Both the position numbers and the translations under genes were made by a program. A DNA stretch of 64,000 nt from Escherichia coli. Lineage in GTDB: Bacteria > Pseudomonadota > Gammaproteobacteria > Enterobacterales > Enterobacteriaceae. The stretch lies in the NCBI RefSeq assembly GCF_003018255.1, contig NZ_CP027440.1; one strand, written 5' to 3'. Shown here piece by piece: positions 1 to 64,000 of this stretch. A model generated the notes under the pieces. The model did no database searches, had not been told where the DNA came from, and saw only the letters and a program-made list of their open reading frames with translations. Each line of letters begins with the position of its first letter. The stretch's first letter is position 1.

Positions 1-312
1 CCTGAACAACTGGCACCTGCTGCGTCACCGGAGAACCCGATGGCGCAACATATAAAATCCCACAATTCTGAAGTCGATCCGGCCATTAAGCGGGGGCGGC
101 GTTCGCACGTATTTAAAACTGACTGGTACCAGCATCCCCCATGCACTGAAGAACAGGCCGAATGGCTGATCCAGTGTTACCGCAGGCGCGGATATGAGTT
201 TGAGAAAGCCCTCAGCCTCGATTATCGTCACTGGATAATCTCCGTCAGGCTCCCTTATTCCGAACGCCCACCGCGTCCGTCCCGCACATTCCAGCAGCGC
301 ATCTGGAGGTAA
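1..312 (+). CDS. hypothetical nin-region protein (either 5'-truncated by the window edge or starting at ATG 40)
   Basis: Frame 1 is open from base 1 to TAA 310-312 and abuts the next gene. No family recognised. Confidence 0.35.
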   Translation, partial: PEQLAPAASPENPMAQHIKSHNSEVDPAIKRGRRSHVFKTDWYQHPPCTEEQAEWLIQCYRRRGYEFEKALSLDYRHWIISVRLPYSERPPRPSRTFQQRIWR

Positions 313-313
313 C

Positions 314-1363
314 GTGCGGGTATTACTTCGACCTGTTCTGGTACCGGAACTCGGTCTGGTTATCGTTAAGCCAGGCCGTGAATCAATGTCAGCATTCCAT
401 AACGGCAGAATATTGGTGGAGGCGGAACCGAAAAACATGCGCGATCTGCCGTCCGGAGTCGTTCCTGCCGTTCGCCAGCCGCTGGCAGAGGATAAAACAT
501 TACTGCCATTTTTCAGCGATGAGCGGGTTATTCGTGCAGCAGGTGGTGCAGGTGCACTGTCTGACTGGTTATTACGTCACGTGAAATCCTGCCAGTGGCC
601 ACACGGCGATTATCATCACAGCGAAACAGCCATTCACCGTTATGGTACCGGCGCGATGGTGTTGTGCTGGCACTGTGACAACCAGCTGCGCGACCAGACA
701 TCAGAATCACTCGATCAACTTGCTCAGCAGAATCTGGTTGCCTGGATGATTGATGTCATCCGTCACGCAATAAGCGGTACGCAGGAGAGGGAGTTATCGC
801 TGGCCGAATTATCCTGGTGGGCGGCCTGCAATCAGGTGGTGGATGCACTACCTGAGGCAGTAGCGCGTCGTTCGCTGGGATTACCAGCGGAAAAAATCCG
901 CTCCGTATACCGTGAGAGTGACATCGTACCGGGAGAACAGACAGCCATCAGCATACTGAAGCAGCGCACAAAAAATATTGCGCTGCCACTTCACGTCCAC
1001 CAGCAACAAAATCCACCACAGAAAAAAACGGTTGTCAGTATCGCCGTTGATCCGGAGTCTCCTGAATCGTTCATGAGGCGGCCTAAACGTCGCCGTTGGG
1101 TTAATGAGAAATACACGCGCTGGGTAAAGACACAGCCGTGTGCGTGTTGTGGTAAGCCAGCTGACGATCCGCATCACCTGATTGGTCATGGTCAGGGGGG
1201 AGTGGGAACAAAGGCCCACGATATTTTCACGCTACCGTTGTGCCGGGAGCACCACAACGAACTTCATGCAGACCCGCTGAAGTTTGAGAAAAAGTACGGC
1301 TCTCAGATTGAGTTAATTTTTCGTTTTCTTGATCACGCCTTTGCGACTGGCGTGCTCGGGTAA
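314..1363 (+). CDS. DUF968 / YdfU-like prophage protein with a C-terminal Cys/His HNH-like motif
   Basis: 349 aa, GTG start. Near-colinear with my recollection of Qin prophage YdfU (MRVLLRPVLVPELGL...CACCG...DPHHLIGHG...CREHHNELH). Confidence 0.8.
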   Translation: MRVLLRPVLVPELGLVIVKPGRESMSAFHNGRILVEAEPKNMRDLPSGVVPAVRQPLAEDKTLLPFFSDERVIRAAGGAGALSDWLLRHVKSCQWPHGDYHHSETAIHRYGTGAMVLCWHCDNQLRDQTSESLDQLAQQNLVAWMIDVIRHAISGTQERELSLAELSWWAACNQVVDALPEAVARRSLGLPAEKIRSVYRESDIVPGEQTAISILKQRTKNIALPLHVHQQQNPPQKKTVVSIAVDPESPESFMRRPKRRRWVNEKYTRWVKTQPCACCGKPADDPHHLIGHGQGGVGTKAHDIFTLPLCREHHNELHADPLKFEKKYGSQIELIFRFLDHAFATGVLG

Positions 1364-1375
1364 AAGAGGTGACTG

Positions 1376-1738
1376 ATGCTCATAGATTTGGTTTTACCTT
1401 ACCCGCCGACGGTGAACACTTACTGGCGACGCCGTGGCAGCACATATTTTGTATCAAAAGCCGGGGAGCGTTATCGCCGGGCAGTGGCGCTTATTGTTCG
1501 CCAGCAGCGACTGAAATTAAGCCTGTCCGGACGGCTGGCAATAAAAATTATTGCAGAGCCACCGGATAAGCGCCGCCGTGACCTGGACAATATTCTGAAA
1601 GCACCGCTGGATGCGCTGACGCACGCGGGGTTGTTAATGGACGATGAGCAGTTTGATGAAATCAATATTGTACGTGGCAAGCCAGTATCTGGTGGACGGC
1701 TGGAGATAAGAATTACAGAGGTGGGTGTGCATGAATAA
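1376..1738 (+). CDS. rusA: RusA Holliday-junction resolvase
   Basis: 120 aa with RusA hallmarks (PPxxNxYxR..., DRRRRDLDNxxKAxxDALTxAG, GGRLEIxITE). It sits just before Q, as in lambdoid phages. Confidence 0.9.
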   Translation: MLIDLVLPYPPTVNTYWRRRGSTYFVSKAGERYRRAVALIVRQQRLKLSLSGRLAIKIIAEPPDKRRRDLDNILKAPLDALTHAGLLMDDEQFDEINIVRGKPVSGGRLEIRITEVGVHE

Positions 1739-2396
1739 CCAGTATTTACAGTTTGTTCGTGAGCAACTCATGATTGCCACTGCGGATCTTAGTGGGTCGA
1801 CAAAAGGCCAGCTGGAAGTCTGGCAGGAAAATGCCCTGTTCGATACAGGGCGTTACAGACGCAAAAAAATTCGTTACCGCGATGAGGTAACCGGAAAAAT
1901 GATCACGCGGGATAATCCCCCGATCCCGGGCAAACAATCACTGGCGAAAGGCTCATCAATTGCCCTGGTCAGTCCGGTTGAGTTTTCGACATCATCATGG
2001 CGACGCGCCGTTCTGTCTCTTGAAGAACATCATAAAGCCTGGCTGCTGTGGTGTTACAGCGGTAGCATTTGCTGGGAGCGTCAGATCGCGATAACGCAGT
2101 GGGCGTGGACTGAATTTAATGCTCAATCCGGTACCAGAAAAATTGCAGGAAAAACTCTGGTGCGCCTGAAGACGTTGATCTGGTTGGCGGCGCAGGCGGT
2201 AAAAGCTGAGTTTTTTGGTGGGGAAGGCTACGAATACCAGGAACTGGCGTTACTGGTGGGAGTAACAACCAAAAACTGGTCCAAGACATTTACTGGTCAC
2301 TGGGTTGCAATGAAACACATTTTTCATCGGCTGGATAGTGAAGCTTTATTGTTGGTGGAGGGAACACGTTCAAAACAAAAGGCGGCATTTTCATAG
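1731..2396 (+). CDS. late-gene antiterminator Q
   Basis: 221 aa from ATG 1731, SD GAGGTGGGTG upstream, 4-8 nt overlap with the rusA stop. Position is rusA-Q-pR'-tR'. The family call rests on synteny plus a remembered MNNQYLQFVREQL-type Q of EHEC prophages. Confidence 0.7.
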   Translation: MNNQYLQFVREQLMIATADLSGSTKGQLEVWQENALFDTGRYRRKKIRYRDEVTGKMITRDNPPIPGKQSLAKGSSIALVSPVEFSTSSWRRAVLSLEEHHKAWLLWCYSGSICWERQIAITQWAWTEFNAQSGTRKIAGKTLVRLKTLIWLAAQAVKAEFFGGEGYEYQELALLVGVTTKNWSKTFTGHWVAMKHIFHRLDSEALLLVEGTRSKQKAAFS

Positions 2397-2403
2397 CAAA
2401 GTA

Positions 2404-2432
2404 TTGCAAAAGTAGATAAAAAGGCATATATT
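2404..2432 (+). promoter_or_regulatory. pR'-like late promoter
   Basis: TTGCAA (2404-2409), 17-bp spacer, TATATT (2427-2432), 8 bp after the Q stop codon. Confidence 0.6.
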
Positions 2433-2484
2433 TCGTGTAAATCTGATATTTTGCCGTTATTATACGTGATGGCAAAGCCACTAA

Positions 2485-2508
2485 AACCCGTGACCGAGCG
2501 GGTTTTTT
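2485..2508 (+). terminator. tR'-like intrinsic terminator (would give a ~65-70 nt pR' short transcript)
   Basis: AACCCG-TGACCGAG-CGGGTT hairpin followed by T6. Confidence 0.7.
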
Positions 2509-2581
2509 ACCCCCCAAAAAATGGCATAGACATTAAACGTGATGACGATTGTGCCAATACTTTCTCCATCAATGACGCCCC

Positions 2582-2611
2582 TTGACTGCATGGAATCCAA
2601 TTTGTTATGTA
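2582..2611 (+). promoter_or_regulatory. candidate moron promoter for the membrane-protein gene
   Basis: TTGACT (2582-2587), 18-bp spacer, extended -10 TGtTATGTA (2603-2611). Confidence 0.35.
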
Positions 2612-2649
2612 ATGTGTGTTGATATTTTTGAGTTGTTAATGGTGTTACT

Positions 2650-3363
2650 ATGGATGACAGTGCTCTGCTCAGAAACTCTTCACTTTTTGTTGCTTATATG
2701 GGCTGTCTCGGATGGGGGAGCGCTTATTTCTATGGATGGGGTACTTCATTTTACTATGGCTTTCCATGGTGGGTTGTCGGGGCTGGTGTCGATGATGTAG
2801 CACGAAGTTTGTTTTATGCTGTGACAGTTATTGTTATATTCCTTATTGGATGGGGAGTTGGTATTGTTTTCTTTTTGGGCATAAAACAAAAGCGCAATAT
2901 ACAAAATTTGAGTTTTATCCGGCTTTTTCTCGCGATATTGCTGCTTTTTATTCCACCTGTTCTGGAGTTTTCTGTAATTCATCAGCATGTTGAGCCAGAT
3001 GTACTGATTTTCTGCGTTCTTGCTGCCTTTGCAATCACGCTTTTTGTCAGGTCTGGAAGAAGACTTGTTTCAGTCAAATGTTTTTCGGAAATGTCTGTTA
3101 TTCGCCATCACCGAATTGAGTTCATGATGGCTGGGTTTATGATTTATTTCTGGGCATTCTCTCTTATTGCCGGTTGGTACAAACCACAGTTTAAGAGGGA
3201 ATATCAGGCGGTCCACTATGAGAATGTATGGTATTACATTATTGCGCGCTATGATGATCGTCTGGTGTTATCGAAATCATACAGGAGTGGGGGTAAGAAA
3301 TTCGTTATATTTAATAGCGGAAATATTAATGATTTTGAAATTAATACTGTCAGAGTACGTTAA
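2650..3363 (+). CDS. multi-pass inner-membrane protein, unknown function (moron)
   Basis: 237 aa with about five hydrophobic Trp/Phe/Gly-rich segments followed by a ~60-aa soluble tail. AT-rich relative to neighbours. No family recognised. Confidence 0.6.
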   Translation: MDDSALLRNSSLFVAYMGCLGWGSAYFYGWGTSFYYGFPWWVVGAGVDDVARSLFYAVTVIVIFLIGWGVGIVFFLGIKQKRNIQNLSFIRLFLAILLLFIPPVLEFSVIHQHVEPDVLIFCVLAAFAITLFVRSGRRLVSVKCFSEMSVIRHHRIEFMMAGFMIYFWAFSLIAGWYKPQFKREYQAVHYENVWYYIIARYDDRLVLSKSYRSGGKKFVIFNSGNINDFEINTVRVR

Positions 3364-3536
3364 AATTTCCTGAGTAATAAAGATTTTACTGCCCGGCATT
3401 GAGCGGCTTTTTTATGCCAGAAAAATGGTGCAGTACATAAAATGTGCAGGTGGTTATTAATACCGGTCTTTCAGCTTGCTGGCTTTTTTGACAAGAGTTA
3501 TTGGTGTGTCACGTTAACCGGAAAAGGGAAAAAGAC

Positions 3537-3734
3537 ATGCTGAAACAGCAGGATATGACAGAAACCGCCAGAGCAGTTTTTAATGAATTAAGTGCCACCG
3601 AACCGGCGACAGTCGGGGAGATTGCACAGAATACGTACCTTTCACGCGAACGCTGCCAGCTAATACTGACCCAGCTTGTTATGGCGGGTCTGGCAGACTA
3701 TCAGTTCGGTTGTTACAGACGCCTTCAGTCCTGA
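3537..3734 (+). CDS. small winged-helix-like protein, unknown function
   Basis: 65 aa from ATG 3537 (the ORF-track start 3501 lacks an RBS). The segment ATVGEIAQNTYLSRERCQLILTQLVMAGL resembles an HTH. The stop codon lies inside the terminator hairpin. Confidence 0.5.
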   Translation: MLKQQDMTETARAVFNELSATEPATVGEIAQNTYLSRERCQLILTQLVMAGLADYQFGCYRRLQS

Positions 3735-3744
3735 AGGCTTTTTT
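3721..3744 (+). terminator. intrinsic terminator
   Basis: GCCTTCAG-TC-CTGAAGGC hairpin followed by T6. Confidence 0.7.
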
Positions 3745-3884
3745 ATTTGTGGTAAATGGGCGGCTGGTGGGGGTTAGGGGCACTCACCAGCCATCTGCTC
3801 ATGCGTCCGGATCACAAGCAAACCTCAGGCCCACTGCTTTGCGCAAAAGCAGAATGAGCCTATCAGAGACAGGCTTAATGATCC

Positions 3885-4943
3885 ATGTTTAATACTGTAA
3901 AAATATCCAGTTGTGAGTTAATCAACGCTGACTGCCTGGAATTTATCCGGTCGTTACCCGAAAATTCTGTTGACCTGATAGTCACGGACCCGCCGTACTT
4001 TAAAGTGAAGCCTGAGGGCTGGGATAACCAGTGGAAGGGCGACGATGACTACCTGAAGTGGCTGGACCTGTGTCTGGCGCAGTTCTGGCGGGTGCTGAAA
4101 CCTGCCGGAAGTCTTTACCTGTTCTGTGGCCATCGCCTGGCATCTGACATTGAAATCATGATGCGTGAACGCTTCAGTGTGCTGAACCATATTATCTGGG
4201 CAAAGCCGTCCGGACGCTGGAACGGGTGCAACAAGGAAAGCCTGCGGGCGTATTTCCCCGCCACAGAGCGCATTCTGTTCGCGGAACATTATCAGGGGCC
4301 GTATCGCCCGAAAGATGCCGGGTATGAGGCGAAGGGCAGGGCACTGAAACAGCATGTGATGGCCCCGCTGATTTCTTACTTTCGTGATGCGCGTGCTGCC
4401 CTGGGGATAACGGCAAAACAGATAGTGGATGCCACAGGAAAGAAAAACATGGTGTCGCACTGGTTCAGTGCCAGTCAGTGGCAGCTACCGAACGAAAGCG
4501 ATTATCTGAAATTACAGGCGCTGTTTGCCCGGGTGGCAGAAGAGAAGCATCAGCGGGGGGAACTGGAGAAGCCCCACCACCAGCTGCTGGAGACGTATAC
4601 TTCACTGAACCGGCAGTATGCGGAACTGCAGAGTGAATATAAGCATCTGCGGCGGTATTTTGGCGTGACGGCGCAGGTGCCGTACACGGATGTGTGGACG
4701 CATAAACCGGTGCAGTACTATCCCGGGAAACATCCGTGCGAAAAACCGGCAGAAATGCTGCAGCAGATAATCAGCGCGAGCAGTCGTCCGGGTGACCTGG
4801 TTGCAGATTTTTTCATGGGGTCGGGTTCGACAGTCAAAGCCGCGATGGCGCTGGGGCGTCGTGCAACTGGCGTTGAGCTGGAGACTGAACGTTTTGAGCA
4901 GACGGTCAGGGAAGTTCAGGATTTAGTCAGTCAGAACGGATGA
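3885..4943 (+). CDS. orphan DNA N6-adenine/N4-cytosine methyltransferase (beta-class, N6_N4_Mtase type)
   Basis: 352 aa. DPPY catalytic motif near the N-terminus (VTDPPYF) and the AdoMet motif FMGSGST near the C-terminus. No adjacent restriction gene. Confidence 0.9.
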   Translation: MFNTVKISSCELINADCLEFIRSLPENSVDLIVTDPPYFKVKPEGWDNQWKGDDDYLKWLDLCLAQFWRVLKPAGSLYLFCGHRLASDIEIMMRERFSVLNHIIWAKPSGRWNGCNKESLRAYFPATERILFAEHYQGPYRPKDAGYEAKGRALKQHVMAPLISYFRDARAALGITAKQIVDATGKKNMVSHWFSASQWQLPNESDYLKLQALFARVAEEKHQRGELEKPHHQLLETYTSLNRQYAELQSEYKHLRRYFGVTAQVPYTDVWTHKPVQYYPGKHPCEKPAEMLQQIISASSRPGDLVADFFMGSGSTVKAAMALGRRATGVELETERFEQTVREVQDLVSQNG

Positions 4944-4945
4944 TA

Positions 4946-4974
4946 TTGCAGGATTAGTTACGTACCGTTATTAT
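4946..4974 (+). promoter_or_regulatory. promoter of the phage tRNA genes
   Basis: TTGCAG, 17-bp spacer, TATTAT; ends 9 bp before the first tRNA. Confidence 0.6.
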
Positions 4975-4983
4975 CCTGCGACC

Positions 4984-5059
4984 GGCCCTTTAGCTCAGTG
5001 GTGAGAGCGAGCGACTCATAATCGCCAGGTCGCTGGTTCAAATCCAGCAAGGGCCACCA
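4984..5059 (+). tRNA. tRNA with CAU anticodon, ileX/ileZ-like (Ile2 lysidine type; Met cannot be excluded)
   Basis: Hand-folded cloverleaf: acceptor GGCCCTT/AAGGGCC, D arm GCTC..GAGC, anticodon loop CTCATAA, T arm GCTGG-TTCAAAT-CCAGC, encoded CCA. Closely resembles my recollection of E. coli ileX. Confidence 0.85.
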
Positions 5060-5068
5060 TATCACATA

Positions 5069-5145
5069 CCGCCATTAGCTCATCGGGATAGAGCGCCAGC
5101 CTTCGAAGCTGGCTGCGCGGGGTTCGAGTCCTCGATGGCGGTCCA
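5069..5145 (+). tRNA. tRNA-Arg (UCG anticodon)
   Basis: Hand-folded cloverleaf: acceptor CCGCCAT/ATGGCGG, D arm GCTC..GAGC, anticodon stem CCAGC/GCTGG with loop CTTCGAA, T loop GGTTCGAGTCC, encoded CCA. Confidence 0.8.
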
Positions 5146-5423
5146 TTATCTGCATTATGCGTTGTTGGTTCTGATGAGTGAATCATTGTCTTTTGAGCAA
5201 CAGGCTATCATATAAGATAGCCTCAGACTTCCTTGTTTATTCTCGCCGGATGCTTCGTAGATATTTGCAGGCATCTGTATGCAGGGGTATTATTGCGGCA
5301 TATATCATCCGGAAAAATAAAAACTACATGCTGATCCGGAGATGATAGTTACAAGTCCTCCCGGATCCCGCATATTTACTATATTTTATAGATAATTGTT
5401 CTTGTTAATATGGAGATGGATAA

Positions 5424-5852
5424 ATGTATTGCCGTGCTGTACCTGTTCTTGTTTTGATATTAGCCAGTCTGACAACTGGCTGCACAAAAGATGTATCGAC
5501 AAATAATCATGATGCTTCTCTGTATCACTCAGATAAATTAATAACGTCGCAAAAATTGAGCTCATCGGAACGTACCCCTGATGCCAGTGAAGAAATCCGG
5601 CAGTATGCCATTCAGGTCAGGAAAGCCATAGAAGAACAGTTAAAGGATGCGAGTAAGTATTCAGGAAAAGAGTGTTCACTGAGAATGTATATGGCCCCGA
5701 ATGGTCTTCTGCTACGGGTTAAAAGAGAAAGCGGTGATCCCGATTTATGTCGTGAAGCGATGAATGCAGTAAAGAATGCTGATATACCATCACCACCGTC
5801 TTCAGGAGTATATAAAGCATTTAGAAATGGCGTGCTGGATTTTAAACTCTGA
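5424..5852 (+). CDS. lipoprotein carrying a TolA C-terminal (domain III)-like domain
   Basis: 142 aa. Signal peptide plus lipobox LTTG|C. The C-terminal ~85 aa align with the remembered E. coli TolA C-terminus (YSGKECSLRMYMAPNGLLLRV..GDPDLCREAMNAV...PSPPSSGVYKAFRNGVLDFKL vs YAGKTCTLRIKLAPDGMLLDI..GDPALCQAALAAA...PKPPSQAVYEVFKNAPLDFKP). Confidence 0.8.
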   Translation: MYCRAVPVLVLILASLTTGCTKDVSTNNHDASLYHSDKLITSQKLSSSERTPDASEEIRQYAIQVRKAIEEQLKDASKYSGKECSLRMYMAPNGLLLRVKRESGDPDLCREAMNAVKNADIPSPPSSGVYKAFRNGVLDFKL

Positions 5853-5906
5853 CAGGGGGAGAAGATTTTCTCCTGTCCTGATGATTTTGGGGCGCTGGAA
5901 AGATAT

Positions 5907-6164
5907 TGTGCTGTGAAGTGTTAAATCCCTCACAATTCAGTAAGTTGACAGTTGCCTGTCAGACTGAGCATTTGTTAAAAAAATTTCGCATGGTGAATCC
6001 CCCTGTGCGGAGGGGCGACTGGTGAACGGTATGATCTCTTTGATGATCGTAAGCGAGAATACGCGGGTTTGGTGTCACCGGGCTGAACTCACCGGGAGGC
6101 ACCCGGCACCATGCTCATGGTGATACAGAAATGCGGCTTCAGCCCCTCTCCGGAGGGGCTTTCT
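5907..6164 (+). ncRNA. solitary copy (unit A) of the ~250-bp structured-RNA unit
   Basis: Same four conserved boxes as the 7885-8904 array. Closing stem 5988-5995 GCATGGTG / 6107-6114 CACCATGC. Terminator GCCCCTC-TCCG-GAGGGGC at 6141-6157. Confidence 0.5.
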
Positions 6165-6170
6165 TATGGA

Positions 6171-6239
6171 CAAAAAAAGCCCGCGCTGGGAGACGCGGGC
6201 GGCAAGGAATAAACAATAAAACGTGAAGTAATACTTCAA
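6171..6239 (-). ncRNA. candidate small RNA, copy 1 (promoter to intrinsic terminator)
   Basis: Minus strand: TTGCGC (6275-6270), 18-bp spacer, TATTAT (6251-6246), then ~69 nt ending in GCCCGCG-TCTCCCAG-CGCGGGC plus U7. Paralogue at 8911-8989. Confidence 0.5.
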
Positions 6240-6320
6240 CTGGCGAATAATACCCGACAGTAATCACTCTGCGCAATAGCGTGGCCTTTTTCGAATTGCG
6301 GGCTGTAGTCTCCCTTCTGC

Positions 6321-6484
6321 CGGGTGTCCTGGTTGCAGATTTCTTCATGGGGTAGGGTTCGGCAGTTAAAGCAGCGATGGTGCTGGGGCGTCGTGCAACT
6401 GGCGTTGAGCTGGATACCGGGCGTTTTGAACAGACTGCGCAGGAAATCAGGGATGTATTTAGCGGGAGCGGTTTGCAGAAGTAA
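6321..6484 (+). pseudogene. 3'-terminal remnant of a second DNA methyltransferase gene
   Basis: Nucleotide-level similarity to 4789-4943 (CCTGGTTGCAGATTT..TTCATGGGGT.GGGTTCG...GGGGCGTCGTGCAACTGGCGTTGAGCTGGA). Has an in-frame TAG (ATG GGG TAG) and lacks the 5' ~900 bp. Confidence 0.8.
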
Positions 6485-6547
6485 TCTCCCAAAATGCCAT
6501 TTTTGGAATATACTGGTATTAAGTCTTTTTGCTCAGGTTAATTCAAA

Positions 6548-7273
6548 ATGGATGTTGCCTGCTCTGTGGTCCTGATTCGCTATCCGATAGATATTTTTCT
6601 TGAAAAAGAAAAAGTTTCACTCGATGCCGGAAGTGTTATGCTTGTTGCCAGAAATATAAGAGGGCTTTTCTGTGCTTATGCCGACAGAGTGAAAATGGCA
6701 GATATAAGTAACAGCGTCGTCAATCAGTATCTGGAAAGGGAGTGTGAACTGACGGAGTATACACCGACAAAAATGCCTCTTTATTTGATGTCTGATATTT
6801 ACAATACGGAACTGGCGGAGGCTTTAATAACCCAGCATAGTGAATCCAGTGATACTTTGAAGGATTTCTCTGTTATAACCGCATTTTCATGTATCTCCTT
6901 ATTTGCAACAGACAGACGTCTGCCATTATTTTTGTCCGGTGCTGTAAATAATATCAGCTGTAAAGTAAGGGCTATAATTCAGACCGACATATCGGCAGGC
7001 TGGATGCTTGGTGTGATTGCATTACAATTGCATATGAGCGAAAGCTTGTTGAAGCGAAAACTTAAGGATGAAGGTTATAGCTTTAGTCGGTTGTTGCTGG
7101 AGGAGCGAATGCGTGTTGCTGTTAATCTTGTATGTTTCCAGCGAGAGTGTGGACAAGCGATAGCGGAAAAATGTGGTTACTCAAGTAAGTCCTACTTCAT
7201 TTCTGTATTTCACCAGTATTATGGTGCACCACCTGAGAGCTATGCATATTTGCAGAAAGCAGACGTTATCTGA
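6548..7273 (+). CDS. AraC/XylS-family transcriptional regulator (prophage Psr/PatE-like)
   Basis: 241 aa. The C-terminal double HTH is typical of AraC (LLKRKLKDEGYSFSRLLLEERMRVAVNLV...IAEKCGYSSKSYFISVFHQYYGAPP). AT-rich moron. Confidence 0.8.
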   Translation: MDVACSVVLIRYPIDIFLEKEKVSLDAGSVMLVARNIRGLFCAYADRVKMADISNSVVNQYLERECELTEYTPTKMPLYLMSDIYNTELAEALITQHSESSDTLKDFSVITAFSCISLFATDRRLPLFLSGAVNNISCKVRAIIQTDISAGWMLGVIALQLHMSESLLKRKLKDEGYSFSRLLLEERMRVAVNLVCFQRECGQAIAEKCGYSSKSYFISVFHQYYGAPPESYAYLQKADVI

Positions 7274-7362
7274 TGTTTTTTCATCAGGCATATATTGATT
7301 GACTGTATTAGATATAGTCTGAATGTGTTCAGCATAAAAAGTTATAATCATTTGGTGTTTGC

Positions 7363-7641
7363 GTGAATATTGATGAGAAAATCAGATGTAGCCAACTGTT
7401 ACAGCGTATTGAAGCCGTCAATGTGGAACGAACAAAGGTCTTCAGTCGTCTGACAGTTTTATTTTGTACCCCTGATCGACGTTCAGGTCAGGAGATGGTT
7501 CTTCTGGATGTAGATGCACTTCGGAACGTCTGTGAGGAGTTCACCGCGGCTAATTCGGAGTTACTGAGTCTTGTTCAGGAGTACAACAGAATTGCAGGTA
7601 GTAACGGTTTTGATGAAATCAAAATTATATCCCGTGGATAA
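7363..7641 (+). CDS. hypothetical protein
   Basis: 92 aa, GTG start. Followed by the CCTGTAT...ATACAGG hairpin plus T-run (7651-7680). No family recognised. Confidence 0.4.
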   Translation: MNIDEKIRCSQLLQRIEAVNVERTKVFSRLTVLFCTPDRRSGQEMVLLDVDALRNVCEEFTAANSELLSLVQEYNRIAGSNGFDEIKIISRG

Positions 7642-7884
7642 AACATATCCTGTATATTTATGTTGTTACATACAGGCGCTTTTAGTATCTGCCGCACGGC
7701 AGTTGTACTTCAGAATAAGATGCTTTTGTGACTGGTGGTGTTGTATCTGGGGTTAGCCAGTAGGCAGGTTCAGAGAGTCCGGTGGTAATTATGTGTATGC
7801 AGTGGTTGTTGCTGTACCGTGGGCAAGTTCTGGAACTGGCTTCGTCCATTGTAGATGATTGTTAGCTGGATATCAGTTACCTCA

Positions 7885-8904
7885 TGGAAATGTTAAATGA
7901 CTCACAATTCGGTTGATGGGCTATTGTCTGATCGATGGAAGTCTTGTAAAAACGAGCCAGCATAGTGAATCCCCCTGTGCGGAGGGGCGTCTGACATGGT
8001 CTCCATAGCGATGGTCACAATACGCAGATTCAGTAGTCAGGCTGAATCTACCGGGAGGCACCCGGCACTATGCTGCTTATGGTGTATACATAGCGATCGG
8101 CCCCTCTCCGGAGGGGCTTTTTTTGTGCGGGAAAAGGCTGTGTTGTTAAGTGTTAAATTCCTCACAGTTCGGATGGTTGATGCTTGCCTGTCTGAGGGGG
8201 AGTTGTTAAAAAAGTTCTGCATGGTGAATCCCCCTGTGCGGAGGGGCGACTGGTGTGATTTGCATCTTTTCTGTTGTAGGCAATGCAAACGCGGGTTCAG
8301 GGACGCCAGACTGGACTCACCGGGAGGCACCCGGCACCATGTTCATGATGATACAGATACGCAGTGTCAGCCCCTCTCCTGAGGGGCTTTTTTATGCAGG
8401 AAAAACGCTGTGTTGTGAAATGTTAAATTCCTCACAGTTCAGATGGTTGATGCTTGCCTGTCTGAGGGGGAGTTGTTAAAAAAGTTCTGCATGGTGAATC
8501 CCCCTGAGCGGAGGGGCATATCAGCGCAGGTGTTTCTACTCTATCCTTTCTGTGCGGGTTCAGGTGCTGATACTGAACTCACCGGGAGGCACCCGGCATC
8601 ATGCATATGGTTAACAGACACGTAGCGAAGCCCCTCTCCGGAGGGGCTTTTTTATGCAGGGAAAAGGCTGTGTTGTGAAATGTTAAATTCCTCACAATTC
8701 ATGAGGTTGATGATTGTCTGATTGATGAGGAGTTTGTTAAAAAAAACGGGCATGGTGAATCCCCCTGTGCGGAGGGGTGATATCGTATCATTTCCTGTGT
8801 GGCCGACTGATATCACGGACATTTGTTCACCGGGAGGCACCCGGCACCATGCAGTATACAGAGATTAGGCATACATCCAGGCTCCTCATCGCAGGAGCCT
8901 TTTT
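7885..8904 (+). repeat. tandem array of four ~240-270-bp structured-RNA units (B 7885-8124, C 8125-8393, D 8394-8653, E 8654-8904)
   Basis: Each unit has box 1 TGTTAAAT.CCTCACA(A/G)TTC, box 2 TTGTTAAAAAA..GCATGGTGAATCCCCCTGTGCGGAGGGGC, box 3 CACCGGGAGGCACCCGGCACCATG, and an intrinsic terminator with a T-run. The ORFs crossing the units differ in frame and length. Confidence 0.85.
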
Positions 8905-8910
8905 ACATGT

Positions 8911-8989
8911 AAAAAAAAACCGCTCCTGGGAAGAGCGGTTGGCAAGGAAGCAAGGAATAAATAACAAAACGTGAAGTAATTTATTCAGC
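8911..8989 (-). ncRNA. candidate small RNA, copy 2 (promoter to intrinsic terminator)
   Basis: Minus strand: TTGCGC (9025-9020), 18-bp spacer, TATTAT (9001-8996), then ~79 nt ending in AACCGCTC-TTCCCAG-GAGCGGTT plus U9. Shares the core TTACTTCACGTTTT.TT.TTTATTCCTTGC with copy 1. Confidence 0.55.
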
Positions 8990-9137
8990 ACCCTAATAAT
9001 ACCTTAGAGTAATCACCTTGCGCAACTGTAAGGGCGTATTTCTTTTTTGCGGGCTGTTTTTCTGTGTGACTTTTGTGTTTCCGGTGGTCAGCCCGTGCCT
9101 TCTCTGACTCAGAACATTATCCCGGCCGGGAGGATTC

Positions 9138-11102
9138 ATGGCATTTAAACACTACGATGTGGTCAGGGCGGCATCGCCGTCAGACCTTGCTGAACGACTG
9201 ACACAAAAACTGAAGGAGGGCTGGCAGCCATTTGGCAGTCCGGTGGCCATCACGCCTTATACCCTGATGCAGGCCATTGCGGCGGAAGGTGATGTCACCA
9301 CACCAGTGGCGGTGACCGGTAATGAGGGTAAGGTGGTGGCTGTCAGTGCCACCAGCGACCCGGAGTATTACTTTGTTGTGGTTCTGGCAGGGCAGTCAAA
9401 TGGCATGTCGTATGGTGAAGGTCTTCCGCTGCCGGAGACATATGACCGTCCGGACCCGCGCATTAAGCAGCTGGCGCGCCGCAGTACGGTGACACCGGGC
9501 GGTGTTGCCTGTAAATATAACGACATCATTCCGGCGGACCATTGTCTGCATGATGTGCAGGACATGAGCCGTCTTAACCATCCGAAAGCGGACCTGTCAA
9601 AGGGGCAGTACGGTACCGTGGGGCAGGGGCTGCATATCGCCAAAAAATTGCTGCCGTTTATACCGGCGAATGCGGGCATTCTGCTGGTTCCGTGCTGTCG
9701 TGGTGGTTCAGCGTTCACCACCGGAGCTGATGGCACATACAGTGACGCGAGTGGTGCCTCGGAGAATTCAACCCGCTGGGGTGTGGACAAGCCGCTGTAT
9801 AAGGACCTTATCGGTCGAACAAAAGCAGCACTGAAGAAGAACCCGAAAAATGTGCTGTTTGCCGTGGTGTGGATGCAGGGGGAATTTGATTTTGGCGGTA
9901 CGCCGGTAAATCACGCAGCACAGTTTGGTGCGCTGGTTGATAAATTCCGTGCAGACCTGGCGGATATGGCAGGCCAGTGCGTCAGTGGCTCTGCTGGCAG
10001 TGTTCCCTGGATATGCGGGGACACGACGTATTTCTGGAAGCAGAAGAACGAATCCACGTACCAGACGGTGTACGGCAGCTATAAAAACAAAACGGAAAAG
10101 AATATCCATTTCGTACCGTTCATGACGGATGAGAACGGGGTGAATGTGCCGACGAACAAACCGGAAGAAGACCCGGACATTCCGGGTATCGGGTATTACG
10201 GTTCGAAATGGCGTGACAGCTCAGCCACCTGGACGTCACAGGACAGGGCGAGCCATTTCAGCACCTGGGCACGCCGGGGGATTATTTCCGACCGTCTGGC
10301 AACGGCGATTCTGGTGCACGCCGGGAGAACCGCTGAATTCATTACCGGAAAACAGCCTGATATGGTGAAGCCCACCGTACCTTCCGGTGAAGGTCCGGAG
10401 AGAGAGGCGGAAGCCCCGGTCAGTAACCGAACCCTGATGAGTCTGCTGGCATCCGGCGAAGACCTGGCATCACAGGGCTGGCGCTATTATCACAAACCGG
10501 CGGGCGGAGACAGTGTTAACAAAAACATTGCTGAAGCGGTGGTCAGTGATGCGGGGGCTACGGGAGGTAAGGCCCTGCAACTGAACAAACCGGAAAACCA
10601 CATCTGGTTTCTGGAGCATGATGCAGCCGGACAGGGTGCGGAGTTACTGAAGAAGGGCGGACGTGTGAGCGTACGGTTTAAGTTGCCGGGTTCACTGGTG
10701 CCGAATCAGTTTGCCCTGGGCATTTACTGGCAGTTGTCGTCCCTGCCGGAGGGGGTGACGCTGTCAGGAGAAGGTAACGATATGCTGATGTCTTTCTTCC
10801 TGCAGACGGATACGACGAACCTGAACGCGATGCATCACAGGAAGCCGAATGCGAAGCTGGATACATTCGGGGTCTTTGATAACGGATGGCACACGCTGGC
10901 TTTTGAGTTTGCCGGAAACAACAGCATTCAGGTGACACCAGTACTGGATGAGAAACGGGGAGCGGCGTTCACACTGGTGAAGTCACCGGCATCGGGGGCG
11001 GCGGACAAACTGCAACTGACCGATATATCAAAATCGGCGACGTATACGCTGCTGATTGACAGCATTGCGGTGGAAGTGAACAGCACAGACACTGCGGCAT
11101 GA
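9138..11102 (+). CDS. NanS-p-type prophage sialate O-acetylesterase (DUF1737 + SASA esterase + C-terminal lectin-like domain)
   Basis: 654 aa. The N-terminus MAFKHYDVV...GWQPFGSP is DUF1737-like. The block VVLAGQSNGMSYG is a GDSL/SASA-type catalytic motif. It sits upstream of the lysis genes, as for nanS-p genes of EHEC lambdoid prophages. Confidence 0.8.
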   Translation: MAFKHYDVVRAASPSDLAERLTQKLKEGWQPFGSPVAITPYTLMQAIAAEGDVTTPVAVTGNEGKVVAVSATSDPEYYFVVVLAGQSNGMSYGEGLPLPETYDRPDPRIKQLARRSTVTPGGVACKYNDIIPADHCLHDVQDMSRLNHPKADLSKGQYGTVGQGLHIAKKLLPFIPANAGILLVPCCRGGSAFTTGADGTYSDASGASENSTRWGVDKPLYKDLIGRTKAALKKNPKNVLFAVVWMQGEFDFGGTPVNHAAQFGALVDKFRADLADMAGQCVSGSAGSVPWICGDTTYFWKQKNESTYQTVYGSYKNKTEKNIHFVPFMTDENGVNVPTNKPEEDPDIPGIGYYGSKWRDSSATWTSQDRASHFSTWARRGIISDRLATAILVHAGRTAEFITGKQPDMVKPTVPSGEGPEREAEAPVSNRTLMSLLASGEDLASQGWRYYHKPAGGDSVNKNIAEAVVSDAGATGGKALQLNKPENHIWFLEHDAAGQGAELLKKGGRVSVRFKLPGSLVPNQFALGIYWQLSSLPEGVTLSGEGNDMLMSFFLQTDTTNLNAMHHRKPNAKLDTFGVFDNGWHTLAFEFAGNNSIQVTPVLDEKRGAAFTLVKSPASGAADKLQLTDISKSATYTLLIDSIAVEVNSTDTAA

Positions 11103-11236
11103 TAAAAAAAGCCGCCAGTTACCGGAATGGACTGGCGGTGGTAATACCCATGGAGAAATATAAAGGAACGATACTTTCGTGCTCTGTTTTTTTAAATGAA
11201 AACAGTTCTTATTGTCAACAATAACGGTAAGAAATT

Positions 11237-11416
11237 ATGACTTTTATTCATCAGGTGATGCTGTACTTCTGTACGGCAGTCTGTGTGCTGTATCTCCTTT
11301 CGGGTGGATACCGGGCCATGCGTGACTTCTGGCGCAGACAGATTGACAAAAGGGCCGCTGAGAAAATCAGCGCCAGTCAGTCAGCCGGAAGCAAACCCGA
11401 AGAGCCGCTCATTTAG
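11237..11416 (+). CDS. small single-pass membrane protein (59 aa, below the ORF-track cutoff)
   Basis: Read by hand: MTFIHQVMLYFCTAVCVLYLLSGGYRAMRDFWRRQIDKRAAEKISASQSAGSKPEEPLI. N-terminal TM helix followed by a basic tail. Confidence 0.45.
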   Translation: MTFIHQVMLYFCTAVCVLYLLSGGYRAMRDFWRRQIDKRAAEKISASQSAGSKPEEPLI

Positions 11417-11456
11417 CGGCAACTTTCTTAATCACACCTTTCGACGAGAAAATCCC

Positions 11457-11702
11457 ATGTCAGAAATTACATCCCTGGTCACTGCTGAAGCAGTGAAGGA
11501 CGTCCTGCGCTCTGAAGAAGTCCTGAGCGCACTGAAACAGAAACTGCGCCATAAGCTGGAAGCGCGTCTTGATGCAGAAGTGGATGCCATTCTGGATGAA
11601 CTGCTGGGCGCACCGGCAGCTCCGGAGCCGGAAGGCATCGCGGGTGAGGGGAGTGCTTCAGATAGCGGTGACCCCACACCTGACAGCGACATGATGATGT
11701 AA
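11457..11702 (+). CDS. DUF826-like small acidic protein
   Basis: 81 aa from ATG 11457 (internal to ORF 11283..11702): [51 protein letters not shown]... Sits immediately upstream of the holin, as in Stx-type phages. Confidence 0.6.
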
Positions 11703-11779
11703 GCATGCGTCAGGGACCATCGGTGTGTGCCGGTGGTCTTTTTTATTGTTGTGAGCTTCCGGATTGCGGGAGACGGGGT

Positions 11780-11995
11780 ATGTACCAGATGGAAAAAATC
11801 ACAACAGGTGTGTCATACACCACGTCAGCGGTGGGAACGGGCTACTGGTTCCTGCAGTTGCTGGACAGGGTTTCCCCGTCTCAGTGGGCGGCAATAGGCG
11901 TGCTGGGGAGTCTGCTGTTTGGGCTGCTGACATATCTGACGAACCTGTATTTCAAAATTAAAGAAGACCGGCGTAAGGCGGCGCGGGGAGAGTAG
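11780..11995 (+). CDS. class II holin, phage-21 S21 pinholin type, with dual-start motif
   Basis: 71 aa: [71 protein letters not shown]. Very close to the remembered S21 sequence. Met1/Met4 form the dual start. Confidence 0.9.
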
Positions 11996-11998
11996 ACG

Positions 11999-12790
11999 AT
12001 GAATAAACAATACGAACTGGTTGTTAAAGGGATAAATATTTACCCGGATAAGATTACTGTTACTGTGGCGCTGGAAACGGGTGGGTATACGTCACTGTTG
12101 TTGCCAAATGTGGTGATTGATCTTGATCGTGTTGAAGGTGCCCCGCTGGAGTTTTACGAAGCTGAGGCGAAAAAGAAGGCGAAGCAGTTTTTCATGGATA
12201 TTGCTGCCGGGTTATGTGAAGGGAACGAACCGTTGCCGGAAAAGCGCCTCTGTTCAGAAGAGCGGTATACCATACAAATTAACAATGCATATAACACGAT
12301 ACAGTCAGAAAAAGATGATATCGAATCACGCATTGAAAAACTGGAGAACAGCGTCGTTGAACTGAATAAAAAACTGTCGGTGCAGATCCCTTCCGAAGGT
12401 GAAAAAAAACGCCGTGATGAGCAGTTCGCGGCGTTTTACGATTATTGCCGGAAAGTGATGAGCAGAAATCTCGCAGAGTGTTTCCGTATTCAAAAAAACA
12501 GAGAGCGCTCTGCAAATAGTGAGATTCTGGATAATTTTTTAAAGGGGACGCATCTCGCCAGTGATTGTTTCATTGCTCATTCTTTTGGTGGCTTTCATGA
12601 GGCCATCAAACATGATGTTGAGAGAAGTCCAGGTATCCTCTGTTCCATTCCCGTAAGCATCGAAATAGACACAAATACGATAACCGGTGAACTCGTTACC
12701 GCCGGAGTCGGTATATTCCGTCATGAGGGGAACGATGCCAAAGGTTCCTTTACAAAAATCGGGCCGTTCTTTCTGAAGGTAGAGCGATAG
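11999..12790 (+). CDS. hypothetical protein with central coiled coil (cassette gene A between holin and endolysin)
   Basis: 263 aa. SD GGGAGAG; ATG lies 3 nt after the holin stop. The last 84 codons are codon-aligned antisense to gene B, so the true 3' end and function are uncertain. Confidence 0.5.
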   Translation: MNKQYELVVKGINIYPDKITVTVALETGGYTSLLLPNVVIDLDRVEGAPLEFYEAEAKKKAKQFFMDIAAGLCEGNEPLPEKRLCSEERYTIQINNAYNTIQSEKDDIESRIEKLENSVVELNKKLSVQIPSEGEKKRRDEQFAAFYDYCRKVMSRNLAECFRIQKNRERSANSEILDNFLKGTHLASDCFIAHSFGGFHEAIKHDVERSPGILCSIPVSIEIDTNTITGELVTAGVGIFRHEGNDAKGSFTKIGPFFLKVER

Positions 12791-13171
12791 TTTGTTAAGT
12801 ACCCATCCGACAGCTCGCTCATTTTGGTTTATTTTCGTATCGCGAAACAAAAATTCGAAGCGGCCAGATGACGCATGGGTGCAACCAAATACCGGGGCGT
12901 ATTCATCAACCTTTGGTGTTCCTGAAAACATGCAGTCCGTGCTCTCGAATGCAGATGAATTGCTGTTGATCCACTTAACAAAAGAAAAAAAGGTCTGAAT
13001 CGCTTGTCTGTCTGAATATTCAACAAAATCCTCAAGGTGTGTCTCGATCAGTTCCGGGTGTTTACGAAAGTCATAATATTGACCGGGACGATATTTATGA
13101 GTGGTTGTTTTATCCCATGGTTGTGCTCTGCGTCCCTGTAAACGGAGGTCTGCCGCTGGATAGATAAGCAT
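12539..13171 (-). CDS. hypothetical protein (cassette gene B, convergent with gene A)
   Basis: 210 aa from ATG 13171, with SD AGGAG 7 nt upstream (the ORF-track start 13240 lacks an RBS). No family recognised. AT-rich. Confidence 0.6.
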   Translation of the reverse strand: MLIYPAADLRLQGRRAQPWDKTTTHKYRPGQYYDFRKHPELIETHLEDFVEYSDRQAIQTFFSFVKWINSNSSAFESTDCMFSGTPKVDEYAPVFGCTHASSGRFEFLFRDTKINQNERAVGWVLNKLSLYLQKERPDFCKGTFGIVPLMTEYTDSGGNEFTGYRICVYFDAYGNGTEDTWTSLNIMFDGLMKATKRMSNETITGEMRPL

Positions 13172-13301
13172 AAGTAATCTCCTGGTGGAATGTAATCCAC
13201 GATCATCCGGGGAAATTAAGAACCCGCCAGTGCCCACCACTGGTGGGGTGAAGGCTTAACATATCCAGGGATTCGGAACCGATAAATCCTGATAAATATC
13301 C

Positions 13302-13835
13302 ATGAACACCAAAATCAAATACGGCCTGTCGGCTGCCGTTCTGGCGCTGATTGCCGCAGGGGCGCCTGCGCCTGATATTCTCGACCAGTTTCTGGATGAA
13401 AAAGAAGGTAACCACACCACGGCATACCGTGATGGTGCGGGTATCTGGACCATTTGTCGTGGTGCCACCAGGGTGGATGGCAAACCTGTCGTCCCGGGCA
13501 TGAAGTTGTCGAAGAAAAAATGCGACCAGGTTAACGCCATTGAGCGTGATAAGGCGCTGGCATGGGTGGAGAAAAACATCAAAGTGCCACTGACTGAACC
13601 CCAGAAAGCGGGTATTGCGTCATTCTGTCCTTACAACATTGGCCCCGGTAAGTGTTTCAGCTCAACGTTTTACCGGAAACTGAACGCCGGAGACCGTAAA
13701 GGCGCATGTGCTGAAATTCGTCGCTGGATATATGACGGTGGTCAGGACTGCCGTATTCGTTCAAACAACTGTTACGGTCAGGTATCCCGTCGTGACCAGG
13801 AGAGCGCGCTGGCGTGCTGGGGAATCGACAGATAA
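13302..13835 (+). CDS. SAR endolysin (GH24 T4-lysozyme family, phage-21 R type)
   Basis: 177 aa. N-terminal signal-anchor-release segment GLSAAVLALIAAGAPA. Catalytic E-x8-D-x5-T in EGNHTTAYRDGAGIWT. Matches a pinholin partner. Confidence 0.9.
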   Translation: MNTKIKYGLSAAVLALIAAGAPAPDILDQFLDEKEGNHTTAYRDGAGIWTICRGATRVDGKPVVPGMKLSKKKCDQVNAIERDKALAWVEKNIKVPLTEPQKAGIASFCPYNIGPGKCFSSTFYRKLNAGDRKGACAEIRRWIYDGGQDCRIRSNNCYGQVSRRDQESALACWGIDR

Positions 13836-14108
13836 GCAGAATATTTTGCTGAAAAATGATGTTGGCCAACGCGGGTGGATAACACGAAATCCTGCGAACT
13901 GGCAAAACCTAAGTGAATAAAGTCAGGAACATTGTTTCACGCAGAGGCACCGTAATGGTGCCTTTGTCATTTCTGCGCTTCGCACAAGCGTAAATAAACC
14001 AAAGAACCTTTCAGGATGAGCCCTGGTGGATAACCGGCAGTGGTCTGGTTAACCCTCTTTGGGCTGGTTATTCCTGTGCGCAGGGTTCATTACTAAAAGG
14101 AATCAACC

Positions 14109-14804
14109 ATGAAAGAGATGATTTCTGTCGATCATGAAATATCCATGAGTAGTCTGGATTTTCTGAATAACATTATTAATCCAGCCCGGGCAGAAGCCGG
14201 AGAAGTCCCTCATGAACCGCGTAAGTTTCTTGCAAAAATTGAGGATGAACTTGAGCTTGATGGAACCGGAAAAAAATTCCGGTTAAACAATAACCAGACA
14301 AGAACGGCATACTATGATCTGGATTTTGACCAGATGATGCTCGTTGGCATGAGGGAGTCAAAGGCCGTTCGTCGTTCTGTGCTGGCAAGACTCAAAGCGA
14401 TGCATGGTATTCAGATCCCCCGGACTTTACCTGAGGCGTTGCGATTTGCGGCAAAACTGGCAGAACAGAAAGCAGTGCTGGAAAATCAACTGGCAATAGC
14501 AGCGCCGAAGGCTGAATTTGTTGATAACTATGTTGAAGCATCTGGTCTGATGGGATTCCGGGAAGTTGCTAAGTTACTCGGTATCAAAGAAACCGATTTC
14601 CGGCTGTTTTTGTTGGAGAACGGAATAATGTATCGCCTCGCTGGAAAAATGACGCCTTACTCGCATCACCTGGATGCGGGGCGGTTTAGCGTGAAAACGG
14701 GCGAGGCGGGCAATGGTCATGCTTTTACGCAGGTTAAATTCACCCCAAAAGGTGTTCAGTGGATTGCTGGTCTGCTTGCTGCATGGAGAGCTACCGCAGC
14801 ATGA
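14109..14804 (+). CDS. antirepressor-like protein (KilAC/Ant C-terminal domain) inserted between R and Rz
   Basis: 231 aa. The C-terminal half (AAPKAEFVDNYVEASGLMGFREVAKLLGIKETDFRLFLLENGIMYR) is KilAC-like. Stx-type phages carry an Ant-like gene at this position. Confidence 0.7.
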   Translation: MKEMISVDHEISMSSLDFLNNIINPARAEAGEVPHEPRKFLAKIEDELELDGTGKKFRLNNNQTRTAYYDLDFDQMMLVGMRESKAVRRSVLARLKAMHGIQIPRTLPEALRFAAKLAEQKAVLENQLAIAAPKAEFVDNYVEASGLMGFREVAKLLGIKETDFRLFLLENGIMYRLAGKMTPYSHHLDAGRFSVKTGEAGNGHAFTQVKFTPKGVQWIAGLLAAWRATAA

Positions 14805-14896
14805 AGATGATAAAAATGGACTGGAAATTTTTGCTGGTCTGGCTGATTCCGTTTTTATGGGTGGTTGCCCGGTTAATTACTGCTATTAAGGGGTAA
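14801..14896 (+). CDS. 31-aa hydrophobic micro-ORF
   Basis: Read by hand: [35 protein letters not shown] overlap with the ant stop. Confidence 0.3.
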
Positions 14897-14898
14897 AG

Positions 14899-15030
14899 AT
14901 GTCAGACAAACTCATAACGCTGGCGAAGGGCCTTTGTGTAATCGTCGGTATTTCATTTTCACTAATGCTGGTTGTTCTTTTTCTTTCCATAACCTGGATG
15001 GCGTTGACTTCGGCAGGGCTGGTGGGGTGA
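14899..15030 (+). CDS. 43-aa hydrophobic micro-ORF
   Basis: Read by hand: [43 protein letters not shown]. Its stop overlaps the Rz GTG start (GTGA). Confidence 0.3.
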
Positions 15031-15500
15031 GCATAAACCGAATGCTTTCCGCGTTTACCGTTATTCTGCTGGTGGTCTGTGGTGCGCTTAGTCTGGGGCT
15101 GAATCATTACCGCGATAACGCCATCACCTACAAAGCGCAGCGCGATAAAAAAGCCAGAGAGCTGGAGCTGGCAAACGCAACCATTACTGATATGCAGGTG
15201 CGCCAGCGCGATGTTGCTGCGCTCGATGCAAAATACTCGAGGGAATTAGCCGATGCGAGAGCTGAAAATGAAACTCTGCGCGCTGATGTTGCCGCTGGTC
15301 GTAAGCGCCTGCGGATCAACGCCACCTGCTCCGGTACCGTGCGTGAAGCCACCGGCACCTCCGGCGTGGGCAATGATGCCGCCGTCGAACTCTCTCCGGT
15401 TGCTGGACGAAACGTTCTCGGTATCAGAGACGGAATCATCAGCGACCAGGCTGCATTGAGAATGCTTCAGGAATATATTCGCACTCAGTGTATTAACTAG
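15027..15500 (+). CDS. Rz i-spanin
   Basis: GTG start chosen by alignment to remembered lambda Rz (…[42 protein letters not shown]). N-terminal TM helix. Confidence 0.85.
15253..15459 (+). CDS. Rz1 o-spanin lipoprotein, embedded in the +1 frame of Rz
   Basis: [20 protein letters not shown]... with lipobox VSA|C and the proline-rich [10 protein letters not shown], as in lambda Rz1. Confidence 0.85.
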
Positions 15501-15523
15501 TATTTTTGTTATCCGGAGAATGC

Positions 15524-15748
15524 ATGAAGAAATTACTGGTAACCGTAAAGCCTTTTCAGGGAACAATTCCGTTCCGTATTTTGCAGCGTGGTCGTGTTCT
15601 TGTTGAAGGTTCGTTCAGTGGTAAATGTACGCAATTACGCTCCCGGACCTTTCAGGTGAATGCCACGAATGAAGAGCTAACCGTTGAGTGTACGATGAAT
15701 GCCGCTAAATGCCGTATGGTATCGGCTGCATTACAGCCAGTGTGTTGA
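15524..15748 (+). CDS. hypothetical 74-aa protein
   Basis: ATG 15524 with SD GGAG 7 nt upstream. No family recognised. Confidence 0.4.
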   Translation: MKKLLVTVKPFQGTIPFRILQRGRVLVEGSFSGKCTQLRSRTFQVNATNEELTVECTMNAAKCRMVSAALQPVC

Positions 15749-16086
15749 GCGACCTTATTATCCATGCGCGGTATTGTCGCCGTATTCCCGTATTAACAGA
15801 GACCGCAGCCCGACAGGGAGACTCCTCTGCGCGAGTGTGCGGGGATAATCAAAAACGATACACACCGGGGTTTACCGCGTTAACGGAGCGCGGCGTTGTC
15901 CCCTCATGGTCGCTGGTCCGGTGCGATGGTGGAAGAAACCGGACGATGTGTTACCTCGCAAGACCTGTTATGTCATGTGTCTGATTTGTGATTTAAGTCG
16001 GATAATTGTCGTTGCCATTAAGCAGAGGATTGATGGCCGACAGGGTGGCATTGTTAGAATAAGACTTATTCTTATCTGTGCCGGGA

Positions 16087-16419
16087 ATGAAAATGAAAAG
16101 AAATCTTCCGTTAATTATTTTGTTGTCTTCTCTGGTTATGGGCTGTACGCAACATAAAACAGATATGCCCCGACAGTTGGTTAAGGCATTACCACAATAT
16201 CCGGCCTATGCAGCGGCAAATTATATAAAGGGACGGGTTGATGTGAAGTTTGATATTGGTGCTGATGGTACTGTCACCCGAATTGAGTTTATCCGTTCAG
16301 AGCCGCACCATCTGTTTGATGAGCAGGTTGTAAAGGCGATGGCAAAATGGCGATTTGAGAAGGACAGGCCGCGTAAAGGCGTGAAGAAAACGTTTATCTT
16401 TAGTCCTTCTGCACCCTGA
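16087..16419 (+). CDS. lipoprotein carrying a TonB C-terminal-like domain
   Basis: Signal peptide plus lipobox LVMG|C. LPQYPAYAAANYIKGRVDVKFDIGADGTVTRIEFIRSEPHHLFDEQVVKAMAKWRFE matches the remembered TonB C-terminal pattern [56 protein letters not shown]. Confidence 0.8.
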   Translation: MKMKRNLPLIILLSSLVMGCTQHKTDMPRQLVKALPQYPAYAAANYIKGRVDVKFDIGADGTVTRIEFIRSEPHHLFDEQVVKAMAKWRFEKDRPRKGVKKTFIFSPSAP

Positions 16420-16550
16420 TTATTTCATCAGAAATTAATTATCACTCTGTTGTTATTCTGTACATCCCGGCTGGGTAAGTCTTGTTCCGCCGGGTATGAA
16501 GATGAAATATTGTTGGAGGACAGTGGGTACCTGCTCCTGTAACCGAACGT

Positions 16551-16751
16551 TCATTTCTCGTTATTTGTCATGCTGGCCGGACGCAGATGCGTTGCATCTG
16601 TTGCCAGCCTTCTCCTGCAGGCTTCAATAACCCACGCTGAAAAGTTACCGGACCCTTTATGCTCAAGGGCGATGTTGATCTGTTCAATCATGTGATTGGG
16701 GAAACGGATATTGCGGGTTGTGGTTCTGCGGGTCCGGTTTTTCGATGACAT
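16551..16751 (-). CDS. YlcI/YnfO-family (DUF3950) small protein
   Basis: 66 aa from the internal ATG: MSSKNRTRRTTTRNIRFPNHMIEQINIALEHKGSGNFSAWVIEACRRRL. Near-identical N-terminal 50 aa to the remembered DLP12 YlcI. Confidence 0.8.
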   Translation of the reverse strand: MSSKNRTRRTTTRNIRFPNHMIEQINIALEHKGSGNFSAWVIEACRRRLATDATHLRPASMTNNEK

Positions 16752-16792
16752 ATTTATTTCCTTTACTGATTGCCATATGACGGGGATTTTAC

Positions 16793-17158
16793 ATGGCTCA
16801 GCTTCGTACACTCCAGAGCAGAATCAAAACACTGAATACCCGACGGGTGAATATTCTGAAGGGTGAACAGCGTCGTGTCAGTGGCAGTGCACGTGTTTCC
16901 CTCAAGCGTCATATCTGGCTCAGGGACGCCGGGCAGTGCTGTCTCTGTGGTCGTGTGGTTGACCTCTGTGACAGTGAACTCGATCACCGAATTGCACTTC
17001 AGTTCGGTGGTGGTAATGAGGAGACGAATCTCTGGACGCTCTGTACCGAATGCCATCGACAAAAGTCTGCTCGTGAAGCGGCGGGTGGTATGCCGGACCC
17101 GACGCTGCCGGAGGTGTCCGGAGGTAGTGACAGAGCGGACGACATCATCGGACTGTAA
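16793..17158 (+). CDS. HNH endonuclease (terminase-associated)
   Basis: CCLCG...LDHRIAL..GG.N...NLWTLCTECHRQK is an HNH motif. It lies directly upstream of terS/terL, as in HK97-like packaging modules. Confidence 0.85.
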   Translation: MAQLRTLQSRIKTLNTRRVNILKGEQRRVSGSARVSLKRHIWLRDAGQCCLCGRVVDLCDSELDHRIALQFGGGNEETNLWTLCTECHRQKSAREAAGGMPDPTLPEVSGGSDRADDIIGL

Positions 17159-17251
17159 CCCGACCCGGGGGGGTATCATCCGGCGTAAAAAACGATCGCT
17201 TTGGACACCGCGCCCCCTCTCACGCAGAGAAAAAATTCCCGTTTCAGGGCA

Positions 17252-17373
17252 GTTAACATGTTAACTGGCTGTCCGGGCATTTTTGCGGTTTTTATCTTTA
17301 TTATTCAGTTTGTTGCGTGGAAAAAATGTTAACAGGCTTTTTCAGCAAATGTTAACCAGGCAGCAGTTAACAT
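17252..17373. promoter_or_regulatory. cluster of five ATGTTAAC octamers (candidate terminase small-subunit / cosB-like binding sites)
   Basis: GTTAACAT 17252-17259, ATGTTAAC 17258-17265, 17326-17333 and 17349-17356, GTTAACAT 17366-17373. Located between the HNH gene and terS. Confidence 0.45.
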
Positions 17374-17446
17374 TTGCGGCATGAGACGCCGGGAAAAATG
17401 GCTGAACCATACCCGGCTGAGTGCGTTCTGGACCCGGGAGGAGGCT

Positions 17447-18010
17447 GTGCTGACAACGCAAAAACGAAAATTTGCGCTGGCGCTCATGTCCGGGAAAAAC
17501 AAAACAGCGTCAGCCATTGCCGCCGGTTATTCGGCGAAGACAGCCAGGGTTAAAGGCTCGCAGCTGGCAAAAGATCCGGAGGTGCTTGCGTTTATAGCCC
17601 GTAAACAGTGCGAGACGGTGGAGGTGGATGAGGTTCCTGTTTACCGGCAGAAAAAATCAGAGCAGGAGGATAAACCCCGTCGCCGTGAGGCGGCTGCAAT
17701 ACCACAGCCGGACGAAACAAATCCGGAGATGCCACCGCCCGTGGTGATATCTCCTGGTATTGAGTATATGGAGGACGGTCTTCCCGATCCGGTGAAAGCG
17801 ATGGGGCGTCTTCTGGTGGAGAACATTAATACCGACCCCAGGCTGGCGCTGGATGCGGCTTATAAGCTGGCGCAGTTCACGCACCACAAAAAAGGGGATG
17901 CCGGTAAAAAATCGGCAAAAGGTGACGCGGCGAAAAAAGCGGCTAACCGTTTTGCGGTGCCACCACCACCCCGACTGGTGGTGAATAATGATAATGAGGG
18001 CAACGGATGA
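17447..18010 (+). CDS. terminase small subunit (P27 / Terminase_2 type)
   Basis: GTG 17447 with SD GGAGGAGG upstream. LTTQKRKFALALMSGKNKTASAIAAGYSAKTARVKGSQLAKDPEV is typical of TerS N-termini. The ORF-track ATG 17381 is an alternative start. Confidence 0.75.
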   Translation: MLTTQKRKFALALMSGKNKTASAIAAGYSAKTARVKGSQLAKDPEVLAFIARKQCETVEVDEVPVYRQKKSEQEDKPRRREAAAIPQPDETNPEMPPPVVISPGIEYMEDGLPDPVKAMGRLLVENINTDPRLALDAAYKLAQFTHHKKGDAGKKSAKGDAAKKAANRFAVPPPPRLVVNNDNEGNG

Positions 18011-19668
18011 TACCTGTGTGGAGCACGGCCTGCCCGGACTGGGCAGAGCGCCTGAAAAAGGGGCTGTCGATTATTCCGGCCCCGATTTATTCGGATCAGG
18101 CTGCACATGCACTGGCGATTTTTAAACAACTGCGGATTGTGGATGCACCGGGCAGCCCGACGTTCGGGGAGTCCTGCGCACAGTGGGTGTTTGACCTGGT
18201 GGCGGCCCTGTTTGGCTCCTACGATGCGCAGACCGGTGTACGCCATATCAAGGAAGTTTTTATCCTTATCCCCAAGAAAAACAGCAAGTCCACGCTGGCT
18301 GCCGGGATCATGATGACGGCGCTGTTACTGAACTGGCGGCAGGCGGCGGGCTACACCATTCTGGCCCCGACCGTGGAGGTGGCGGCTAACGCCTTTAATC
18401 CTGCGCGGGATATGGTACGACGGGACGATGATCTGGATGACCTCTGCCAGGTGCAGACACATATCCGGACCATCACCCACAGGGTGACGGACACCACCCT
18501 TAAGGTGGTGGCTGCCGACCCGAATACGGTATCCGGTATCAAGTCCGTGGGGACGCTGATTGATGAACTGTGGTTATTTGGCAAGCAGTACAAAGCGGAG
18601 GACATGTTACGTGAAGCCATAGGCGGCCTTGCCTCCCGCCCGGAAGGGTTTGTGGTGTATACGACCACCCAGTCGAATGAGCCGCCAGCCGGGGTGTTCA
18701 GACAGAAACTGCAGTACGCCCGGGATGTCCGTGACGGCAAAATTCATGATCCGCACTTTCTGCCGGTGATATTTGAGCATCCGCCGGAGATGGTGGAGCG
18801 CGGTGAGCACCTGCTGATGGAAAACCTCGCCATGGTCAATCCGAATCTCGGTTATTCGGTGGATGAGGCTTTTCTGTACCGGGAGTACCGTAAAGCCCGG
18901 GAGGCTGGTGAGGAAGCATTTCGTGGCTTCATGTCAAAACATGCCAATGTGGAAATTGGTCTTGCCCTGCGTTCTGACCGCTGGACGGGTGCGGATTTCT
19001 GGGAGCAGCAGGGCAGGCGCGTCAGCCTGGACGATATCCTGCAGCGCGCTGATGTGGTGACGGTGGGGATTGACGGCGGGGGCCTGGATGATCTGCTGGG
19101 AATGTACGTGATTGGCCGTGACAGGGAAACCCGCGAATGGCTGGGCTGGGGCCATGCCTGGGCGCATGAAACCGCGGTGGTCAGACGGAAGAGTGAGGCA
19201 TCCCGGTTTCAGGATTTTGTGGCCTGTGGAGATATGACGATTGTCCGTCGGGTCGGGGATGACACGGCGGAAGTGGCGGAGTATGTGCGTCGTATTCATG
19301 AGGCTGAGTTACTGGAGCATATCGGTATTGACCCGTCAGGTGTGGGGCAGATTCTGGATTCACTGGCGGAAGCCGGGATCCCCGACGGAATTGTTGTGGG
19401 GATAAGCCAGGGCTGGAAGCTGGGCGGGGCCATAAAAACCACCGAGCGCAAACTGGCTGAGGGAGTGCTGGTGCATGGTGGTCAGCCACTGATGGCCTGG
19501 TGCGTTGGCAATGCCCGGGTGGAGCCGAAAGGTAACGCCATCCTTATTACCAAACAGGCCAGCGGACGGGGGAAAATTGACCCGCTGATGGCGCTCTTCA
19601 ATGCGGTATCCCTGATGTCCCTGAATCCGGAGCCGAAAAAGAAAGAATATGCGGTTTTTTTCATATAA
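18007..19668 (+). CDS. terminase large subunit (Terminase_1 / HK97 type)
   Basis: 553 aa. 4-nt overlap with terS. Walker-A-like PKKNSKST. Typical size and position. Confidence 0.85.
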   Translation: MIPVWSTACPDWAERLKKGLSIIPAPIYSDQAAHALAIFKQLRIVDAPGSPTFGESCAQWVFDLVAALFGSYDAQTGVRHIKEVFILIPKKNSKSTLAAGIMMTALLLNWRQAAGYTILAPTVEVAANAFNPARDMVRRDDDLDDLCQVQTHIRTITHRVTDTTLKVVAADPNTVSGIKSVGTLIDELWLFGKQYKAEDMLREAIGGLASRPEGFVVYTTTQSNEPPAGVFRQKLQYARDVRDGKIHDPHFLPVIFEHPPEMVERGEHLLMENLAMVNPNLGYSVDEAFLYREYRKAREAGEEAFRGFMSKHANVEIGLALRSDRWTGADFWEQQGRRVSLDDILQRADVVTVGIDGGGLDDLLGMYVIGRDRETREWLGWGHAWAHETAVVRRKSEASRFQDFVACGDMTIVRRVGDDTAEVAEYVRRIHEAELLEHIGIDPSGVGQILDSLAEAGIPDGIVVGISQGWKLGGAIKTTERKLAEGVLVHGGQPLMAWCVGNARVEPKGNAILITKQASGRGKIDPLMALFNAVSLMSLNPEPKKKEYAVFFI

Positions 19669-19731
19669 CCCTGTTCACCCTGTAACCATCATGGACCGCT
19701 GCGGCGGTTTTTTTATTTTCAGGAGGCTGAT

Positions 19732-21669
19732 GTGACTCTTAAACGGGCCTGCTCCCTGCTGACGGTGAAATCCTTCAGTGAGGATGAGAGGGTGATCACC
19801 GGGATTGCGTCAACGCCTTCTCCGGATCGGGATGGTGACATCCTGGAGCCGGAGGGCGCGGAGTTTGGCAGTGCGATCCCGTTTCTCTGGCAGCATGACC
19901 ATTCCCGCCCGGTGGGGCAGTGTACGGTGCGCCGGGTCAGCGAAGGGCTGGAAATCACGGCAACACTGGCGAAGCCCGTGCCGGATATGCCATCGCAACT
20001 GGCTGCCAGGCTGGATGAGGCCTGGGCGGCCATTAAGACCGGGCTGGTCAGGGGGCTGTCCGTGGGCTTCCGTCCTCATGAATACACCTTTCTGGACGGA
20101 GGCGGACTGCATTTTCTGCGCTGGGAGCTGATGGAGGTGTCTGCCGTCACCGTGCCCGCGAATGCGGAATGCACCATCCGGACCATTAAATCTTACGACC
20201 GCCAGTTTTCTGCCGCGTCCGGCAACCGGAAACCGGTGGTGAAAATCGCATCTTCTGCCGGCGCTGCGGCACAGTCAACAACCGTTTTTCATAAGGAAAA
20301 GACCATAATGAATATTGGCGAACAGATTAAAAGTTTTGAAAACAAGCGTGCAGCACTGGCAGCCTCCCTTGAGGAGGTCATGACCAAAGCCGCAGAGGAA
20401 GGGCGCACGCTGGATGTGGAGGAGGAAGAGCATTACGACAACACCGCAGCGGAAATACGTCAGGTGGATGCGCACCTGAAGCGCCTGCGTGAACTGGAAG
20501 CCGGTAAGGCCGCCACGGCGCAGCCGGTGAAACAGGCCGGTAACGGGAATGTGGCCGCGGTGGCTTCTGCGCCTGTGATCCGTGTGGAGCAGAAACTGGA
20601 TAAGGGGATTGGTTTCGCACGTTTTGCCAAATCGCTGGCTGCGGCTAAAGGTGTCCGCTCTGAAGCCCTGGAAGTGGCCCGTCGTCAGTATCCGGATGAC
20701 AGTCGTCTGCATCATGTCCTGAAATCGGCAGTGGGCGCGGGGACCACCACGGATCCGCAGTGGGCAGGCAGCCTGTCTGAATATCAGGAATACGCACAGG
20801 ACTTTATTGATTACCTGCGTCCTCAGACCATTATCGGGCGATTTGGTCAGGGCGGGATCCCTGCACTTCGTCAGGTGCCGTTCAATATCCGTGTGCACGC
20901 CCAGGTGTCGGGCGGTGCTGCCGGCTGGGTGGGGGAGGGTAAGGCAAAACCCCTGACGAAGTTTGATTTTGAATCCATCACCTTCAGTCATGCGAAGGTG
21001 TCGGCCATTGCGGTACTGACGGAAGAATTGATCCGTTTTTCCAGTCCGGCTGCTGATGCACTGGTCCGTAATGCGCTGGCGGAAGCGGTGGTGGCGCGTC
21101 TGGATACAGACTTTGTGGACCCGAAAAAAGCGGCGGTGGCAGATGTCTCCCCGGCGTCCATCACCCATGATGTGAAGGGCACGGCCTCAAGCGGTAACCC
21201 GGATGCGGATGCAGAGGCGGCGTTTGGACAGTTTGTTGCAGCAAACCTGCAGCCCACCGGTGCGGTCTGGCTGATGTCCAGCACCAATGCTCTGGCGCTG
21301 TCCATGCGTAAAAATGCGCTGGGTCAGAAAGAATACCCGGACATGACCCTGCTGGGTGGCTCCTTCCAGGGGCTGCCGGTGATTGTCTCCCAGTACGTGG
21401 GTGACCAGCTGGTGCTGGTGAATGCCCCGGATATTTATCTGGCGGATGACGGCGGCGTGGCAGTGGATATGTCCCGCGAGGCATCACTGGAAATGCAGTC
21501 TGAGCCGACCGGCGACAGTACCACGCCGTCGCCGGTGGAGCTGGTTTCCATGTTCCAGACAGGCAGCGTGGCCATCCGTGCGGAGCGCTGGATCAACTGG
21601 CGTCGTCGCCGTACCGCGGCGGTGGCGGTGATCACCGGAGTGAACTATGGCAGTGCGTCCGGCGGCTGA
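19732..21669 (+). CDS. fused prohead protease (S78/U35) - scaffold-like delta domain - HK97-fold major capsid protein
   Basis: 645 aa. The N-terminal ~170 aa are protease-like (ITGIASTPSPDRDGDILEPEGAEF). A coiled-coil segment follows (MNIGEQIKSFENKRAALAASLEEV...), then the capsid domain. Confidence 0.75.
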   Translation: MTLKRACSLLTVKSFSEDERVITGIASTPSPDRDGDILEPEGAEFGSAIPFLWQHDHSRPVGQCTVRRVSEGLEITATLAKPVPDMPSQLAARLDEAWAAIKTGLVRGLSVGFRPHEYTFLDGGGLHFLRWELMEVSAVTVPANAECTIRTIKSYDRQFSAASGNRKPVVKIASSAGAAAQSTTVFHKEKTIMNIGEQIKSFENKRAALAASLEEVMTKAAEEGRTLDVEEEEHYDNTAAEIRQVDAHLKRLRELEAGKAATAQPVKQAGNGNVAAVASAPVIRVEQKLDKGIGFARFAKSLAAAKGVRSEALEVARRQYPDDSRLHHVLKSAVGAGTTTDPQWAGSLSEYQEYAQDFIDYLRPQTIIGRFGQGGIPALRQVPFNIRVHAQVSGGAAGWVGEGKAKPLTKFDFESITFSHAKVSAIAVLTEELIRFSSPAADALVRNALAEAVVARLDTDFVDPKKAAVADVSPASITHDVKGTASSGNPDADAEAAFGQFVAANLQPTGAVWLMSSTNALALSMRKNALGQKEYPDMTLLGGSFQGLPVIVSQYVGDQLVLVNAPDIYLADDGGVAVDMSREASLEMQSEPTGDSTTPSPVELVSMFQTGSVAIRAERWINWRRRRTAAVAVITGVNYGSASGG

Positions 21670-21713
21670 GTCTGATAAGGAGGACGGGAGGCGTGCGCCT
21701 CCCGTAACAGGTT

Positions 21714-21935
21714 ATGGCAAAGATCCGATATCTGCAGGGCACGCATGATGCCCGGGCCGGGGATATCCGTGATGTGGCACAGCCGTGTGCGGAGGTGCTG
21801 GTTCGCCTGGGAAAGGCGGAGTACATCACGGTGCGACGTCCGGCAGGTCAGAAAAAGAAACGTGATGCGGAGCATGGCGAATGTGGAACCTTTTACGGCG
21901 AACCCGAAAAAACCAGAAATCAGGACGTGACGTAA
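21714..21935 (+). CDS. hypothetical small head-module protein
   Basis: 73 aa; overlaps the portal start by 55 nt. No family recognised. Confidence 0.3.
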   Translation: MAKIRYLQGTHDARAGDIRDVAQPCAEVLVRLGKAEYITVRRPAGQKKKRDAEHGECGTFYGEPEKTRNQDVT

Positions 21936-24466
21936 GAGAGGAGGGCTGGACCAGCCTGTTTCAGGCGGTGGCTGAGCCCTTTTCCGGCGCCTGGCAGCAG
22001 GGCGTGAAAGCCGATCCTGAAGCCGTCCTCTCCTTTCATGCGGTGTTTGCATGTATTTCGCTGATATCCCAGGATATCGCCAAAATGCGGCTGCGTCTTA
22101 TGCAGACGGATGCGCATGGGATACGCAGGGAAACGCGCCGGGGGGATATTGCCCGCCTCTGTCGTCGCCCCAATGCGCAGCAGAACCGCATTCAGTTTTT
22201 TGAACTGTGGCTGAACGCCAAACTGCGTCACGGCAATACGGTGGTGCTGAAAATCCGTAATGCCCGGGGGCAGATCAAAGAACTGCGTATTCTGGACTGG
22301 AACCGGGTTGAACCTCTGGTGGCGGATGACGGCGAGGTGTTCTACCGCATCACGCCGGACCGGAACTGCGGGATCACTGAGGCGGTGACGGTGCCTGCCC
22401 GGGAAGTGATCCATGATCGGTTTAACTGTTTTTTTCATCCGCTTATAGGGTTGCCGCCGGTGTATGCCGCCGGGCTGGCGGCCACGCAGGGGCATCATAT
22501 TCAGGAAAATTCGACGTCTTTTTTCAGAAATGGCGGCAGGCCGTCCGGGGTGATTGAGATCCCCGGCAGTATTACGGAAGAAAATGCGAAAAAACTGAAG
22601 AGCAACTGGGACAGCGGGTATACAGGCGAAAATGCGGGGAAAACGGCCATTCTGAGCAACGGGGCAAAATACAACCCCACGACGTTTTCACCGGTGGATG
22701 CGCAGACGGTGGAACAACTGAAGATGACCGCTGAAATTGTCTGTTCGGTGTTCCGTGTTCCGGCCTACAAGATTGGCGTGGGACAACCGCCTTCCAGTGA
22801 CAATGTGGAGGCGCTGGAGCAGCAGTATTATTCCCAGTGCCTGCAGACGCTGATTGAGTCCATTGAACTGTTACTGGATGAGGCGCTGGAAACGGGGGAA
22901 AACGAGAGTACGGAATTTGATGTCACCACGCTGCTGAGAATGGACAGTGAGCGGCGCATGAAAACGCTGGGGGATGCGGTGAAAAATACGCTTCTCACGC
23001 CCAATGAGGCCCGTAAACGGGAGAACCTGCCGCCCCTGGCCGGCGGAGATGCACTGTATCTTCAGCAGCAGAACTACAGTCTGGAGGCGCTGTCCCGTCG
23101 TGATGCCCGTGAGGATCCGTTCGCGTCGACCGGGAAAACGGCCTTAGCGCAACCGCCTGACGGCGCATCTGACGGTAATAAGGCAATCACTGAAACAGAG
23201 CATGATGCGGTGAAGGCGATGTTCAGGGGGGATACTGCGAAAATGACGGAACGGGAACTGTCCATTATCCGTGCGCTGGGTGAAGAATTTTCCGCAGTGC
23301 TGGCGGATTTACAGCGCACATTTGAGGGGAAAATAGCCGCGCAGGCACAAACGTTTGAAGAAAAACTGGCGTCCCTGTCTGTGGTATTACAGAAGTGCGT
23401 GACGGGCGATGATGTGCGTCCGATGCTTGAGCAGATGGTGAAGGAGGCGGTAAGCCATATCCCTGTTCCGCGTGATGGTCGTGATTACGATCCGGAAGTA
23501 CTGCAGAAGGCGGTGAATGATGCGGTCGCAAATATTCCGCAGCCGGCGGACGGTAAAAGTCTCACCCCGGATGATGTGCGTCCGATGCTTGAACAGATGG
23601 TGACAGAGGCAGTGAGCCATATTCCTGTTCCGCGTGATGGTCGTGACTACGATCCGGATGTTCTGCAGAAGGCGGTGAATGATGCGGTCGCAAATATTCC
23701 GCAGCCGGCGGACGGTAAAAGTCTCACCCCGGATGATGTGCGTCCGATGCTTGAACAGATGGTGAAGGAGGCGGTAAGCCATATCCCTGTTCCGCGTGAT
23801 GGTCGTGACTACGATCCGGATGTTCTGCAGAAGGCGGTGAATGATGCGGTCGCAAATATTCCGCAGCCGGCAGACGGTAAAAGTATCACCCCGGATGATG
23901 TGCGTCCGATGCTTGAACAGATGGTGAAGGAGGCGGTAAGCCATATTCCTGTTCCGCGTGATGGTCGTGACTATGATCCCGATGTTCTGCAGAAGGCTGT
24001 TCTGGATGCGGTGAGTGCCCTGCCGGCTCCGCAGGATGGGCGTGATGCCACTGCACTGGAAATACTCCCTGCCATTGACGATCAAAAATCCTTTCCCCGG
24101 GGCACGTATGCCACACACCAGGGCGGACTCTGGCGGGCGTATGAAAAAACGCACGGGATGCGGGGATGGGAATGCCTGGTTGACGGGGTGGCGGATATTG
24201 ACGTCAGCATTACGGGGGAACGGTCGTTCTCTGTGGTGATCCGGCAGAGCAGTGGTCAGTGTACGGAAAAAACATTTTCCCTGCCGGTGATGCTCTACCG
24301 CGGTGTGTTCAGAGCCGGTGAAACCTACCACCCCGGCGATACGGTAACGTGGGGCGGCTCGTTGTGGCACTGCAACAGTATGACCGGTGATAAACCCGGA
24401 GAAGCTCATTCATCAGGCTGGACCCTGGCTGCAAAACGTGGGCGGGATGCAGGAGGTGGAAAGTGA
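21881..24466 (+). CDS. portal protein (HK97 family) with a ~440-aa C-terminal extension (coiled coil, 54-aa repeats, beta-rich terminal domain)
   Basis: 861 aa. The N-terminal ~420 aa are portal-like (size, position, FHPLIGLPPVYAAGLAA..., ENAGKTAILSNGAKY). The remainder is atypical for portals. Confidence 0.7.
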   Translation: MWNLLRRTRKNQKSGRDVREEGWTSLFQAVAEPFSGAWQQGVKADPEAVLSFHAVFACISLISQDIAKMRLRLMQTDAHGIRRETRRGDIARLCRRPNAQQNRIQFFELWLNAKLRHGNTVVLKIRNARGQIKELRILDWNRVEPLVADDGEVFYRITPDRNCGITEAVTVPAREVIHDRFNCFFHPLIGLPPVYAAGLAATQGHHIQENSTSFFRNGGRPSGVIEIPGSITEENAKKLKSNWDSGYTGENAGKTAILSNGAKYNPTTFSPVDAQTVEQLKMTAEIVCSVFRVPAYKIGVGQPPSSDNVEALEQQYYSQCLQTLIESIELLLDEALETGENESTEFDVTTLLRMDSERRMKTLGDAVKNTLLTPNEARKRENLPPLAGGDALYLQQQNYSLEALSRRDAREDPFASTGKTALAQPPDGASDGNKAITETEHDAVKAMFRGDTAKMTERELSIIRALGEEFSAVLADLQRTFEGKIAAQAQTFEEKLASLSVVLQKCVTGDDVRPMLEQMVKEAVSHIPVPRDGRDYDPEVLQKAVNDAVANIPQPADGKSLTPDDVRPMLEQMVTEAVSHIPVPRDGRDYDPDVLQKAVNDAVANIPQPADGKSLTPDDVRPMLEQMVKEAVSHIPVPRDGRDYDPDVLQKAVNDAVANIPQPADGKSITPDDVRPMLEQMVKEAVSHIPVPRDGRDYDPDVLQKAVLDAVSALPAPQDGRDATALEILPAIDDQKSFPRGTYATHQGGLWRAYEKTHGMRGWECLVDGVADIDVSITGERSFSVVIRQSSGQCTEKTFSLPVMLYRGVFRAGETYHPGDTVTWGGSLWHCNSMTGDKPGEAHSSGWTLAAKRGRDAGGGK
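23408..23995 (+). repeat. in-frame 162-bp tandem repeats inside the portal gene (3 full copies plus ~100 bp of a fourth)
   Basis: Units start at 23408, 23570, 23732 and 23894, each beginning GATGATGTGCGTCCGATGCTTGA. Each encodes DDVRPMLEQMVKEAVSHIPVPRDGRDYDP(E/D)VLQKAVNDAVANIPQPADGKS(L/I)TP. Confidence 0.95.
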
Positions 24467-24789
24467 CGGCATTACTGACACTGGAAGAGATCAAGGCACA
24501 TCTGCGTGTTGACCATGACGAGGACGATGAGATGCTGATGGACAAGGTTCGTCAGGCTACCGCCGTGCTGCTGGCCTACATTCAGGGCAGCCGGGATAAG
24601 GTGATTCGTGAGGACGGTGAACTGATCCCGGGTGAGGCATTAATCCGGATGAAGGGGGCTGCCATGCGACTGACCGGGATGCTGTACCGGAATCCGGATC
24701 TTGCAGAGCGGGAAGAACTGATTCAGGGGGAGCTGCCGTTTTCTGTGTCCGTGCTGATTTACGATTTGCGTTGTCCGACGGTGTTATGA
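24463..24789 (+). CDS. head-tail connector (gp6-like DNA-packaging/adaptor protein)
   Basis: 108 aa. GTGA overlap with the portal stop; SD AGGAGGTGG. LTLEEIKAHLRVDHDEDDEMLMDKVRQA is typical of Phage_connect_1. Confidence 0.7.
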   Translation: MTALLTLEEIKAHLRVDHDEDDEMLMDKVRQATAVLLAYIQGSRDKVIREDGELIPGEALIRMKGAAMRLTGMLYRNPDLAEREELIQGELPFSVSVLIYDLRCPTVL

Positions 24790-24799
24790 GGAGGGGGGA

Positions 24800-25150
24800 A
24801 TGGCAATATCTGCAGGTCGTCTGACACAGATGATAAGTGTTCTGAACCCGGTGTTAACCCGTAATGCTGCCGGAGAAATGACGGAAGAATGGGTGTCATG
24901 CGGGAAAATTCATGCGGATATCCGTGGCAGGAGCAGCCGGGAGCGGATGCAGTCCGGTGCGGAAATGGCGCAGGCGGAAATCCGCATCTGGGTGCGCGGT
25001 CAGTCTGGTCGTGAAATCACGGCGGCGTCACGACTTCATGTGCTGAGTGGTCCCTGGCGTGACCATGTCCTGAATGTCGTCGGCGTCCCGGTGCCGGATA
25101 CGACCGGCGGGCGTCTGGAAATTCTCTGTCGGCTGGGAGGGGAAAAATGA
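24800..25150 (+). CDS. head closure / head-tail adaptor protein
   Basis: 116 aa; position and size fit the HK97-type connector set. Confidence 0.6.
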   Translation: MAISAGRLTQMISVLNPVLTRNAAGEMTEEWVSCGKIHADIRGRSSRERMQSGAEMAQAEIRIWVRGQSGREITAASRLHVLSGPWRDHVLNVVGVPVPDTTGGRLEILCRLGGEK

Positions 25151-25593
25151 TCGAAACCCTGCTGGATTTTTCGGGGCTGGAGGACATCAGCCGCGATTTG
25201 CAGCTTCTGAGTGGTGCGGAAAACAACCGGGTGCTGCGTGAGGCAACCCGGGAGGGGGCGAATGTACTGAAGGAGGAAGTTGTGTCACGGGCACCGGTGC
25301 GCAGGGGAAAACTGCGCCGTAATGTGGTGGTCCTTTCCCGGCGTTCCCGCGACGGAGGGATGGAATCCGGCGTACATATCCGCGGTGTCAATCCGGACAC
25401 CGGCAACAGCGATAACACCATGAAGGCGGATAACCCCCGCAATGCGTTTTACTGGCGGTTTGTGGAAATGGGAACCGTGAATATGCCACCGCACCCGTTT
25501 GTGCGCCCGGCGTTTGATGTGCGCAGTGAACAGGCAGCGCAGGAGGCGATTGCGCGGATGAACCGGGCCATTGATGAGGTACTGAGACGATGA
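25147..25593 (+). CDS. HK97 gp10-family tail-to-head joining protein
   Basis: 148 aa. 4-nt overlaps on both sides. C-terminal PPHPFVRPAFD motif. Confidence 0.65.
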   Translation: MIETLLDFSGLEDISRDLQLLSGAENNRVLREATREGANVLKEEVVSRAPVRRGKLRRNVVVLSRRSRDGGMESGVHIRGVNPDTGNSDNTMKADNPRNAFYWRFVEMGTVNMPPHPFVRPAFDVRSEQAAQEAIARMNRAIDEVLRR

Positions 25594-25934
25594 CGGAGGC
25601 GGATTTGTATCCTCATCTGGCGCATCTTGCCGGCGGGCAGGTGTACCCGTATGTGGTCCCCCTGCTGGATGGCAGGCCGTCGGTGGCGCTTCCGTGGGTG
25701 GTTTTCAGCCTGATTTCATCGGTGTCTGCGGACGTGATGGGCGGGCAGGCGGAGTCCTCAGTGTCGGTGCAGATAGACGTTTATGCCGGGACTGTGACGC
25801 AGGCGCGTCAGATACGTCAGGACGCCCGTGAAGCCATAATGCTGCTGGCCCCGGGAGCCGTCAGTGAAATGCAGGACTATATTCCGGAAAACCGCTGTTA
25901 CCGTGCAACCCTGGAGTTTCAGGTCACGGTGTGA
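25590..25934 (+). CDS. tail completion protein (DUF3168-like)
   Basis: 114 aa; position immediately before the major tail protein. Confidence 0.55.
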   Translation: MTEADLYPHLAHLAGGQVYPYVVPLLDGRPSVALPWVVFSLISSVSADVMGGQAESSVSVQIDVYAGTVTQARQIRQDAREAIMLLAPGAVSEMQDYIPENRCYRATLEFQVTV

Positions 25935-26000
25935 CTTTTTCTTTTTTCCCACAAAACCCATACCCCGCCGCGTGCGGGTTTTTTATTATCAGGAGGCAGA

Positions 26001-26717
26001 ATGTCTGCTTTGTATGAACGCTCACAGCTGACGCAGGTGATGATTTCATCTGCCCCGGCGACTGCTGAAATTATGGATAAGGCGGAATATCTGCGCCTGG
26101 ACTGCACCATCAAGGAAGTCCAGTTCACCGCCGGTCAGAAACAGGATATTGATGTGACCACGCTCTGCTCCACAGAGCAGGAGAACATCAACGGTCTGGG
26201 GGCGTCGTCCGAGATTTCCATGTCGGGTAATTTTTATCTGAATCAGGCCCAGAACGCCCTGCGTGATGCTTATGACAATGACGCGTTGTATGCGTTTAAG
26301 GTGCAGTTTCCGTCCGGTAAGGGCTTTAAATTCCTGGCGGAAGTGCGTCAGCACACCTGGTCATCCGGTACCAACGGCGTGGTGGCTGCAACGTTCTCAC
26401 TGCGTCTGAAAGGCAAACCGGTGTCCTTTGTGGTACCGCTGGCGTTTGTGAAAAATCTGGATAAGACACTTACCGTGAATACCGGTGCGCTGCTGACAAT
26501 GTCAGTCAGTGCCAACGGGGGAATGCCGCCGTATAAATACGCCTGGAAGAAGGATGGTCAGCCGGTTGACGGGCAGACGACAGACACCTTCAGTAAGCCC
26601 GGTGCGCAGTCCGCTGATGCGGGGAAATATACCTGCGTGGTGACCGATTCGGCAGAGAAAGCACAGAGTGTGACGTCTGTTGAATGCACCGTGACAGTGA
26701 GCGCAGCCGCCGGATAA
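26001..26717 (+). CDS. major tail protein with C-terminal Ig-like domain
   Basis: 238 aa. The C-terminal PPYKYAWKKDGQPVDGQTTDTFSKPGAQSADAGKYTCVVTDS is an I-set Ig signature. Confidence 0.75.
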   Translation: MSALYERSQLTQVMISSAPATAEIMDKAEYLRLDCTIKEVQFTAGQKQDIDVTTLCSTEQENINGLGASSEISMSGNFYLNQAQNALRDAYDNDALYAFKVQFPSGKGFKFLAEVRQHTWSSGTNGVVAATFSLRLKGKPVSFVVPLAFVKNLDKTLTVNTGALLTMSVSANGGMPPYKYAWKKDGQPVDGQTTDTFSKPGAQSADAGKYTCVVTDSAEKAQSVTSVECTVTVSAAAG

Positions 26718-26731
26718 GGGGATGGGGCATC

Positions 26732-27106
26732 ATGAAAAAGGATCTGAAAACGCTGGCGCTGGCCAGACTGTCAGGGTTTCGTCATAAAACGGTGAAGGTG
26801 CCGGAATGGGGTAATGTCAGCGTGGTGCTGCGGGAGCCTTCGGCAGAGGCCTGGTATCTGTGGCAGGACGTGCTCAATGGTGATGGAGAGGATGACGATA
26901 CCCTGTCGGTGGTGGCGAAAACCCGCCGTAACCTGGAAGCGGATGTGACGCTGTTCTGCGATGTCCTGTGTGATACGGACCTGCAGCGGGTGTTCACTCC
27001 GGACGACCGTGAGCAGGTGCTGGCCGTCTATGGTCCGGTACATGCCCGGTTGCTGCGTCAGGCACTGGAACTGATCGCTGATGCAGGGTCGGCCAGAAAA
27101 AAGTAG
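26732..27106 (+). CDS. tail assembly chaperone (G-like)
   Basis: 124 aa from ATG 26732; ends at TAG directly after the slippery A AAA AAG. Confidence 0.7.
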   Translation: MKKDLKTLALARLSGFRHKTVKVPEWGNVSVVLREPSAEAWYLWQDVLNGDGEDDDTLSVVAKTRRNLEADVTLFCDVLCDTDLQRVFTPDDREQVLAVYGPVHARLLRQALELIADAGSARKK

Positions 27107-27411
27107 CCCGCCCGGAAATTCGCTTTCTGATGCGACTTGCGCTCCGTCTGGGGCGCACCTTATCCGAACTGCGCCACAGCCTGAGTGCGAGCGAGGCGAT
27201 GATGTGGATGGAGTTCGACAGGATATCCCCGCTGGGTGATGAGCGCGGGGATATCCGTAATGCACAGATCGTGAAAGCGGTTTTCGGGGCACAGGGGATG
27301 AATGTTGCACTGAAGGACGCCATGCTCTGCTGGGGCGAGGATGAGGATAAACCGGAGGTGGATCCGTTTGCGGCGCTGGAAGACGCGCTGAGCTTTGCAG
27401 CACAGTCATGA
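26732..27411 (+). CDS. tail assembly chaperone G-T-like fusion made by programmed -1 frameshift
   Basis: The -1 frame is open from 27103 through the ORF 27130..27411, with no intervening stop. Placement before the tape-measure gene is conserved. Confidence 0.65.
27097..27103 (+). promoter_or_regulatory. -1 ribosomal frameshift slippery heptamer A AAA AAG
   Basis: Zero-frame codons are AGA AAA AAG TAG. The heptamer fits the X XXY YYZ rule. Confidence 0.65.
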
Positions 27412-27459
27412 ATGATGAGAACCGCTGAGGCGGTTTTTTTTACGCCCGGAGAAAGGTGA

Positions 27460-30400
27460 ATGGCGACGTTACGTGAACTGATTATCAAAATTTCGGCAAA
27501 TTCACAGTCATTCCAGTCGGAGATCCAGCGGGCGTCCCGTATGGGCAGTGAATATTACCGGACCCTGCAGAATGGCGGACGTCAGGCTGCTGCGGCAGCC
27601 AGGGAGCAGCGCCGGGCTCTGGCTGAGCTGAACAGCCAGTTGACGGAAATCCGCGCTTCGGCTGTCGGAATGACCGGTGCGTTTGCCGGTGCCTTTGCCA
27701 CCGGACACCTGATTTCGCTGGCGGATGAATGGAGCTCCGTGAATGCCCGTCTGAAACAGGCGTCGCAGTCATCGGATGAATTTTCGTCATCACAGAAAGT
27801 GCTGATGGATATCAGCCAGCGGACAGGCACCGCATTTTCGGATAATGCGGCCCTGTTTGCTCGTTCTGCCGCCTCAATGCGTGAATATGGTTACAGTGCT
27901 GATGATGTGCTGAAGGTGACGGAGGCCATTTCGACAGGGCTGAAAATTTCCGGTGCCAGTGCGGCAGAGGCGGGTTCGGTGATCACCCAGTTCAGCCAGG
28001 CGCTGGCACAGGGGGTATTGCGCGGCGAGGAATTTAATTCGGTCAATGAAAGTGGGGACCGGATCATTCGCGCACTGGCTGCAGGCATGGGTGTGGCCCG
28101 TAAGGATCTGAAGGCGATGGCGGACGATGGTCAACTGACGGCGGATAAAGTCGTTCCCGCGTTAATCAGCCAGCTGGGGATATTGCGTGATGAATATGCA
28201 GCCATGCCGGAAACGGTGTCTGACGGGATCACGAAGGTGGAAAACGCCTTTATGGCCTGGGTGGGCGGCGCGAATGAGGCCAGCGGAGCGACGAAAACGC
28301 TCTCCGGCGCGCTGAACGGTGTGGCCGGAAATATTGATACCGTGGCAACAGCTGCGGGTGTGCTGGTTGCTGTCGGGGTGGCCCGGTACTTTGGTAATCT
28401 GGCTTCCGGAGCGATGTCTGCCACGGCAGGACTTGTGACCGCTGCACGTAATGAAGTGGCACTGGCTGAGGCCCAGTTAAGGGGAACGCAGATTGCTACG
28501 GCGCGGGCAAGGGCAGCCGTGTACCGGGCTCAGCAGGCTGTGGCGGCAGCCCGCGGGACTGAGATGCAGATTGCGGCAGAGGCCCGTCTGGCGGTCACAC
28601 AGGAACGCCTGAACAGAAATATTGCTGCCAGAACCGCCGCCCAGAATGCGCTGAACAGTACAACGGCAGTGGGTTCTCGTCTGATGAGCGGTGCGCTGGG
28701 ACTGGTTGGAGGCGTACCCGGACTGGTGATGCTGGGAGCTGCCGCATGGTACACGCTGTACCAGAGTCAGGAACAGGCCAGGGAGTCTGCGCGCCAGTAT
28801 GCACTGACGATTGATGAAATCGCGCATAAAACGCCATCAATGTCTCTGCCTGAAGCTTCAGATAATGAAGGGCGAACACGGGAGGCGCTGACAGAGCAGA
28901 ACCGGCTGATTGATGAGCAGGCCAGCCGGGTGAAATCCCTGCAGGAAAAAATCGCCGGGTATCAGTATGTGCTGGCTAATCCGGGCTGGACGACCGGTAA
29001 CGGCTTCATGATAAACCATCTGACATCGGTGAAAACTGTAACGGAAGAGCTTGCTCAGGCAACAGAGCAGTTTGCTGTTGAGCAGTCCCGCCTGGCACAG
29101 ATGCAGGAAAAAGCGCAGTCCATTCAGGATGTGCTTGCCGGACTGGAAGAGCGCCGTGTTGTGTTAATTCGTCAGCAGGCAGCAGAGCAGAATAAAGCGT
29201 ATCAGTCACTGCTGGTCATGAACGGTCAGCATACGGAATTCAACCGCCTGCTGGGGCTGGGTAATGAACTGCTGCAACAGCGTCAGGGACTGGCGAGTGT
29301 ACCGCTGCGACTGTCACAGGCCACTCTGGATGATAAACAGCAGAGCGCCCTGAATAACACAGAGCGTCAACTGGCCCTCTCCCGGCTGAAAGGGGAAGAA
29401 AAAGAGCGTGCCCGGCTGGGGTATGCGGCGGATGACCTTGGTCTGGTGGGGGATATGTATCAGGAGGCGAGGCAGCGTTACATCCGTAATTCGATGGAAG
29501 CCTGGCGCAATAATGAGGCGAATAAACCCAAATCCCGGGGCGAAAAATCTGAGACGGAAAAAGCGGAAGACAGTTTTTCCCGTCTGCTGAAGCAGCAGAA
29601 GGAACAACTGGCACTGGCCGGGAAGAATACAGAACTGGCAAAACTGAAATACCAGACCTCGCAGGGCGAGCTGAAAACCCTGACGGAGATTCAGAAGCAG
29701 GAGCTGCTGCGCAATGCTGCCCTGATTGACCAGAAGAAAATCCGGGAGCAGTTACGGGCCCGGGAGGAGACCCTGAAAAATGATAATGCAGACGCAAGGG
29801 CATCAAATGACGCAGAGCTGCTGGGGTACGGGCAGGGTGAGCGGATCCGTGAACGGATGAGGGAGCTGCAGCAGATTCGTGACAGCTACCGCCAGAAAGA
29901 TGCGGACCTTCAGTCTCAGTATCAGGCAGGGGATATCAGTGAGGATTTTTACAGGCAGGCGCTGGCGCAGAATGCGCAGTATCTGAGTGAACGACTGAAA
30001 GAGCAGGAAGCTTTTTATGCCAGGTCGGATGAACAACGTGCGGACTGGCAGAAAGGACTGCAGGAGGGGGGCAGCAACTGGGTGGACAGCGCATCAGATT
30101 ACGCTTCACAGGCAGCACAGCTTGCGACAGACGGTATCTCAGGGATGGTAAATAACATCACGGAGATGCTGAACGGAAATAAAGTGGAATGGCGCAGCTG
30201 GGCAGCATCAATCCTGCAGGAAATATCAAAAGTTCTTATGAATGCGGCCATTGTCAACGGCATTAAGATGGCGGCAAACAGTATGTCCGGTGCAGGAGGA
30301 TTTTTCGGCAGTATAGGCAACTGGCTGGGTGGCGCGGTGGCAAATGCAAAAGGCGGCGTTTATACCTCGGCAAACCTGAGTGCATACAGTAACAGTATTG

Positions 30401-30702
30401 TGGACACGCCCACGTACTTTGCCTTTGCAAAAGGGGCAGGGCTGATGGGGGAGGCCGGACCTGAAGCCATAATGCCCCTGACCCGGGCAGCGGATGGTTC
30501 ACTCGGCGTGCGTGCGGTGGGCCGCATGAACGGCAGTGCGGGTCTGGTGTATTCTCCGGTGTACCACATCGCCATTCAGAATGACGGCGCTAACGGGCAG
30601 ATAGGGCCGGAAGCGGCGGGCACCCTTGTGCAACTGATTGACCAGCGGGTACAGGCGGTGATGTTATCCATGCGTCGTGACGGAGGAATGCTGAGTGGAT
30701 GA
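27460..30702 (+). CDS. tape measure protein (H-like)
   Basis: 1080 aa. Ala/Gln-rich helical protein downstream of the G/GT pair. Confidence 0.9.
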   Translation: MATLRELIIKISANSQSFQSEIQRASRMGSEYYRTLQNGGRQAAAAAREQRRALAELNSQLTEIRASAVGMTGAFAGAFATGHLISLADEWSSVNARLKQASQSSDEFSSSQKVLMDISQRTGTAFSDNAALFARSAASMREYGYSADDVLKVTEAISTGLKISGASAAEAGSVITQFSQALAQGVLRGEEFNSVNESGDRIIRALAAGMGVARKDLKAMADDGQLTADKVVPALISQLGILRDEYAAMPETVSDGITKVENAFMAWVGGANEASGATKTLSGALNGVAGNIDTVATAAGVLVAVGVARYFGNLASGAMSATAGLVTAARNEVALAEAQLRGTQIATARARAAVYRAQQAVAAARGTEMQIAAEARLAVTQERLNRNIAARTAAQNALNSTTAVGSRLMSGALGLVGGVPGLVMLGAAAWYTLYQSQEQARESARQYALTIDEIAHKTPSMSLPEASDNEGRTREALTEQNRLIDEQASRVKSLQEKIAGYQYVLANPGWTTGNGFMINHLTSVKTVTEELAQATEQFAVEQSRLAQMQEKAQSIQDVLAGLEERRVVLIRQQAAEQNKAYQSLLVMNGQHTEFNRLLGLGNELLQQRQGLASVPLRLSQATLDDKQQSALNNTERQLALSRLKGEEKERARLGYAADDLGLVGDMYQEARQRYIRNSMEAWRNNEANKPKSRGEKSETEKAEDSFSRLLKQQKEQLALAGKNTELAKLKYQTSQGELKTLTEIQKQELLRNAALIDQKKIREQLRAREETLKNDNADARASNDAELLGYGQGERIRERMRELQQIRDSYRQKDADLQSQYQAGDISEDFYRQALAQNAQYLSERLKEQEAFYARSDEQRADWQKGLQEGGSNWVDSASDYASQAAQLATDGISGMVNNITEMLNGNKVEWRSWAASILQEISKVLMNAAIVNGIKMAANSMSGAGGFFGSIGNWLGGAVANAKGGVYTSANLSAYSNSIVDTPTYFAFAKGAGLMGEAGPEAIMPLTRAADGSLGVRAVGRMNGSAGLVYSPVYHIAIQNDGANGQIGPEAAGTLVQLIDQRVQAVMLSMRRDGGMLSG

Positions 30703-31036
30703 GATTAAGACCCTTCACTGGTGTCCCCGGGAAGGGATGCAGGTGACGGAGAAACCGTCGGTGATGACGGTGAAGTTTGGCGACGGTTATCAGCAGCGTC
30801 GTCCGGCAGGACTGAATGCGCAACTGAAGACCTTTCAGGTGGTTTTTCGGGTGACAACGGATGCTGAGCGGGAGGCACTGTCCGCGTTTCTGTCATGGCA
30901 TGGTGGTTACCGGGCTTTTTTGTGGAAGCCCCCGAAACATAACCGGACGGTCAGGGTGGTGTGCCGGGAGTGGAGTATTACGGATAACGCCCGGTACAGT
31001 GATTTCAGTTGCACGATAGAGCAGGTAGTTAGATGA
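30695..31036 (+). CDS. minor tail protein M
   Basis: 113 aa, GTG start overlapping the H stop. VKFGDGYQQRRPAGLNAQLKTFQV and FLSWHGGYRAFLWKPP match remembered lambda gpM. Confidence 0.9.
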   Translation: MDEIKTLHWCPREGMQVTEKPSVMTVKFGDGYQQRRPAGLNAQLKTFQVVFRVTTDAEREALSAFLSWHGGYRAFLWKPPKHNRTVRVVCREWSITDNARYSDFSCTIEQVVR

Positions 31037-31116
31037 GAATTATCCTATAAATCATTCTTTAGTGTTTAGTTGTTAATTATTTTTAATCTGTCTTGTCAGA
31101 AAGTGCGAAATCGATC

Positions 31117-31146
31117 TTGCATTTACATTTTGTTACGTAATATAAA
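31117..31146 (+). promoter_or_regulatory. candidate promoter of the porin moron
   Basis: TTGCAT, 18-bp spacer, TATAAA, in a very AT-rich 200-bp leader. Confidence 0.4.
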
Positions 31147-31234
31147 TTGAACTAAGAATTTGTATTAAAATATTTTAATTTTTGTTCATGACATCTGAAT
31201 GCATGAATAGTTCAGTTTAAATAAGGATTAAATC

Positions 31235-32398
31235 ATGAAAAAAATGACAGTGGCACTTTCTGCTGTAGCAGTTGCAGTGATGTTTGCTGCGGGGGCGCAG
31301 GCAGCAGAAGTTTATAATAAAGATGGTAATAAACTGGATCTTTACGGGCGTGCAACCGCTCTGCATTACTTCTCGGATGATAAAGGTAATGACGGAGATC
31401 AGACTTATGCTCGTCTCGGCTTTAAAGGCGAAACGCAGATTAATGATCAACTGACCGGATTTGGTCAGTGGGAATACCAGTTCTCTGGTAACAAAACGGA
31501 ATCTGAAGGTTCCGCGGGAAATAAAACCCGTCTGGCATTTGCAGGTCTGAGATTTGCTGATGTTGGTAGCATTGATTACGGACGTAACTACGGTATTGCT
31601 TACGATGTCGGATCATATACTGACGTACTGCCAGAGTTTGGTGGTGATGGCTGGACTCAGACCGATAACTTTATGACTGCCCGAACTTCCGGAGTTCTGA
31701 CTTACCGTAATACAGATTTCTTTGGGCTGGTTGATGGTCTGAATTTTGCGGCGCAGTATCAGGGCAAAAATGAGCGCGATGACCTCCAGAAGGCCAATGG
31801 TGATGGGTATGGTTTCTCAGCCAGCTATGAGTTTGATGGTTTTGGTTTTGTGGCTGCGTATACCAAGTCAGATCGTACCAATAAGCAGGTTCAGGGACTG
31901 AATGGTAGCAAAACTATTGAAATCAAAGATCCTTTAACTGGGGATGTGACTGAAAAAGAAGTGGTCGTTGATTCCGGCAGCGTTGCAAAAGGTAAACATG
32001 CTGAATTCTGGGGAACTGGTCTTAAATATGATGCCAATAACCTGTATCTGGCAGCAGTGTATTCAGAAACCCAGAATATGACGACCTTTGGTGATCAAGG
32101 TGTTGCGGATAAAGCTCAGAATATCGAAGCCGTTGTTCAGTATCAGTTTGATTTTGGTCTGCGTCCGTCTCTGGCCTACCTTCAGTCCCGAGGACAGGAT
32201 GTTATGGTTGGTGGTGTGAACCATGGCGATCAGGATCTGGTTAAATATATTGATGTCGGTGCGACTTATTACTTTAACAAGAATATGTCCACCCATGTTG
32301 ATTATAAAATTAACCTGATTGAGGAAAGTGAATTTACCCGGAAAGCCGGTGTTGCGACAGATAATATCGTTGCTGTGGGTATGACTTATCAGTTCTGA
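31235..32398 (+). CDS. general-diffusion porin of the OmpC/OmpF/PhoE/NmpC family
   Basis: 387 aa. Signal peptide ...AQA|[15 protein letters not shown], then [21 protein letters not shown], and the C-terminal ...VAVGMTYQF typical of enterobacterial porins. Confidence 0.9.
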
Positions 32399-32572
32399 TT
32401 ATTGCTGATAAGTATAATAAATACGGGCCGTCAGCCCTTACTGGCGGCCTGTATCAATGAAAACACAGTTTTCATTGGTCACTGCGATCAGCAATTGCCA
32501 TCTGGCATGTGTTGATTTAACTTTCTGTTATTACCTTTATTGGTTTTATTTTAAATTGGACTTTTATTGTTC

Positions 32573-32596
32573 GGGGCGCGGTTGCGCCCCTTTTTT
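32573..32596 (+). terminator. strong intrinsic terminator 12 bp upstream of tail gene L
   Basis: GGGGCGC-GGTT-GCGCCCC hairpin followed by T6. Confidence 0.8.
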
Positions 32597-32608
32597 ATGG
32601 GCGGATAT

Positions 32609-33307
32609 ATGCAGGATATTCACGAAGAAAGCCTGAACGAGTCGGTTAAGTCAGAGCAGTCACCGCGGGTGGTGCTCTGGGAAATCGACCTGACGGTGCA
32701 GGGCGGTGAGCGGTATTTTTTCTGCAATGAGCTGAATGAAAAAGGGGAGCCGGTGACCTGGCAGGGGCGTGAATATCAGGCGTACCCGATTGAGGGGAGT
32801 GGCTTTGAGATGAACGGAAAGGGCAGCAGTGCCCGCCCGTCGCTGACAGTGTCCAATCTTTTCGGCCTTGTCACCGGGATGGCGGAGGATTTGCAGAGCC
32901 TGGTGGGGGCCACGGTGGTCCGTCGCCGGGTGTATGCGCGTTTTCTGGATGCGGTGAACTTTGTGGCAGGCAATCCTGAGGCAGACCCGGAGCAGGAGCT
33001 GACGGACCGCTGGGTGGTGGAGCAGATGTCAGCGCTGACGGCCATGACGGCCTCGTTTGTGCTGGCGACACCGACGGAGACGGACGGTGCGCTGTTTCCC
33101 GGTCGCATCATGCTGGCGAACACCTGTATGTGGGATTACCGGGGCGATGAATGCGGGTATAACGGTCCGGCAGTGGCGGATGAGTTCGACAACCCCACCA
33201 CGGATATCCGGAAGGACAGATGCAGTAAATGCATGCGCGGGTGTGAGATGCGCGGCATGGTGGCTAATTTCGGCGGTTTCCTTTCCATTAATAAACTTTC
33301 GCAGTAA
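32609..33307 (+). CDS. minor tail protein L
   Basis: 232 aa from ATG 32609 (MQDIHEESLNE...). Near-colinear with remembered lambda gpL, including the terminal FGGFLSINKLSQ. Confidence 0.92.
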   Translation: MQDIHEESLNESVKSEQSPRVVLWEIDLTVQGGERYFFCNELNEKGEPVTWQGREYQAYPIEGSGFEMNGKGSSARPSLTVSNLFGLVTGMAEDLQSLVGATVVRRRVYARFLDAVNFVAGNPEADPEQELTDRWVVEQMSALTAMTASFVLATPTETDGALFPGRIMLANTCMWDYRGDECGYNGPAVADEFDNPTTDIRKDRCSKCMRGCEMRGMVANFGGFLSINKLSQ

Positions 33308-33317
33308 ATCCCGTTTT

Positions 33318-34061
33318 ATGACACAGACTGAATCAGCGATTCTGGCGCATGCCCGGCGGTGTGCGCCAGCGGAGTCGTGCGGCTTCGTGATAAGCACCCC
33401 GGAGGGGGAGCGGTACCAGCCCTGCGTGAATATCTCCGCAGAGCCGGAGGCGTATTTTCGTATTGCACCGGAAGACTGGCTGCAGGCACAGATGCAGGGG
33501 GAGATTGTGGCGCTGGTCCACAGTCATCCCGGTGGTCTGCCCTGGCTGAGCGAGGCGGACCGGCGGCTGCAGATAAAGAGTGCCCTGCCCTGGTGGCTGG
33601 TCTGTCGGGGTGAAATTCACCGGTTCCGCTGTGTGCCGCACCTGACCGGACGGCGCTTTGAACACGGTGTGACGGACTGTTACACCCTGTTCCGGGATGC
33701 ATACCATCTGGCGGGGATAACGCTGCCGGATTTTCATCGCGAGGATGACTGGTGGCGCAACGGCCAGAACCTGTACCTGGACAATATGGAGGCCACTGGC
33801 TTTTGCCGGGTGTCCCTGTCCTCTGCACAGGCAGGCGATATCCTGCTGTGCTGCTTTGGCGCATCGGTGCCGAATCATGCCGCCATTTACTGTGGCAACG
33901 GTGAGCTGCTTCACCATATACCTGAACAACTGAGTAAACGGGAGAGGTATTCTGAAAAATGGCAACGACGAACGCATTCTGTCTGGCGTCACCGCCACTG
34001 GTCCGCATCTGCCTTCACGGGGATTTACAACGATTTGGTCGCCGCATCAGTCTGTATGTGA
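33318..34061 (+). CDS. tail tip assembly protein K (MPN/JAB + NlpC/P60)
   Basis: 247 aa from ATG 33318 (MTQTESAILAHARRCAPAESCGFV...). Matches remembered lambda gpK. Confidence 0.92.
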   Translation: MTQTESAILAHARRCAPAESCGFVISTPEGERYQPCVNISAEPEAYFRIAPEDWLQAQMQGEIVALVHSHPGGLPWLSEADRRLQIKSALPWWLVCRGEIHRFRCVPHLTGRRFEHGVTDCYTLFRDAYHLAGITLPDFHREDDWWRNGQNLYLDNMEATGFCRVSLSSAQAGDILLCCFGASVPNHAAIYCGNGELLHHIPEQLSKRERYSEKWQRRTHSVWRHRHWSASAFTGIYNDLVAASVCM

Positions 34062-34603
34062 ACACGGCAGCGGAGGCCATCCGTGCCCTGTCGCAGCAGG
34101 TGCCGGGATTCCGCTGTCAGATGAACGAAGGCTGGTACCAGATACGTATTGCCGGTGAGGATACCGCGCCGGACCAGATATCGCCCCGACTGCATGAGCC
34201 ACTGAACCCGGGGGATGTCATTCATCTGGTTCCCCGGGCAGAAGGTGCCAAAAGTGGCGGAGTGTTTCAGGCCGTGCTTGGCGTTGCGCTGGTTGCGGCA
34301 GCTATCTGGATGCCGGGTATCGGTATTGCAGCCAGCAACATCATGTTTTCCATGGGCTCTGCAATGGCACTGGGTGGTGTGGCCCAGATGCTGGCCCCGA
34401 AGGCAAAGACGCCGGAGTACAAAAGCACGGATAACGGCAGACAGAACACGTATTTTTCGTCACTGGACAACATGATTGCTCAGGGGAATCCGGTGCCGGT
34501 GCCTTACGGTGAAATGCTGGTTGGTTCACGACGGATATCCCAGGACATCAGCACCCGTGATGAGGGCGGTGACGGGAAAGTGGTGGTTATCGGGCGGGGA
34601 TGA
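33959..34603 (+). CDS. tail tip assembly protein I
   Basis: 214 aa. ICLHGDLQRFGRRISL...GAKSGGVFQ...DNGRQNTYFSSLDNMIAQGNPVPVPYGEM matches remembered lambda gpI. Overlaps K, as in lambda. Confidence 0.9.
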   Translation: MATTNAFCLASPPLVRICLHGDLQRFGRRISLYVNTAAEAIRALSQQVPGFRCQMNEGWYQIRIAGEDTAPDQISPRLHEPLNPGDVIHLVPRAEGAKSGGVFQAVLGVALVAAAIWMPGIGIAASNIMFSMGSAMALGGVAQMLAPKAKTPEYKSTDNGRQNTYFSSLDNMIAQGNPVPVPYGEMLVGSRRISQDISTRDEGGDGKVVVIGRG

Positions 34604-35440
34604 AAAAAAATCCCGCAGTGTTCGGCGCCTGCGGGAAGAGATACGAAGATTAACTTTAAGGAATTTTTCATTATTCTGGCAGATGAACTGTAACGCAGCG
34701 TGATTATGAGCACTACAGTCAGTGTGCGGAAATGTGAATAAACTCAGAATTTTTATTCACCGGAAGAGGATTGCCGGATATCGGTGGCAGAGGACAGAAG
34801 GCATCATGCCGGGTTCAGGGGATAAAAAAATCCCGCAGAACTCCGTGCTGCGGGAAGAGAACGATGTTGACTAACCTGTTGGCGTTTTATTTTTATTGAC
34901 CCGCAGAAACTGTAACCTGCCGGAATGCACTCTGCCACGGAGAATGACGGAAAATGTGAAGAAAATCAGAGTTTTTATTTATCCCGTGCATTCGTCTCTG
35001 GCGACAGAGTGGCGTCAGTAATGTCCGTGATACTGAGGGGGGAATTAAAAAATCTCCCGTAATACACCTGGATATTGACGGGAGAAACGAATAGTCACCT
35101 TAAGGAGTAGTTTTGATTATTGCCTGTAATCAGCGGGCGAATTGTAACGTATGGTGATTATGAGTGCCACAGGTAATTTGCAGAAATGTGAATAAATTCA
35201 GAATTTTTATTCACAGGAAGGGGCTGCGGGATATTGGTGGCAGAGGACAGAAAATATCAGGCCGGGTTTAAGGGATAAAAAAATCCCGCAGAGTTAGCGG
35301 AGCTGCGGGAAATAAACGATGAAGATTAACGTTATGGAGTTATTTTTCAGGCATCAAAAAAGTAACGCAGCGTCATTATTGCGGCTACAGGCAATTTGCA
35401 GAAATGTGAAGAATTTCAGAAATTTTATTCCGTCATGACA
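34604..35440 (-). repeat. four tandem ~190-230-bp non-coding repeat units between I and J, each ending in a minus-strand intrinsic terminator
   Basis: Units at ~34604-34823, 34824-35045, 35046-35273 and 35274-35440. Terminator hairpins at 34611-34636, 34831-34856, 35053-35085 and 35284-35310, each with 6-8 A on the plus strand just upstream (a U-run on the minus strand). The shared core on the minus strand is TTCACATTT..GCA....CATAAT..CG.TGCGTTAC. Confidence 0.8.
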
Positions 35441-35470
35441 CAGGCACCCTCCGGGGTGCCTGTTGTTTTT
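35441..35470 (+). terminator. plus-strand intrinsic terminator 44 bp upstream of J
   Basis: CAGGCACCC-TCCG-GGGTGCCTG hairpin followed by TTGTTTTT. Confidence 0.7.
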
Positions 35471-35513
35471 GGGCATAAACAGATTCAGACATCAGACAGG
35501 AGAGGGGGACAGA

Positions 35514-38500
35514 GTGGGTAAAGGGGGCGGCAAGGGGCACACACCGCGTGAGGCGAAGGACAATCTCAAATCCACGCAGATGATGAGCGTGATTGATGCC
35601 ATCGGTGAGGGACCGGTGGAAGGCCCGGTGAAGGGACTGCAGAGTATTCTGGTGAACAAAACCCCGCTGACGGACACGGACGGTAATCCCGTGATACACG
35701 GTGTGACCGCCGTCTGGCGTGCCGGGGAGCAGGAGCAGACACCGCCGGAAGGCTTTGAGTCCTCCGGGGCGGAAACCGCACTGGGTGTGGAGGTGACGAA
35801 GGCAAAGCCGGTGACGCGCACCATCACGTCAGCGAACATTGACCGTCTGCGGGTCACCTTCGGGGTGCAGTCACTGGTGGAGACCAGCTCAAAGGGTGAC
35901 CGTAATCCCTCTTCTGTCCGGCTGCTGATTCAGCTTGAGCGTAACGGTAACTGGGGGACGGAGAAGGATGTCACCATTAACGGCAAGACCACCTCGCAGT
36001 ACCTGACGTCGGTGATTCTGAATAATCTCCCTGAGCGCCCCTTTAACATCCGGATGGTCAGGGTGACGGCGGACAGTACCACGGACCAGCTGCAGAACAG
36101 AACGCTGTGGTCGTCATACACCGAAATCATCGATGTGAAACAGTGCTACCCGAACACGGCCATTGTGGGGCTGCAGGTGGATGCGGAGCAGTTCGGTGGC
36201 CAGCAGATGGTGGTGAACTACCATATCCGCGGCCGCATCATTCAGGTGCCGTCAAACTATGACCCGGAAAAACGCACCTACAGCGGTATCTGGGACGGGA
36301 GTCTGAAACCGGCATACAGCAATAACCCGGCCTGGTGCCTGTGGGACATGCTGACCCACCCGCGCTACGGCATGGGAAAACGCCTGGGGGCGGCGGATGT
36401 GGACAAGTGGGCACTGTATGCCATCGGGCAGTACTGTGACCAGACGGTCCCGGATGGTTTCGGGGGCACAGAGCCGCGGATGACTTTCAATGCGTACCTG
36501 TCACAGCAGCGTAAGGTCTGGGATGTCCTGGGGGATTTCTGCTCGGCGATGCGCTGTATGCCGGTATGGAACGGCCAGACGCTGACGTTCGTTCAGGACC
36601 GTCCGTCGGATGTGGTGTGGCCGTACACCAACAGCGATGTGGTGGTGGATGATAACGGCGTGGGGTTCCGCTACAGCTTCAGTGCCCTGAAGGACCGGCA
36701 CACGGCGGTGGAGGTGAATTACACCGACCCGCAGAACGGCTGGCAGACTTCCACGGAACTGGTGGAAGACCCGGACGCCATCCTGCGCTACGGGCGCAAC
36801 CTGCTGAAGATGGACGCGTTCGGCTGTACCAGCCGCGGTCAGGCTCACCGTGCCGGACTGTGGGTGATAAAGACCGAACTGCTGGAAACGCAGACGGTGG
36901 ATTTCACGCTCGGGTCTCAGGGGCTGCGGCACACGCCCGGTGACATCATTGAAATCTGTGATAACGACTATGCCGGGACCCTGACCGGCGGACGCATCCT
37001 GTCCATTGATGCCGCCAGCCGCACACTGACGCTGGACCGTGAGGTGACACTGCCTGAGACAGGTACATCGACGGTGAACCTGATTAACGGCAGCGGTAAG
37101 CCGGTGCGCGTGGACATCACTGCACACCCCGCCCCTGACCGGATACAGGTCAGCGTCCTGCCTGATGGCGTGGCGACATACGGTGTGTGGGGACTCTCCC
37201 TGCCGTCACTGCGTCGTCGCCTGTTCCGCTGTGTTTCCATCCGGGAAAACACGGACGGCACCTTTGCCATCACGGCGGTGCAGCACGTACCGGAAAAAGA
37301 AGCCATTGTGGATAACGGGGCCCGCTTTGAGCCTATGTCCGGTTCACTGAACAGCGTCATCCCGCCGGCGGTGCAGCACCTCACGCTGGAGGTGAGCGCC
37401 TCAGACGGCCAGTATCTGGCGCTGGCGAAATGGGACACGCCGCGGGTGGTGAAGGGCGTGCGCTTCAGTCTGCGCCTGACCAGCGGAAACGGTGAAAACA
37501 GCCGCCTGGTGACCAGCGCCATCACGGCGGACACGGAGTACCGTTTCAGTGGCCTGCCGCTCGGGGAATACACCCTGACGGTCAGGGCGATAAACAGCTA
37601 CGGCCAGCAGGGCGAACCTGCCACCACCACATTCCGGATTAATGCACCGGCGGCACCGGCCAGCATTGAACTGACGCCGGGGTATTTTCAGATAACGGTG
37701 GTCCCGCATCCTGCGGTGTATGACCCGACGGTACAGTCTGAATTCTGGTTCTCAGAAAAACGCATCACGGACACGGCACAGGTGGAAACCTCTGCCCGTT
37801 ATCTGGGGACAGGCAGTCAGTGGAGTGTCTCCGGCCCGCACATTAAGCCCGGGAAGGATTTCTGGTTTTATGTGCGCAGCGTCAACCTGGTGGGGAAATC
37901 TGCGTTTGTGGAGGCCAGCGGGCAGGCCAGCAATGATGGTGAAGGGTATCTGGAAATTTTCCGTGGGCTGATAGATGAGGCGCAGCTGGGGAAGGCACTG
38001 AAAGAGCGTATTGATGCGTCAGCCCTGCGTACTGATGTCACGCAACTGGAAGAAGATATCCGCCAGCGACTGGAGACGGATGTTGCGGAAGTGACCCGAA
38101 AAATCGGGGAGGCGGAAAACAGCCTCACGCAGCTGGTTGCGAAAAAGAATGAGGACCAGACGCTGGCCATCGCGCAGGTGAGTCAGCAGGTGGACCGGGT
38201 GAGCAGTGAAATCACACAGACAGTCAGCCAGAGCACGGAGGAAAACGCCAGGCAGATAGCGCAGGTCCGCCAGTACGTGGATGACAAAGGGAGTGAAATC
38301 ACCTCGACCACGGATAAAAAGCTGGAAGACCAGAGCGCGACCATACAGCAGATACAGCAGGTCCAGTCAGACACGAATGATGAGCTGGCTGCGCTGTACA
38401 TGCTGAAGGTGCAGAAAACGAAAAACGGCATTCCGTATGTTGCCGGTATTGGTGCGGGGATTGAGGATGCTGATGGCCAGACGCTGAGCAATATTCTGCT

Positions 38501-39200
38501 GCAGGCGGACCGTATCGCAATGATTACCCCGGAGAACGGCAACACCACGCCGCTGTTTGTGGCACAGGGGAATCAGCTGTTCATGAACGACGTGTTCCTG
38601 AAGCGACTGTTTGCGGTGAGTATCACGTCATCCGGCAATCCCCCGACGTTTTCCCTGACGCCGGACGGCAGGCTGACGGCCCGCAATGCGGATATCAGCG
38701 GACATATCAGTGCGAACTCGGGCACGCTCAATAATGTCGTGATAGCGGAGAACTGTACGATAAATGGCACGCTGAAAGCGGAGAACATTATTGGTGATCT
38801 GGTGAAATGTGCAGGGGTGGCTTTTCCGGTGGATGGTAGTTACCTTGCGAACGGTACACGGACGCTGACGGTGTATGACGATCACAGCTTTGACCGGCAG
38901 ATTATAATCCCGCCGATAATCTATGTCGGGTCAAAACAGGAATCCCGCACCAGTAATGACATCTGGACAGAGTGCTTCCTGCATGTTGATCAGAACGGAC
39001 GCCGGATTTATTCAGGCAGGTCAGTGGCAGAGCCGGGAATTTTCAGCGGGATCATCGATATGCCAGCTGGCGGTGGTCATATCACCCTGAGTTTTACCGT
39101 GAGCTCACGGCGTCAGAATAACAGTTGGGGCAGTTCACGAATCAGTAACCTTCAGGCGATAGTGGTGAAGAAAAACAGCGCGGGGATCAGCATCCGCTGA
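35514..39200 (+). CDS. tail tip / host-specificity protein J
   Basis: 1228 aa from GTG 35514 ([22 protein letters not shown]..., SD GGAGAGGGGGA). Colinear with remembered lambda gpJ for ~1000 aa. The C-terminal receptor-binding part is divergent. Confidence 0.92.
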
Positions 39201-39299
39201 ACATCGCGCCCCGGGATTGCCGGAAGGAGACAAAAACCGTACAGTATGCGCGGGTGCCTTTGGCTGATGGCCGGAGGGAACACCTGAAGGCCGGATGTG

Positions 39300-39358
39300 A
39301 AAAGGCCCCGGACAAAACATTCATGTTTAACCCGAGGCCTGACCATTCATCCTAAGCA
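39300..39358 (-). ncRNA. Sok-like antisense RNA candidate
   Basis: Minus strand: TTGCTC (39393-39388), 17-bp spacer, TAACCT (39370-39365), then a ~59-nt RNA ending in the GGCCTCGG...CCGGGGCC hairpin (39339-39304) plus U4. Antisense to the hok leader. Confidence 0.35.
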
Positions 39359-39398
39359 AGTGAAAGGTTAGCGCCTCTCCGTAAAAGGAGCAAGCGTT

Positions 39399-39539
39399 AT
39401 GTCGCAAAAACCGTTAAAAACCACCGTGATTTGTATCACGGTAGTGCTCATTATCTGGATCACCCACACTTCACTGTGCGAGTTCCGGTTCCGGATAGCG
39501 GGCGCGGAGATTGCGGCGTTCTTACAGTGTAAGCGGTAA
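39399..39539 (+). CDS. Hok/Gef-family type I toxin (46 aa, below the ORF-track cutoff)
   Basis: Read by hand: MSQKPLKTTVICITVVLIIWITHTSLCEFRFRIAGAEIAAFLQCKR. TM helix plus the family motif SLCE(I/F)R(Y/F)R..G..E(V/I)AAF. SD GGAG 8 nt upstream. Confidence 0.8.
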   Translation: MSQKPLKTTVICITVVLIIWITHTSLCEFRFRIAGAEIAAFLQCKR

Positions 39540-39635
39540 GAAACCGTGGCGGGGGAGTGTACCTTCCCCGCCGACCGGTTGCTGAGGGTGATCAGCCGGA
39601 TGGCACCTTTTTAACATCAATAAATCACAAATTTT

Positions 39636-39670
39636 ACCGCAGGCCGGGAAACCGGTCCTGCGGTTTTTTT
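39636..39670 (+). terminator. intrinsic terminator (hok mRNA 3' end) 14 bp upstream of the tail-fibre gene
   Basis: ACCGCAGGCCGG-GAAA-CCGGTCCTGCGGT hairpin followed by T7. Confidence 0.75.
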
Positions 39671-39683
39671 ATGGAGGAAATCC

Positions 39684-40952
39684 ATGGCAGTCAGAATATC
39701 GGGTGTGCTGAAGGACGGGGCCGGTAAGCCGGTACCGGGATGCACGATAGAGCTGAAAGCGCGACGCACAACGGAGACGGTGATTGTCACCACGGTGGCG
39801 TATGGTCAGCCGGGGGAAACCGGCAGTTACAGTATGGATGTTGAGCCGGGTCTGTACCGGGTGACGCTGAACACGGAAGGGTACGCGCCGTCATATGTGG
39901 GTGACATTCTGGTGAAGGCGGACTCTGCACCGGGAACGCTGAATAAATTTCTGATGGACCTGGAGGACGCACAGTATTACCCGAAAGCCCTTGCAGAGCT
40001 GGAAGCGGTGGCCGCGGAAATCCTGAAACGTGCGGAAGCGTCAGCGGCGAGTGCAGAGGAAGCGAAGAAACGGGCAGAGAATGCGCGGGGACCGAAGGGG
40101 GATAAGGGAGACACCGGGCCACAGGGTATTCCCGGGCCAAAAGGCGATACCGGCGAGCGTGGGCCAAAGGGTGAGCGTGGTGAGGCAGGCCCACAGGGGG
40201 TACAGGGGCCACGGGGTGAAACCGGACCCGTGGGACCGCAAGGAGAGGCGGGTATTCAGGGGCCTGCTGGTCCTGCGGGCCCGCGAGGTGAAACCGGAGC
40301 CAGAGGCGAAAAAGGAGAGCCGGGAGATCCCGGAGGACCTCCGGGACCAAAAGGTGACACTGGCCCCAGAGGGGAGCCGGGGCCTCAGGGCCCGGCAGGT
40401 CCGAGGGGACCTGCCGGAGAGAGAGGGCCGCAAGGATTGCAGGGTGTGGCAGGGGAGAGAGGCGATACAGGTCCGGCTGGCCCACAGGGTATACCTGGAC
40501 CTCCGGGGCCAACAGGTAGCGTCGGTCCTAAGGGGGAAAAAGGCGAGCCTGGTGATCGAGGTCCACAGGGTGCTACCGGCCCCAGAGGACCACAAGGGGA
40601 AAAAGGGGATAAAGGTGACCCCGGCCCGGCAGGCCCTGCCGGTGAGCGGGGGCCGAAAGGTGATACCGGGCCGACGGGCCCCGCAGGGAAGGATGGCGCA
40701 GATTCACAGGCGAACAGAGTGCGTATCAGCGAGAAAACAGAAGTCACCTCCAGCACAGTCGTTTTCCCCTCTTTTTATGGCGGTGCGCAGGGGGAAAATG
40801 CAGCCCCTGAGGGCGCTGTGATTCTGAATATCAGGACGGCTCCGGTATCACTGACGAACGGCAATTTAGGGGCAGCCTGTGTCACCGCTGTCACTTACGG
40901 CTTCCTTCAGGTTCATGATGGCAGCCAGTGGGTTACGGTGGAACATGAATAA
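39684..40952 (+). CDS. side tail fibre with lambda Stf-like N-terminus and a ~200-aa collagen-like Gly-X-Y region
   Basis: 422 aa. The N-terminus [26 protein letters not shown] is of the prophage tail-fibre N-terminal type. About 67 G-X-Y triplets (nt ~40089-40697) with one single-residue interruption. Confidence 0.85.
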
Positions 40953-41020
40953 CATGATTTTTCCGGGTGCGGAAAGCTTAAACGGGTACCCCGTCCTGAA
41001 TATTCGTATGAGGAGAAGAA

Positions 41021-41692
41021 ATGAATCTTAAAAATCTGCAACGTTATACTCCTGAGAAGTCGGATGTTCCGGGGGCAATGTACCTGAAGGCAGAGGATGG
41101 CCGTGACTGGTATGAAAGCCAGTCGTCATTTAAGGCGGATACGCTGAAGCTGGTTTATGACAGCGAAGGCATAATCACGAGTATCAGTAAGGATGTGTCG
41201 ATGCTGTGGCCAGTGGGACAGAGTGTGGTGGAGGTTGAGGATACAGAAGAAAACCGCAAAGCTGATATCTCCGGGCGCTGGAAGTTTGACGGGGAAAAAG
41301 TCGTTGATACTCTGACCGCGGAGAAAGCGCGCGGGATGAAGGGCGATGAAATAAACGCGTGGCGTAATGCGATGGAGGCGGCGAACTACACGTTTGAGCA
41401 CAATGGCCGGAAATGGGACTACGGAAAGTCAACGCAGACGCGTCTTGAGCCATCGGTGGCGGCAGCGAAAGCGGGGAAACTGCCGGAGGCGTTTTTCTGG
41501 ACGGATGCGGAAAACAATGATGTACAGGTGACAGCAGAAGAGCTTATTGCGCTGAGTGAAGCGGCAGAGCAGGCGATGTTCAGCAAAGGGATGGAAATCC
41601 ACATTCGCCAGCGCACCATGAAGAAGGACCTGGAATCGCTGAGCAGTGCGGATGAGATCCTGGTATACAGGGTTGGCTGGGCACAGGAATAA
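41021..41692 (+). CDS. tail fibre assembly / DUF4376-like protein
   Basis: 223 aa immediately downstream of the fibre gene. The call rests on position and loose resemblance only. Confidence 0.5.
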   Translation: MNLKNLQRYTPEKSDVPGAMYLKAEDGRDWYESQSSFKADTLKLVYDSEGIITSISKDVSMLWPVGQSVVEVEDTEENRKADISGRWKFDGEKVVDTLTAEKARGMKGDEINAWRNAMEAANYTFEHNGRKWDYGKSTQTRLEPSVAAAKAGKLPEAFFWTDAENNDVQVTAEELIALSEAAEQAMFSKGMEIHIRQRTMKKDLESLSSADEILVYRVGWAQE

Positions 41693-41739
41693 CAGACAAA
41701 AAGATGGGGGACCATCACCTCCCCCATGAACTGCGTTGA

Positions 41740-42003
41740 TTATGTCATTATTGTGAAGATATACACTATGCCGGGTAAATAGTGCCACGGAAAAGTTAAT
41801 TCCGGAAGTGACGGAACTCTCATTTTTCGTGCATCCTGTTGATATGGATGATTTTTCAGATTTTCGGAAGTCCGTATTTTTTCCCAGACATTTTGAAGCG
41901 TTTGCTTAATGAACGTATGTGCAGGCTCTTTATCTACGGCTCTTAAAATTGAGAGTCTATCATTGCTGGAGCCTGTGACAATTACGTCCAGGAAGAACTG
42001 CAT
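41740..42003 (-). CDS. hypothetical 87-aa protein (possibly a gene remnant)
   Basis: AT-rich, weak RBS. Lies downstream of, and could be co-transcribed with, the ORF6N gene. Confidence 0.25.
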   Translation of the reverse strand: MQFFLDVIVTGSSNDRLSILRAVDKEPAHTFIKQTLQNVWEKIRTSENLKNHPYQQDARKMRVPSLPELTFPWHYLPGIVYIFTIMT

Positions 42004-42099
42004 AACCTGGATGATTTACGCTCAATCAGAGAGAGGGCGATTAGCGGCAATCACGCTTGATAAAATTAACCCCAGTGATCATCCGGGGTTTTGCAATCA

Positions 42100-42660
42100 T
42101 TAAAACCGCATCAACCGTTCTACCAGTTGTTCTTTACGGGCAACGATCCAGCCGTGTTGCTCCAGATAAAATTTAAACCGCTCCAGAGTGCATACCATCG
42201 CATCGGCGGGGACTTTTTCTGTGAACTCTACCTGACCGTGTTTATCAAAGTGGATCAGTAATGCGCATCCATCATTTGGGGTGGGGGAGTTTTGTGTTGC
42301 TGGTGGTTGTTTATGGCTGAAATAACAGTCTTCCAGTTTTTCGAACACTTCCCACGCCTGATCGGTTTCGAGCATTTTTGCATGGCGGGCAGCGCCACGT
42401 TCTGTCCAGAGGATAAGGGAGCGGGCATTTTTACCAACTAACCCGATTGTTTCGGGTCTGTTCTTAAACTCGCGTAATTCGTTTTTTTCAATTTTAAAGT
42501 AATGCTTTCCTACCACGAATCGCGTCGTGTTGTTCAGAAAGTTATCAGAAATGTTTTTGATTTTTGTTCCGTATAACTGCGCCAGAAGTTCAGTTGTAAT
42601 AACGGGGATCTGGTTGTGGGTGATTGCAGGAAGAGTGTCGACAGAAATTTGAGTGGTCAT
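42100..42660 (-). CDS. ORF6N / KilA-N(Bro-N)-superfamily antirepressor-like protein
   Basis: 186 aa from ATG 42660 (SD GGAG 8 nt upstream). NQIPVITTELLAQLYGTKIKNISDNFLNNTTRFVVGKHYFKIEKNELREFKN is typical of the ORF6N DNA-binding domain. Confidence 0.7.
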   Translation of the reverse strand: MTTQISVDTLPAITHNQIPVITTELLAQLYGTKIKNISDNFLNNTTRFVVGKHYFKIEKNELREFKNRPETIGLVGKNARSLILWTERGAARHAKMLETDQAWEVFEKLEDCYFSHKQPPATQNSPTPNDGCALLIHFDKHGQVEFTEKVPADAMVCTLERFKFYLEQHGWIVARKEQLVERLMRF

Positions 42661-42714
42661 AACGATAACTCCGTACATTTGAAAATTATCGCCACCTTCA
42701 GGTTCCAATCATCA

Positions 42715-42791
42715 TGGTGGCGAACTGTGCGGGGTTGGAACTACCGGGTACGGAAACCGGCGAGCCTTTCGGCTCCCCCACACAGCCCGCC
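42715..42791 (-). ncRNA. C4-type antisense RNA (P1/P7 immI-like), 77 nt
   Basis: 16-bp closing stem GGCGGGCUGUGUGGGG/CCCCGCACAGUUCGCC followed by ACCA. Inner hairpins are GAGCC-GAAA-GGCUC and CCGG-UUUCCGUAC-CCGG. Single-stranded AGUUCCAA and the loop are complementary to sites flanking the element on both sides. Confidence 0.65.
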
Positions 42792-42824
42792 ATAAATCGC
42801 GAATGTGACTGTGCAAACGATATG

Positions 42825-42901
42825 AAAAAAGACGCGGGCGCGTCTCATATCGCTCCGTAAACATCCGGGGTTCCAATCCCGACGCCAGATTTTGCTGACG
42901 C
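42825..42901 (-). ncRNA. short terminated leader RNA carrying the a1/b1 decoy sites
   Basis: From the predicted TSS (~42901) to the terminator GACGC-GCCC-GCGUC plus U6 (42846-42825). Contains GAUUGGAACC (42878-42869) and UUACGGAG (42860-42853). Confidence 0.5.
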
Positions 42902-42907
42902 GTTGGA

Positions 42908-42937
42908 AATATAGCCCCGGAGGATAAAAACTGTCAA
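42908..42937 (-). promoter_or_regulatory. strong sigma70 promoter of the immI-like operon
   Basis: Minus strand: TTGACA (42937-42932), 18-bp spacer, TATATT (42913-42908). Confidence 0.65.
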
Positions 42938-43130
42938 CGGGTAAAAAAATTTCCGTTATCAGGAATGTATAAAATTAAAGCAATCGAGCAAAAAAACTCT
43001 CTGCAAAACTAAAAAAGATCTCAATAAAATCAGGCAGTTAAAAACACGGAAAAACGGTATAAAAAAGCATCTCAAAATCCTGTTTTTTCTTTCAGATACA
43101 ATATGTTATTGCATTTTTTAAAACCTGCCA

Positions 43131-43247
43131 GTCTGGTACATGGATATTGATACCACTGCCAATTATAAACTGGGCGGTGCACAGCAACACGATAGCGTAC
43201 GCCTCGATCCGTGGGTGTTTATGTTCTCAGCAGGATATCGTTTTTAA
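43131..43247 (+). pseudogene. ompW: 3' fragment of ompW (last 38 codons), separated from the rest of the gene by the prophage
   Basis: Translates to VWYMDIDTTANYKLGGAQQHDSVRLDPWVFMFSAGYRF*, the remembered K-12 OmpW C-terminus. The upstream in-frame sequence hits TAA at 43119-43121. Confidence 0.85.
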
Positions 43248-43261
43248 TTCCGCACAAAAAT

Positions 43262-43281
43262 GACCCCGTAATTACGGGGTC
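43262..43281. terminator. bidirectional terminator between ompW and yciE
   Basis: Perfect palindrome GACCCCGTAATTACGGGGTC. Confidence 0.7.
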
Positions 43282-43305
43282 AATAAGGACATGGTATAAA
43301 GGGTA

Positions 43306-43812
43306 TTATTTCTTCGCTTCTACGCCATCAGTTTCAGAGCGAATTAAGAATTTCTCAGTTGTTTGCGGAATATGCTGAATTAGCCAGTCGGCCATGTGCT
43401 TTTCATCATTTAAAATCGCTTCGATAATCGGAATTGAGGCTGTATCACCGGCATTTTTTGCTGCTGCTAAGAGTGAGGTATAACAGGCGATTTCAAATTG
43501 CTCGAAGACATATCCGCTAATAGAGCCTTTGACTATTTCATCAGAAGGGAATATACCACCGATTGACTGCCCAAGTGCAGCCATTTTACTCATGGAATCT
43601 TTAATGACTGAACGTGAAATGTCATTACGATCAAGAATAGTTTCCAGTTGAACAATCTGGTTTTTGGTTTCACTAAGATGTTGTTCAATACGAGCGCGTA
43701 GTTCAGGATAATTATCTATACGACTGGCCATGGATTCAAGCATTGATTCGGCTTGCTTTTCCATTGCGTGGGCGTCACGTAACCAGTCATGATAATGTTC
43801 AATACGATTCAT
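43306..43812 (-). CDS. yciE: YciE (ferritin-like, DUF892)
   Basis: 168 aa; matches remembered K-12 YciE and the ompW-yciE-yciF-yciG-trpA synteny. Confidence 0.9.
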   Translation of the reverse strand: MNRIEHYHDWLRDAHAMEKQAESMLESMASRIDNYPELRARIEQHLSETKNQIVQLETILDRNDISRSVIKDSMSKMAALGQSIGGIFPSDEIVKGSISGYVFEQFEIACYTSLLAAAKNAGDTASIPIIEAILNDEKHMADWLIQHIPQTTEKFLIRSETDGVEAKK

Positions 43813-43857
43813 GAAAATGTCCTCTTTATAAAATGACTAAAAGTTAAAGTTCATATT

Positions 43858-44358
43858 TCAGGCTTTATTTTCGGCTTTCTTATTTACGTTATTAAGGGCC
43901 AGATCAGTCAATTTGATGTCGGTGGCCTTTTCTTCTTCCAGGGGCTCTTTCAGAAGCTTCGCTGCTTTACGATAACCTAATTGTTCAGCCAGCGTCGCTA
44001 ATGTCCCGTAACTGGCAATCTCATAATGCTCGACTTTCTGTGCTGCGGCAATCAGTGCGGCATCACGCACTTCGTTTTTCTCGGTACTTTCGATGACCTC
44101 ATTAGCTTCTTCAATAAGACCTTCCATTGCCACACATTTCATGCGCTTAATTTTCAGATTCGATTCTGATTCCACAACTTGATCAATACGTTCAATCTGT
44201 CCATATGTTTCCTCGAGGTGCGCATGAAAAGCCTGACTTAATTTTTCGTTTGATGTTGCTCTTGCGAGTTTTGCCAGTGCCCGGGTTAATTGTTTTTCTG
44301 CGCTGTAGGTATCTGAAAGCAGGTGAATAAATACATCTTCAATGGTCTTCATATTCAT
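43858..44358 (-). CDS. yciF: YciF (ferritin-like, DUF892)
   Basis: 166 aa from the internal ATG (MNMKTIEDVFIHLLSDTYSAEKQL...), as in K-12. Confidence 0.9.
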   Translation of the reverse strand: MNMKTIEDVFIHLLSDTYSAEKQLTRALAKLARATSNEKLSQAFHAHLEETYGQIERIDQVVESESNLKIKRMKCVAMEGLIEEANEVIESTEKNEVRDAALIAAAQKVEHYEIASYGTLATLAEQLGYRKAAKLLKEPLEEEKATDIKLTDLALNNVNKKAENKA

Positions 44359-44443
44359 ATTTTTCTCCAGTGAAATCACTGCGAGCCATACGGCCCGCAG
44401 ATGCAATTATCTTTATCAGCTGATATTAATAATTAACGGTGAA

Positions 44444-44623
44444 TCAGGATTTGCCTGATTTATTACCACCGCTTTGTTGACCGCCTTTTTTACCCGCTTC
44501 AGATGCGCGTTGCGGATCATTTTTAAAATTACCGCCGCTATGCTGACCGCCTTTACGGCCAGCGTCGGATGCCTTTTCACGGTCTTCGGCGAAATTTCCT
44601 GAACCACCACGATGTTCGGCCAT
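44444..44623 (-). CDS. yciG: YciG (KGG-repeat stress protein)
   Basis: 59 aa from the internal ATG (MAEHRGGSGNFAEDREKASDAGRKGGQHSGGN...), as in K-12. Confidence 0.9.
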   Translation of the reverse strand: MAEHRGGSGNFAEDREKASDAGRKGGQHSGGNFKNDPQRASEAGKKGGQQSGGNKSGKS

Positions 44624-45003
44624 GTTATTTCTCCCGTTGCGTTGCATTGTTTCATTAATATGAGTGTTGTGTGTCGACACTCATTAAAATTAGTCGCTAA
44701 TGAAAATTAGTCAAATTAAGCGCAACGAGAAAAAAGAGGGAAAATATATTATGAGGAACATTCTGGATATATTAACAATTGCCTGAGGAATAAGTGACTT
44801 AGAGAAAATTATTGATTTTACTGGTGTTATGTTGCGGGATTAATTTGTTTGATTATATTACTGTTGGGCGGAAAAAAGACGTAAGTTGACGTTCGACAGG
44901 GGCAAGCGAAACGGTAAAAAGATAAATAATAAATGAATTTAGGATTTTTCCAGCTTCGTTAAAGAAAGTTAAAATGCCGCCAGCGGAACTGGCGGCTGTG
45001 GGA

Positions 45004-45810
45004 TTAACTGCGCGTCGCCGCTTTCATCGGTTGTACAAAAGCTTTCAGTGCCGCCAGCATTTTCTCTGGCTCATTAATATGTTGCTCGATGATTTTAACA
45101 ATGGCTGAACCTGAAATCGCGCCTGCAGCTCCTGCATCAATCGCTGCTTTGACCTGATCCGGGGCGGAAATACCAAATCCCTGCAATGGAGGTGCAGCGT
45201 TGTACTCTTTCAGCTTCGCAACCAGATGATCGAGGGGTAACGCGGCGCGGTTTTCTGCGCCGGTCACGCCCGCACGTGACAATAAATAGGTGTATCCACG
45301 ACCGTAGGAGGCTATCTGGCGCAGCAAATCATCGTCGGCATTCGGCGGGCAAATAAAGATAGGTGCGACATTATGACGCAACGCGGCCTGGCGGAAGGGA
45401 GCGGACTCTTCCACTGGCACATCGGCAACCAGCACCGAATCGACGCCGACTTTCTCGCACTGGGCATAAAACTCATCAATGCCTTTGTTAAACACCAGGT
45501 TGGCATACATCAAAAGGCCGATGGGAATGGTCGGGTGCTTCTGGCGAATCAGTGCCAGCATCTCAAAGCACTGTGCCGGGGTCACACCTGCCGCAAAGGC
45601 ACGCAGTGTGGCGTTTTGAATCGTCGGGCCATCCGCCAGTGGGTCGGAGAAGGGGATACCTAACTCCAGCGCGTCAGCACCGGCTTCAATTAGCGTGTCG
45701 ATAATTTTCAGCGACTGCTCAATGCCCGGATCACCGAGCGTGACGAAAGGAACGAATGCGCCTTCTTTGCGCTCCTTCAACTGGGCAAACAGAGATTCGT
45801 AGCGTTCCAT
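45004..45810 (-). CDS. trpA: tryptophan synthase alpha chain
   Basis: 268 aa, [28 protein letters not shown]... Confidence 0.98.
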
Positions 45811-47003
45811 CAGATTTCCCCTCGTGCTTTCAAAATATCGTGAACGGTGAAGATGTCTTTATCGCCGCGACCGGAAAGGTTAACCACCAGTAGCTGCTCT
45901 TTTTCCGGGTTTTCGCGCATCATTTTCAGCGCATGGGCCAGGGCGTGGGAGGACTCCAGCGCCGGGATAATCCCTTCGTGCAGGCAGAGCGTTTTGAAGG
46001 CTTCCAGTGCTTCATCATCGGTAATTGACACGTAATCAGCGCGTCCAGTGCTGTTAAGATACGCGTGTTGTGGGCCGACAGACGGGAAATCCAGTCCGGC
46101 GGAGATGGAGTAAGATTCTTCAATCTGTCCGTCTTCGGTTTGCATCATCGGCGCTTTCATACCGAAATAGATGCCCACGCGACCGTGTTTTAACGGTGCG
46201 CCGTGCTCGCCAGTTTCGATACCGTGACCGCCTGGTTCGACACCAATCAGGCCGACGTTGGTTTCATTGATGAAATCAGCAAACATGCCGATGGCATTCG
46301 AACCGCCGCCAACACAGGCGATAACCGCATCCGGCAGGCGACCTTCTCTTTCCAGAATCTGCGCTTTCGTTTCTTCGCCAATCATTCGCTGAAACTCACG
46401 CACAATGGTCGGGTAAGGATGCGGGCCAGCCGCGGTGCCCAGCATATAGTGCGCGGTTTCATAACTGCCGGACCAGTCGCGTAGCGCCTCATTACAGGCA
46501 TCTTTCAGCGTCGCGGAACCGCTATGCACCGGGATCACTTCCGCACCCATTAAGCGCATACGAAAAACGTTAGGCGACTGGCGCTCGACGTCTTTGGCAC
46601 CCATATAAATGCGACATTTCAGGCCGAGCAGGGCGCTGGCAAGGGCCGACGCCACGCCATGCTGACCGGCTCCGGTTTCGGCGATGATTTCCGTTTTTCC
46701 CATCCGCTTCGCCAGCAACGCCTGGCCGAGCACCTGGTTGGTTTTATGCGCGCCGCCGTGCAGCAAATCTTCGCGCTTCAGATACAGCGTGGTGTTCGTG
46801 CCAGCCGTAATGTTCTGGCATTTGGTCAGTGCGGTTGGACGCCCGGCATAGTTTTTCAGCAGGTCGTTGAACTGGGCCTGAAATTCAGGATCTTTTTGCG
46901 CGCTGACAAAAGCTTCTTCCAGCTGGCGCAGAGCAGGCATCAGGATTTGTGGCACGTACATGCCGCCAAACTCACCAAAATACGGGTTAAGTAATGTTGT
47001 CAT
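45810..47003 (-). CDS. trpB: tryptophan synthase beta chain
   Basis: 397 aa, [25 protein letters not shown]...; 1-nt overlap with trpA. Confidence 0.98.
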
Positions 47004-47014
47004 TGTTCCTTTCC

Positions 47015-48376
47015 TTAATATGCGCGCAGCGTCTGGAAAACCGAGGCCAAAAGACGTGCGTCTTTGATGCCCGGTTGCGACTCTACAGCAGAATTAAAAT
47101 CAAGTCCGGCGCAGCCGGTTTGTGCCGCTTCCACGCAGTTATCTGCGCCTAAGCCCCCCGCCAGCAGAACGTTGCCAAGCGATTGACCGTTTAACAGTGA
47201 CCAGTCGAAACGTTGCCCGCTTCCACCCTGGCCGTTGTCGAAAACATATTTATCAACGTGCTGAAGCTCGCGGGCGGGCAGGGTTTCACCGACGCTTAAT
47301 GCTTTCCAGATGGCAACGTTTTCAGGCAGCGCACCACGCAGCGTATCGATATACAGCTGATCTTCATTACCATGCAGTTGCACTGCTGCCAGCGATAACA
47401 CCTTAGCTTTGTCCACCACATCGGCAATATCGTGATTGCGGAACACGCCAACATACTGCAACGGTGCCGCAGCCATCACTTCCTGCGCCTGTTCAACGTT
47501 GACGCAACGCGGTGATGTCGCAACAAAAATCAACCCACCGTAAATCGCGCCCGCGTCATAAGCTGCTTTAGCATCTTGCCCACGCGTCAGGCCACATACT
47601 TTATTCTCACCCAGCAACACCCGGCGCACGGCGGCGTTCAAATCGTCATGGGCCATCAACGCCGAACCAATCAGAAAACCGTTAGCGAAGTGGCTTAACT
47701 CGCGCACCTGAGCGTAAGTATTGATGCCGGATTCGCTGATTACCGTCACGTTGTGCCCCAGTTTCGGCGCAAGCTCGCGGGTACGGTTGAGATCAATCGA
47801 CAAATCACGCAGATCGCGGTTGTTGATGCCAACGACCTTTGCCCCCAATGCAATGGCACGCTCCAGTTCCTCTTCATTACTGACTTCGGTCAGCACACCC
47901 ATCTCCAGACTGTGGGCGACGGCAGCAAGCTGGCGATATTGTTCGTCATCCAGTACTGAAAGCATTAATAAGCAGGCATCGGCCTGGTAATAGCGCGCCA
48001 GATAGATCTGGTAAGGATCGATAATGAAGTCTTTACATAAAATCGGCTGCGGGGCGATTTGGCTGACGATGGGGAGGAAATCAAAGCTCCCCTGAAAATA
48101 TTTCTCATCAGTCAGCACCGAAATTGCCGAAGCGTAATGTTTATAAATGGCGGCAATGCGTGCCGGATCGAAATCATCACGGATCACGCCTTTTGACGGC
48201 GACGCTTTTTTACACTCCAGAATAAACGCCGTGCGTGCGCCCTGAAGTGCATCATAAAAATGTCGCGTGCTCGGCTGAACCTCATTCTGAAAACTGGCCA
48301 GCGGTTGCTGCTGTTTGCGGGTTTCTACCCAAATCGCCTTGTCTGCGACGATTTTCGCTAAAACGGTTTGCATCAT
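47015..48376 (-). CDS. trpC: bifunctional indole-3-glycerol-phosphate synthase / PRA isomerase
   Basis: 453 aa, [18 protein letters not shown]... Confidence 0.98.
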
Positions 48377-49972
48377 TTACCCTCGTGCCGCCAGTGCGGT
48401 GACTCTGTCGTAAGCGGAACCACTGCGCAGTACCTCAAGAACGGTTTGCGCATTGGCTTGCAGATCTTCATGGCCATGCAGGCGCATTAACATGGCGACA
48501 TTCGCCGCGACGGCTGCTTCGTGAGCGGCGTCGCCTTTACCTTGTAACAAGCGTGTTAAAATGTCACGGTTTTCTTCCGGTGTTCCGCCTGCCAGTTGCT
48601 CCTGGTGGTAGGGTGTCAGGCCAAAATCTTCAGCGGTCAATTGATAGCTCTTAATTTCACCGTCATGCAGTTCGGCAACGATTGTCGGCGCGTGTAATGA
48701 AACTTCATCCATCCCGCCACTGTGCACTACCGCAGCGCGTTGATACCCCAGCACGCGCAAGGTTTCGGCAATCGGTAGCACCAGTTCCGGACTATAAACA
48801 CCAATTAACGCCAGCGGCGGATGCGCCGGGTTAATCAATGGCCCCAGCACATTGAACAGGGTGCGGGTTTTCAGTTGCTGGCGAACCGGCATCGCGTGGC
48901 GGAATCCGGTGTGATATTTCGGCGCAAAGAGGAAACAGACGCCTAACTCATCCAGCGCCTGGCGCGATTTATCGGCGTTCATATCAAGATTAATACCGAA
49001 TGCCGCCAGCAGATCCGACGAACCGGATTTACTGGAGACGCTACGGTTGCCGTGTTTCGCCACTTTCAGCCCACAGGCCGCGGCGACAAACGCACTGGCG
49101 GTAGAAATATTGATACTGTTACTGCCGTCACCACCGGTACCGACGATATCGGCAAACAGATAATCAGGGCGCGGGAACGGCGCAGCATTTTCCAGAAGGG
49201 CAGTTGCTGCCCCGGCGATTTCGTTCGGGTGCTCGCCACGAATTTTCATGCTTACCAGAGCCGCCGCGAGCTGTTCTGGCTTCAGCTCGCCACGCACCAC
49301 CGCTGAAAACAGCTGGTGGCTTTCTTGCTGGCTAAGCGTCTGCGCCTGATACAGTTTTTCCAGAATCGGTTGCAGCGTGTTAGTCGGTTCCAGTTTCTGC
49401 TGCGCCCAGGCCAATGTTTGTTCCAGCAGGCGAGCGCCCTGGGTAGTAAGAATGGATTCCGGATGGAACTGGAATCCACAAACGCGATCTGCATCGTGAC
49501 GCACCGCCATCACCATGCCATTAAAATGGGCGTTGATGGTTAAACCGGCCGGAATGTTACTGCCAACCAGCGAGTGATAACGCGCCACTGGCAGCGGGTT
49601 TGTTAATCCGGCAAACATCGCCTGACCGTCATGTTCAATGCTGGAGGCTTTACCGTGAAGAATTTCGCCCGCCTGACCGACATAGCCCCCGTAAGCTTCG
49701 ACAATTGCCTGATGTCCGAGGCAAATGCCAATAATTGGCAGCTTGCCACGCAAGCGGGTGAGGAGTTCCGGCATACAACCGGCTTCGCTCGGCACACCGG
49801 GGCCAGGAGAAAGCATCAGCACCGGATTGCTCATCGTCGCCAGGCGTTCAATTAAGGTCTGCGCCGGAACATGGTTGCGGTAAATCACCACGTTATGACC
49901 ATTGCTGCGCAACTGATCTGCCAGGTTGTACGTAAAAGAGTCGATATTATCGAGCAGCAGAATGTCAGCCAT
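48377..49972 (-). CDS. trpD: anthranilate synthase component II / anthranilate phosphoribosyltransferase
   Basis: 531 aa, [22 protein letters not shown]... Confidence 0.98.
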
Positions 49973-51534
49973 CAGAACGTCTCCTGTGCATGATGCGCGG
50001 TGGCAATAGCGCGCAGTACAGCGCGGGCTTTATTACGGGTTTCGTCGGCTTCCGACTGCGGAACAGAATCAAGGACTACGCCAGCACCGGCTTGCACGGT
50101 GGCGATACCGTTTTCCACCAGCGCCGAGCGGATCACAATGCAGGTGTCGAGATCGCCATGCGCGGTAAAATAACCTACCGCGCCGCCGTAGCTGCCGCGT
50201 CGACGACCTTCTGCTTCGGCAATTAACTGCATAGCGCGCACTTTCGGCGCACCGCTTAATGTCCCCATATTCATACAGGCGCGGTAAGCGTGCAGGGCGT
50301 CGAGATCGTGGCGCAGCTCACCGACCACGCGGGAGACGAGGTGCATCACATAAGAATAACGGTCAACTTTGGTGAGATCGGCGACGTAGCGACTACCGGG
50401 AGTGCAAATACGCGCCAGGTCATTACGGGCGAGATCCACTAGCATCAGATGTTCAGAAAGCTCTTTATGATCGGTACGCATTTCCAGTTCGATGCGGCTG
50501 TCGAGGTCTCTGTCCAGTGAACCATCGGCACGACGACCGCGTGGACGTGTTCCGGCAATCGGGTAGATCTCAATCTGGCGGCTGGTGGCGTCATACTTGA
50601 GCGAACTTTCCGGCGACGCGCCAAACAGGGTGAAATCATTATCCTGCATAAAAAACATGTACGGGCTGGGATTACTCTTTTTCAGCACGTAATAGGCCGC
50701 CAGCGGTGACGGGCAGGGCAGAGAGAAACGGCGAGATGGCACCACCTGGAAAATTTCTCCGGCGCGAATCGCTTTTTGCAGCGAACGCACTACGCCACCG
50801 AACTCTTCATCACTCTGGTTACATTCACAACGCATATGCGGCACGGAAACCACCGGCAGCGGCGGCGCGGCTTCGGTCAGTTGCTGACGTAGTTCGTTCA
50901 GGCGAGCAGTGAGACGTTGTTTTTCTTCTTCATTCGGAGCAAACAGGCTGGCCTGAATACGGGTGCTTTTTTTCTGATGGTCAATCACCATCAGCGTTTC
51001 AGCGAGATAAAAACAGAAATCAGGACAGTTATTTTCCGCTGCCAGTTGTGGTAAATCTTCAAATCCCGCCACAAGGTCATAAGAGAACAGACCGCCGAAG
51101 AACATTGCTTCTCGTTCTTCATTCGGTACATTCAACAGACTCTGCAATAAGCGGAAAGCGTCAAAAACCGAAAGGGAGCATAAGCGAGCGTCTTCATCCA
51201 GCAGTGGACTGACAGGGGGGAAGCGCAGCACACGGCAGTTTGGTGATTGTTCATTTTCCACACCCGCAGGCAGGGCGTTATCCAGTAGTGCCAGCAGGGC
51301 TTCGCCATTGCCGGAAAGTGCCTGGATTGTGACAGTGTCACCTAAAGCTGTAATGCGCAGCGCACTGTCTACCAGCAGCAGGCTTTTTAAATCATCTTTG
51401 CTGTCGATATCTGCGGATTCCAGTAGCAGCGTTGCTGGACGATCCTCACACAACTGGTGAAAAAGCGCGGTGGGATTGTCGCGATAAGCGCCTTCGCAGG
51501 TTAGCAGTTCGAGAGTCGGTTTTTGTGTTTGCAT
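49972..51534 (-). CDS. trpE: anthranilate synthase component I
   Basis: 520 aa, [29 protein letters not shown]... Confidence 0.98.
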
Positions 51535-51555
51535 TGTTATTCTCTAATTTTGTTC

Positions 51556-51583
51556 AAAAAAAAGCCCGCTCATTAGGCGGGCT
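51556..51583 (-). terminator. trp attenuator (3:4 terminator hairpin)
   Basis: Minus strand: AGCCCGCCTAATGAGCGGGCT followed by U8. Confidence 0.95.
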
Positions 51584-51625
51584 GGGTATCTGATTGCTTT
51601 ACGCATGGTGAATACACTGCCCGTT

Positions 51626-51670
51626 TCAGGAAGTGCGCCACCAACCTTTCAGTACGAAAATTGCTTTCAT
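51626..51670 (-). CDS. trpL: trp operon leader peptide
   Basis: Minus strand ATGAAAGCAATTTTCGTACTGAAAGGTTGGTGGCGCACTTCCTGA = [14 protein letters not shown], with the tandem Trp codons. Confidence 0.97.
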
Positions 51671-51694
51671 TGTCGATACCCTTTTTACGTGAAC

Positions 51695-51735
51695 TTGCGT
51701 ACTAGTTAACTAGTTCGATGATTAATTGTCAACAG
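51695..51735 (-). promoter_or_regulatory. trp promoter and TrpR operator
   Basis: Minus strand TTGACAATTAATCATCGAACTAGTTAACTAGTACGCAAG: -35 TTGACA at 51732-51727 and the palindromic operator around GTACTAGTTAACTAGTTC. Confidence 0.95.
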
Positions 51736-51807
51736 CTCATTTCAGAATATTTGCCAGAACCGTTATGATGTCGGCGCAAAAAACATTATCCAGAACGGGA
51801 GTGCGCC

Positions 51808-52689
51808 TTGAGCGACACGAATTACGCAGTGATTTACGACCTGCACAGCCATACCACAGCTTCCGATGGCTGCCTGACGCCAGAAGCATTGGTGCACCGT
51901 GCAGTCGAGATGCGCGTCGGCACCCTGGCGATCACCGACCATGACACCACAGCTGCAATCGCGCCAGCAAGAGAGGAAATTTCACGTTCGGGACTGGCGC
52001 TGAATCTTATACCCGGCGTGGAAATTTCCACGGTCTGGGAAAATCATGAAATTCATATTGTCGGGCTGAATATTGATATTACTCATCCGCTAATGTGTGA
52101 GTTCCTCGCGCAGCAGACAGAACGGCGCAATCAGCGGGCGCAGGTGATTGCCGAAAGACTTGAAAAAGCGCAAATACCTGGGGCGCTGGAAGGCGCACAA
52201 CGACTGGCGCAGGGCGGCGCAGTGACGCGCGGTCATTTTGCGCGTTTCCTTGTTGAGTGCGGCAAAGCCAGTTCAATGGCGGATGTCTTTAAAAAGTATC
52301 TGGCGCGCGGGAAAACCGGATACGTTCCGCCACAGTGGTGTACAATAGAACAAGCTATTGATGTCATTCATCATTCTGGCGGTAAGGCGGTGCTAGCTCA
52401 TCCTGGGCGGTACAATCTTAGTGCTAAATGGCTGAAAAGATTGGTTGCGCATTTTGCCGAACACCACGGCGACGCGATGGAAGTCGCGCAGTGCCAGCAA
52501 TCGCCCAATGAACGCACCCAGCTGGCGACACTTGCGCGTCAGCATCATTTATGGGCATCACAAGGATCTGATTTTCATCAGCCATGCCCGTGGATCGAAC
52601 TGGGTCGTAAACTCTGGCTGCCCGCAGGCGTTGAAGGCGTCTGGCAGCTATGGGAACAGCCGCAGAACACCACAGAGAGGGAATTATGA
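51808..52689 (+). CDS. yciV: PHP-domain 5'-3' exoribonuclease YciV (TrpH / RNase AM)
   Basis: 293 aa, TTG start, MSDTNYAVIYDLHSHTTASDG... Confidence 0.95.
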   Translation: MSDTNYAVIYDLHSHTTASDGCLTPEALVHRAVEMRVGTLAITDHDTTAAIAPAREEISRSGLALNLIPGVEISTVWENHEIHIVGLNIDITHPLMCEFLAQQTERRNQRAQVIAERLEKAQIPGALEGAQRLAQGGAVTRGHFARFLVECGKASSMADVFKKYLARGKTGYVPPQWCTIEQAIDVIHHSGGKAVLAHPGRYNLSAKWLKRLVAHFAEHHGDAMEVAQCQQSPNERTQLATLARQHHLWASQGSDFHQPCPWIELGRKLWLPAGVEGVWQLWEQPQNTTEREL

Positions 52690-53306
52690 GCCAGTTTTTT
52701 TATATTCATCCTGATAATCCGCAGCAACGTCTGATCAACCAAGCGGTGGAGATCGTGCGTAAAGGCGGGGTGATTGTTTATCCAACCGATTCCGGCTATG
52801 CGCTCGGCTGTAAAATTGAAGATAAAAACGCCATGGAGCGTATTTGTCGAATTCGCCAGCTGCCGGACGGTCACAACTTTACCCTGATGTGTCGCGATCT
52901 TTCTGAGCTCTCGACCTATTCATTCGTGGATAACGTTGCGTTTCGTTTGATGAAAAACAACACGCCGGGCAACTACACCTTCATCCTGAAAGGGACGAAG
53001 GAGGTGCCACGCCGTCTGTTGCAGGAAAAACGCAAAACCATCGGTATGCGTGTGCCTTCTAACCCGATTGCGCAGGCGTTGCTTGAAGCACTGGGCGAAC
53101 CGATGCTTTCCACTTCGCTAATGCTGCCAGGCAGCGAATTTACCGAATCCGATCCGGAAGAAATTAAAGACCGTCTGGAAAAACAGGTGGACTTGATTAT
53201 TCACGGCGGCTATCTCGGGCAGAAACCAACAACGGTTATTGATCTTACTGATGATACGCCGGTCGTGGTGCGTGAAGGCGTAGGTGATGTGAAGCCTTTC
53301 TTATAA
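52686..53306 (+). CDS. yciO: YciO (Sua5/YrdC/YciO family)
   Basis: 206 aa from the internal ATG (MSQFFYIHPDNPQQRLINQAVEIVRKGG...), as in K-12. Confidence 0.95.
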   Translation: MSQFFYIHPDNPQQRLINQAVEIVRKGGVIVYPTDSGYALGCKIEDKNAMERICRIRQLPDGHNFTLMCRDLSELSTYSFVDNVAFRLMKNNTPGNYTFILKGTKEVPRRLLQEKRKTIGMRVPSNPIAQALLEALGEPMLSTSLMLPGSEFTESDPEEIKDRLEKQVDLIIHGGYLGQKPTTVIDLTDDTPVVVREGVGDVKPFL

Positions 53307-53333
53307 CAAATTGCGTTCCACGGATGGAAGACT

Positions 53334-55229
53334 ATGGCAGGGATATATCGCTGCATTTTGCTGTTGATAGTTGGGCTTTTTTTCTCTTCGTTGAGTTATC
53401 CGAAAAACACGGAGATCCCTTTTTATGAAGAAGGGATCTCGCTCTTTGATGTTGAAGCCACTCTGCAACTGGATGGGGTGCTCGACATCAAAGAAAATAT
53501 TCATTTTCAGGCGCGAAATCAGCAGATTAAGCATGGATTTTATCGTGATTTACCACGACTCTGGATGCAGCCTGATGGGGACGCTGCACTGCTGAACTAT
53601 CATATTGTTGGCGTCACCCGTGATGGTGTTCCTGAACCCTGGCATCTTGACTGGCATATCGGTTTAATGAGTATCGTCGTGGGCGATAAACAACGTTTCT
53701 TGCCTCAAGGTGACTATCATTATCAAATTCATTATCAGGTTAAAAATGCTTTCCTGCGTGAGGGAGATTCTGATCTGTTAATCTGGAACGTGACCGGTAA
53801 CAAGTGGCCGTTTGAAATCTATAAGACCCGATTTTCTCTCCAGTTGCCTGATATTGCGGGTAATCCATTTAGCGAAATTGATCTCTTTACTGGAGAAGAG
53901 GGCGACACATATCGAAATGGCCGCATCCTTGAGGACGGAAGAATTGAATCCCGCGATCCGTTTTATCGTGAAGACTTCACGGTCCTCTATCGCTGGCCTC
54001 ACGCTTTACTTGGTAATGCCCCGGCACCACAAACGACGAATATTTTCAGCCATCTTCTTTTACCCTCCACGTCATCGTTGTTAATTTGGTTTCCGTGTCT
54101 ATTCCTGGTTTGTGGATGGTTATATCTCTGGAAGCGCAGGCCGCAATTTACGCCGGTAGATGTGATTGAAACCGATGTCATTCCGCCAGATTACACGCCC
54201 GGCATGTTACGTCTCGATGCGAAGCTGGTTTACGACGATAAAGGTTTTTGTGCCGATATCGTAAATCTGATTGTGAAAGGAAAAGTTCATCTGGAAGATC
54301 AGTATGACAAGAACCAGCAAATCCTGATTCGTGTTAATGAAGGCGCGACCAGAAATAATGCGGTATTACTGCCCGCAGAGCAGTTATTACTGGAAGCGTT
54401 ATTTCGTAAAGGCGATAAGGTCGTTCTTACGGGGAGACGCAACAGAGTCTTACGCAGTGCATTTTTACGGATGCAGAAATTTTATCTGCCGCGTAAAAAG
54501 TCTTCGTTTTACCGACCTGATACGTTTTTGCAATGGGGCGGAATGGCAATATTGGCGGTCATTCTCTACGGTAACCTGAGTCCCGTAGGCTGGGCAGGAA
54601 TGAGTCTGGTGGGCGATATGTTTATTATGATCTGCTGGCTTCTTCCTTTTTTATTTTGTTCCCTTGAGCTTTTGTTTGCCCGCGATGATGACAAGCCTTG
54701 CGTTAATCGTGTAATCATCACTTTGTTTTTACCACTGATTTGTTCAGGTGTGGCCTTCTATTCTCTCTATATCAATGTCGGAGATGTATTCTTTTACTGG
54801 TATATGCCAGCGGGTTATTTTAGCGCTGTTTTCCTGACCGGTTATCTCACTGGCATAGGGTATATTTTTCTGCCAAAGTTTACCCAAACTGGGCAGCAAC
54901 GTTATGCCCACGGTGAAGCTATCGTTAACTATCTTGCGCGTAAAGAGGCGGCAACACACAGTGGGCGGCGGCGGAAAGGGGAAACACGGAAACTGGATTA
55001 CGCGTTGTTAGGTTGGGCGGTCTCGGCAAACCTTGGCAGAGAATGGGCAGCACGTATCACCCCATCACTCACAGCGGCTGTTAGCGACCCGGAAATTGCC
55101 CGTAGTGGCGTTTTATTCTCATTGCAGACGCACCTGAGTTGCGGGGCCTATACCAGTTTGTTGGGGCGGAGCTATTCCGGTGGTGGTGCTGGTGGCGGTG
55201 CAGGTGGCGGAGGCGGCGGTGGCTGGTAA
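53334..55229 (+). CDS. yciQ: YciQ (DUF2207 membrane protein)
   Basis: 631 aa with a Gly-rich C-terminus; synteny with yciO/rluB. Confidence 0.9.
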   Translation: MAGIYRCILLLIVGLFFSSLSYPKNTEIPFYEEGISLFDVEATLQLDGVLDIKENIHFQARNQQIKHGFYRDLPRLWMQPDGDAALLNYHIVGVTRDGVPEPWHLDWHIGLMSIVVGDKQRFLPQGDYHYQIHYQVKNAFLREGDSDLLIWNVTGNKWPFEIYKTRFSLQLPDIAGNPFSEIDLFTGEEGDTYRNGRILEDGRIESRDPFYREDFTVLYRWPHALLGNAPAPQTTNIFSHLLLPSTSSLLIWFPCLFLVCGWLYLWKRRPQFTPVDVIETDVIPPDYTPGMLRLDAKLVYDDKGFCADIVNLIVKGKVHLEDQYDKNQQILIRVNEGATRNNAVLLPAEQLLLEALFRKGDKVVLTGRRNRVLRSAFLRMQKFYLPRKKSSFYRPDTFLQWGGMAILAVILYGNLSPVGWAGMSLVGDMFIMICWLLPFLFCSLELLFARDDDKPCVNRVIITLFLPLICSGVAFYSLYINVGDVFFYWYMPAGYFSAVFLTGYLTGIGYIFLPKFTQTGQQRYAHGEAIVNYLARKEAATHSGRRRKGETRKLDYALLGWAVSANLGREWAARITPSLTAAVSDPEIARSGVLFSLQTHLSCGAYTSLLGRSYSGGGAGGGAGGGGGGGW

Positions 55230-55439
55230 TCAAGCTGATGTTAATCGAAACAAGCTTTAACCATAAAGATAGTGTAGTATGTTGCGCCTCAAAGCCAGGC
55301 CGATAAACGTCGAGTCGTTTACTTAAGGCCTGAAGAGTTCAAACAGACTTTACTATCAGTGAGTCAGATGTAGGTTCTGACTCACTGTTGCACAAAAGCA
55401 TATCAGACGCCTGGGAAGGCGACACCAAAAGGAAGCTCT

Positions 55440-56315
55440 ATGAGCGAAAAGCTACAGAAAGTGCTGGCGCGTGCCGGCCACGGTTCTCGCCGTGAAATCG
55501 AATCTATTATTGAAGCCGGTCGTGTGAGTGTTGATGGCAAAATTGCTAAACTCGGCGATCGTGTTGAAATTACCCCTGGATTGAAAATCCGTATCGATGG
55601 TCACCTGATTTCGGTACGTGAGTCCGCTGAACAAATTTGTCGCGTTCTGGCCTATTACAAACCGGAAGGTGAGTTGTGTACCCGTAACGATCCGGAAGGG
55701 CGTCCAACGGTGTTTGACCGTCTGCCAAAGCTGCGTGGCGCACGCTGGATTGCCGTAGGTCGTCTGGACGTTAACACCTGTGGTCTGCTGCTGTTCACCA
55801 CCGACGGTGAACTGGCAAACCGTTTAATGCATCCAAGCCGTGAAGTTGAACGTGAATATGCCGTGCGTGTATTTGGTCAGGTTGACGACGCGAAACTGCG
55901 TGATTTGAGTCGTGGCGTGCAGCTGGAAGATGGTCCGGCAGCCTTTAAAACCATCAAGTTCAGCGGCGGCGAAGGGATCAACCAGTGGTACAACGTAACT
56001 CTGACCGAAGGCCGTAACCGTGAAGTTCGTCGTCTTTGGGAAGCGGTTGGTGTGCAGGTAAGCCGCCTGATCCGTGTTCGTTACGGTGATATCCCACTGC
56101 CGAAAGGTCTGCCACGCGGTGGCTGGACGGAGCTGGATCTCGCCCAGACTAACTATCTGCGCGAACTGGTGGAGCTACCGCCAGAAACCAGCTCTAAAGT
56201 CGCTGTAGAAAAAGACCGTCGTCGTATGAAGGCGAATCAGATTCGTCGAGCGGTTAAGCGTCACAGTCAGGTGAGCGGCGGTCGTCGTTCTGGCGGACGT
56301 AATAATAACGGTTAA
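55440..56315 (+). CDS. rluB: 23S rRNA pseudouridine-2605 synthase
   Basis: 291 aa, [33 protein letters not shown]... Confidence 0.97.
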
Positions 56316-56337
56316 TTTAAGATAAGTATAAAATAAA

Positions 56338-56356
56338 GGCCCTGCGGGGCCTTTTC
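56338..56356 (+). terminator. rluB terminator
   Basis: GGCCC-TGCG-GGGCC hairpin followed by TTTT. Confidence 0.7.
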
Positions 56357-56484
56357 TTCATTTGAAGCATGATAAATAGTCGCAGTATTTTAATTTAATT
56401 TCATACTTGCTTATGAATAATACCCGGAAATAGCCACATTACTATTTAATTATCTGAGATAAACTCAACGTCAAGAGGTGGGTT

Positions 56485-57486
56485 ATGATTAGATATAGTG
56501 GAATATTTCTATCGCTGTTAATGCTTTCAGGTTGTGCAACCGAAGCATTGAAAAACGAACAAGCTGAAACTGTTATTACTGCGGGTAACAAAGCAGTAGC
56601 GGCGAATGCAAGTTTCTTTAAACAATACTATGCTTCTCGTGAAAACTTCCTTGTTAATTTCTACGCGACTAATCCGGATTGTGCCCTGCGACCTGATTAT
56701 ACCATTGATATAGGCGGTGATGGGAATGGCGGAAAATTATGCCAGCGTTCAGGGCCAAATACAAAACAAGTACAATTAGTCCCTTTCGAGAAAGAAAAAT
56801 TACTGGCTTCAATGGAAGTCATTAATAGCATGAGCGCTTATGTGGAACTTCTGACAAAGGATATGGCAACTACGGAAAGTCAGCAAGTGGCATTACTTAA
56901 ACAGGCTCTGGATCACGCAAACAACGCACAAACACTACTTGGTGTTTCACATAGCAAAGATTTAGCTCAATCTGCAGCAGCGGTTAAAGATTTGGTAAAT
57001 TATTTCAATGAGTTATATATAATTAAAGTCAATTCTGGAAAAATAGGCAAAACGGTAGATGAAAACTGGGTAAGACTTATAAAAAACATGACTGTTTTGC
57101 GTAATGATATTTATACAAAAGGCGATAAGATTGAAAATTATACCTTTGCGAATGTACATAATAATATGATTTATTATAATGCGGTATCTAAAAACTCTAA
57201 GAATACAGAGTTTAACACTCTGAAAAACAGGAAGGAGTTTCTAAGTTCAGTAATCAATGTGAATGAAACCAGACTACAGGCATCGGCACCTGCCATGCCT
57301 GCGATTGAGGCTTTGAATGCCTTTATAGATAAGGGTGATTATCTGAAAAGCTTATACGTTAATAAAACACGCACGGCAGCTGAACAAAAAAGATTAAATG
57401 AAATATTACGCGCACAGGTCATTAGTGGGTTAAAGGCGTCTGAGGGGCTGGCAAAATTACTTATTGCCAGCGGAATAATGTTATAG
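56485..57486 (+). CDS. hypothetical lipoprotein (islet gene 1)
   Basis: 333 aa. Lipobox LLMLSG|C. Asn/Lys-rich and strongly AT-rich. No family recognised. As far as I recall, absent from K-12 between rluB and btuR. Confidence 0.65.
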   Translation: MIRYSGIFLSLLMLSGCATEALKNEQAETVITAGNKAVAANASFFKQYYASRENFLVNFYATNPDCALRPDYTIDIGGDGNGGKLCQRSGPNTKQVQLVPFEKEKLLASMEVINSMSAYVELLTKDMATTESQQVALLKQALDHANNAQTLLGVSHSKDLAQSAAAVKDLVNYFNELYIIKVNSGKIGKTVDENWVRLIKNMTVLRNDIYTKGDKIENYTFANVHNNMIYYNAVSKNSKNTEFNTLKNRKEFLSSVINVNETRLQASAPAMPAIEALNAFIDKGDYLKSLYVNKTRTAAEQKRLNEILRAQVISGLKASEGLAKLLIASGIML

Positions 57487-57496
57487 GAGGCTTTTT

Positions 57497-57805
57497 ATGA
57501 ACGATGTGCAAAACCGTAGAATACTGGCATTACTTGATATGCTGTATAATACTTTGGGTAATAAAACCACATGTAATGTTTGTCATAAATATTTTATCCT
57601 TATCCTCACGGTGATGAACAATCTGACGATTAACTACGGTACTGAAACTTCGCCAGAGTTAAGCGGAATCAGTTATGAAGATGCCAATGCGTTAATTACT
57701 GAACTGATATTATTTATTGAAGATGTTGACGCTGAGAATCATGAAGCATATCAGGGACATTTGAATGAGATTACACGTATTCTGAATTTCGCTATTGCCG
57801 CTTGA
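57497..57805 (+). CDS. hypothetical 102-aa protein (islet gene 2)
   Basis: SD AGGAGG; starts 10 nt after gene 1. No family recognised. Confidence 0.55.
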   Translation: MNDVQNRRILALLDMLYNTLGNKTTCNVCHKYFILILTVMNNLTINYGTETSPELSGISYEDANALITELILFIEDVDAENHEAYQGHLNEITRILNFAIAA

Positions 57806-57819
57806 ATATAATCATGATT

Positions 57820-57853
57820 AAAGCACCTCAAGAGGCTTCTTTTGAGGTGCTTT
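57820..57853. terminator. bidirectional terminator between the islet and btuR
   Basis: AAGCACCTCAA-gaggcttctt-TTGAGGTGCTT hairpin, flanked by A/T runs. Confidence 0.7.
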
Positions 57854-57856
57854 CAC

Positions 57857-58447
57857 TTAGTAGTCAATCCCTATCTGCGCTTTTACACCGGCATCAAACG
57901 CATGTTTCACGGGGCGTAATTCACTCACCGTATCCGCCAGTTCAAGAATATCCCGATGACAGCCTCGACCCGTGATAATCACCGTCTGTTGATGTGGACG
58001 TTCATTTAACGCCTGCACCACTTCTTCCAGTGGCAAATAGTCATACGCCACCATATACGTCAGTTCATCGAGCAAAACCATATCCAGTGAAGGATCGGCC
58101 AGCATTCGTTTGGCATGTTGCCAGACTTCACGGCAGGCCGCGGTATCAGATTCGCGATTTTGTGTATCCCAGGTAAAGCCCGTTGCCATCACCTGAAACT
58201 CAACGCCATGTGGCTCCAGTAGATTGCGCTCGCCATTAGGCCAGGTGCCTTTAATAAACTGCACGATACCCACTTTTTTGCCATGGCCTACTGCACGAGT
58301 TGCCGTACCAAATGCCGCGGTGGTTTTGCCTTTTCCATTGCCGGTAAAGACGATGATAATACCGCGCTCATCCTGGGCCTGGGCCACACGAGCATCGACT
58401 TTTTCTTTCACTCGCTGCTGACGCTGTTGGTAGCGTTCATCACTCAT
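57857..58447 (-). CDS. btuR: cob(I)yrinic acid a,c-diamide adenosyltransferase
   Basis: 196 aa, MSDERYQQRQQRVKEKVDARVAQAQDERGIIIVFTGNGKGKTTAAFG... Confidence 0.95.
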   Translation of the reverse strand: MSDERYQQRQQRVKEKVDARVAQAQDERGIIIVFTGNGKGKTTAAFGTATRAVGHGKKVGIVQFIKGTWPNGERNLLEPHGVEFQVMATGFTWDTQNRESDTAACREVWQHAKRMLADPSLDMVLLDELTYMVAYDYLPLEEVVQALNERPHQQTVIITGRGCHRDILELADTVSELRPVKHAFDAGVKAQIGIDY

Positions 58448-59202
58448 TGGGAAATTCCTGGTTTACGGCCCGGTTGGGCGTCAAAGGTCATGCCGGTTTT
58501 ACGGCGGCTGTCATCGCCCATCAGCCAGAGGTAGAGCGGCATGATATCAGCGGGTGTTTTAAGTTTCTGTGGATCTTCGGTCGGGAAGGCGCTGGCACGC
58601 ATTGCGGTGCGCGTACCGCCTGGGTTAATGCAGTTGACGCGCAGGCGCTGCTGATATTCATCGGCCAGTACCTGCATCATCCCTTCGGTGGCAAATTTCG
58701 ACGCTGCATATGCGCCCCAGTTGGCTCGTCCCTGACGTCCAACGCTTGATGAAGTAAAGACCAGTGAACCGGCGTCCGATTTGAGTAATAAAGGAAGCAG
58801 TGCCTGGGTGAGCATAAAGGTGGCATTAACGTTGACCTGCATGACGTCCTGCCAGACCTGCGGATTTTGTTCGCTCATAGGGCAAACATCGCCGAGCAAT
58901 CCGGCATTATGCAAAACACCATCCAGACGCGGATAATTAACGGCAATGCGCTGTGCCAGTTGTTGGCAATCTTCGGACGTGCAGGTCAGCAAATCGAGAA
59001 TAAACCACTGTGGCTGACGTCCAGTTTCTTCGTTTATGTGGCTGGCTACCTGACGTAATTTTTCTTCATTACGGCCCAACAGAATCACTGTCGCACCATA
59101 GCGTGCATACGTCATCGCGGCTTCACGGCCAATACCATCGCTGGCTCCCGTCACCAGGATAATGCGATCATTGAGTAAATCTTGTTTTGGCTGGTAATGC
59201 AT
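58444..59202 (-). CDS. yciK: short-chain dehydrogenase/reductase YciK
   Basis: 252 aa. SDR motifs TGASDGIG and YAASK. 4-nt overlap with btuR. Confidence 0.95.
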   Translation of the reverse strand: MHYQPKQDLLNDRIILVTGASDGIGREAAMTYARYGATVILLGRNEEKLRQVASHINEETGRQPQWFILDLLTCTSEDCQQLAQRIAVNYPRLDGVLHNAGLLGDVCPMSEQNPQVWQDVMQVNVNATFMLTQALLPLLLKSDAGSLVFTSSSVGRQGRANWGAYAASKFATEGMMQVLADEYQQRLRVNCINPGGTRTAMRASAFPTEDPQKLKTPADIMPLYLWLMGDDSRRKTGMTFDAQPGRKPGISQ

Positions 59203-59421
59203 GGCTACTCCTCAACGACGTTGTCTGTCGCGCTGCCAGTGTACTTTATGACTTTGGGGCTTTATGCCTGAAACAGAAGGGCATTTCAATCAGCCTGGGG
59301 CGATAACACCGCAAAATGGATACTTTGTCATACTTTCGCTGCAATAACATCTCTGCGAGACGGCTTAACATGCCTGTTGTAAACTGTGAGCCAAAGCGTT
59401 GTTTAACCAAGGTGGGGACTC

Positions 59422-60471
59422 GTGGAATTGTTGTCTGAATATGGTTTGTTTTTGGCGAAAATCGTTACCGTTGTGCTAGCGATTGCGGCGATTGCCGCCA
59501 TTATTGTCAATGTTGCTCAACGTAATAAACGCCAGCGTGGCGAGTTACGGGTCAACAATCTCAGCGAACAGTATAAGGAGATGAAAGAAGAACTGGCCGC
59601 GGCGCTGATGGACACTCATCAGCAAAAACAGTGGCATAAAGCGCAGAAGAAAAAGCACAAGCAAGAAGCGAAAGCAGCAAAAGCGAAAGCCAAACTGGGC
59701 GAGGTGGCAACTGACAGTAAACCCCGCGTCTGGGTGCTGGATTTTAAAGGCAGCATGGACGCCCATGAAGTGAACTCGCTACGTGAAGAGATAACGGCGG
59801 TACTCGCAGCATTCAAACCGCAGGATCAGGTTGTGCTACGTCTGGAAAGCCCTGGTGGCATGGTGCATGGTTACGGGTTGGCGGCTTCGCAGTTGCAGCG
59901 TCTGCGTGATAAAAACATTCCTTTAACTGTTACGGTAGACAAAGTCGCTGCCAGCGGCGGTTACATGATGGCCTGTGTGGCGGACAAAATTGTTTCCGCA
60001 CCGTTTGCTATTGTGGGTTCCATTGGCGTGGTGGCGCAAATGCCCAACTTTAACCGCTTCCTGAAAAGCAAAGATATTGATATCGAACTGCACACCGCTG
60101 GGCAGTATAAGCGCACGCTGACCTTGCTGGGTGAAAACACCGAAGAAGGGCGGGAGAAATTCCGCGAAGAGCTGAACGAAACGCATCAGTTATTTAAAGA
60201 TTTTGTGAAGCGTATGCGTCCGTCTCTGAATATTGATCAGGTGGCAACGGGTGAACACTGGTACGGACAACAGGCGGTAGAGAAAGGCTTGGTTGATGAA
60301 ATCAACACCAGTGATGAAGTTATTCTTAGCCTGATGGAAGGCCGTGAAGTGGTCAATGTACGCTATATGCAGCGTAAACGACTCATTGACCGATTCACCG
60401 GCAGCGCGGCAGAGAGCGCCGATCGATTGTTGTTACGCTGGTGGCAGCGGGGGCAAAAGCCATTGATGTAA
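59422..60471 (+). CDS. sohB: S49-family periplasmic protease SohB
   Basis: 349 aa, GTG start, (M)ELLSEYGLFLAKIVTVVLAIAA... Confidence 0.95.
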   Translation: MELLSEYGLFLAKIVTVVLAIAAIAAIIVNVAQRNKRQRGELRVNNLSEQYKEMKEELAAALMDTHQQKQWHKAQKKKHKQEAKAAKAKAKLGEVATDSKPRVWVLDFKGSMDAHEVNSLREEITAVLAAFKPQDQVVLRLESPGGMVHGYGLAASQLQRLRDKNIPLTVTVDKVAASGGYMMACVADKIVSAPFAIVGSIGVVAQMPNFNRFLKSKDIDIELHTAGQYKRTLTLLGENTEEGREKFREELNETHQLFKDFVKRMRPSLNIDQVATGEHWYGQQAVEKGLVDEINTSDEVILSLMEGREVVNVRYMQRKRLIDRFTGSAAESADRLLLRWWQRGQKPLM

Positions 60472-60506
60472 AAGACAAACGCGAGGGTAAGACCTCGCGT
60501 TTTGCT

Positions 60507-60758
60507 TTAATCAACCAGGTGATATTTTTCTGAAAGCACATGGGCCAGGTGTTTGAACATATTAAACACCGCGGTGCTTTTGGCTGTTGGCAATCCTTGT
60601 TCATCTAAAAAGTAGTCGCCGGTAAATACCAGCACGCCATTACGCTGCGTGACGCCGGTGGCTTCAATCCCTGCGAGCGTATCCTCATGCTCACGAATGA
60701 TTTTGTTGGCCTCTTTCAACAGCGTCTCGCGGTCGATGGGTTGTGTCTCTTTGTTCAT
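60507..60758 (-). CDS. yciN: YciN (DUF2498)
   Basis: 83 aa, [32 protein letters not shown]... Confidence 0.95.
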
Positions 60759-61137
60759 TATTTACTCCTTAAACAAGGACATTAGTCTACGCCAGGCATG
60801 GCTTGCAGACAAATATACCACGCTGGTGGCAAGAGCGCCTTACTGGCAACTTTGGATTTTGCATGCTAATAAAGTTGCGTATCGGATTTTATCAGGTACA
60901 GTGTGACGCTTTCGTCAATCTGGCAATAGATTTGCTTGACATTCGACCAAAATTCCGTCGTGCTATAGCGCCTGTAGGCCAAGACCTGTTAACTCAGTCA
61001 CCTGAATTTTCGTGAACAGAGTCACGACAAGGGGTTGATATCCGCAGAGAGCGAGTCCATATCGGTAACTCGTTGCCAGTGGAAGGTTTATCAACGTGCG
61101 ACGCATTCCTGGAAGAATCAAATTAGGTAAGGTGAAT

Positions 61138-63735
61138 ATGGGTAAAGCTCTTGTCATCGTTGAGTCCCCGGCAAAAGCCAAAACGATCAACAAGTATCTG
61201 GGTAGTGACTACGTGGTGAAATCCAGCGTCGGTCACATCCGCGATTTGCCGACCAGTGGCTCAGCTGCCAAAAAGAGTGCCGACTCTACCTCCACCAAGA
61301 CGGCTAAAAAGCCTAAAAAGGATGAACGTGGCGCTCTCGTCAACCGTATGGGGGTTGACCCGTGGCACAATTGGGAGGCGCACTATGAAGTGTTGCCTGG
61401 TAAAGAGAAGGTCGTCTCTGAACTGAAACAACTGGCTGAAAAAGCCGACCACATCTATCTCGCAACCGACCTTGACCGCGAAGGGGAAGCCATTGCATGG
61501 CACCTGCGGGAAGTGATTGGTGGTGATGATGCGCGCTATAGCCGAGTGGTGTTTAACGAAATTACTAAAAACGCGATCCGCCAGGCATTTAACAAACCGG
61601 GTGAGCTGAATATTGATCGTGTTAATGCCCAGCAGGCGCGTCGCTTTATGGACCGCGTGGTGGGGTATATGGTTTCGCCGCTTCTATGGAAAAAGATCGC
61701 TCGTGGTCTGTCTGCCGGTCGTGTGCAGTCGGTGGCGGTCCGCCTGGTGGTCGAGCGTGAGCGTGAAATTAAAGCGTTCGTACCGGAAGAGTTCTGGGAA
61801 GTCGATGCCAGCACGACCACGCCATCTGGTGAAGCGTTGGCGTTGCAGGTGACTCATCAGAACGACAAACCGTTCCGTCCGGTCAACAAAGAACAAACTC
61901 AGGCTGCGGTAAGTCTGCTGGAAAAAGCGCGCTACAGCGTGCTGGAACGTGAAGACAAACCGACAACCAGTAAACCTGGCGCTCCTTTTATTACCTCTAC
62001 GCTGCAACAAGCTGCCAGCACCCGTCTTGGTTTTGGCGTGAAAAAAACCATGATGATGGCGCAGCGTTTGTATGAAGCAGGCTATATCACTTACATGCGT
62101 ACCGACTCCACCAACCTGAGTCAGGACGCGGTAAATATGGTTCGCGGTTATATCAGCGATAATTTTGGTAAGAAATATCTGCCGGAAAGTCCGAATCAGT
62201 ACGCCAGCAAAGAAAACTCACAGGAAGCGCACGAAGCGATTCGTCCTTCTGACGTCAATGTGATGGCGGAATCGTTGAAGGATATGGAAGCAGATGCGCA
62301 GAAACTGTACCAGTTAATCTGGCGTCAGTTCGTAGCCTGCCAGATGACCCCAGCGAAATATGACTCCACGACGCTGACCGTTGGTGCGGGCGATTTCCGC
62401 CTGAAAGCACGCGGTCGTATTTTGCGCTTTGATGGCTGGACGAAAGTGATGCCTGCACTGCGTAAAGGCGATGAAGATCGTATCTTACCGGCAGTCGATA
62501 AAGGCGATGCTCTGACGCTCGTTGAACTGACACCAGCTCAGCACTTTACTAAGCCGCCAGCCCGTTTCAGTGAAGCATCGCTGGTTAAAGAACTGGAAAA
62601 ACGTGGTATCGGTCGTCCGTCTACCTATGCGTCGATCATTTCGACCATTCAGGATCGTGGCTATGTGCGAGTAGAAAATCGTCGTTTCTATGCGGAAAAA
62701 ATGGGCGAAATCGTCACCGATCGCCTTGAAGAAAATTTCCGTGAGTTAATGAACTACGACTTCACCGCGCAGATGGAAAACAGCCTCGACCAGGTGGCAA
62801 ATCACGAAGCAGAGTGGAAAACTGTACTGGATCACTTCTTCTCGGATTTCACCCAGCAGTTAGATAAAGCTGAAAAAGATCCGGAAGAGGGTGGTATGCG
62901 CCCGAACCAGATGGTTCTGACCAGCATTGACTGCCCGACTTGTGGTCGCAAAATGGGGATTCGCACAGCGAGCACCGGGGTATTCCTTGGCTGTTCTGGC
63001 TATGCGCTGCCGCCGAAAGAGCGTTGCAAAACCACCATTAACCTGGTGCCGGAAAACGAAGTGCTGAACGTGCTGGAAGGCGAAGACGCTGAAACCAATG
63101 CGCTGCGCGCAAAACGTCGTTGCCCGAAATGCGGCACGGCGATGGACAGCTATCTCATCGATCCGAAACGTAAGTTGCATGTCTGTGGTAATAACCCAAC
63201 CTGCGACGGTTACGAGATCGAAGAGGGCGAATTCCGCATTAAAGGTTATGACGGCCCGATCGTTGAGTGTGAAAAATGTGGCTCTGAAATGCACCTGAAA
63301 ATGGGGCGTTTCGGTAAATACATGGCCTGCACTAACGAAGAGTGTAAAAACACACGTAAGATTTTACGTAACGGCGAAGTGGCACCACCGAAGGAAGATC
63401 CGGTGCCATTACCGGAGCTGCCGTGCGAAAAATCAGATGCCTATTTCGTGCTGCGTGACGGTGCTGCCGGTGTGTTCCTGGCGGCCAATACCTTCCCGAA
63501 ATCGCGTGAAACACGTGCGCCATTGGTGGAAGAACTTTATCGCTTCCGCGACCGTCTGCCGGAAAAACTGCGTTATCTGGCCGATGCGCCACAGCAGGAT
63601 CCGGAAGGTAATAAGACCATGGTTCGCTTTAGCCGTAAAACCAAACAGCAATATGTCTCTTCGGAAAAAGACGGAAAGGCGACTGGCTGGTCAGCATTTT
63701 ATGTTGATGGCAAATGGGTTGAAGGGAAAAAATAA
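61138..63735 (+). CDS. topA: DNA topoisomerase I
   Basis: 865 aa from the internal ATG ([22 protein letters not shown]...). C-terminal zinc-ribbon repeats. Confidence 0.98.
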
Positions 63736-63944
63736 CCTTTAATTCTGTCAGGTTTTTATAAACAAAGGGTCGCGAAAGCGGCCCTTTTTTATTGCATATT
63801 ATTTTTTCTTCACACCTATACACTAAGGCTATAAATGATATAGTGGTTATAGTTAGCACCTTTTTTATTATTAAATCGTATTAGTCACCCGCCAGGTGTG
63901 ACGAAAAAACGATGTTCTGATGGCGTCTAAGTGGATGGTTTAAC

Positions 63945-64000
63945 ATGAAATTACAACAACTTCGCTATATTGTTGAGGTGGTCAATCATAACCTGAATGT
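63945..64000 (+). CDS. cysB: LysR-family regulator CysB (5' end only)
   Basis: MKLQQLRYIVEVVNHNLNV...; runs off the window. Confidence 0.9.
   Translation, partial: MKLQQLRYIVEVVNHNLN

Follow-up and report, generated by a model that had tools for sequence, protein, structure and literature searches.

A prophage lipoprotein built on TolA domain III occupies the Shiga-toxin slot of an Escherichia coli prophage and may act as a periplasmic decoy

The tip domain of TolA is the handle by which colicins and filamentous phages enter the cell. Several mobile elements carry accessory genes for small outer-membrane lipoproteins that stop later invaders at the envelope, among them Cor (of phi80, N15 and the mEp phages), Llp (of T5) and the plasmid protein TraT; Cor and Llp act by inactivating FhuA, a surface receptor, and neither of them copies a host protein. 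TolA itself can also be occupied, as the g3p N1 domain, when present in the periplasm, reportedly does so and confers tolerance to Ff phages and to group A colicins. Cells made to export the isolated TolA domain III (TolAIII) are likewise said to become colicin-tolerant, and exported constructs of TolAIII or of the TonB C-terminal domain (CTD) have reportedly given colicin or phage tolerance, with TonB-dependent transport inhibited.

Here we describe a gene from a prophage inserted at ydfJ, within a stretch of 64,000 nucleotides of E. coli DNA (the whole of the stretch analysed is called the window below). Its product carries the PGAP name 'tolA' (WP_000271628.1, database name "cell envelope integrity protein TolA") and is assigned by PHROGs to phrog_5772, 'unknown function'. 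Full-text literature searches found no published study of a prophage- or plasmid-encoded lipoprotein of this kind (the TolA_C lipoprotein), and PADLOC-DB 2.0 gave no match for it or for the prophage's TonB_C lipoprotein, which is described below. The open reading frame (ORF) starts with ATG, with GGAG 9 nt upstream, and encodes 142 amino acids in three parts, these being a lipoprotein signal peptide, a disordered linker of about 33 residues and the C-terminal domain of TolA (Table 1). An earlier sequence-only reading had claimed a lipobox, and this holds, as LTTGC forms residues 16-20 after the hydrophobic stretch VPVLVLILAS and satisfies the PROSITE-type rule, the signal peptide ending in a [LVI][ASTVI][GAS]C lipobox (LTTG-C20). 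Cys20 is followed by Thr at +2 and Lys at +3, and as there is no Asp at +2, the +2 rule predicts that the TolA_C lipoprotein sorts to the outer membrane. The linker has a modelled pLDDT below 50 for residues 25-49, and its length and sequence vary across the family.

Table 1. Positions in the window of the TolA_C lipoprotein gene, its parts and the surrounding prophage features
Feature	Position	Strand	Basis or remark
Antiterminator Q	1731..2396	+	PGAP 'bacteriophage antitermination protein Q', ORF
DNA methyltransferase	3885-4943		between Q and tRNAs
tRNA-Ile2/Met(CAU), ileZ equivalent	4984-5059	+	ARAGORN, Rfam, PGAP tRNA-Ile
tRNA-Arg(UCG), argN equivalent	5069-5145	+	ARAGORN, Rfam, PGAP tRNA-Arg
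Low-GC cassette in place of 933W argO and stxA2B2	5167..5929	+	blastn boundaries, 933W annotation, composition
TolA_C (TolA domain III) lipoprotein gene, prophage type 1	5424..5852	+	ORF call, PF06519, PDB TolAIII matches
Signal peptide and lipobox, MYCRAVPVLVLILASLTTG then C20, Thr at +2	5424..5483	+	sequence, family alignment
Tether of ~33 residues, predicted disordered (residues 21-53)	5484..5582	+	pLDDT, family variability
TolAIII-fold domain, residues 54-142, C84/C109 disulfide pair, C-terminal beta3 VLDFKL	5583..5849	+	TolA identity, rmsd
Lysis cassette, downstream	11705..15500	+	ORFs, PGAP names
Holin	11780-11995	+	lysis cassette
Endolysin	13302-13835	+	lysis cassette
Rz	14934-15500	+	lysis cassette
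Rz1, embedded in Rz	15253-15459	+	lipobox LVVSAC
TonB C-terminal-domain lipoprotein, lipobox LVMGC, Thr at +2	16078..16419	+	PF03544, TonB CTD structures

The C-terminal part was found to be a TolAIII domain in sequence and in fold. Residues 52-140 match the Pfam TolA_C model PF06519 (E=1.1e-22, 80.5 bits compared to a cut-off of 25), and the alignment to E. coli TolA in the PDB entries 1s62, 3qdp, 1tol and 9k49 pairs residues 54-141 with TolA 333-420 (E of about 3e-25). Identity to E. coli TolA 333-421 amounts to 45 of 89 residues (51%) and includes both cysteines, C84 and C109, which are invariant in the family alignment; the two proteins also have the terminal VYxxFxNxxLDFK motif in common (VYKAFRNGVLDFKL compared to VYEVFKNAPLDFKP), and the beta3 residues L417, D418, F419 and K420 are identical to those of TolA, with no proline brought in. 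A single-sequence structure model superposed on TolAIII with a TMt of 0.76-0.82, and an AF2 model made from a 34-sequence alignment had a domain pLDDT of 84-97 and lay at an rmsd of 0.6 Å from 2x9a_B, measured on 85 columns, and of 0.7 Å from 1tol; comparison of this domain with TolAIII structures by Foldseek returned a probability of 1.00 and a TMt of up to 0.93. As it scores above the gathering threshold of the profile and has a TolAIII fold with the Cys pair, the protein is a member of TolA_C, and the mimicry of TolA domain III that had been proposed from the cysteines and the terminal motif is borne out, also by the superposition on TolAIII that had been named as its check. In TolA, beta3 of domain III is the site for TolB, ColN and g3p, while ColA takes beta2 on the opposite face (PMC4339652, PMC7391070), and a tyrosine, Y352 in the literature, is implicated in TolB binding (PMC2707214). 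The prophage alleles have Lys or Gly in place of this tyrosine, so that they may bind a different set of ligands than TolA does. The dN/dS ratio was 0.30 compared to the mEp460 allele, and 0.30-0.35 between alleles, values which show purifying selection on the gene.

The name given by the databases, which would make the protein simply TolA, is an over-annotation, as the protein lacks domains I and II of TolA and its gene lies outside any tol-pal context. Where TolA has domain I (the inner-membrane anchor with the SHLS motif and the coupling to TolQ-TolR) this protein has a lipoprotein signal peptide, and where TolA has domain II (a long Ala/Lys-rich helix) it has the disordered linker at residues 21-53, with just 142 amino acids in all. 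Coverage of the full-length models is C-terminal only (positions 262-361 of 362 for TIGR02794 and 298-386 of 387 for PRK09510); the PRK09510 score of 102 bits falls below its cut-off of 213, and the TIGR02794 score of 75.9 exceeds the cut-off of 59.45 by means of the C-terminal domain alone, which explains the name applied by PGAP. In place of the ybgC-tolQRA-tolB-pal-cpoB location, the neighbours are Q, the methyltransferase, the tRNAs, NanS-p and the holin. Lacking domains I and II, and having a lipoprotein signal, a short tether and a prophage location, the protein is therefore no TolA orthologue.

The gene had also been placed, after Q, the methylase and two tRNAs, in the slot equivalent to that of stx, and both the coordinates and the homology of the flanks with phage 933W agree with this. 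The upstream flank (4833-5166) is 96% identical by blastn to 933W ileZ and argN, and the downstream flank (5930-6114) matches a 933W segment that begins 46 bp past stxB2, so that a cassette of 763 bp exactly replaces argO and stxA2B2. The GC content is 0.42 for the ORF and 0.38 upstream of it, compared to 0.52 for the window, and as an extra gene of deviant GC between conserved phage genes it is a moron, or cargo, gene. It is enriched in AUA (4 of its 6 Ile codons) and in AGA/AGG codons, a bias that fits the two phage tRNA genes directly preceding the cassette. To judge from lambdoid phages in general, a late transcript that begins after Q would read through the cassette into the lysis genes, and among 80 viral loci the order Q, TolA_C gene, holin on the late strand was kept, with no exception, wherever these neighbours were present. 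A consensus scan for a promoter of the TolA_C gene gave one weak site (5264-5293), which was not above shuffle expectation, and alignment of the upstream regions showed the two alleles to have unrelated leaders, in which the -10-like motifs were only ad hoc. The stop codon is not immediately followed by a terminator; terminator-like sites first occur at 6141-6200, inside or after an STnc100-like element.

The gene is intact and full-length in about 880 of 5426 complete E. coli genomes (~16%), and a sister paralogue (type 2) is found in about 23% of complete E. coli genomes, in tandem with type 1 in mEp460-type prophages and also on about 600 F-like plasmids, pO157 among them. Examples of lysogens with the present prophage are O91:H21 and O113:H21 STEC and strain OkiPb01697. 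The family (its taxonomy was derived from cluster member names) is Enterobacterales-wide and is carried by prophages, F-like plasmids and bacteriocin plasmids, with relatives on many Klebsiella plasmids. Among the 149 best cluster representatives (at 50% identity) below the query's own cluster, 71 are of 105-175 aa, and at least 46 of those 71 have a strict lipobox, while a few have plain signal peptides. Two versions of the signal peptide occur, both of which keep the Cys, and this lipobox Cys is retained in at least 90% of the aligned family members; none of the members checked has Asp at +2. Some members lie in chromosomal, non-mobile contexts, syntenic in Scandinavium-like genomes, and thus defence need not be the sole role of the family.

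The further observation of a TonB C-terminal-domain lipoprotein in the same prophage was confirmed, by a match to PF03544 (E=5.8e-15) and to TonB CTD structures (E of about 3e-16). It is present in 414 of the 5426 E. coli genomes, and its gene, which sits just beyond the lysis cassette, was found in 4 of the 5 type-1 viral loci that extend past this cassette. PHROGs labels the protein as of a 'lysis / Rz-like spanin' family, which is probably a positional annotation; we rejected a spanin identity, as the fold of the protein is that of TonB_C, it lacks a transmembrane segment at its C-terminus, and the prophage has its own Rz/Rz1. Besides this occurrence in one prophage, TolA_C and TonB_C are linked by fusion within a single lipoprotein in two clusters, P0051 and P0109 (contexts of the fusion proteins were taken from exact-sequence look-ups), the P0109 fusion being encoded in the early nin region, and not the late operon, of a Citrobacter lambdoid prophage. 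Scans of IMG/VR with the two fusion proteins gave no match. The natural fusions are represented by WP_213354707.1. A third linkage, independent like the other two, is seen on a 10-kb Klebsiella ColRNAI plasmid, where TolA_C and TonB_C genes are adjacent and overlapping; this pair adjoins a bacteriocin/immunity/lysis cluster and is transcribed divergently from the bacteriocin operon. What TolA_C and TonB_C have in common is that they are periplasmic hubs parasitised by colicins and phages.

The sequence-only reading had suggested that the TolA_C lipoprotein may serve as a decoy, in exclusion of colicins or Ff phages, or may modulate vesicle release. Our preferred explanation, which we put at slightly under an even chance, is that the gene product is an outer-membrane-tethered periplasmic decoy of the TolA 'hook', titrating Tol-dependent invaders; its localisation, ligand binding, protective phenotype and expression timing are what we infer here. 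The protein would be exported by Sec, lipidated at Cys20 and sorted by Lol (Thr at +2), and the folded TolAIII domain would hang by its flexible tether of ~33 residues from the periplasmic side of the outer membrane, which is where translocation domains of colicins, filamentous-phage g3p-N1 and the N-terminal end of TolB emerge. Without TolA domains I and II there would be no coupling to TolQR, and because the protein would have only an export and lipidation signal and a tether in their place, energy transduction should be impossible, leaving only binding. Ligands that augment beta3 (VLDFK), or beta2 in the manner of colicin A, by a beta-strand would be trapped unproductively and not pulled in. 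The expected result is tolerance of the Tol type, covering group A colicins as well as Ff-like phages, with some interference with Tol-Pal as its cost, and the TonB_C lipoprotein would do likewise for TonB boxes, acting on group B colicins and on TonB-dependent phages such as T1 and phi80.

The comparative evidence favours this decoy idea, in that export signals are kept family-wide, TolA_C-TonB_C fusions occur, the pair is found on a bacteriocin plasmid and selection on the gene is purifying; the type 2 paralogue on mobile elements represents diversification, as expected for a defence trait. The version in which the decoy protects the lysogen is weakened, because the gene belongs to a late operon that depends on Q and the promoter scan gave no convincing site for the gene itself, and a decoy that also bound the TolB N-terminus would bring a costly tol phenotype, which would be a point against it. 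The same unbroken position between Q and the holin in the 80 viral loci, and the same want of a convincing promoter, would suit a late-phase saboteur of the envelope, transcribed only late and Q-dependently like stx, whose product would titrate the TolB N-terminus and turn Tol-Pal off while the TonB_C protein turned Ton off, so loosening the outer membrane, raising vesiculation and aiding lysis and the release of progeny and cargo. Codon enrichment matching the upstream tRNAs, as known for stx, is consistent with such late expression, as are the place of the TonB_C gene just past the lysis cassette, the spanin family to which PHROGs assigns its product, and the bacteriocin release (lysis) gene beside the Klebsiella plasmid pair; a passage of PMC6195910 citing Wan & Baneyx 1998 describes E. 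coli as leaky when TolAIII is exported with a signal sequence, an effect that equally serves the decoy reading as a precedent from the laboratory. We nevertheless consider sabotage unlikely, though well worth keeping in view, as the prophage already has a holin, endolysin and Rz/Rz1, the Citrobacter fusion lies outside the late operon, the Klebsiella pair diverges from the bacteriocin operon, homologues on F-like plasmids and at chromosomal loci have no lysis context, and the spanin label is probably positional for a protein without spanin features.

The chromosomal syntenic members in Scandinavium-like genomes make a housekeeping-type role possible and, with the prediction of an outer-membrane lipoprotein encoded by a low-GC moron, are consistent with a lysogenic-conversion factor, in spirit like the Bor/Iss lipoproteins, that would tune Tol-Pal in the lysogen (vesicle output, serum/bile resistance, Pal dynamics at the division site) and not block invaders. 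Tuning of TolB interactions could regulate vesicle production (Tol-Pal review, PMC7391070). Such a host-envelope modulator seems distinctly improbable to us, since it would not account for TonB_C being paired with or fused to TolA_C time and again, nor for the association with bacteriocin plasmids, and the protein has no sequence relation to Bor/Iss. A passive tolA fragment, picked up by the phage and mis-called as a gene, would account for annotation pipelines saying just 'TolA' and for the frameshifted or truncated variants in databases (P0019-P0038), but that the gene is non-functional debris is already very unlikely, given that it has acquired a lipoprotein signal peptide in two versions that both have the Cys, that dN/dS is ~0.3, that it is intact at full length in so many E. 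coli genomes and that a diverse family has the same architecture throughout; identity to host TolA is, moreover, just 51% and therefore this is not a recent capture.

Returning to the decoy explanation, it may be, and we offer this a shade more tentatively than the decoy itself, that there is an unrecognised envelope-defence class, 'import-hub decoys', on Enterobacterales prophages and on F-like and bacteriocin plasmids. These would be exported, mostly lipid-anchored copies of TolA/TonB C-terminal domains, single, paired or fused, which would soak up colicin and phage Tol/Ton boxes on the periplasmic side of the outer membrane and give a broad, receptor-independent tolerance in about one fifth of E. 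coli strains, with the stx slot of this prophage given over to a shield and not to a toxin. Should the decoy reading be true, the sensitivity of a large share of natural E. coli to colicins and phages would be partly set by mobile genes mislabelled 'TolA' or 'TonB family protein', and this would be relevant to bacteriocin and phage therapeutics against STEC and Klebsiella and to bacterial competition in the gut of cattle and of humans. It would also bear on how Tol-Pal and Ton are tuned from outside the operon, and would be a clean natural case of a mobile element that shields the cell carrying it by copying that cell's own vulnerable domain. If instead the late-lysis reading is true, there would be a new accessory layer in lambdoid lysis and cargo release, in the Shiga-toxin slot. 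Under either reading the 'TolA' annotation should be corrected.

In comparison with known systems, the protein shares with E. coli TolA domain III (1TOL, 1S62, 3QDP/3QDR, 2X9A) the fold, the disulfide pair and the beta3 LDFK, but differs from TolA in having a lipoprotein signal and a short disordered tether and in being encoded in a prophage late region. The stxAB cargo of 933W has the identical slot, with ileZ-argN upstream and an STnc100-like element downstream, and the same late-operon setting and rare-codon bias, whereas the protein and its function are unrelated, the cassette is of 763 bp compared to ~1.4 kb and argO is missing here. Laboratory periplasmic constructs of TolAIII or the TonB CTD are, like the prophage protein, isolated hub domains without the energy-coupling parts, but they are soluble, overexpressed and artificial, while the prophage protein is natural, predicted to be lipid-anchored in the outer membrane, diverged from TolA to 51% identity, and under selection on mobile elements. 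No sequence relation to Cor, Llp or TraT was found, the only Pfam matches of the TolA_C lipoprotein being TolA and TonB_2; in contrast to Cor and Llp it copies a periplasmic import hub of the host, and would act one step later, on the Tol box of the invader. Exclusion mediated by g3p targets the same interaction, that of TolAIII with g3p-N1, and is the mirror image of the proposed decoy, as there the element makes a ligand which blocks the hub, whereas here a spare hub would soak up the ligand.

The ORF of 142 codons at 5424-5852 (+), with GGAG 9 nt 5' of its ATG, encodes a prophage lipoprotein ending in a domain like TolA domain III (TolAIII). The sequence-only reading had described an LTTGC lipobox and a C-terminal likeness to TolAIII, and both descriptions held, the lipobox satisfying a PROSITE-type rule and the domain matching Pfam TolA_C (PF06519; E=1.1e-22, 80.5 bits against a cut-off of 25) and E. 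coli TolAIII chains among PDB sequences (phmmer, E ~3e-25; residues 54-141 corresponding to TolA 333-420). The domain shares 45 of 89 residues with E. coli TolA, including, as had been claimed, both cysteines and the C-terminal VYxxFxNxxLDFK. Structural superposition had been set beforehand as a test able to refute the likeness, which it did not: an AlphaFold2 model made with 34 family sequences as input (domain pLDDT 84-97) superposed at 0.6 Å on 2x9a_B, TolAIII from a g3p complex (85 columns, TMt 0.93), and at 0.7 Å on 1tol, while a single-sequence model gave TMt 0.76-0.82 against TolAIII.

RefSeq names this gene (WP_000271628.1) "tolA: cell envelope integrity protein TolA" because its C-terminal domain alone exceeds the cut-off of the TIGR02794 "equivalog" model (75.9 against 59.45 bits, with the match confined to model positions 262-361 of 362), as do all of the relatives tested; by the stricter model PRK09510 the protein falls far under the cut-off. 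An identity as TolA itself is ruled out, since the protein lacks domains I and II and its gene has no tol-pal context. As the TIGR02794 cut-off is reached by the C-terminal domain alone, the naming of TolA_C-only lipoproteins of 120-160 aa as "cell envelope integrity protein TolA" or "colicin import membrane protein" is a systematic over-annotation of WP_000271628.1 and its relatives.

The gene had been placed after Q, a methylase and two phage tRNAs in the slot where Stx phages carry stx, and comparison with the Stx phage 933W confirmed this. Window 4833-5166 and the ileZ and argN stretch of 933W share 96.4% identity, and 5930-6114 matches a segment starting 46 bp past stxB2; by these matching flanks, the 763 bp at 5167-5929 occupy the exact place of argO, the terminator and stxA2B2. 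GC content is 0.42 in the ORF and 0.38 in its leader, against 0.52 for the window, and rare codons are frequent (AUA for 4 of 6 Ile; AGA or AGG for 4 of 9 Arg), a habit shared by stx and served by the phage tRNAs. The prophage is inserted at ydfJ in the closest complete genome.

Features of the TolA_C lipoprotein, its prophage and its relatives (window coordinates unless a fetched locus, L, or a 50%-identity cluster representative, P, is named)
Feature	Position	Details
Q	1731-2396	
DNA methyltransferase	3885-4943	
tRNA, CAU anticodon	4984-5059	tRNA-Ile per PGAP; equivalent to ileZ
tRNA Arg-UCG	5069-5145	equivalent to argN
Lipoprotein signal peptide	residues 1-20	MYCRAVPVLVLILASLTTG followed by C; lipobox matches PROSITE-type rule
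Stretch predicted unstructured	residues 21-53	pLDDT <50
TolA C-terminal domain	residues 54-142	Pfam, phmmer, AlphaFold2
TonB C-terminal-domain lipoprotein	16078-16419	lipobox LVMGC; PF03544 E=5.8e-15; TonB CTD structures E ~3e-16
TonB_C-TolA_C fusion	L085 8001-8630	Citrobacter freundii prophage, lambdoid nin region; WP_213354707.1
TonB_C-TolA_C fusion	L084 1856-2563	
Overlapping TolA_C/TonB_C gene pair	L098 5451-6184 (-)	Klebsiella pneumoniae plasmid NZ_CP053877.1
Type-2 gene	L002 6512-6907	phage mEp460_ev081
Type-2 gene	L099 4815-5246	pO157 Sakai
Relative P0109		nin region, lambdoid prophage, Citrobacter
Relative P0051		directly 3' of phage-type methyltransferase
Relative P0086		VapE/T5orf172 element
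Relative P0053		adjoins icd and dinI, Kosakonia
Relative P0099		large Klebsiella plasmids
Relatives P0052, P0060		chromosomal locus, syntenic

Around the slot, five plus-strand matches to the STnc100 sRNA of Rfam (RF02076, 119-172 bits) were seen, one directly 3' of the TolA_C gene (5959-6171) and four in tandem before nanS-p, repeating every 260-270 bp or so (7931-8126, 8190-8399, 8460-8659 and 8721-8910); in 933W the element occurs once, immediately 3' of stxB2, and mEp460 has one upstream of its TolA_C gene. We take these elements to be possible members of the prophage anti-sRNA family AsxR/AgvB, and they may act as recombination joints in cargo exchange. A fragment of the methyltransferase 3' end and tRNA leader is duplicated at about 6320-6484 and 6365-6435 (+), 6365-6435 and 4833-4903 matching one and the same 933W segment; PGAP annotates a partial methyltransferase pseudogene here, and the duplication looks like a scar from modular cargo insertion. 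Between the TolA_C gene and nanS-p lies a low-GC (0.41) gene for an AraC-family regulator (HTH_18/HTH_AraC, 6548-7273 (+)), which may be akin to PatE, Psr and similar regulators on EHEC prophages. A 92-aa ORF lacking a signal peptide (7363-7641 (+), phrog_2873, unknown function) is syntenic with TolA_C genes in both prophage types, downstream in the window and upstream in mEp460-type loci. Directly after Q is a 237-aa multi-pass membrane protein (2650-3363 (+), GC 0.40; phrog_1521, "unknown function", zero Pfam matches), and the holin-endolysin interval holds 11999-12790 (+), encoding 263 aa with an N-terminal DUF1327 domain and frameshifted in the matching genome's annotation, and 12539-13240 (-), encoding 233 aa with no family match.

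Of 5426 complete E. coli genomes, 122 have the exact window allele at full length, and many of these 122 belong to bovine or LEE-negative STEC. A second type-1 allele, that of phage mEp460, has 67% protein identity and a different signal peptide with the Cys kept; together the two occur in 887 of the 5426 genomes (882 at >=80% coverage). Relatives lie on 125 viral contigs in IMG/VR, mEp460_ev081 being the only GenBank phage with one. In all 80 fetched viral loci the gene precedes the holin on the late strand, and Q is always upstream of the gene wherever Q falls inside the fetched stretch. In mEp460-type prophages a more divergent type-2 TolA_C lipoprotein (131 aa, lipobox VAGC, PF06519 E=1e-14, C-terminus GFDMRG instead of LDFK) is encoded in tandem directly downstream of type 1; an unnamed pO157 ORF adjoining nikB is 88% identical to it, and 606 plasmids and 1268 of the 5426 E. 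coli genomes carry type 2.

When 1.84 billion cluster representatives were searched exhaustively with HMMER, 303 matched at E<=0.001. Among the best 149, the query's own cluster apart, 62 are long, true TolA proteins and 71 have 105-175 aa, with sources named as Serratia, Kosakonia, Scandinavium, Citrobacter, Klebsiella, Enterobacter and Escherichia. At least 46 of the 71 short members listed have a strict lipobox, about six more an obvious one and a few a plain signal peptide; none of the 71 has Asp at +2, and in the window protein the residue after the lipobox Cys is Thr. PHROGs holds the family as phrog_5772, "unknown function".

A TonB C-terminal-domain lipoprotein had been noted in the same prophage, and the PF03544 match bears this out. 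Its gene is found in 414 of 5426 E. coli genomes; five type-1 viral loci extend beyond the lysis cassette, and four of them have it. PHROGs labels the family "Rz-like spanin". The two domains also occur in one chain, TonB_C then TolA_C, in the lipoprotein clusters P0051 (235 aa) and P0109 (209 aa), and the L084 fusion gene lies directly 3' of a phage-type N6/N4 methyltransferase. On NZ_CP053877.1, a 10-kb ColRNAI bacteriocin plasmid, genes for a 123-aa TolA_C lipoprotein (lipobox LLTAC) and a 121-aa TonB_C protein with a signal peptide overlap by 4 bp and are oriented divergently from the genes for a colicin-like tRNase bacteriocin, for immunity to it and for its release (lysis); the same match was seen on many 10-12 kb Klebsiella plasmids. 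TolAIII and the TonB CTD have a common fold. Both are periplasmic hubs with which colicins, of group A and group B respectively, and several phages have to engage (PMC7391070, PMC4339652). With an OmpC-like porin, the two lipoproteins make three envelope-altering accessory genes in this prophage. The porin gene (387 aa, 31235-32398 (+), "porin OmpC" in the matching genome's PGAP annotation) lies among the genes of the tail cluster, with tape-measure/tail protein genes on one side and that of minor tail protein L on the other.

The most economical reading, which we infer tentatively and hold at a little under even chances, is that the TolA_C lipoprotein is a decoy. Predicted to be suspended beneath the outer membrane by a flexible tether, and lacking any means of TolQR coupling, it would capture Tol-box ligands unproductively. 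Levengood-Freyermuth et al. (1993) are reported to have found colicin tolerance in cells that export TolAIII. Beta-strand addition at beta3 is how TolB, ColN and g3p-N1 bind TolAIII, and a single proline at D418 or K420 is enough to prevent it; ColA binds beta2, on the opposite face. Affinities are about 1 µM for ColN and g3p and 40-200 µM for TolB (PMC4339652, PMC7391070). Leakiness of cells exporting TolAIII by a signal sequence is cited in PMC6195910. In the alignment the prophage protein retains L, D, F and K of beta3, with Val for P416. Through the affinity gap between invaders and TolB, a modest amount of decoy could protect the cell without crippling Tol-Pal. At the position of Y352, implicated in TolB binding (PMC2707214), the prophage alleles have Lys or Gly, a weak hint from the alignment in the same direction.

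In the main rival reading, TolAIII made in a late burst would loosen the outer membrane, and the gene may have a role in lysis, vesiculation or cargo release. The late-operon position in every phage locus, the failure to find a credible promoter of the gene's own and the TonB_C gene on the other side of the lysis cassette favour such a role, but a complete holin/endolysin/Rz/Rz1 set is already present, the fusion in Citrobacter belongs to the early nin region and many homologues are on plasmids or at chromosomal loci; we regard it as a live alternative, though clearly less likely than the decoy. Physiological modulation of the envelope is less probable again, and the repeated pairing of TolA_C with TonB_C is hard to explain by Tol-Pal-specific physiology alone. 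Non-functional debris is very improbable; comparing the two type-1 alleles gives a dN/dS of 0.35 overall and 0.30 within the domain.

In the full-text literature no study of such TolA_C lipoproteins was found, although subscription journals were thinly covered and an older mention, for example in plasmid sequence papers, is possible; the 2020 Tol-Pal review does not include them. The nearest known likenesses to the proposed decoy are the laboratory periplasmic TolAIII and TonB-CTD constructs and the exclusion lipoproteins Cor, Llp and TraT, while g3p-mediated exclusion is also near but is its mirror image.

What the first reader, a model, noticed from the sequence alone, without database searches (positions are those of the whole stretch)
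5907..6320. Solitary fifth RNA unit plus a duplicated ~400-bp module bracket the AraC-regulator island
Segment 5907-6320 (unit A, the convergent minus-strand sRNA candidate, and ~45 bp ending GCGGGCTGT) is homologous to 8654-9060 (unit E, sRNA candidate copy 2, ...GCGGGCTGT). Between the two copies lie a methyltransferase 3' remnant, an AraC regulator, orf92 and three more RNA units. The RNA units therefore appear to act as recombination substrates through which cargo is gained in the Q-to-holin interval. Unit A begins ~55 bp after the cargo gene that follows the phage tRNAs, which is the slot that holds stxAB in Stx phages. From memory (uncertain), the sequence TCACAATTCAGT.AGTTGACAGTTGCCTGTCAGACTGAG also lies just downstream of stx2B in Stx2 phages. 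If so, this RNA would be part of the stx 3' flank.
Basis: partly seen in the sequence, partly recalled or inferred. Interest (0 to 1): 0.55.

Follow-up and report, generated by a model that had tools for sequence, protein, structure and literature searches.

The report
Duplicated prophage small-RNA pair module
The repeated ~400-bp segment is the already published pair of convergent Hfq-binding small RNA genes that sits just after stx (or other cargo) in Shiga-toxin-type prophages, and it is present twice here because two related prophages carrying different cargo were joined by one non-homologous crossover.

Summary
Window 5907-6320 and 8654-9060 are homologous (66-68% identity, blastn E 3e-32). 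Five plus-strand units all match Rfam STnc100 (120-172 bits, cut-off 47).

None of the components is new:
- The plus-strand RNA is STnc100, also called EcOnc27, sRNA103 or EcOnc05.
- The convergent minus-strand RNA is EcOnc08/21/42 of Tree et al. 2014, differing at 4 of 73 nt.
- This pair of Hfq-binding sRNAs between a moron gene and nanS-p is published, as is STnc100 downstream of stx2.

The recombination idea is only partly right. The island's left junction (6321/6322) joins the 3' end of module A to mid-methylase at a CC microhomology, not through the RNA units. Both single-slot layouts exist: L006 and L023 nearly identical for the AraC half, L086 with a more diverged module for the TolA-like half. 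The composite is in 77 of 5,426 complete E. coli genomes. The units do recombine with each other, giving arrays of 1, 2 or 4 copies and a clean B/E chimera.

This is an ordinary new arrangement of a known kind. Interest is low to moderate.

The parts
3885..4943 (+). Full-length phage DNA methylase, the left conserved flank of the cargo slot
   Evidence: Pfam N6_N4_Mtase, 148.7 bits. 97% identical to the methylase of Stx2_95, L006 and L023.
4984..5145 (+). Phage tRNA pair: ARAGORN calls Met(CAT), which PGAP and 933W annotate as tRNA-Ile (ileZ), plus Arg(TCG)
   Evidence: Homology with the Stx2 phage stops at 5166. The third tRNA of Stx phages (argO) is absent.
5424..5852 (+). Cargo (moron) ORF in the position that holds stxAB in Stx phages: a 142-aa protein with a TolA C-terminal domain and a lipobox-like N-terminus
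   Evidence: Pfam TolA, 80.5 bits. PGAP names it 'tolA'. Translation. The same cargo sits in a single-module prophage, L086.
5907..6171 (+). Unit A: conserved leader (TCACAATTCAG box at 5930) plus the STnc100 sRNA gene with its own intrinsic terminator (6141-6160)
   Evidence: Rfam RF02076 at 5959-6171, 172.4 bits, E 4e-39. Terminator. 91% identical to the stx2B-downstream region of Stx2_95.
6172..6321 (-). Tail A: the convergent minus-strand Hfq-sRNA gene of the EcOnc08/21/42 type. U-run 6178-6172, terminator stem 6200-6179, EcOnc08-equivalent 6246-6174, -10-like TATTAT 6252-6247, -35-like TTGCGC 6276-6271. It is cut at 6321 by the junction.
   Evidence: 4 mismatches in 73 nt against the Sakai Sp4 EcOnc08 Hfq-CRAC peak. 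Terminator. Promoter-like hexamers and a compensated terminator stem across 42 variants. No Rfam family matches it.
6322..6485 (+). Methylase 3' remnant (pseudogene), which marks the non-homologous junction with a second prophage
   Evidence: 82% identical to 4788-4939. Internal stop. PGAP pseudogene. In L006 and L023 the same sequence is the 3' end of an intact methylase.
6548..7273 (+). AraC-type regulator, YdeO/GadX-like (second cargo)
   Evidence: Pfam HTH_18 and HTH_AraC. NCBIfam YdeO, 119.8 bits, below its cut-off. 61% identical to Sakai Sp4 ECs_1087.
7363..7641 (+). orf92, an unknown ORF that travels with the AraC gene
   Evidence: No Pfam or NCBIfam hit. Present with AraC in L006 and L023 and deleted together with it in L007 and L048.
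7896..8910 (+). Tandem array of four STnc100 units (B 7931-8126, C 8190-8399, D 8460-8659, E 8721-8910). Period is about 260-270 nt. Each unit has its own leader box and terminator.
   Evidence: Rfam scores of 119.5 to 141.3 bits. Pairwise identity 67-79%. The structure is kept, with 11 of 47 pairs showing compensatory changes. Related prophages carry 1 or 2 units.
8911..9137 (-). Tail E: a complete copy of the convergent minus-strand sRNA region next to nanS-p. Terminator 8940-8918, -10-like 9001-8996, -35-like 9025-9020, and a further promoter-like site at 9144-9116.
   Evidence: The terminator stem is a different sequence (AACCGCTC/GAGCGGTT) but is still a perfect hairpin followed by a U-run.
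9138..11102 (+). nanS-p-type sialate O-acetylesterase, the conserved right flank of the module
   Evidence: Pfam DUF1737, SASA and DUF6645. Annotated as yjhS, NanS or SASA esterase in Stx phages.

Best explanation
The ~400-bp module is the known small-RNA pair of lambdoid and Stx prophages. On the late-operon strand it carries a STnc100 gene (also called EcOnc27, sRNA103 or EcOnc05) with its own leader and intrinsic terminator. Convergent to it is a second Hfq-binding RNA of the EcOnc08/21/42 type. In 933W and Sp5 the same position holds AsxR instead. The pair sits between the cargo (moron) gene downstream of Q, methylase and the tRNAs, and the conserved nanS-p esterase gene.

The module occurs twice in this window because two related prophages were fused by one illegitimate crossover:
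- Parent 1 layout: methylase, tRNAs, TolA-like cargo, module, nanS-p.
- Parent 2 layout: methylase, AraC, orf92, one or more STnc100 units, tail, nanS-p.
- The crossover joined the 3' end of parent 1's module (window 6321) to the middle of parent 2's methylase gene (6322).

The result is one late region with two cargo slots, each closed by a module. Separately, the STnc100 units in the second slot changed in number (1, 2 or 4) by unequal homologous crossing-over in their invariant blocks.

Inferred, not shown: in the lysogen each unit is transcribed from its own promoter and stops at its own terminator, giving Hfq-bound regulatory RNAs. After induction, Q-modified polymerase reads through all of them into nanS-p and the lysis genes. 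The minus-strand copy in module A has lost its upstream part and can at most make the short 3' form.
For: Identity of the RNAs:
- Five full-length STnc100 hits.
- 933W has STnc100 at 207.7 bits, followed at once by AsxR on the other strand.
- The EcOnc27 northern probe of Tree et al. lies inside that STnc100.
- The Sakai Sp4 EcOnc08 peak differs from window 6246-6174(-) at 4 of 73 nt.
- Tree et al. report Hfq-CRAC peaks and northern bands for EcOnc05, 08, 21, 27 and 42. They describe convergent sRNAs between the moron CDS and the conserved ORF in eight Sakai prophages.
- EDL933 transcribes its 11 STnc100 copies without induction.

Position:
- The module fills the stxB-to-nanS-p gap in Stx2_95, the Stx1 phage and 933W. 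In stx-negative phi296 it follows the tRNAs directly.

Fusion:
- Three-way comparison of the junction sequences.
- Parent-2 layout with an intact methylase in L006 (98.1% identical) and L023 (99.2%). Parent-1 layout in L086.
- The composite is fixed in 77 of 5,426 complete genomes, most of them at 99% identity or more (64 of all matching records).

Unit-to-unit recombination:
- L023's single unit is B-like up to GTGAATCCCCCTGTGCGGAGGGG and E-like after it.
- L006 has B followed by E, without C and D.
- A four-gamete test on 127 units finds incompatible segment combinations.
Against: - No expression data exist for this strain. Promoters of the units are inferred only from conserved boxes and from data in Sakai, EDL933 and LT2.
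- The true parents are not in hand. L086 has the parent-1 layout, but its module is only 85% identical to module A.
- The direction of the array change (expansion or contraction) is unknown.
- Whether AraC-orf92 was lost in L007 or gained elsewhere rests on parsimony alone.
- The reported northern size of EcOnc08/21/42 (~271 nt) fits neither promoter-like site I found (about 73 nt and about 190-200 nt).
Confidence: 0.85

Rival explanations
1. One reading: the RNA units are the recombination substrates through which cargo such as the AraC island, and by extension stx, is gained in the interval between Q and the holin gene. Homologous crossovers in units on either side of a cargo insert or swap it.
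For: - Homology between this prophage and others resumes exactly at the unit's leader (5897-5930) after different cargo.
- Crossovers inside invariant unit blocks are shown directly by the L023 chimera and by segment incompatibilities.
- Unit A's 5' half and unit E's 3' end each resemble 933W EcOnc27.
- In Enterobacter prophages, STnc100 units flank the lysis cassette and an Ivy cargo gene.
Against: - The junction that created this island lies outside the units and has only a CC microhomology.
- The AraC-orf92 deletion junction in L007 also lies outside the units, with an AT microhomology.
- In single-slot prophages the left flank of the cargo is the methylase and tRNAs, not a unit.
- A shared breakpoint at the unit edge is expected for any set of different insertions at one site, so it does not by itself show crossover in the unit.
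Confidence: 0.25
2. In-place tandem duplication: a single prophage duplicated its interval from mid-methylase to the module. The cargo in one copy was later replaced, and the copies then diverged.
For: The junction type, with the end of a segment joined to an internal point upstream, is the classic signature of a tandem duplication.
Against: - The two methylase 3' ends are only 76-82% identical and the two modules only 66-68%, although the composite is 99% or more conserved in most of its carriers.
- The second-copy sequence is 98-99% identical to prophages with an intact methylase and no first slot (L006, L023). This fits two different parents better than divergence in place.
Confidence: 0.07
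3. The module is mainly a cis-acting insulator and not a pair of trans-acting sRNAs. Back-to-back terminators would stop transcription from cargo promoters reaching nanS-p and the lysis genes in the lysogen. They would also stop antisense transcription entering the cargo. On this view the array adds redundancy.
For: - There are 15 terminator-like sites in 5150-9200, against 3.0 +/- 1.9 expected.
- Every unit ends in a strong hairpin plus T-run, and the tail supplies one on the other strand.
- Morons classically carry their own promoter and terminator (cited).
Against: - A terminator needs about 40 nt. It does not need a 200-nt RNA with invariant internal hairpins kept by compensatory change.
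- These RNAs bind Hfq, are destabilised without it, and their relatives (PasD, AsxR, AgvB) have trans targets.
- The two roles are not mutually exclusive.
Confidence: 0.2

Closest known systems
STnc100 (Rfam RF02076), also known as EcOnc27 / sRNA103 in Sp5 and 933W and EcOnc05 in Sp4; related to PasD of EPEC
   Same: All five plus-strand units match the full 206-position model at 120-172 bits. They have the same position (after the cargo, before nanS-p) and the same strand as the late operon. They share the same invariant hairpins and terminator.
   Different: There are five copies in one prophage, four of them in tandem. Sakai and EDL933 have one per prophage, with 11 dispersed copies in EDL933. 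The central regions of the five units are only 67-79% alike.
EcOnc08 / EcOnc21 / EcOnc42, Hfq-binding RNAs of Sakai Sp4 and Sp15 (Tree et al. 2014)
   Same: The tail A minus strand differs at 4 of 73 nt from the EcOnc08 peak. It has the same convergent orientation and the same position next to the STnc100 terminator.
   Different: Copy A is cut at 6321, so it lacks the upstream part of the longer (~271 nt by northern) RNA. Copy E is a diverged allele with a CCTTGC duplication and a different terminator stem. This RNA has no Rfam family.
AsxR / AgvB anti-sRNAs (RF02703, RF02702)
   Same: They occupy the same slot and strand: convergent to STnc100, about 282 bp 3' of stx2B in Sp5 and 933W.
   Different: There is no sequence or model match in the window (E up to 10). 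The window carries the EcOnc08-type allele instead. No anti-sRNA function can be assumed for it.
Moron slot of lambdoid phages downstream of pR' and Q (Juhala et al. 2000, as cited by Tree et al. 2014), including the stxAB slot
   Same: Same order: Q, methylase, tRNAs, cargo, sRNA pair, nanS-p, holin.
   Different: Here there are two successive slots, made by a fusion and separated by a methylase fragment.

Membership tests
STnc100 (RF02076) | Score at or above the curated gathering threshold (47 bits) across the whole covariance model | tested here: met
   Five hits of 119.5 to 172.4 bits, all covering model positions 1-206.
STnc100 (RF02076) | Conserved secondary structure: closing helix, two invariant hairpins and a terminator, kept across copies | tested here: met
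   RNAalifold on units A-E plus 933W and Sp4 predicts 47 pairs, 11 of them with compensatory changes.
STnc100 (RF02076) | Expressed as a discrete Hfq-associated RNA of about 200-250 nt | not testable with these tools
   Shown only for homologues: EcOnc27 at 235/247 nt and Hfq-dependent, and an EDL933 northern and RNA-seq.
EcOnc08/21/42 convergent sRNA | Sequence identity to the Sakai Hfq-CRAC peak regions | tested here: met
   Copy A has 69 of 73 identical positions to EcOnc08. Copy E shares the core ATTACTTCACGTTTTGTT.TTTATTCCTTGC.
EcOnc08/21/42 convergent sRNA | Minus-strand intrinsic terminator abutting the STnc100 terminator | tested here: met
   Terminators at 6200-6179 and 8940-8918, each with a U-run. 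Three stem types are all perfectly paired across 42 variants.
EcOnc08/21/42 convergent sRNA | Full-length transcript (~271 nt by northern) including the EcOnc21-type upstream region | tested here: inconclusive
   Copy E has the whole region up to nanS-p. Copy A keeps about 75 nt upstream of the EcOnc08 part and is then replaced by the methylase remnant. The 5' end of the RNA is not known.
AsxR / AgvB anti-sRNA (RF02703 / RF02702) | Match to the covariance model, with the conserved ~42-nt 3' region | tested here: not met
   No hit at E up to 10 in 5150-9200. The positive control 933W gives AsxR at 88.1 bits.
Stx-phage stxB-to-nanS-p intergenic module | Collinear homology to the region between stxB and nanS-p | tested here: met
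   351 phage records match, mostly Stx-converting. Stx2_95 is 91.4% identical over window 5930-6331, starting 46 nt after stx2B.
PatE / PsrA / PsrB class of prophage AraC regulators | Orthology to PatE, PsrA or PsrB and control of GAD / LEE genes | not tested
   The only evidence is AraC HTH domains, YdeO/GadX-like similarity below the curated cut-offs, and 61% identity to Sp4 ECs_1087.

The most novel reading that the evidence does not exclude
The invariant blocks of STnc100 and its convergent partner may act as conserved recombination linkers. These blocks are the 5' hairpin GTGAATCCCCCTGTGCGGAGGGG, the core CACCGGGAGGCACCCGGCA, and the terminators. On this reading they would define and mobilise cargo slots, including stx, among lambdoid phages of many Enterobacterales. 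Tandem arrays would generate chimeric sRNAs with new central, possibly target-binding, regions. This would give one answer to the published open question of why these sRNA pairs sit at the moron site.
Probability: 0.25. Interest if true: 0.5.

Novelty: new member of a known kind. Interest (0 to 1): 0.22.

Why it matters
The finding places this stx-negative prophage of LEE-negative STEC lineages (O91:H21, O113:H21, O178:H19, O22:H8) in the same late-region framework as Stx phages. A TolA-domain protein and a YdeO/GadX-like regulator occupy the slots where toxin genes sit elsewhere. One prophage carries five STnc100 paralogues.

This matters modestly:
- It is a clean, datable example of how a late region acquires a second cargo slot.
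- It shows directly that sRNA genes can be reshuffled by crossovers in their invariant blocks, producing chimeric regulators and copy-number variation.
- It does not reveal a new RNA class or a new mechanism.

Tried and rejected
- I looked for the minus-strand RNA in Rfam at E up to 10. Only chance-level hits appeared (OmrA-B, RsaOG, suhB). AsxR, AgvB and Esr41 were absent, although 933W is positive for AsxR. I therefore rejected calling it AsxR or AgvB.
- I first took EcOnc15 (Sp15) as a candidate for the tail RNA. It lies upstream of stx1A, in the StxS region, so I rejected it.
- I first read EcOnc42 as antisense to the nanS-p start. Its coordinates probably carry an offset like the ~135-nt shift I measured at Sp5 between the paper's numbering and NC_002695.2; I did not calibrate it at Sp15. 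With such a shift it matches the EcOnc21-type region, as the paper's own homologue column says.
- I looked for a sigma-70 promoter for the ~271-nt form. The only sites were TTGCGC-18-TATTAT (giving ~73 nt) and ATGCCA-17-GATAAT (giving ~190-200 nt). Neither fits 271 nt, and this is left open.
- I looked for the AraC island in phage records. Only the methylase part matches (13 records), so the island is so far seen only in integrated prophages and IMG/VR contigs.
- No protein question here bears on the finding.

Full report
**1. What is in the sequence**

The window region 3.8-11.2 kb is the late-regulatory region of a lambdoid, Stx-phage-like prophage. The order of features is:
- DNA methylase at 3885-4943.
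- Two tRNAs at 4984-5145.
- A 142-aa ORF with a TolA C-terminal domain at 5424-5852.
- Unit A plus its tail at 5907-6321.
- A methylase 3' fragment at 6322-6485.
- An AraC-type ORF at 6548-7273.
- orf92 at 7363-7641.
- Four tandem units, B to E, at 7896-8910.
- A second tail at 8911-9137.
- A nanS-p-type esterase gene at 9138-11102.

This order rests. RefSeq annotation of a 99.8% identical O91:H21 chromosome agrees and places Q, RusA and the holin on either side.

**2. The observation**

The two ~400-bp segments are homologous. They share 302 of 458 aligned columns, and blastn gives 67.8% over 388 nt with E 2.8e-32. The alignment score is about 22 standard deviations above shuffled controls.

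All five units are full-length matches to Rfam STnc100, at 120-172 bits against a threshold of 47. They are 67-79% identical to one another. They keep the family's structure, with compensatory changes in 11 of 47 predicted pairs when aligned with the 933W and Sp4 copies.

Only A and E carry the ~150-nt tail. The tail has a minus-strand hairpin followed by a U-run.

Module A runs 9 nt past GCGGGCTGT, to position 6321.

**3. What the RNAs are**

In phage 933W the stx2B-to-nanS-p gap contains STnc100 (207.7 bits). AsxR follows immediately on the opposite strand.

Tree et al. 2014 (PMC4104026) described exactly this arrangement. They reported convergent Hfq-binding sRNAs, EcOnc27 and EcOnc02 (AsxR), 3' of stx2B at the moron insertion site. 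They found equivalent pairs in Sp3, 4, 9, 10, 11, 15 and 17. Their EcOnc27 northern probe lies inside the 933W STnc100.

Their Sp4 entries, EcOnc05 (+) and EcOnc08 and EcOnc21 (-), map onto a module of the window's type. The 73-nt EcOnc08 peak differs from window 6246-6174(-) at four positions. The minus-strand candidate is therefore the EcOnc08/21/42 RNA. That RNA has Hfq-CRAC and northern support, a reported size of ~271 nt, and unknown targets (PMC7873438). It is not in Rfam, and it is not AsxR or AgvB.

Across 42 sequence variants of the tail:
- The core ATTACTTCACGTTTT(G/A)TT(G/A)TTTATTCCTTG was fixed by my search pattern.
- The flanking -35-like and -10-like hexamers stay constant.
- The terminator stem occurs in three fully compensated versions.

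**4. The stx link**

It also occurs 46 nt after the stx2B stop in 933W, Sp5 and Stx2_95.

A total of 351 phage records, mostly Stx1- or Stx2-converting, match the module. STnc100 about 75 nt downstream of stx2 has been reported (PMC12370729). The review by Sy and Tree says stxAB is bookended by StxS and by the AsxR and EcOnc27 pair, and that the reason for this arrangement is unclear.

**5. How the duplication arose**

Three sequences were compared at the junction:
- Canonical module: ...CTTCTGCC|ATTGTCCTGTAAC...
- Methylase: ...AGTCGTCC|GGGTGACCTGGTTGCAG...
- Window: ...CTTCTGCC|GGGTGTCCTGGTTGCAG...

The join is therefore non-homologous, at a CC microhomology. It links the 3' end of a module to the middle of a methylase gene.

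Prophages with the parent-2 layout exist. They have an intact methylase, then AraC, orf92, one or more units, the tail and nanS-p. L006 (strain SMBL) is 98.1% identical and L023 is 99.2% identical. A prophage with the parent-1 layout also exists: methylase, tRNAs, TolA-like ORF, one module and nanS-p (L086).

The two methylase ends are 76-82% identical and the two modules 66-68%. Most carriers of the composite are 99% or more identical to the window (64 of the matching records; 77 of 5,426 complete genomes hold the full composite). This points to a fusion of two different phages and not to an in-place duplication.

L007 and L048 carry the same junction but lack AraC-orf92. Their deletion junction has an AT microhomology that again lies outside the units.

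**6. Do the units recombine?**

Yes, with each other:
- L023 has one unit. It is B-like up to the invariant GTGAATCCCCCTGTGCGGAGGGG and E-like after it.
- L006 has B followed directly by E.
- The window has B, C, D and E.

I also analysed 127 tail-adjacent units, split at their invariant anchors into leader, middle, 3' part and tail. The middle and 3' parts show three four-gamete incompatibilities, and other segment pairs show one each.

Unit A's 5' half and unit E's 3' end each resemble 933W EcOnc27.

It does not hold for the event that brought in the AraC island.

**7. Wider distribution**

The invariant 19-mer of STnc100 is found in many Enterobacterales, including Salmonella, Enterobacter, Klebsiella, Kosakonia, Pantoea, Erwinia and Rahnella.
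- Four-unit arrays occur in Pantoea and Superficieibacter.
- In Enterobacter prophages the units sit both between Q and the holins and after the lysis cassette, next to an Ivy gene.
- EDL933 has 11 dispersed copies, transcribed without induction.
- In Salmonella LT2 the copies have RpoD-bound promoters.
- The C-to-D tandem junction of this window is present in 87 of 5,426 complete E. coli genomes.

**8. Mechanism and confidence**

Shown here:
- The identity of both RNAs.
- Their position relative to stx and other cargo.
- The non-homologous junction.
- The existence of both parental layouts.
- Unit-to-unit crossovers.

Inferred:
- Each unit is an autonomous gene. The conserved TGTTAAAT and TCACAATTC leader lies about 30 nt upstream of the Rfam start, which fits the 235/247-nt EcOnc27 bands.
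- Q-modified polymerase reads through the array after induction.
- The minus-strand copy A is 5'-truncated.

**9. Verdict**

The finding is real and well explained, and its parts are already described. The double-slot layout and the four-unit array are a new arrangement of a known module.

Noticed in passing
window 5424-5852 (+): The ORF in the stx slot encodes a 142-aa protein with a TolA C-terminal domain (PF06519, 80.5 bits) behind a lipobox-like signal (MYCRAVPVLVLILASLTTGC). PGAP names it tolA. A periplasmic TolA-domain-III decoy could block Tol-dependent colicins or filamentous phages. That idea is speculation.
   Followed up: partly
window 6548-7273 (+): The AraC-type regulator is closest to YdeO and then GadX in NCBIfam, below the cut-offs, and is 61% identical to Sakai Sp4 ECs_1087. 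It looks like the PatE, PsrA and PsrB class of prophage regulators of acid resistance and type III secretion. Orthology was not tested.
   Followed up: partly
window 42713-42901 (-) and 51556-51649 (-): There is a C4 antisense RNA (78.9 bits) next to isrK (72.7 bits), as upstream of the antirepressor genes in phage phi296 (L003). A trp operon leader lies at 51.5 kb, which suggests the chromosomal flank.
   Followed up: no
L211 2583-7842 and L157 (Enterobacter prophages): STnc100 units are interleaved with isrI (RF01392) between Q and the holin genes. More units follow the lysis cassette, next to an Ivy (inhibitor of vertebrate lysozyme) gene. So STnc100 marks more than one cargo position in other genera.
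   Followed up: partly
L177 894-2010, L208 6350-7858, L205 110-1688: A Pantoea plasmid, Candidatus Pantoea communis and Superficieibacter each carry four STnc100 units close together (tandem in the Pantoea plasmid). I did not find tandem arrays of this family described in the papers I read.
   Followed up: partly
window 7642-7895: The 250-bp spacer between orf92 and unit B has no ORF or RNA family hit. Its last ~100 nt are retained in L007 after loss of AraC-orf92. It contains a small terminator-like hairpin at 7689-7702.
   Followed up: no
L131 (Sakai Sp5) and L130 (Sp4): The coordinates in Table S2 of Tree et al. 2014 are shifted by about 135 nt at Sp5 relative to NC_002695.2, but are not shifted at Sp4. 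Anyone mapping EcOnc RNAs onto the current RefSeq record needs to correct for this.
   Followed up: yes
window 5146-5166 versus L001 3535-3624: This prophage has only two of the three tRNAs of Stx phages. The tRNA-Arg(TCT) gene, argO, is missing, and homology to Stx2_95 ends 21 nt after tRNA-Arg(TCG).
   Followed up: no

Follow-up and report, generated by a model that had tools for sequence, protein, structure and literature searches.

The window, a 64,000-nucleotide stretch of Escherichia coli DNA (contig NZ_CP027440.1), contains five genes of the known prophage small RNA family STnc100 (RF02076), of which one, unit A, is solitary and four, units B-E, lie head to tail (7891-8905). The RNA itself is ordinary, and only the four-in-a-row arrangement appears to be undescribed; we found no description of tandem STnc100 arrays in the literature. 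All five units matched RF02076 in an Rfam search at 119.5-172.4 bits against a gathering score of 47, with matches spanning model positions 1-206 of 206 and E-values of 1e-25 to 4e-39, and because of these E-values the units are not chance likenesses. The initial annotation, made from the sequence alone, had recognized a solitary and four head-to-tail units with common boxes and pairings, all of which are real; it had assigned them to no known RNA family, a statement overturned by the Rfam search, and had guessed that they might be among the Hfq-bound small RNAs that EHEC prophages encode. That guess was right: unit E has in its tail a match to the EcOnc27 Northern probe of Tree et al. (2014), and the Sakai EcOnc27 locus, which AsxR adjoins, scores 207.7 bits on RF02076. 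Family members are known in EHEC as EcOnc27 (= sRNA103) and EcOnc04/05/06 and in Salmonella as STnc100, and in EHEC their genes are found in lambdoid prophages, after the late promoter and before the lysis genes. The EHEC RNAs are Hfq-bound and about 177-247 nt long (PMC4104026), and STnc100 is among the small RNAs most often annotated in bacterial genomes (PMC9029176).

Results

Organization and spread of the units

Coordinates and scores are collected in Table 1. Tandem Repeats Finder (TRF) reported the array at 8100-8777 with a period of 270 and 82% matches. Units B-E are 55-79% identical to one another overall, a figure that falls to 32-44% for the variable segment and tail; by segment, identity is 96% in P1-P2, 95% in P4 and the 3′ strand of P1 (P1′), 87% in the terminator, 44% in the tail, and 32% in the variable segment. 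The units are mosaics, EcOnc27 of Sakai Sp5 being near-identical to A in the 5′ half and to E in the 3′ half, and unit B differs from the others by compensatory changes in both P1 and P5.

Table 1 STnc100 units and their convergent partners in the window (R1, our own covariance model).
Feature	Extent	Strand	Box 1	Core P1-P1′ (length)	Other elements	Terminator	RF02076 bits (span)	R1 bits	Remark
Unit A	5919..6165	+	TGTTAAATC, 5919-5927	5988-6114 (127 nt)	Box 2 TTGTTAAAAAAA, about 5972-5983; single-stranded tail 6115-6140	6141-6160, then TTTCTT	172.4 (5959-6171)	155.7	Solitary STnc100 gene
Unit B	7891..8125	+	7891-7899	7960-8073 (114 nt)		8099-8118 + T7	119.5 (7931-8126)	136.4	Gene 1 of tandem array
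Unit C	8151..8394	+	8151-8159	8219-8342 (124 nt)	Variable hairpin 8259-8265/8283-8289	8369-8388 + T6	139.7 (8190-8399)	150.5	
Unit D	8421..8654	+	8421-8429	8489-8604 (116 nt)		8630-8647 (about 8629-8648) + T6	141.2 (8460-8659)	135.4	
Unit E	8681..8905	+	8681-8689	8750-8852 (103 nt)		8879-8900	141.3 (8721-8910)	110.9	Last gene of array; tail and terminator of EcOnc27 type
Convergent partner of unit A	6172..6290 (5′ end provisional)	-				Stem 6200->6179, T-run 6178-6172			Terminator scan
Convergent partner of array	8906..9045	-				Stem 8940->8918			Terminator scan

Of 5426 complete E. coli genomes, 88 contain the junction from one unit to the next, and viral contigs and other genera repeatedly show tandem arrays with 2-4 units. 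IMG/VR contigs carry the same array as B-C-D-E, B-D-E, B-D, and B-E, and the commonest three-unit IMG/VR array had no megablast match among deposited phages. The core also occurs in other settings: head to tail without terminators on a Pantoea plasmid and on IMG/VR contigs; in at least 13 species, ahead of a same-strand KdgM-family porin gene at a distance of 86-194 nt and without an intervening terminator; and, in two Kosakonia, upstream of a flagellin gene.

A covarying multi-helix core

The core consists of a stem, P1, that closes a multi-helix junction comprising P2, a variable segment, P5, and P4. The variable segment covers 7989-8025 in unit B, 8248-8292 in C, 8518-8555 in D, and 8778-8829 in E. 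A scripted check confirmed that all P1 and P3 coordinates given in the initial annotation pair as described. P1 has eight Watson-Crick pairs in unit A (5988-5995/6107-6114) and in unit E, it pairs in unit C with G-U as its first pair and in unit D with one G-U, and the double compensatory change reported for unit B (GCATAGTG/CACTATGC) is genuine. P4 (CCGGGAGGCACCCGG) has the same sequence in all five units. The P2 hairpin, described as invariant, is indeed present throughout, except that its loop reads GAGCGG in unit D; the family consensus of this loop is nnGCGg. A further helix adjoining P4 had been missed: P5 (GGGTTCAG/CTGAACTC), which is conserved and covarying, is found in units A-D and is shrunk to about 4 bp in E. 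The consensus helices of the family, namely P1, P2 (CCCCU/AGGGG), P5 (GGGUUcaG/CugAACUC), and P4 (CCGGG/CCCGG), are thus all present in A-D, with most of P5 missing in E, and since P5 exists the core joins at least five helices rather than forming the four-helix, tRNA-like layout first proposed.

We examined covariation in 131 distinct copies from about 20 Enterobacterales genera, and the covariation noted for the closing stem held with these additional homologs (7 of the 8 P1 pairs), while P5 covaried at all eight of its pairs. Two-sided changes were found in 20 of 26 pairs, with up to six pair types at a single position. Paired cells made up 95.0% of the total, compared to 79.6% in shuffled and 39-52% in slid alignments, and none of 500 shuffles reached the observed values. 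Independent minimum-energy folds of each unit also recovered P1, P2, P5, and P4. The central hairpin P3 fared less well: its strands pair at the positions given, but across 122 copies it is not a family-wide conserved hairpin, and the self-complementarity of the segment shows no excess over shuffled sequence (mean z -0.16). In unit D, P3 (8519-8525/8566-8572) pairs into the P5 loop and is absent from the minimum-energy fold.

The unpaired nucleotides of the core are near-invariant. Among 21 copies that had not been pre-selected by a search pattern, AAUC in J1/2 was kept in 18-21, GCG in the P2 loop in 20-21, and AGGCA in the P4 loop in 19. A kissing pair between UGC of the P2 loop and GCA of the P4 loop was considered by eye and set aside, as it is broken in unit D.

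Transcription signals and terminators

The motif TGTTAAAT stands at 5919, 7891, 8151, 8421, and 8681, and a terminator hairpin follows each of the five units 25-27 nt past P1, in agreement with the earlier claim that every unit has its own terminator. Terminator-like sites number 14 in 5800-9200 against 3.1 expected; the T-tract of the unit A terminator is weak (TTTCTT). Each unit carries this extended -10 box together with an intrinsic terminator and, judged from sequence, has the look of an independent transcription unit. A sigma-70 scan requiring a -35 element called neither of two putative promoters, both of which are consensus-level. Conservation of box 1 is confined to the E. coli type, and as a family-wide promoter it was ruled out, the motif being found in 19 of 132 copies at scattered positions; in other genera a -10-like box lies 7-10 nt before P1. 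The 3′ strand of P2 and the 5′ strand of the terminator are complementary in units A-D and not in E or in other genera, and signs of an antiterminator or of an alternative hairpin using the P1 3′ strand were likewise limited to A-D, so that a conserved one seems doubtful.

Prophage setting and convergent partners

The units occupy the ‘moron’ zone of a lambdoid STEC prophage, with Q/PR′ on one side and the genes for the nanS-p esterase and lysis on the other. The gene order, which we read from the RefSeq annotation of a 99.8% identical locus, is Q, a methyltransferase, two tRNAs, a TolA-like moron, unit A, an AraC-type moron, units B-E, the SASA esterase, and holin. A methyltransferase pseudogene fragment directly follows unit A and marks a mosaic joint. 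The literature on nanS-p and small RNAs yielded nothing further.

The array forms the plus-strand side of a convergent small RNA ‘dyad’. Its minus-strand partner is homologous to the region that follows unit A (6166-6330 aligns with 8906-9070, both on the minus strand), and the probe for EcOnc08/21/42 (AATAATATCCGACAGTAATCACTCTGCGCAATAGC) matches the body of the unit A partner at 6246-6280 on the minus strand with one mismatch, where no match was expected. The published size of EcOnc08/21/42-type RNA is about 271 nt (Tree 2014 supplement, PMC4104026), and dyads stand at the same prophage position in at least eight Sakai prophages (PMC4104026; PMC7873438).

The initial annotation had also raised an anti-sRNA or sponge role. 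That idea belongs to RNAs of the AgvB/AsxR type, which lie on the other strand in some prophages and were not detected here: the models RF02702 and RF02703 had no match in 4500-9500 even at E<=1, while as a positive control AsxR scored 88.1 bits in the Sakai locus. AgvB and AsxR are 51-60 nt long with 42 conserved nucleotides at the 3′ end, are encoded on the opposite strand, and are not homologous to the units. They partner STnc100-type genes convergently in Sp5, Sp10, and Sp17, whereas the partner here is of the EcOnc08/21/42 type; we rejected AgvB/AsxR identity for units and partners alike, as no Rfam match was found at E<=1.

Comparison with related and analogous RNAs

The core helices, the terminator module, the position between PR′/Q and the lysis genes, and the convergent dyad are all as in published STnc100 genes such as EcOnc27. 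Those are single genes, one per prophage, as with the 11 dispersed copies of EDL933, whereas here four follow one another head to tail and a fifth lies 1.7 kb upstream in the same prophage, and the variable segments and tails differ between the units.

PasD1 and PasD2 of EPEC E2348/69 (Pearl Mizrahi 2021; Zhu, Shabalina and Storz 2026) have a related fold with P1, P2, and P5; they are Hfq-dependent and, like the array, lie directly upstream of a SASA/nanS-p esterase gene. The 5′ end mapped for PasD2 coincides with the first base of P1 and is preceded by TTGACT-18-TAAAAA; the seed is located in the tail, ahead of the terminator (PMC8550237). PasD differs in having no P4 hairpin, and its copies are reported as distal rather than tandem (Zhu, Shabalina and Storz 2026). 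On the model built from the units, PasD2 scored 36.6 bits, compared to 111-156 bits for the units themselves, and it falls under the Rfam gathering score. Judged by sequence, PasD is a related but distinct subfamily, a degenerate relative.

Prophage small RNAs near a late region also include IpeX of the cryptic prophage DLP12. IpeX identity was rejected, since neither our own model at E<=1 nor Rfam gave an STnc100 match in K-12 572000-580000. Tandem ‘sibling’ small RNA pairs are known from OmrA/OmrB and PrrF1/PrrF2, which are adjacent paralogous Hfq small RNA genes with shared blocks and divergence elsewhere, each with its own promoter and terminator. The analogy is one of organization only, with no sequence relation, and those are core-genome pairs as opposed to a four-unit prophage array; the pairs are also taken up in the discussion of Zhu et al.

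Discussion

The explanation that we favor, and think probable though far from settled, is that A-E are five paralogous STnc100 small RNA genes, independently transcribed and acting in trans through Hfq, a role that is likely for the units. Under this explanation each unit would be transcribed separately in the lysogen and end at its own terminator, with a long form of about 211-234 nt starting from the extended -10 box TGTTAAAT and a short form of about 155-177 nt starting from a TTGcCT-17/18-TGtTAAAAA box just before P1. Hfq would bind through the A-rich leader and the U-tail, and base pairing in trans would use the ~25-nt tail between core and terminator, perhaps together with the variable segment; the pairing is modelled on the relative PasD, with its tail seed UGUGAG. 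Since the variable segment and tail are only 32-44% identical, the array would both raise the dosage and provide several specificities. Once the prophage is induced, polymerase modified by Q would pass all four terminators, and recombination between the conserved blocks may lengthen or shorten the array.

Published observations on family members are of the same kind. EcOnc27 gives Northern bands of about 235 and 247 nt, the 247-nt form being destabilized without hfq, and its Hfq crosslink peak at Sakai 1268411-1268490 corresponds to the leader, P1, and P2; EcOnc05 and EcOnc06 measure about 222 and 177 nt (PMC4104026). Eleven STnc100 copies are transcribed in EDL933, and for one of them a Northern blot gave confirmation (PMC5331693). 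The only published effects are those of overexpressing sRNA103, which raises fimZ and espA transcripts (PMC7873438), and SNPs in the STnc100 copy downstream of stx2 predict HUS (PMC12711010).

The near-invariance of the junction and loops exceeds what a passive scaffold needs and counts against the favored explanation, and the occurrence of the core as a porin or flagellin leader and in terminator-less arrays means that trans base pairing may not be the whole story. An alternative, to which we assign a low probability, is that the core is itself the functional module and binds a protein or a small ligand as a decoy or riboswitch-like sensor, the prophage small RNA being its mobile derivative and the arrays a means of multiplying binding modules. 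The unpaired nucleotides stay near-invariant in the 21 copies while the stems covary, and a multi-helix junction closed by P1 and followed 30-60 nt later by a terminator is built like a typical aptamer; the placement of the core before KdgM-family porin genes (at least 13 species) or flagellin genes (two Kosakonia) and the terminator-less head-to-tail cores of the Pantoea plasmid and IMG/VR point the same way. However, no conserved antiterminator or expression platform was found, the similarity between P2 and the terminator being missing in E and in other genera, and many copies, these included, are orphans with a convergent gene next to them and no regulated ORF. Family members are moreover abundant, discrete, Hfq-bound RNAs, and the reading offers no protein or ligand candidate. 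We keep it in play because the loops are near-invariant across ~20 genera, because terminator-less arrays exist, and because the core stands before genes for surface proteins and a phage sialate esterase: conceivably, if improbably, the STnc100 core is a specific protein- or ligand-binding domain that Enterobacterales use both in cis, in the leaders of flagellin and KdgM-family porin genes, and in trans, in prophage RNAs multiplied in tandem arrays.

Equally doubtful is the view that the units serve mainly in cis as insulator cassettes of the morons, with stacked terminators, bidirectional together with the convergent partner, shielding nanS-p and the lysis genes from moron and read-through transcription in the lysogen, conserved blocks acting as recombination joints by which morons are shuffled, and the RNA mostly a by-product. 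A unit does follow each moron (A after the TolA-like gene, B-E after the AraC-type gene and a 92-aa ORF), the pseudogene fragment behind A marks a mosaic joint, A and E share their 5′ and 3′ halves, respectively, with Sp5 EcOnc27, array variants without single units exist, and dyads recur at the same site of at least eight Sakai prophages (PMC4104026; PMC7873438). A core of 100-130 nt that has invariant loops and 20 covarying pairs and is kept in ~20 genera, many copies being outside prophages, is however more than a terminator needs; the units also have promoter-like boxes of their own, and the RNAs of the family accumulate and bind Hfq.

That the units are tRNA-like RNAs cut by RNase P and RNase Z, or small-protein genes, is highly improbable, and we rule out both: the likeness to tRNA, a multi-hairpin shape closed by a stem, is superficial, the core having at least five helices and lacking T-loop, anticodon, and CCA features, ARAGORN (4984-5059 and 5069-5145) and the Rfam tRNA model RF00005 (at 4984 and 5069) find only the true tRNAs and none in the units, and although open frames of 60-128 codons cross the units, every P1-anchored frame has stops in every unit and the differences in core length are not all multiples of 3. 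With no P1-anchored frame open across all units and none conserved, conservation is at the level of RNA and not protein, as the initial annotation had concluded.

As the RNA has already been catalogued, the locus reveals no new RNA class. On the favored explanation, that of trans-acting Hfq-bound paralogs, its value lies in the arrangement: four diverged paralogs, together with arrays that lack one or two units, form a ready series in dosage and specificity for studying the function of the family, and the covariation, invariant loops, cis-leader contexts, and terminator-less arrays could steer functional work to the core domain.

The five units are members of the STnc100 family

Region 5900-8910 carries five related units, A to E, on the + strand. 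When the whole window was scanned against Rfam 15, all five gave full-length matches to RF02076, 'Gammaproteobacterial sRNA STnc100', at 119.5-172.4 bits (gathering score 47 bits). The initial annotation, which could place the units in no RNA family, was therefore wrong on this point; its guess that they belong with the Hfq-bound small RNAs of EHEC prophages was right, as RF02076 is the family of EcOnc27. The observation itself was real and accurately described, and its object is a member of a known, curated family.

EcOnc27 of Sakai Sp5, directly 3' of stx2B, scores 207.7 bits on the RF02076 model, and AsxR was detected adjoining it. Probes from the supplement of Tree et al. 2014 (PMC4104026) also correspond to parts of the units, the EcOnc27 Northern probe to the tail of unit E and the EcOnc05 and EcOnc06 probes to the region of helix P5. 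EcOnc27 is ~235/247 nt, with a 247-nt form that is destabilised in an hfq mutant and an Hfq crosslink peak spanning leader, P1 and P2; EcOnc05 and EcOnc06 are ~222 and ~177 nt (PMC4104026). In at least eight Sakai prophages, such RNAs are arranged in convergent 'dyads' with PR' on one side and the lysis genes on the other (PMC4104026, PMC7873438). EDL933 has 11 dispersed STnc100 copies, transcribed and in one case Northern-confirmed (PMC5331693), SNPs in the stx2-linked copy predict HUS (PMC12711010), and EPEC PasD has been linked to STnc100 in a 2026 preprint (Zhu et al.).

Features of the window and of loci elsewhere with STnc100-type cores (L-numbered, own coordinates)
Feature	Position	Strand	Remark
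Phage tRNA gene	4984-5059	+	anticodon CAT; Met by ARAGORN, Ile by RefSeq
Phage tRNA gene	5069-5145	+	Arg (TCG)
TolA C-terminal-domain gene	5424-5852	+	moron directly upstream of unit A; 142 aa; Pfam E 1.1e-22
Unit A	~5919-6165	+	solitary
Convergent small-RNA gene after unit A	6172-6290	-	EcOnc08/21/42 type; RefSeq-unannotated; terminator 6200->6179
Methyltransferase pseudogene fragment	6320-6484	+	directly 3' of unit A (RefSeq, identical locus)
AraC-type regulator gene	6548-7273
92-aa ORF	7363-7641	+	between regulator gene and unit B; RefSeq-unannotated
Units B-E	~7891-8905	+	head to tail
Convergent small-RNA gene after unit E	8906-9045	-	EcOnc08/21/42 type; RefSeq-unannotated; terminator 8940->8918
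Box 1 starts	5919, 7891, 8151, 8421, 8681	+	one per unit
CUCACA(A/G)UUC	5927-5937, 7899-7909, 8159-8169, 8429-8439, 8689-8699	+	leader of each unit
C4 antisense RNA, isrK, trp operon leader	42713-42901, 51556-51649	-
Core upstream of KdgM-family porin gene	L113 1298-2229; L104 3529-4581		also L129, L101, L109, L100, L089, L120, L171, L172, L098, L163, L134
Short-type core upstream of flagellin-like ORF	L135 5477-5597; L117 1531-1631		Kosakonia
Head-to-tail array, at least 5 cores	L108 944-2005	-	Pantoea plasmid
Head-to-tail arrays, at least 5 cores	L047 6537-7072; L079
STnc100 on contigs of unrelated phyla	L092, L095, L123, L134, L176		labelled Acidobacteria, Prolixibacteraceae, Mucilaginibacter, Vagococcus, Geobacteraceae

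Conserved blocks and structure of the core

All pairings listed in the initial annotation were borne out by a script check. The closing stem P1 has 8 bp in every unit, with a true two-sided change in unit B (GCATAGTG/CACTATGC) and a single G-U pair in each of units C and D. Hairpin P4 (CCGGGAGGCACCCGG) is the same sequence in 5/5 units, as claimed; hairpin P2 (CCCCT-GTGCGG-AGGGG) is also present in all five, and only the claimed invariance of its loop fails, the loop of unit D being GAGCGG. Each unit indeed has its own terminator, A-D ending in GCCCCTCTCC[G/T]GAGGGGC and a T-run and E in a different hairpin (8879-8900); a terminator scan of 5800-9200 gave 14 sites against 3.1 expected. TRF reports a 270-bp period over 8100-8777. 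Whole-unit identity is 55-79% and is arranged in blocks, with mean pairwise values of 96% for P1-P2, 95% for P4 and the P1 3' strand, 87% for the terminator, 70% for the leader, 45% for P5, 44% for the tail and 32% for the variable segment. The P2 hairpin (CCCCCTGTGCGGAGGGGC, 5999-6016) and the terminator hairpin (GCCCCTCTCCGGAGGGGC, 6142-6159) of unit A are near-identical, likewise in units B-D, and their strands could therefore cross-pair; neither unit E nor other genera keep this likeness.

A covariance model was built from the five window cores, and homologues were sampled as 135 copies (131 distinct sequences) from species-representative genomes of ~20 Enterobacterales genera, several copies also exceeding the Rfam gathering score. 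Across the distinct sequences, in an alignment fitted to the model and with parts of P2 and P4 fixed by the retrieval pattern, 95.0% of cells were paired (79.6% shuffled, 39-52% with partners slid), 20/26 pairs had two-sided changes, and the covariation score was 0.433 against 0.146 shuffled, with 0/500 shuffles reaching 0.433. The covariation reported for the closing stem holds with these additional homologues (7/8 pairs of P1), and P5 (GGGUUCAG/CUGAACUC), a helix adjoining P4 that had been overlooked, covaries at 8/8 pairs with up to 6 pair types at one position. In 21 copies outside the retrieval pattern, P4 still has compensated C-G to U-A changes, and there is almost no variation at three unpaired sites, J1/2 (AAUC), the P2 loop (GCG) and the P4 loop (AGGCA).

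Minimum-energy folds recovered P1, P2, P5 and P4 independently in each core, together with 1-3 variable hairpins; instead of a cloverleaf, the core therefore forms a junction with five or more helices. With ARAGORN also finding no tRNA in the units, we rejected the proposed four-helix, tRNA-like layout. Its central hairpin P3 does not survive as a conserved element, since self-complementarity of the P2-P5 segment is at shuffled level family-wide (mean z -0.16), and in unit D the proposed P3, which pairs into the P5 loop, does not appear in the minimum-energy fold. A coding reading was likewise rejected, as had been argued from the start, because no reading frame common to units A-E was found.

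Candidate promoters and transcripts

Two candidate start regions are present in each unit. Box 1 (TGTTAAAT, extended -10) lies ~56 nt upstream of P1 and predicts RNAs of 211-234 nt; its Sp5 homologue predicts ~228 nt, near the 235-nt EcOnc27 band, and Hfq crosslinks within the EcOnc27 leader show it to be transcribed (PMC4104026). Box 2 (TTGcCT, 17-18 nt, TGtTAAAAA, 7-9 nt to P1) predicts RNAs of 155-177 nt and has the arrangement of PasD2, where the 5' end mapped by RNA-seq coincides with the first base of P1 and TTGACT-18-TAAAAA lies upstream of it (PMC8550237). Among the STnc100 copies compared, a -10-like box also directly precedes P1 in other genera, and box 1 is not kept outside the E. 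coli type. Neither box was called by a simple sigma-70 scan that requires a -35 element. The leaders of all units contain CUCACA, reportedly the motif that PasD, a related small RNA, targets with its seed UGUGAG; long-form STnc100 could therefore be bound at its 5' end, by base pairing, by an RNA of the PasD type.

Prophage neighbourhood

The window is an STEC prophage, in which the 3.3-kb locus shares 99.8% identity with O91:H21 FWSEC0008. Among 5426 complete E. coli genomes, 78 have this locus at ≥80% coverage. The FWSEC0008 annotation gives the order Q, methyltransferase, tRNA-Ile and tRNA-Arg, TolA C-terminal-domain gene, unit A, methyltransferase pseudogene fragment, AraC-type regulator, units B-E (unannotated), SASA (nanS-p type) esterase and holin. 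Convergent minus-strand genes follow units A and E, each stopping at a separate terminator that lies 7-13 nt away from the STnc100 gene end, and the published EcOnc08/21/42 probe (PMC4104026) matches 6246-6280 with one mismatch. Thus, in this dyad the + strand half is the array, an expansion to four genes.

The methyltransferase fragment echoes the intact gene upstream of the tRNAs, which lie downstream of Q, and shows where the moron zone has a mosaic or duplication joint. The 92-aa ORF had no Pfam match. Elsewhere in the window, a C4 antisense RNA adjoining isrK suggests a second mobile element, and the trp operon leader shows that the window extends into chromosomal DNA.

Arrays and cores in other contexts

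Searching IMG/VR for the P4-to-P4 spacing pattern yielded at least 80 loci; among those listed there were 29 two-unit, 39 three-unit and 9 four-unit arrays, and 265 model hits. The array type of the window also appears as B-D-E, B-D and B-E, a sign that units have been gained and lost through recombination between conserved blocks. Terminators follow every unit in an unrelated array of three units, whose host may be Leclercia-like, and are present in Superficieibacter arrays of ~260-bp period; terminators are lacking between the abutting cores, set 1-41 nt apart, of a Pantoea plasmid and of some contigs in IMG/VR. The L108, L047 and L079 arrays have a single terminator at the end and a TATAAT-like box before each core, with more cores visible within the 'spacers'. 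Of 5426 complete E. coli genomes, 88 contain the unit-to-unit junction (8320-8500) at ≥80% coverage. We found no description of tandem copies in the literature that mentions STnc100, and PasD copies are distal (Zhu et al., 2026 preprint). The four-gene tandem arrangement, which is not confined to the window, is apparently the only unreported aspect.

In Kosakonia, a short-type core lies 158-195 nt upstream of a 301-aa flagellin-like ORF with no terminator between. Typical enterobacterial STnc100 copies on contigs assigned to unrelated phyla, one of which (L134) also carries an enterobacterial kdgM-type gene, most likely reflect contamination or mis-binning.

Proposed function

Homology to characterised relatives favours reading the units as five independent genes that probably encode trans-acting, Hfq-associated small RNAs. 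Alternatively, the core could be a domain that binds a protein or ligand. Its invariant loops favour this, as do the cis-leader contexts seen in 13 or more species. These come from Klebsiella, Kosakonia, Raoultella, Enterobacter and Citrobacter, where an RF02076-type core precedes a co-directional KdgM-family porin gene (Pfam E 3.8e-77) by 86-194 nt and no terminator intervenes, a setting unlike that of the prophage small RNAs. We consider this alternative unlikely. Equally improbable, in our view, is that the units serve mainly as cassettes for insulation and recombination at the borders of morons. As trans-acting small RNAs, the units would carry their seed in the ~25-nt tail, where an AUACAGA-like motif is shared, and perhaps also in the variable segment; after induction, Q-modified polymerase would read through the array, and its four units may supply both dosage and diversity.

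Follow-up and report, generated by a model that had tools for sequence, protein, structure and literature searches.

The late region of an Escherichia coli prophage carries two short minus-strand units, each laid out like a complete small RNA (sRNA) gene, and the question they raise is which RNA they encode, where its transcription begins and on what it acts. The window, by which we mean the whole 64,000-nt stretch of DNA that was analysed, is a lambdoid prophage late region whose best match is E. coli OkiPb01697, at 100% across the region of the second unit. An earlier note had proposed the two units, here called copy 1 and copy 2, as paralogous sRNA candidates; the features that bear on them are collected in Table 1.

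Table 1. Positions in the window of the two minus-strand units and of their neighbours
Feature	Position	Strand	Remarks
Methyltransferase gene, tRNA-Ile, tRNA-Arg, five STnc100 units, AraC-like ORF, nanS-p			Downstream of Q
STnc100 units (RF02076)	5959-6171, 7931-8126, 8190-8399, 8460-8659, 8721-8910	+	Rfam
STnc100 unit convergent with copy 1	5959-6171	+	Rfam RF02076, 172.4 bits
Copy 1 sRNA body, short form	6172-6241	-	Predicted +1 at 6241/6240; EcOnc08/42 type
Copy 1 intrinsic terminator	6172-6200	-	GCCCGCGU/GCGCGGGC stem 6200-6179, U7 6178-6172
Copy 1 seed CCUUGCC	6201-6207	-	Single-stranded, directly 5' of terminator; unpaired probability 0.98
Copy 1 proximal promoter candidate	6247-6276	-	-35 TTGCGC 6276-6271, 18-nt spacer, -10 TATTAT 6252-6247
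STnc100 unit convergent with copy 2	8721-8910	+	RF02076, 141.3 bits; last of four tandem units 7931-8910
Copy 2 sRNA body, short form, 79 nt	8911-8989	-	Other 5' end, duplicated seed, replaced terminator
Copy 2 intrinsic terminator	8911-8940	-	AACCGCUCUU/AGGAGCGGUU stem 8940-8918, then U run
Copy 2 seeds	8941-8955	-	CCUUGC 8955-8950, CCUUGCC 8947-8941
Copy 2 proximal promoter candidate	8996-9025	-	-35 TTGCGC 9025-9020, 18-nt spacer, -10 TATTAT 9001-8996
Distal promoter-like site ATGCCA-17-GATAAT	9116-9144	-	Overlaps nanS-p start codon; promoter scan
nanS-p (SASA-family carbohydrate esterase)	9138-11102	+	Conserved ORF bounding the sRNA slot

Each copy runs towards a plus-strand RNA of the STnc100 family, and in both cases the 3' end of the sRNA lies 1 nt from the 3' end of STnc100. 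Four STnc100/PasD-like units (119-141 bits) stand head to tail on the plus strand at 7931-8910 and a fifth lies upstream (5959-6171); the convergent minus-strand sRNA is present only at the first and the last of these five. Copy 2 sits fully in a slot that is antisense to PR' and bounded by an STnc100-type RNA and a nanS-p-type ORF. Copy 1 is likewise convergent with STnc100, and on its other flank, without nanS-p, there is the remnant of a DNA methyltransferase gene just upstream of the copy (6320-6484, plus strand), which the matching RefSeq record gives as a pseudogene. Because this remnant takes the place of nanS-p beside copy 1, the arrangement suggests that the unit of STnc100 and sRNA was perhaps duplicated or recombined into this site. 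Elsewhere in the window, a C4 antisense RNA (RF01695, 78.9 bits) adjoins isrK (RF01394, 72.7 bits) on the minus strand at 42713-42901, which points to a second immunity-like region, of the P1/P7 or P4 type, and a tryptophan operon leader (RF00513, 93.1 bits) was found at 51556-51649 on the minus strand, so that the window reaches into the trp region of the chromosome.

In copy 2 the -35 hexamer, the spacer, the -10 hexamer, the ~79 nt that follow (8989-8911) and the hairpin with its U run are exactly as had been claimed, and a terminator scan also calls this hairpin. The promoter and terminator elements claimed for copy 1 are also present, at coordinates shifted by 1 nt from those first given. 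The body of copy 1 leads from a 5' hairpin (UGAAGU/ACUUCA) through a U-rich linker and the seed into the terminator, and its short RNA folds at -20.9 kcal/mol (z = -4.65 against shuffles), compared with -20.6 kcal/mol (z = -4.78) for that of copy 2. Both short forms fold into a small hairpin or stem at the 5' end, followed by a single-stranded U-rich part and a strong terminator, and they have the traits of the Hfq-dependent class of sRNAs, namely a long U tail behind an intrinsic terminator, U-rich sequence that is single-stranded and a short seed that is accessible. The sRNA body contains the stretch CACGUUUUGUUGUUUAUUCCUUGCC. The conserved core was found as the earlier note wrote it: the 27-nt core pattern matches exactly twice in the 64-kb window, both times on the minus strand (6202-6228 and 8950-8976), and 0 matches were expected from 100 shuffles. 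Taken literally, the statement that no ORF is present does not hold, as there are mechanical 54-aa ORFs, beginning at 6239 and 8991, but a coding role is still unsupported. We rejected a small protein as the product, these ORFs using different frames of the core in each copy, lacking a leader or RBS and crossing the terminators.

Copy 2 has the 27-nt core of the published loci, save for 2 substitutions, but departs from them in other parts. Its seed region (8941-8958, minus strand) holds an 8-nt tandem duplication, UUCCUUGC followed directly by UUCCUUGC, which the earlier note had not described and which accounts for the two seeds of this copy. A partition function gave an unpaired probability of 0.45 for the first seed, which is half sequestered by the 5' arm, and of 0.92 for the duplicated seed. 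The copy 2 type of terminator occurs in another locus (L049) without the seed duplication. Judged by its sequence, copy 2 is a natural variant in which the terminator has been swapped and the seed duplicated.

Both units are copies of a prophage Hfq sRNA that has already been catalogued, and hence a rediscovery, not a new RNA. Tree et al. (2014, Mol Cell, PMC4104026, Table S2) listed three Hfq-CRAC peaks in prophages Sp4 and Sp15 of O157 Sakai: EcOnc08 (Sp4, minus strand, 1179938-1180010, found in 5/5 CRAC datasets), EcOnc21 (Sp4, minus strand, 1180016-1180101) and EcOnc42 (Sp15, plus strand, 2924036-2924118). With the shift from old to new Sakai coordinates calibrated by CLASH read sequences (+1 at Sp4 and +135 at Sp15), the EcOnc08 peak falls on the short body (locus L004, 3940-4012), from the U tract through the last base of TATTAT, and the EcOnc21 and EcOnc42 peaks fall on the stretch just upstream of the short body, including the -35. 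Sp4 and Sp15, the latter being the Stx1 prophage, carry a nearly identical unit with the same location and strand. Sy et al. (2020) wrote of EcOnc42 as an sRNA that 'bookends' the 3' side of stx1AB, and a 2021 review gave its target as unknown. In enteropathogenic E. coli (EPEC) E2348/69, Pearl Mizrahi et al. (2021, Sci Adv, PMC8550237, Table S6B) reported the new sRNA E2348C_1409.E2348C_1408.IGR (NC_011601, minus strand, 1444797-1444978) and noted EcOnc08/21/42 as its homologues; in locus L005, from EPEC prophage PP6, this sequence is at 3298-3400 on the minus strand. Through these homologues, the tables of both studies support a genuine minus-strand sRNA locus, Hfq-associated and convergent with STnc100.

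The match is closest for copy 1. Its body is 95-100% identical to the Sakai Sp4/Sp15 and EPEC PP6 loci, it aligns to those of Sakai Sp4 and EPEC PP6 with few substitutions, and most of its BLAST matches are at 95-99% identity. The likeness to EcOnc08/21/42 (E2348C_1409.E2348C_1408.IGR) covers the sequence (~95% or higher), the promoter hexamers, the seed CCUUGCC, the terminator, the strand and the position between STnc100 and a nanS-p-type ORF. Unlike the published loci, the window has two copies in one prophage, and copy 2 departs from them in its 5' end, in its replaced terminator stem and in its duplicated seed. Rfam searches with gathering thresholds and at E <= 10 returned no family for either copy, the best chance scores being 23.7 bits for RsaOG and ~20 bits for OmrA-B.

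Where transcription starts is less clear. The -35 TTGCGC matches TTGACA at only 3/6 positions, and for this reason a consensus promoter scan listed neither proximal promoter. The hexamers are nevertheless strongly conserved. Because a script that measured their conservation was anchored on ATTAT and TTG, and so was partly circular, we used a core-anchored list of 41 distinct variants instead, in which TTGCGC is found in 41/41 and TATTAT in 40/41, at a fixed spacing of 18 nt, and the spacer sequence and the flanks vary. The 70-80-nt promoter-to-terminator transcript that had been proposed stands unproven, as the published sizes of the EcOnc08/21/42-type RNA are larger, with a Northern band of ~271 nt for the EcOnc locus (Tree et al., 2014) and an estimate of 182 nt from RNA-seq coverage in EPEC (Pearl Mizrahi et al., 2021, PMC8550237). 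Moreover, one RNase E-CLASH read contains ATATTATTCGCCAGCTGAAA, so that some RNA includes the -10 hexamer. The probe used for the published Northern blot, AATAATATCCGACAGTAATCACTCTGCGCAATAGC, has the reverse-complement sequence of the stretch from the proposed -35 to the -10. The probe result, the 182-nt estimate and the CLASH read together indicate that a longer RNA covers the proposed promoter. This long form of ~180-270 nt, containing promoter sequence, is what the published data show.

It might then be that the only functional transcript is this long RNA, started from a distal promoter at the nanS-p start and ended at the same terminator, so that TTGCGC and TATTAT would merely be transcribed sequence and any short species an RNase-processed 3' fragment. 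We regard this as a serious possibility, if the lesser one. Besides the ~271-nt band seen with a probe on the -35 to -10 stretch, the 182-nt estimate and the read across the -10, it agrees with the Hfq peaks of EcOnc21 and EcOnc42, which lie upstream of the -10, and with the promoter-like ATGCCA-17-GATAAT at 9144-9116. From its sequence this distal site is a candidate start for a ~195-nt long form of copy 2, and at the equivalent site in EPEC the predicted start is ~12 nt from the 5' end estimated by RNA-seq. However, the distal region is wholly missing from copy 1, whose homology stops ~50 nt upstream of its -35, and the EcOnc08 peak stops at the -10. Hexamers that are essentially invariant amid a varying spacer and varying flanks are hard to explain as mere RNA sequence. 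Furthermore, the homologous -35 yields the primary 54-nt AsxR in Sp5: AsxR uses the same -35 and upstream DNA, and its 5' end was mapped as primary (Tree et al., 2014). Finally, because the probe lies on the -35 to -10 stretch, an RNA starting after the -10 would be undetectable, and the absence of a short form from the blot is uninformative. A short form of ~70-80 nt from TTGCGC-18-TATTAT is therefore plausible; both forms may exist, and the proximal promoter may be minor or inactive.

On what the RNA acts is indicated by published RIL-seq data from EPEC (PMC8550237), where the sRNA has 10 interactions and is always the second, sRNA-type partner of the chimera. The partners include the 5'UTRs of cfa (767 chimeras) and dppA (197 chimeras), and further tir, espC, emrA, pcm, a LEE gene and the yagU intergenic region, and MEME found the motif GGCAAGG in the targets (PMC8550237). 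CCUUGCC, found at 6207-6201 (copy 1) and 8947-8941 (copy 2), is exactly complementary to this motif, and this bears out CCUUGC as the likely seed. The speculation that it pairs with Shine-Dalgarno AAGGA sequences fared less well, as the target motif is GGCAAGG instead and the cfa site lies 135 nt upstream of the start codon; a motif-variant site in dppA, GGCAGCG, is 59 nt upstream of its start codon. Whole-length RNAduplex predictions against cfa, dppA and tir were no better than those of shuffled sRNAs, and only local seed duplexes were kept for target pairing: 9 bp at -15.5 kcal/mol for cfa, 7 bp at -13.3 kcal/mol for tir and a weak duplex of -9.4 kcal/mol for dppA. Because the leaders of cfa and dppA are frequent interaction hubs, the chimeras alone are no proof of regulation. 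The RNA might repress its targets or, as other sRNAs of the cfa leader do, stabilise them. The literature on the EcOnc08/21/42-type sRNA yielded no target validated by reporter or compensatory mutation.

Conservation among relatives singles out the seed. A MAFFT alignment took in 15 diverse variants, with distant ones from strain Z247, phage PhiR12_3 and locus L133 among them; the block UUUAUUCCUUGCC, which contains the seed, is their most conserved internal segment, and the seed is predicted to be unpaired in most variants. Only L133 alters the block, to UUUAUUUCUUACC; in this locus (IMG/VR contig 2548876859_000008) the seed UUUCUUACC replaces UUCCUUGCC, and the hairpin and U tail are kept. 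This diverged member may, from its sequence, be a specificity variant. The view that the terminator stem is replaceable while the hairpin is kept is borne out by the variants, which show U-G to C-G and other wobble changes, one compensatory pair (G-C to A-U, in the L038 type) and, in the copy 2 type, a stem wholly replaced. In a fixed register, 90.6% of terminator cells are paired, a count that understates pairing in the two rows of the copy 2 type, which the alignment sets one column off. Two variants have disruptive mismatches in the terminator, among them the copy of the Sakai Sp15 Stx1 phage (L003, 1800-1840), where a C-to-A change leaves a mismatched stem, GCCAGCG..CGCGGGC, with an MFE of -11.7 compared with ~-18 kcal/mol.

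These data bear on whether the units might work mainly in cis, with the convergent promoter/terminator pair insulating or interfering with PR' late transcription into nanS-p or, in another form of the idea, with the RNA acting as antisense to the nanS-p leader and its trans interactions being incidental. The position opposite the late operon and directly upstream of nanS-p, the full complementarity of the long form to the late mRNA leader and the terminators set back-to-back with STnc100 would all fit such a role. Yet copy 1 is not beside nanS-p, conservation peaks in the short single-stranded seed and not over the whole antisense region, and abundant RIL-seq chimeras join the RNA to unlinked genes, so that we consider a main role in cis very improbable. 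We favour, with good confidence, the reading that the units are copies of the known lambdoid/Stx-prophage Hfq sRNA, which acts in trans through a seed that pairs with GGCAAGG, short and long forms both being possible. Its gene occupies the convergent-sRNA slot of a late-region 'moron' site, against PR' and between an STnc100-type RNA and nanS-p. The RNA would be a trans-acting, Hfq-dependent base-pairing sRNA, in which a single-stranded seed, (U)UCCUUGCC, lies just 5' of a GC-rich intrinsic terminator and would pair with the GGCAAGG sites of mRNAs, and the terminator, the U tail and the upstream U-rich stretch would together form the Hfq-binding module. Hfq does crosslink to homologues of the sRNA (Tree et al., 2014, PMC4104026).

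The same slot is used by other RNAs. AsxR (RF02703), AgvB (RF02702) and EcOnc03 have the same position and orientation, convergent with STnc100, and like the EcOnc08/21/42-type RNA they bind Hfq, end in a terminator with a U tail and are preceded by a -35 TTGCGC and ~110 nt of homologous upstream DNA reaching to nanS-p. From the nanS-p start to TTGCGCAG, Sp5 (with AsxR), Sp4 and EPEC are nearly identical, and thereafter they diverge completely. The shared stretch from the -35 to nanS-p lies at 9020-9138 (minus strand) in the window, at 4683-4835 in locus L001 and at 4043-4160 in L004. A promoter-anchored scan of viral contigs showed that this -35 precedes either bodies with the CCUUGCC seed (-10 TATTAT) or AsxR/EcOnc03-type bodies (-10 TAAAAT), besides a few rarer bodies. 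Unlike in the window copies, then, the -10 of the AsxR/AgvB/EcOnc03 RNAs is TAAAAT, and their transcribed body is unrelated. They are 51-60 nt long, their 5' seed being variable and their 3' domain conserved, whereas the window sRNA is variable in its 5' part and has its seed directly against the terminator, and their partners are core sRNAs, whereas those of the CCUUGCC-seed sRNA are mRNAs. The Rfam models of AsxR and AgvB gave no match at E <= 10 over 5900-9150, AsxR in Sakai Sp5 scoring 88.1 bits as a positive control, and the ~42-nt conserved 3' domain of the anti-sRNAs (GUAUCUCAUGC..UUGCCCGAACCCACUCGGGC) was not found, the alignment diverging right after TTGCGCAG. We thus rejected membership of the AsxR/AgvB family, there being no model match and an unrelated body, with the slot, the -35 and the upstream DNA in common.

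A function like that of AsxR and AgvB, as an anti-sRNA or sponge that mainly sequesters a core sRNA, could be suspected from this common slot, -35 and upstream DNA, and also from dppA, which AgvB derepresses via GcvB (Tree et al., 2014) and whose leader the CCUUGCC-seed sRNA contacts too. We give it little credence, as neither family model matches even at E <= 10, the body is unrelated to the 42-nt anti-sRNA domain, and nine of the ten RIL-seq partners are segments of mRNAs, the RNA itself taking the place of the sRNA in the chimera.

A broader proposal, which we consider speculative and on balance rather unlikely, treats the -35 and the ~110 nt to nanS-p as a socket for exchangeable payloads. 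Unrelated payloads, either AsxR/AgvB-type sponges or the CCUUGCC-seed sRNA, would have recombined in exactly at TTGCGCAG, and they may converge on one host circuit, AgvB acting via GcvB on dppA and the CCUUGCC-seed sRNA on the dppA and cfa leaders. The 8-nt seed duplication of copy 2 would then be a recent adaptive step that restored an accessible seed. The -35 region of copy 2 (9016-9025, minus strand) reads GCGCAAGG and resembles the target motif GGCAAGG. In the modelled long RNA of copy 2 this upstream GCGCAAGG pairs with the seed region, in a single MFE structure of low ensemble frequency, and the seed of the long form could thus be masked, making it an auto-inhibited precursor.

Other prophage RNAs were compared as well. 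PasA and PasC of EPEC (EcOnc51/52) are also Hfq-dependent prophage sRNAs of ~80 nt from the minus strand of the same late region, with a seed near the terminator, but they differ in sequence and their place is beyond nanS-p, in the interval from the esterase to the holin; we rejected them on this position and on neither Pas probe target being present in the window. STnc100/PasD/EcOnc27/EcOnc13 shares the intergenic region as the convergent partner and binds Hfq as well, but it is encoded on the opposite strand, is ~200 nt long and highly structured, and has an Rfam family. Esr41 (RF02676) was also rejected, as it maps to SpLE1, a different island, and has no Rfam match in the window.

The apt label for both units is EcOnc08/21/42-type, and all that is new here is that there are two copies, that copy 2 is a variant and that the relation to AsxR/AgvB is made explicit as one of socket and payload. 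Among 5426 complete E. coli genomes, 1108 carry the copy 1 type, in as many as 6 places each and always unannotated, and it also occurs in 55 phage records, mostly of Stx2a and Stx1 phages. Copy 2 is the rarer variant, found in 88 of the 5426 genomes, mostly of non-O157 Shiga toxin-producing strains. About one in five complete E. coli genomes, and Stx1 and Stx2a phages too, thus carry an sRNA that is unannotated and belongs to no Rfam family, and among its RIL-seq partners are tir and espC, which are virulence genes, and cfa and dppA, which are envelope and nutrient genes. Characterising this sRNA would give insight into how Shiga-toxin and related prophages rewire the post-transcriptional control of their host.
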